Shown here: piece after piece, positions 1 through 18,151 of the stretch | Layout: each line of letters begins with the position of its first letter | How positions within the stretch are numbered: the stretch's first letter is position 1 | Virus record (IMG/VR): IMGVR_UViG_3300033153_008619 | Origin: a virus | Strand: one strand, 5' to 3' | DNA length: 18,151 bases | Program-made: the position numbers and the translations under genes | The notes under the pieces: generated by a model | What the model was told of the DNA's origin: nothing | The model's database searches: none | What the model saw: only the letters and a program-made list of their open reading frames with translations

Positions 1-96
1 CATGCTCTACTGTAGGATATACTACTCTATCAAACTTTACCTCTGATGGGTAAAAGTTTGATAGAAATGAGTATTCCTCATGAAAATTATCTATCA

Positions 97-285
97 TCAC
101 CTTGCTCCTTCCTTCTTTCTCCTAAACAACCAAACTTCATGAAAGCTTTTTATACCATCAAATTTTTTTCTTAATAACCAAAAATTACTAGCTTTCCAAA
201 ATGGTACATCAGTTTCTTCTTCATAATAAAACTCATAACATTCATTAGTAAAAATTGCACCTATCTCATTAAGTTTTCTATTCAT
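97..285 (-). CDS. hypothetical small protein (62 aa)
   Basis: ORF ending TAA at 97. No recognisable domain. Sits just upstream of an 11-bp perfect inverted repeat at 27-62. Confidence 0.35.
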   Translation of the reverse strand: MNRKLNEIGAIFTNECYEFYYEEETDVPFWKASNFWLLRKKFDGIKSFHEVWLFRRKKEGAR

Positions 286-299
286 TTATCTCTGAACTA

Positions 300-376
300 T
301 CAGGCTGGGAGGATTCGAACCTCCGAAATCTCCACGTCCCAAACGTGGCGTGTTAGCCGGACTACACTACAGCCTG
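300..376 (-). tRNA. tRNA-Pro (anticodon TGG)
   Basis: Hand-folded cloverleaf on the minus strand. Acceptor CAGGCTG/CAGCCTG is perfect. D-arm GTGT..ACAC. Anticodon stem CCACG/CGTGG with loop TTTGGGA (U33, anticodon UGG, G37). T-arm GGAGG-TTCGAAT-CCTCC. The variable loop is an atypical 7 nt. Confidence 0.65.
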
Positions 377-381
377 TTTTT

Positions 382-690
382 TTATTCTATCATTTCACAA
401 ATACGATCTCTTACGAAATCTAATGTAGCCTTCCATTGAACAGCATTATTTAATGCTTCGTTAATCTGTCTTGAATGTCTTTCTCTTTCTTGATATGGAT
501 TAGTTCCAAAGCTACCAACTCCATTATCTAGATCTTTTTCATTCCAATACTTTTCCATAGCTTGCCTACCAACCTCTTCGGTTTGTCGTTTAGCATGTAT
601 ACTAACAGCTTCCGTATAACCTTTTTCAGCCCACTCAAGAACTGCTTTAGCAGAATCAGCATTTGTCCACCTATCCATTTCATCCTCCAT
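382..690 (-). CDS. hypothetical protein (102 aa)
   Basis: Intact ORF with TAA stop, wedged between tRNA genes. No recognisable motif. Confidence 0.45.
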   Translation of the reverse strand: MEDEMDRWTNADSAKAVLEWAEKGYTEAVSIHAKRQTEEVGRQAMEKYWNEKDLDNGVGSFGTNPYQERERHSRQINEALNNAVQWKATLDFVRDRICEMIE

Positions 691-691
691 T

Positions 692-767
692 TAGCGCGAC
701 TCGGATTCGAACCGAGAAAACCCCTGTGACCAAGACAGGTCAGCCAACCAATCGCTTTCCCCGCGCT
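692..767 (-). tRNA. tRNA-like gene, atypical; anticodon loop CUUGGUC, formally UGG
   Basis: Canonical T-arm (CTCGG-TTCGAAT-CCGAG) and a 7-bp acceptor (AGCGCGG/TCGCGCT with G7-U66). Departures from a standard tRNA: G8G9 instead of U8A9, a 3-bp D-stem with displaced register, a 6-nt variable loop and U37. Possibly a degenerate Pro(UGG) paralog. Confidence 0.35.
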
Positions 768-774
768 ATGTTAG

Positions 775-849
775 GGTATTTGAAGGGACTCGAACCCTCT
801 CTGTAAGTACCACAAACTTACGTGCTAACCATTAAACACTACAAACACC
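775..849 (-). tRNA. tRNA-His (anticodon GTG) with encoded G-1
   Basis: Acceptor GTGTTTG/CAAATAC preceded by an encoded G-1 opposite C73. U8A9. D-arm GTGT-TTAATGGTTA-GCAC. Anticodon stem TAAGT/ACTTA with loop TTGTGGT (GUG). T-arm GAGGG-TTCGAGT-CCCTT. Confidence 0.6.
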
Positions 850-986
850 ATGAAAATAGTATGTGCGACTCGATATGGATTTCAGGCTCCCGGTCGTCAC
901 TCCTCAAGCCACTCTTGATGGACTATTATGTTTACGTGCTCCCTTTCGGGTGGACACACACATACTATATATTTTATTGTCCTAGG

Positions 987-1058
987 TGGGAATCGAACCC
1001 ACGACACAAAGATTTAGAGTCTTCTGTTCTACCGCTGAACTACCAGAACAGGTGCCTG
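987..1058 (-). tRNA. putative amber-suppressor tRNA (anticodon CTA)
   Basis: Acceptor GTTCTGG/CTAGGAC, A73, U8A9. D-arm GTTC-AGCGGTA-GAAC. Anticodon stem GAAGA/TCTTT with a 7-nt loop CTCTAAA (U33, anticodon CUA, A37). 5-nt variable loop. T-arm GTGGG-TTCGATT-CCCAC. A clean 72-nt cloverleaf whose anticodon reads UAG. Confidence 0.55.
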
Positions 1059-1138
1059 TCTTTCCAGGCTGTCAGTTCGTTCCTGGACATTTATGAGGAC
1101 CGTCTAAAACGAATCCGAAGGCATCCAGTCCCTCAATT

Positions 1139-1426
1139 TTAATTCATTTCGTATCTACCAAATACTTTATGATCTGAATGACAAGCAAATGCTGTCATTT
1201 GATTATCTACATCAGGTTCGTAAAAAGGAAATAAGTCGAAACCCATTTCTTTTAATATCTGATGATCGAAAAGAAGATCGTCTGACAAAAGATATATTAA
1301 AGTCTCATTTTGCCAAGGTTCTTTCTCTTCATTCTTCAATAGATATTCTGCTAACGCATGACCGGCTTGTACGGCTCTATAGCTTGCGTCATACTGCTTG
1401 CTGATTATTATATAAAGTTTCTTCAT
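1139..1426 (-). CDS. Pth2-like peptidyl-tRNA hydrolase candidate (95 aa)
   Basis: The N-terminal segment YRAVQAGHALAEY resembles the PTH2 catalytic motif (AAQCSHAA). The downstream ETLIYLL..LKEMGFDL parallels the PTH2 segment ETLIALL..LGL. SD-like GAAGGTG lies upstream of the ATG. The 3' end overlaps the next ORF by 38 nt. The homology call is from memory only. Confidence 0.4.
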   Translation of the reverse strand: MKKLYIIISKQYDASYRAVQAGHALAEYLLKNEEKEPWQNETLIYLLSDDLLFDHQILKEMGFDLFPFYEPDVDNQMTAFACHSDHKVFGRYEMN

Positions 1427-1721
1427 ATAACACCTTCAACTTCTCAATGATCTTTTGTGCCTCATTGAATGCAGTAATATAAGCAGGTCTACCAAAACCG
1501 TCGCCTTTGTTCTCGTTACAACGGCTCTCGATAAATCTTTTTCGTCCATCCTTCTCTAAGTAAATACAACGATCACCGAAGTGCATTGTATAGGAAGGTC
1601 TGTTAATCTGTGATCTACAGATTGTCTCTAATCTTCGTGGGTTAGTAATATACTTTTTAAAATAAGTTCCTTTACTATTGATCTCTTTTACTAACTCTTT
1701 CTTTAATTCTTTATTAGTCAT
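1389..1721 (-). CDS. hypothetical protein (110 aa)
   Basis: Intact ORF with a GAGG SD upstream of the ATG and a TGA stop. No recognised domain. Confidence 0.5.
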   Translation of the reverse strand: MTNKELKKELVKEINSKGTYFKKYITNPRRLETICRSQINRPSYTMHFGDRCIYLEKDGRKRFIESRCNENKGDGFGRPAYITAFNEAQKIIEKLKVLYEETLYNNQQAV

Positions 1722-1838
1722 AATTTTTCCTCATTAGTTTGTTGATTGTTAAAACTCTGCAAACGAACAAGTTAAATTATCCTGAATCAATGTAGCCCTA
1801 AGTGAACTTCATCCTTTTTACCTCCTTATAAGGTTTAT

Positions 1839-2081
1839 TTATCCCGCTACTCCAGCTGATACAACTACTCCAATCACCTGTATCAACTTAACAATACCAG
1901 ATGTAATAGCTGCTGTCATTCCGCATAGCGTAAATGCTCCAATAACACAAATCCCTAAATACACAAGAGCTGATTCCATTGGTCTAAGCTCTTTTAGTTT
2001 GTCTCTAAAGACTTCTGTGATTTCTCTAAAAATACCCTTTCTCCTGGGTTCTTCTACTTCTCTTTCTTCATCGCTCATCAA
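1839..2081 (-). CDS. small membrane protein (80 aa)
   Basis: Hydrophobic N-terminal ~55 aa (one or two TM helices) followed by a charged C-terminal tail. Confidence 0.45.
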   Translation of the reverse strand: MMSDEEREVEEPRRKGIFREITEVFRDKLKELRPMESALVYLGICVIGAFTLCGMTAAITSGIVKLIQVIGVVVSAGVAG

Positions 2082-2235
2082 AAAGATTCTCCTTCTTTTT
2101 TGTTTCGGATGATGTTGAATCAGGTCTGTCCTGTGTCATTGCATAACAATATGGACATACTCGTTCCTTCTCTTTATTATGTATGTAATGATCCTTACAT
2201 TCACAATTCCAAAATCTTTCATCCGTCTTACTCAT
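2068..2235 (-). CDS. small zinc-ribbon-like protein (~55 aa, start trimmed)
   Basis: The six-frame ORF (2068-2310) runs into the tRNA-His gene. An internal ATG at 2235, preceded by AGGCGGTGG, is the likely start. Contains C-x-C...C-P-Y-C cysteine pairs. Confidence 0.4.
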   Translation of the reverse strand: MSKTDERFWNCECKDHYIHNKEKERVCPYCYAMTQDRPDSTSSETKKKENLFDER

Positions 2236-2264
2236 TATACCACCGCCTAAGATTTTTGTCAATC

Positions 2265-2339
2265 GGTGACTAGTGGGAATTGAACCCACGGCCTGTTGAT
2301 TCACAGTCAACCGCTCTAACCAAACTGAGCTATAGCCAC
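2265..2339 (-). tRNA. tRNA-His (anticodon GTG), no encoded G-1
   Basis: Near-identical to E. coli tRNA-His in the acceptor (GTGGCTA), D-arm (GCTC-AGTTTGGTTA-GAGC) and T-arm (GTGGG-TTCAATT-CCCAC). Anticodon stem GTTGA/TCAAC with loop CTGTGAA (GUG). C73, but position -1 is T rather than G. Confidence 0.6.
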
Positions 2340-2341
2340 AG

Positions 2342-2423
2342 TGGGTGGGGAGGGATTTGAACCCCCAATGTCCGAAGACGACAGATTTACAGTCTGCGAA
2401 GCAACCAGTTGCTCAACCCACCC
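2342..2423 (-). tRNA. tRNA-Tyr (anticodon GTA), long variable arm
   Basis: Acceptor GGGTGGG/CCCACCC. Anticodon stem-loop GCAGA-CTGTAAA-TCTGT, identical to the E. coli tRNA-Tyr anticodon arm. 14-nt variable hairpin. T-arm GGGGG-TTCAAAT-CCCTC. Confidence 0.65.
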
Positions 2424-2424
2424 A

Positions 2425-2685
2425 TTAAGTTTCATCAAGATGCAGGGAGTTTAACTTATAAATAACTCCCTCTGGAGGTACTTCACATTTAAGCCAAGCT
2501 GTACCTCTAGTATCCATCATTATTCCTCTTACAATAACTTCCGTTCCAGAAAGCAAATCAGGATATTTATAAGGAAACATTCTTGCTTCTTTAATATCAC
2601 CATGATCTGTCCTTCTAATAACGATTAAAGTATCTCCTTCTTTTATGTCATATAATCCACCATCACATAAACGTGTTCTAATCAT
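2425..2685 (-). CDS. hypothetical protein (~86 aa)
   Basis: The six-frame ORF starts with TTG at 2700. The first ATG is at 2685 (MIRTRL...). TAA stop abuts the tRNA-Tyr gene. Confidence 0.4.
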   Translation of the reverse strand: MIRTRLCDGGLYDIKEGDTLIVIRRTDHGDIKEARMFPYKYPDLLSGTEVIVRGIMMDTRGTAWLKCEVPPEGVIYKLNSLHLDET

Positions 2686-3079
2686 TTGCCCACTTCTCAA
2701 TATACATCTTTTTTACTTTTTGAGCAAACAAAAGTAATCCAGCTTGTGTATCAATATGGTATGTAGTCACATAACCTACCCCATCAATATCTTCAATCCA
2801 AGGAGTTTGTGGAGCAGGACAACCACAATGACCAGCAACTCTTACATTTGCTTTTCCTTCTGGATGAGCATAAAGCTCCTGAGCTATTTTCAATGACACA
2901 GGGCCATTAACTACCCAATAATACCAAGCTCTATGAAACGTTAAAGCTCCTAATCTACCTTCCAAAGTATAAGGAACTTCTGAATTTCCTTTAGGCACTT
3001 CTTCTATATCAATACAAGCTCTTGTAAGCTCGCTTCTAATATCTCTATCACATTCTTCTACACCAGCTAAATTCTTCAT
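2678..3079 (-). CDS. hypothetical protein (133 aa), translationally coupled to the Nudix gene
   Basis: Its start overlaps the Nudix stop in an ATGA arrangement. Contains HCGCPAP. Ends in TAG. No family recognised. Confidence 0.5.
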   Translation of the reverse strand: MKNLAGVEECDRDIRSELTRACIDIEEVPKGNSEVPYTLEGRLGALTFHRAWYYWVVNGPVSLKIAQELYAHPEGKANVRVAGHCGCPAPQTPWIEDIDGVGYVTTYHIDTQAGLLLFAQKVKKMYIEKWAND

Positions 3080-3618
3080 ACTTGCTCCCTTAATATGGAA
3101 TAAAGTTTCGCGCCAAATACATGACCACCTTCTTCATTCTTTCTCAAAAACTCAGGAATATCTCTCACCTTAAGTTTAATAACTTCTATATCCTCAGTGT
3201 CTTCTGGTCTTTGTTCAAATTCTGGCTCTTCCGAAACTTCCATATAAACCATATGAACTGTTTCATTAGTCAATCCAGCAGAAGAAGCTATTGGGCCACT
3301 AACAAAAGTAATCACTCCTGAATAACCTGTTTCCTCCCTTAGTTCTCTAAGAGCTGCTTCTCTTAATGATTCACCATCATCAACTAATCCAGCAGGGAGT
3401 TCATAGTTATAATCATCAAATGGTGCTCGATATTGTTTAATAACAATAAAAGAACCAAGTTTTGTTCTAGGAACAACAACTATAATACTTTTGCTAGAAC
3501 CCCTGTCTTTCCGTCTAACAAAATCCCATGTATTTATTTCACCATTATGGATATAAGTTCTATGAACAAACTCTAACCATTTCGTATCAGCATATACAGC
3601 ATCTACAATATTTTCCAT
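3076..3618 (-). CDS. Nudix hydrolase, ADP-ribose pyrophosphatase-like
   Basis: Nudix box GLVDDGESLREAALRELREETGY fits the G-x5-E-x7-REUxEExGU signature. AAGGAG SD lies 7 nt upstream of the ATG. TGA stop. Confidence 0.8.
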   Translation of the reverse strand: MENIVDAVYADTKWLEFVHRTYIHNGEINTWDFVRRKDRGSSKSIIVVVPRTKLGSFIVIKQYRAPFDDYNYELPAGLVDDGESLREAALRELREETGYSGVITFVSGPIASSAGLTNETVHMVYMEVSEEPEFEQRPEDTEDIEVIKLKVRDIPEFLRKNEEGGHVFGAKLYSILREQV

Positions 3619-3748
3619 TCCCTACTCCTTTTTAATAATGTATAGCAGAAGTTCCCCCGATGGTGTTAGCCTAATCACTTCAAGGCTTAGATAGGATTTT
3701 CGCCTACCGTCTCTCTCGGCCGATTGTCATTTCTGACTACTATACAAA

Positions 3749-3835
3749 CAGAAGATACAGGATTTGAACCTGTGAGAGCTTACACTCTGTCTCTGGTTAG
3801 CAACCAGGCCCTTTACCAAACTCAGGCAATCTTCT
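3749..3835 (-). tRNA. tRNA-Ser (anticodon GCT), long variable arm
   Basis: Acceptor AGAAGAT/ATCTTCT, G73, U8G9. Anticodon loop TTGCTAA (GCU) on a 4-bp stem plus one mismatch. ~17-nt variable arm. T-arm ACAGG-TTCAAAT-CCTGT. 87 nt total. Confidence 0.6.
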
Positions 3836-3841
3836 ATGTTT

Positions 3842-3964
3842 TGAACAAGATAGGATTCGAACCTATAATGACGGCTGACTATATGTGTATCAGCTTTTAC
3901 GGTATTCCTTCCTTATTTCCGTGTATCCCGTTTGTAGGACAGATCAACCAATATCTTCTTGTTC
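3842..3964 (-). tRNA. tRNA-like element with a ~48-nt insertion (possible pseudogene or intron-containing tRNA)
   Basis: Perfect T-arm ATAGG-TTCGAAT-CCTAT and a 3' acceptor strand GAACAAG. The exactly complementary CTTGTTC, with an adjacent D-arm-like AGAT-ATTGGTTG-ATCT, lies 123 nt away. The only anticodon-arm candidate (stem GCTGA/TCAGC) carries an 11-nt loop. Confidence 0.3.
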
Positions 3965-3966
3965 GA

Positions 3967-4049
3967 CAGAAGGTAGACGAATCGAACGCCCGAGAGTTAC
4001 CTCGCCCTAGAGTTCAAATCTAGTTGCCTACCATTTAGCAGTACCTTCT
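3967..4049 (-). tRNA. tRNA-Ser (anticodon TGA), long variable arm
   Basis: Acceptor AGAAGGT/ACCTTCT, G73. Anticodon stem CTAGA/TCTAG with loop TTTGAAC (UGA). T-arm with AATCGAA on the plus strand. 83 nt. Confidence 0.6.
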
Positions 4050-4055
4050 ATGAAA

Positions 4056-4129
4056 AGCCCCCTATCCGATTCGAACGGATGACCCGCAGTTTACAGGACT
4101 GCTGCTCTGACCAACTGAGCTAAGGAGGC
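4056..4129 (-). tRNA. tRNA, anticodon loop CCTGTAA (reads UGU/Thr in canonical register, with atypical C33)
   Basis: Good cloverleaf. Acceptor GCCTCCT/AGGGGGC, U73, U8A9. D-arm GCTC-AGTTGGTCA-GAGC. Anticodon stem GCAGT/ACTGC. T-arm ATCCG-TTCGAAT-CGGAT. Identity is uncertain because position 33 is C. Confidence 0.5.
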
Positions 4130-4132
4130 ATA

Positions 4133-4206
4133 AGCCGTTAGAAGGACTTGAACCCTCTTCTCGGGAGTACAAAACCCGTGTTCTAGTCCGGTTGAACTAT
4201 AACGGC
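4133..4206 (-). tRNA. tRNA-Thr (anticodon TGT)
   Basis: Acceptor GCCGTTA/TAACGGC, U73, U8A9. D-arm GTTC-AACCGGACTA-GAAC. Anticodon loop TTTGTAC on a 4-bp stem with a U-U pair at 31-39. T-arm GAGGG-TTCAAGT-CCTTC. Confidence 0.55.
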
Positions 4207-4294
4207 AAATAAGTGAGTTGGTGCTTTTTCTTAATTCAAACCCGCCGCACCGATGAATATGAAACCATAGCGGTTTGCTTTTCTCACTTAACTT

Positions 4295-4323
4295 ATTATA
4301 CTATTTTTTTAACTTTTCGTCAA
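4295..4323 (-). promoter_or_regulatory. sigma70-type promoter TTGACG-17-TATAAT directed into the tRNA cluster
   Basis: On the minus strand, TTGACG (plus 4318-4323) is followed by a 17-nt spacer and TATAAT (plus 4295-4300). It lies just downstream of the MVP terminator and upstream of the tRNA array. Confidence 0.45.
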
Positions 4324-4348
4324 AAAAAAAGCCCATCCGAAGATGGGC
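4322..4348 (-). terminator. intrinsic terminator downstream of the MVP-like gene
   Basis: Hairpin GCCCATC-CGAA-GATGGGC preceded on the plus strand by A9, giving a U-run after the hairpin on the minus strand. Confidence 0.7.
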
Positions 4349-4454
4349 GTATTGCGCTTTACTTTCGGATATACCTCACCTATTATAAGTTGAAGGTGAG
4401 TAACTATGTGTTGTATATGTCGTATATCCGTTTCTTGTCATTGTATTTTTACCT

Positions 4455-18151: not shown

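Follow-up and report, generated by a model that had tools for sequence, protein, structure and literature searches.

A CUA-anticodon tRNA paired with a small PTH2-fold hydrolase gene in a large AT-rich phage: a candidate amber read-through cassette

Introduction

Why does a phage carry a tRNA that would read UAG in a part of its genome where TAG is an ordinary stop codon? Phage suppressor tRNAs are usually viewed as markers of recoding or as unexplained passengers of tRNA arrays, as in XacN1. The window analysed here, a complete metagenomic contig of 18,151 bp from a large AT-rich phage, raises this question. It covers ~18 kb of a genome of perhaps 250 kb and contains early and auxiliary genes only, including takeover and counter-defence genes (an Apyc1-like hydrolase, an NAD-salvage cluster, an Rnl2 RNA ligase and a NUDIX protein). 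Besides the suppressor, nine tRNAs, all on the minus strand, were found in the window by ARAGORN. The new point of the present analysis is that the suppressor tRNA does not stand alone but is paired with a hydrolase gene.

When the window was compared with 50,697 phage records by megablast, a 48-nt stretch of tRNA-Tyr was the sole match. Searches of IMG/VR with the suppressor tRNA sequence or its consensus patterns, and with the window RNA ligase, returned no matches, and two window ORFs had no identical protein in exact look-ups. Homologues of a vault-like gene were rejected as anchors, the loci concerned (L002, L017, L019 and L020) being non-syntenic and devoid of a suppressor tRNA. The tail sheath of L017, used as a query, returned no homologue on a syntenic 258,599-bp contig of JGI sample 3300072015, which encodes RtcB and a CCA-adding enzyme; this result is uninformative as to the late genes of the lineage.

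The CUA tRNA and its array

The tRNA and the elements downstream of it are arranged as follows.

977..1050, minus strand: tRNA with anticodon CUA (amber-suppressor type), supported by ARAGORN, Rfam RF00005, the cloverleaf and covariation
1015..1017, minus strand: anticodon CUA (TAG on the plus strand), in the loop C32-U33-C-U-A-A37-A38
849..976, minus strand: spacer of 128 nt between the suppressor tRNA and tRNA-His, predicted to be structured
300..848, minus strand: downstream part of the tRNA array (His, Pro, 102-aa ORF, Pro)
774-848, minus strand: tRNA-His(GUG), ARAGORN, downstream array
691-768, minus strand: tRNA-Pro(UGG), ARAGORN, downstream array
382-690, minus strand: ORF of 102 aa within the downstream array
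300-376, minus strand: tRNA-Pro(UGG), ARAGORN, downstream array

ARAGORN assigned a 74-nt tRNA with anticodon CTA to positions 977-1050 of the minus strand. RF00005 was matched over its full length (1-71 of 71) at 978-1049 (-) with 66 bits against a gathering score of 29 (E = 1.1e-12), which places the element in the tRNA family. A sequence-only reading had proposed a tRNA with this anticodon at 987-1058; the tRNA is real, the position was ~9 nt off, and the strand had been omitted. The hand-folded cloverleaf was borne out in its features, namely U8 A9, the D-arm GUUC/AGCGGUA/GAAC, the anticodon loop CUCUAAA and the T-loop UUCGAUU. The molecule is a class I tRNA with G1-C72 and discriminator A73, its gene lacks an encoded CCA, and both G18G19 and the T-loop are canonical. 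With CUA at positions 34-36 of a 7-nt loop, U33 and a purine at 37, it has the form of an amber suppressor.

ARAGORN labels this tRNA as tRNA-Pyl, a label that reflects the anticodon only and was rejected on structure. tRNA-Pyl has a short D-loop lacking G18G19, a 6-bp anticodon stem, a 3-nt variable loop and no T-Psi-C, and the genomes that encode it carry pylS and pylBCD. The window tRNA, in contrast, has a canonical D-loop of 7 nt that includes GG, an anticodon stem of 5 bp, a variable loop of 5 nt and the T-loop UUCGAUU, and no Pyl genes are present among the annotated window ORFs.

In a comparison of four diverged lineages, with orthologs from the loci L021, L024 and L025, 98.8% of the stem cells are paired and 10 of 21 pairs are altered on both sides; the slid control gave at most 4 pairs and none of 500 shuffles reached the observed value. 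The loop CUCUAAA is unchanged in four orthologs and nearly invariant (Y-U-CUA-A-A) over 66 distinct tRNAs of the cassette defined below, among which the discriminator base and the stems vary. These sequence comparisons show that the tRNA is evidently under purifying selection for the cloverleaf and the CUA anticodon.

A tRNA-like element need not decode. It might serve as a processing or stabilising element at the 3' end of the hydrolase mRNA or as a decoy for anticodon nucleases, or it might be a sense tRNA in decay. The element lies directly 3' of a same-strand gene at nearly all loci, RNA-repair enzymes are encoded by the window and its relatives, and protection against tRNA-cleaving defences is a proposed role of phage tRNA arrays, all of which would fit. 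However, neither an mRNA-processing element nor a sense tRNA in decay would keep the CUA loop constant while stems and discriminator vary freely, which makes both unlikely. The retention of G18G19 and of the canonical T-loop, an identity of at most 65% to the sense tRNAs that these phages encode, and in-frame TAG codons followed by selected codons, which need a decoder, likewise argue against a non-decoding element, and we regard it as highly improbable.

The spacer between the suppressor tRNA and tRNA-His has an MFE of -35.9 kcal/mol (z = -3.3). It is absent from the relatives L024 and L025, in which the two tRNAs are 7-10 nt apart; the order Sup-His-Pro-Pro is shared with L024, and Sup-His also with L025. 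An Rfam scan beside the suppressor tRNA, spacer included, detected no theta/HDV-like ribozyme and no other family.

Amino-acid identity

The D-loop had been read as a hint that UAG is decoded as Gln, a suggestion that found no support. The identity set of bacterial tRNA-Gln comprises a weak U1-A72, G2-C71, G3-C70, G73 and U38, whereas the window tRNA has G1-C72, U2-A71, U3-G70, A73 and A38, and the D-loop sequence differs between orthologs. The tRNA-Gln(UUG) of L024, with U1-A72, G2-C71, G3-C70 and G73, is 55-56% identical to the suppressor tRNA. Residues aligned to in-frame TAG codons are inconsistent (Tyr, Lys, Leu and Gly), and deduction of the amino acid from the tRNA bodies failed, similarity to sense tRNAs being low and unspecific and the discriminator being variable. 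Charging with Gln through recognition of the anticodon would still be compatible with these features.

The neighbouring hydrolase gene

A conserved hydrolase gene, overlooked in the sequence-only reading, is situated directly upstream of the tRNA.

1139..1426, minus strand: PTH2-fold gene of 95 aa, the protein half of the candidate cassette, ending in TAA
1051..1138, minus strand: spacer of about 88-89 nt from the hydrolase stop codon to the tRNA, with a weak terminator-like hairpin at 1136-1115
1389..1721, minus strand: ORF of 110 aa, the upstream neighbour, sharing 38 nt with the hydrolase gene

No Pfam family, PF01981 included, is matched by the window protein at E <= 0.01, and its match to phrog_3668 ('hydrolase') is weak. 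Homologues at 40-46% identity carry PF01981, which is matched by 4 of 11 aligned homologues (best E = 2.7e-06), and a profile of the family searched against the PDB finds peptidyl-tRNA hydrolase at E = 0.005. With the AlphaFold2 model (pLDDT 94.2) as a query, the top Foldseek matches in the PDB are Pth2 structures (2zv3, 1q7s, 3erj, 1rlk and 1wn2). The best 13 PDB matches belong to the PTH2 family, except 2gax, a protein of unknown function; query-normalised TM-scores are mostly 0.66-0.78 and probabilities 0.99-1.00. The 95-aa protein is predicted on this model to have the PTH2 alpha/beta fold, and it is from the fold alone that we infer a hydrolase activity and its substrate.

The protein belongs to a family of small PTH2-like proteins with 794 representatives at 50% identity. 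Q20, H23, D72 and T78 are invariant across this subfamily, as are the motifs AVQ.GHA, W.N.T and F.EPD...TA.A, all of which are present in the window protein. The position that we take to correspond to the catalytic Lys of archaeal Pth2 is occupied by Arg in the window protein and by Gly in Lak. The upstream 110-aa ORF has no Pfam or PHROG match and is kept with the cassette only in a marine clade (58-64% identity) and in a ~224-kb phage (36%). It is lineage-specific, which rules it out as a universal third component.

Recurrence and specificity of the pair

The cassette is defined here as a ~95-aa PTH2-like gene with the motifs AVQ.GHA / W.N.T / F.EPD, accompanied by a same-strand tRNA with anticodon CUA (or UUA) no more than ~2 kb away and usually less than 100 nt downstream. 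The window carries all the motifs and has its tRNA ~89 nt downstream on the same strand; elsewhere the spacer is usually 7-60 nt. Synteny of the cassette is kept in the window relatives L021, L022, L023, L024 and L025 and in the ~224-kb phage (L026).

Among 80 IMG/VR loci, a suppressor tRNA was detected by ARAGORN at 69, and four that ARAGORN had missed bring the number to at least 73. Where a locus has a single tRNA, this is the suppressor in 23 of 24 cases; at multi-tRNA loci the suppressor is the tRNA nearest to the gene in 41 of 52 (8.1 expected, p <= 1e-5). All suppressor tRNAs examined (71/71) are on the strand of the hydrolase gene, at a median of 55 nt downstream. The pairing was also seen in 7 of 9 MAG contigs of an independent collection. 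In Lak megaphages a tRNA(UUA) is situated ~0.6-0.7 kb upstream of the gene, and no other tRNA occurs within +-12 kb. Around canonical PTH2 genes, used as a control, 10 of 598 nearby tRNAs are suppressors; the nearest tRNA is a suppressor at 3 of 52 canonical phage PTH2 loci, none of them within 1 kb, as against 64 of 76 for the small subfamily. Dozens of unrelated large phages share the pairing of hydrolase and suppressor, a feature specific to the small PTH2-like subfamily. In ~8 distinct phages a tmRNA is located within 10 kb of the cassette.

In-frame TAG codons in the hydrolase genes

About 20 of 84 distinct hydrolase genes contain a single in-frame TAG that is followed by conserved codons, examples being those of IMGVR_UViG_3300031521_000124 (L057), IMGVR_UViG_3300031994_002305 (L084) and IMGVR_UViG_3300020048_000009 (L109). 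The codons 3' of the TAG are under purifying selection (pN < pS in 12 of 13 pairs), and these alignments show that a full-length hydrolase in the TAG-carrying phages would require decoding of UAG. An apparent excess of TAG as the hydrolase stop codon (23/83) is accounted for by these in-frame codons, true terminal TAGs being unenriched (4/58). The hydrolase gene of the window has no in-frame TAG. The homology test for in-frame TAGs has power only where a gene is present at more than one locus, so that further genes with such codons may exist.

The in-frame TAGs of ~20 phages indirectly support the idea that tRNAs of this type may decode UAG. We hold it to be rather probable that the CUA tRNA of the window is a functional amber suppressor and the RNA component of a portable cassette of two genes.

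TAG usage and the question of recoding

TAG ends 8 of the 27 window ORFs (30%). The sequence-only reading had rightly treated TAG as a normal stop codon, its count of 7 of about 27 genes being one too low. Read-through of the eight ORFs would add 0, 2, 2, 4, 10, 12, 17 and 19 codons. As had also been proposed, the window is not recoded: all genes are readable in the standard code, no coding-strand ORF is interrupted by TAG, and the gain in long-ORF coverage with TAG as sense (0.066) does not exceed that of the TGA control (0.092), compared with 0.22-0.44 for Lak loci. Within the window, then, no recoding is observed. It is odd, if suppression is efficient, that TAG stops are undepleted at 30%.

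Recoding elsewhere in the genome was considered. The tRNA could be a code-switch device for late genes (structural and lysis) rich in in-frame TAG in the remaining ~240 kb, with the window as a standard-code early region. In recoded phages the early regions and the suppressor tRNA are known to stay in the standard code (Borges et al.), as would befit a window of early and auxiliary genes; the TAG-recoded Lak megaphages share the cassette, and TAG stops are scarce in two relatives (1 of 22 genes in L021, 1 of 23 in L024), which fits the depletion stage proposed to precede recoding. However, the window itself retains its eight TAG stops, and the recoding signal that is present in every Lak locus was found in none of the ~70 non-Lak cassette loci (~1.3 Mb). 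Genes for capsid, protease, terminase and virion lysin are uninterrupted beside the cassette in three lineages. At L057 and L084, which have TAG-containing hydrolase genes, the nearby major head protein and prohead protease (L057) and large terminase (L084) are intact in the standard code. The Lak cassette carries anticodon UUA and not CUA, the most similar CUA tRNAs of cultured phages belong to jumbo phages annotated with the standard code, and the authors of the XacN1 study found no read-through targets. This evidence is indirect, and on balance recoding of the late genes is an unlikely explanation.

A target outside the phage was also weighed: the tRNA might extend or destabilise TAG-ended proteins of the host, or disturb RF1 termination or co-infecting elements. 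The window carries counter-defence and takeover genes and shows no target of the phage's own, and most phages with the cassette have no signs of recoding. Yet TAG stops are at least as frequent among the phage genes as expected (8/27), so that a suppressor would hit the phage equally, and the recurrent TAG in the hydrolase gene of the cassette speaks for a target within the phage. There is no direct sign of an effect on the host. An attack on host or competitors is judged improbable, more so than late-gene recoding.

Comparison with known systems

The window resembles TAG-recoded Lak and crAss-like phages (code 15) in having a phage UAG-reading tRNA in a standard-code part of the genome and, as in Lak, a homologue of the small PTH2-like gene within ~0.7 kb of the suppressor tRNA. 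Unlike these phages, it has no in-frame TAG over 18 kb and uses TAG as a frequent stop; unlike Lak, it has no local recoding signal and its anticodon is not UUA; and unlike code-15 phage suppressors, its tRNA lacks the identity features of tRNA-Gln.

Cultured standard-code jumbo phages (XacN1, Xoo-sp13, GAP32, fHe-Yen9-03/04 and CBB) also encode CUA tRNAs. Those of XacN1, Xoo-sp13 and GAP32 are 71-76% identical to the window tRNA, closer than the sense tRNAs tested, and the likeness extends to the D-arm, G1-C72, mostly A73, the loop CUCUAAA, a setting in large tRNA arrays and the want of a known read-through target. In contrast to the window, these phages have no small hydrolase gene adjoining the tRNA. 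The only tblastn matches, in Xoo-sp13 and the related phages RAS14 and CM1, are to the C-terminal domain of a protein of 260-280 aa that is encoded far from the tRNA, and Xoo-sp13 and RAS14 were rejected as cultured carriers of the cassette, having the fused domain only and no adjoining tRNA.

The PTH2 of jumbo phages, which shares the fold, has been proposed to clear peptidyl-tRNA in ribosome rescue, in a paper that makes no mention of suppressors (Iyer et al. 2021, PMC7824862). The window subfamily differs from it in length (~95 aa as against about 115-130) and in its own invariant motifs, and differs from canonical phage PTH2 in its tight linkage to suppressor tRNAs.

Classical amber suppressors such as supE, supF and Su7 likewise carry a CUA anticodon on an ordinary class-I cloverleaf. 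They are single-base mutants of sense tRNAs that retain the sense body, whereas the window tRNA is far from the sense tRNAs of the phages, with CUA conserved across diverged lineages. Cells tolerate the read-through of natural TAG stops by the classical suppressors.

The prfB gene has an in-frame UGA at which +1 frameshifting competes with RF2 itself. In both prfB and the TAG-containing hydrolase genes, a stop codon lies in a gene of the decoding machinery, such that the amount of product would depend on how the codon is currently read. By this analogy the codon would be UAG and the factor sensed the neighbouring suppressor tRNA, in contrast to prfB; the loop is a conjectural one and is absent in the window copy.

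A possible mechanism

A read-through mechanism would begin with co-transcription of the tRNA with the hydrolase mRNA, which is not certain, since a weak terminator-like hairpin lies between gene and tRNA. Maturation would include addition of CCA, which must be added because none is encoded, and charging might fall to a host synthetase whose main recognition element is the anticodon. The charged tRNA would then bring about partial read-through of UAG. In the AT-rich window the cost would be 0-19 extra residues on TAG-ended proteins, which should be tolerable. In what is the least certain step, the substrate of the hydrolase may be the suppressor tRNA in its acylated or peptidyl form, or else peptidyl-tRNAs released from ribosomes that have moved past the stop codon, and the enzyme could thereby either recycle or limit the suppressor. 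Where the hydrolase gene has its own UAG, the amount of enzyme would follow suppression activity, forming a sensor loop like that of prfB. This self-referential loop is absent from the window phage because its own hydrolase gene lacks a TAG.

We tentatively suggest, as a possibility somewhat less likely than not, that hydrolase and suppressor tRNA form a self-regulating, horizontally mobile read-through module, in which the enzyme would be specific to the acylated or peptidyl suppressor and, in many phages, its own UAG would make its synthesis a read-out of suppression.

Implications

Some practical consequences follow. TAG-containing hydrolase genes are truncated by standard-code gene callers, some cassette tRNAs are missed by ARAGORN, and the cassette pairs are candidate parts for amber-suppression tools.

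A large class of phage suppressor tRNAs comes in fixed association with a small hydrolase of PTH2 fold, and in many phages that otherwise lack signs of recoding the partner hydrolase gene is the first UAG target that can be identified. This two-gene system bears on how suppression can be tolerable or switchable, on the onset of TAG recoding and on the role of PTH2-like proteins in jumbo phages. If the two genes do act as a self-regulating module, the level of UAG read-through would be set or switched during infection, a natural suppressor tRNA would for the first time have a protein partner dedicated to it, and the module may represent a stepping stone from standard-code phages to TAG-recoded ones like Lak, in which it is also present.

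The CUA tRNA and its identity

All ten tRNA genes that ARAGORN reports for the window are on the minus strand, among them one with a CUA anticodon next to a small ORF. We call this ORF the partner or hydrolase gene and the two together the cassette.

977-1050, minus strand: tRNA with anticodon CTA (ARAGORN)
978-1049, minus strand: match to the Rfam tRNA model over its full length (66 bits; gathering score 29)
1139-1426, minus strand: 95-aa ORF directly upstream of this tRNA

The tRNA folds into a canonical cloverleaf with a 7-bp acceptor stem including two G-U pairs, U8 and A9, the D-arm GUUC/AGCGGUA/GAAC, a 5-bp anticodon stem with the loop C-U-CUA-A-A, a variable loop of 5 nt, the T-loop UUCGAUU and the discriminator A73; CCA is not encoded in the gene. 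ARAGORN prints the label "tRNA-Pyl" for every CUA anticodon, and a true tRNA-Pyl is excluded here because of the canonical cloverleaf features. The ARAGORN call, the Rfam score and the fold bear out the anticodon and structure given by the sequence-only reading, which had rightly seen a tRNA at 987-1058 but was about 9 nt off and omitted the strand.

Comparison among relatives shows that the CUA tRNA is real and under selection. When the same region was recovered with the 95-aa ORF as anchor, a CUA tRNA followed the gene in every relative (L021/L022/L023, which form the lineage of a 258-kb phage, L024 and L025). Among the four distinct sequences, 98.8% of stem cells are paired despite differences throughout the stems, both sides have changed in 10 of 21 pairs (slid controls, at most 4), and the observed covariation value was reached by none of 500 shuffles. 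All four share the loop CUCUAAA and the G1-C72 pair; three lineages have A as discriminator and the other has G. In L026, a phage of ~224 kb that is more distantly related, 1.3 kb separates a CUA tRNA from the homolog of the 95-aa gene.

The earlier hint, from the D-loop, that UAG is read as Gln is not borne out, since the tRNA lacks U1-A72, G2-C71, G3-C70, G73 and U38. The tRNA-Gln(UUG) of L024 has all four acceptor-end Gln features and is 55-56% identical to the CUA tRNA, whose identity to any sense tRNA of the window or its relatives is at most 65%. The best match of all is a bacterial-type tRNA-Asn (77%), and the closest tRNAs of cultured phages are other CUA tRNAs of jumbo phages (Xoo-sp13, 76%; GAP32, 74%; XacN1, 71%); that of Xoo-sp13, used as a query, finds similar tRNAs in fHe-Yen9-03/04 and CBB. 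Since only the anticodon loop is constant among 66 distinct cassette tRNAs, in which stems and discriminator base vary freely, recognition is probably via the anticodon. In general, the enzyme charging a CUA suppressor is often GlnRS or LysRS.

Elsewhere in the array, a 128-nt spacer between the CUA tRNA and tRNA-His (849-976, minus strand) is predicted to adopt a closed multi-hairpin fold (MFE -35.9 kcal/mol, z = -3.3) and has no match in Rfam; it is an insertion, because only 7-10 nt separate the two tRNAs in L024 and L025. Three isoacceptors occur in two copies on the minus strand, Pro-UGG (300-376 and 691-768), His-GUG (774-848 and 2265-2339) and Thr-UGU (4056-4129 and 4133-4206), and the copies of each are very unlike in sequence, which suggests separate origins or distinct roles.

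The source phage and its stop codons

The window is a complete JGI metagenome contig (18,151 bp; G+C 35.6%) with all genes on the minus strand, and it has no DNA-level similarity to any of 50,697 phage genomes. A bacterial host is indicated by a class-II tRNA-Tyr, with its long variable arm, and by C73 in a tRNA-His. A 258,599-bp JGI contig is closely syntenic with the window and adds a CCA-adding enzyme, RtcB, NADAR and a (metallo)phosphoesterase, indicating that the source is a jumbo phage with a tRNA-repair kit. Besides HD, NUDIX and radical-SAM proteins, the window encodes the following:

4455-7052, minus strand: 865-aa major-vault-protein-like gene with shoulder and repeat domains
7304-7408, minus strand: Rfam wcaG RNA motif (50.5 bits; gathering score 42)
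7497-8369, minus strand: Apyc1-like (anti-Pycsar) metallo-beta-lactamase
10080-11087, minus strand: T4 Rnl2-type RNA ligase
11909-15473, minus strand: complete NAD-salvage cluster (NadR-like, PnuC, NAPRTase, PncA-type isochorismatase)

By annotation, the Apyc1-like gene, the ligase and the genes added by the 258-kb contig make up a putative counter-defence and tRNA-repair neighbourhood. The wcaG motif occupies the gap between the Apyc1-like and vault-like genes, upstream of the latter. The vault-like protein belongs to no PHROG family; phage-like contigs encode relatives with 55-65% identity, often with a tRNA array after the gene (L001, L003, L004, L008, L025), and bacterial homologs number in the thousands at ~50% identity. 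By tblastn it is also present in LR756500, LR756501 and LR756503, "huge phage" records of 462 and 735 kb. A further vault-like gene is carried by a phage-like contig of 732,019 bp (JGI 3300082197, Ga0673036_0000002), which also encodes IF3, TelA, an OmpA-domain protein and a PemK toxin and is near in size to the largest phage genome of the collection (735,411 bp; LR756501, LR756503).

The sequence-only reading is right that there is no recoding in the window. TAG is not avoided either, ending 8 of 27 ORFs (TAA 13, TGA 6); its use as a stop stands, with the earlier count of 7 in about 27 genes corrected. Read-through of these stops would add 0, 2, 2, 4, 10, 12, 17 and 19 residues, extensions no shorter than those past TAA or TGA stops. 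No coding-strand ORF is interrupted by TAG, and the gain in long-ORF coverage when TAG is treated as sense is 0.066, below the 0.092 of the TGA control. The TGA stop of NAPRTase is in frame with pnuC, with the next stop 237 codons on, probably a coincidence of adjacent genes.

A small PTH2-fold protein linked to suppressor tRNAs

The 95-aa protein itself falls under the Pfam threshold for PF01981 (PTH2), which is found in homologs with 40-46% identity to it. An AlphaFold2 model based on 35 homologs (pLDDT 94.2) has archaeal and human Pth2 as its top Foldseek PDB matches (2zv3, 1q7s, 3erj, 1rlk, 1wn2; query-normalised TM-scores 0.66-0.78), and the family profile reaches Pth2 chains by sequence (E = 0.005). 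The small subfamily comprises 794 representatives at 50% identity (E <= 1e-10), mostly of 95-100 aa, with the invariant motifs AVQ.GHA, W.N.T and F.EPD...TA.A. In the cultured jumbo phages Xoo-sp13 (L121:3461-4303) and RAS14 (L122:3515-4300), the domain forms the C-terminus of a longer protein (260-280 aa), whose neighbours are annotated as "glutamyl-tRNA amidotransferase" and NAD+ synthetase (Xoo-sp13) or valyl-tRNA synthetase (RAS14).

A survey of other phages shows that the pairing of a CUA tRNA with this protein is specific and widespread. Scanning IMG/VR with a small-PTH2 family alignment yielded 80 loci, 69 of which carry a suppressor-type tRNA according to ARAGORN (64 CUA and 7 UUA tRNAs among 678). 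Four more CUA tRNAs, missed by ARAGORN and with the non-canonical T-loop GGUUUGA, lie ~1.2-1.6 kb upstream of the gene (L070, L102, L105) or ~130 nt downstream (L096) and raise the count to at least 73 of 80; in four of the remaining seven loci the sequence ends close to the gene. Given such unreported tRNAs, counts of suppressor tRNAs in phage surveys may be underestimates. The tRNA is a suppressor in 23 of 24 single-tRNA loci, and in multi-tRNA loci the nearest tRNA is a suppressor in 41 of 52 cases (8.1 expected, p <= 1e-5). Every one of the 71 suppressor tRNAs shares the strand of the gene, and the median position is 55 nt downstream. Among species-representative genomes the gene occurs on only nine MAG contigs, seven with an adjoining CUA tRNA. 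The control set, 80 loci with canonical 115-130-aa phage PTH2, contains 10 suppressors in 598 tRNAs. At 3 of 52 loci a suppressor is the nearest tRNA, and no suppressor comes within 1 kb of the gene. Clustering in tRNA arrays therefore does not account for the linkage, which is specific to the small subfamily.

When the 95-aa protein was searched by tblastn against 50,697 phage records, 18 matched, namely 15 Lak megaphages, Xoo-sp13 and two related Stenotrophomonas phages. Lak-A1 and Lak-B7 each have a UUA suppressor ~0.6-0.7 kb upstream of the gene and no other tRNA up to 12 kb away:

L030:11236-11308: cassette UUA tRNA of Lak-A1
L031:11341-11413: cassette UUA tRNA of Lak-B7

A UUA cassette tRNA is also present in L042-44, L055 and L062-64. 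The cassette tRNA of the TAG-recoded Lak megaphages is thus of the ochre type, able to read UAA and UAG, rather than CUA; it is upstream rather than downstream of the hydrolase gene, which has no in-frame TAG. Several kinds of suppressor tRNA have been described in Lak (Devoto et al.). Some cassette phages also carry odd tRNA-like genes reported by ARAGORN, 70-nt genes with a two-base "anticodon" (ag) kept in three phages (L084:4917-4986, L105:8670-8739, L106:8373-8442) and one with a four-base anticodon (tttg; L105:5894-5967), which may be unusual decoders or the result of mis-folding in the prediction.

UAG as a sense codon in the hydrolase gene

In many phages that otherwise use the standard code, UAG is a sense codon inside the hydrolase gene. 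Homology by tblastn runs across a single in-frame TAG in 21 loci, or ~20 of 84 distinct hydrolase genes, and direct translation confirmed this in L057, L084, L112 and L038, with the W.N.T and F.EPD...TA.A motifs past the TAG. The TAGs occupy at least eight alignment columns, mostly in a variable loop before the invariant Trp, and one position is common to six diverged members of a subfamily. In 12 of 13 pairs the sequence past the TAG has diverged less at nonsynonymous than at synonymous sites, so these codons are translated. In an all-against-all comparison, which has little power for genes not common to several loci, the hydrolase TAGs are the only in-frame TAGs outside Lak with homolog support from many loci (68-77). 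The copies of the window and its close relatives contain no TAG.

At the cassette loci, the signal of TAG recoding is confined to those of Lak type, in every one of which reading TAG as sense raises long-ORF coverage by 0.22-0.44 (TGA control at most 0.05); at all other cassette loci the gain is at most 0.17, like that of their TGA control. Single-stop splits of long open frames, relative to terminal use, are about as frequent outside Lak for TAG (55/323) as for TAA (167/1286) and TGA (46/461), compared with 26/91 for TAG and 4/98 for TAA in Lak. Late genes near the cassette read without interruption in the standard code, namely those for a major head protein and a prohead protease (L057), a large terminase (L084 group) and a 1,861-aa lysin-domain protein (L099); of these phages, L057 and L084 have a TAG in the hydrolase gene. 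The 258-kb contig returned no match to the tail sheath of a relative, which is uninformative on recoding. Early genes of recoded phages stay in the standard code and suppressor tRNAs can come before recoding (Borges et al.), and for the two CUA tRNAs of XacN1 the authors of that genome likewise saw no read-through target.

Possible function and significance

We infer that the hydrolase and the suppressor tRNA are co-expressed and that the tRNA would give partial read-through of UAG, tolerable in the window because the extensions are short. The substrate of the hydrolase may be the acylated or peptidyl suppressor tRNA, or peptidyl-tRNAs from ribosomes that have passed a stop, so that the enzyme would recycle or limit the suppressor. 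Where the hydrolase gene has its own UAG, its output could report suppression activity, by analogy with prfB, whose in-frame UGA reports RF2 activity.

About eight distinct phages (L053, L065-69, L080, L088, L099, L100, L116, L120) encode a plausible tmRNA with an ...AA tag no more than 10 kb from the cassette, and another lies ~1 kb from the two suppressor tRNAs of XacN1 (L014). This proximity fits a ribosome-rescue theme, although the clustering of tRNA arrays could also produce it.

Suppressor tRNAs were already known in recoded and non-recoded jumbo phages, and the window tRNA itself is a further example. PTH2 was likewise known in jumbo phages, where it has been read as acting in ribosome rescue after tRNA cleavage (PMC7824862). 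In full-text searches, which covered few subscription journals, we found no paper on a link between a PTH2-like gene and suppressor tRNAs or on an in-frame TAG in such a gene. The cassette and its self-referential TAG are thus new as far as checked, and are worth experimental follow-up.
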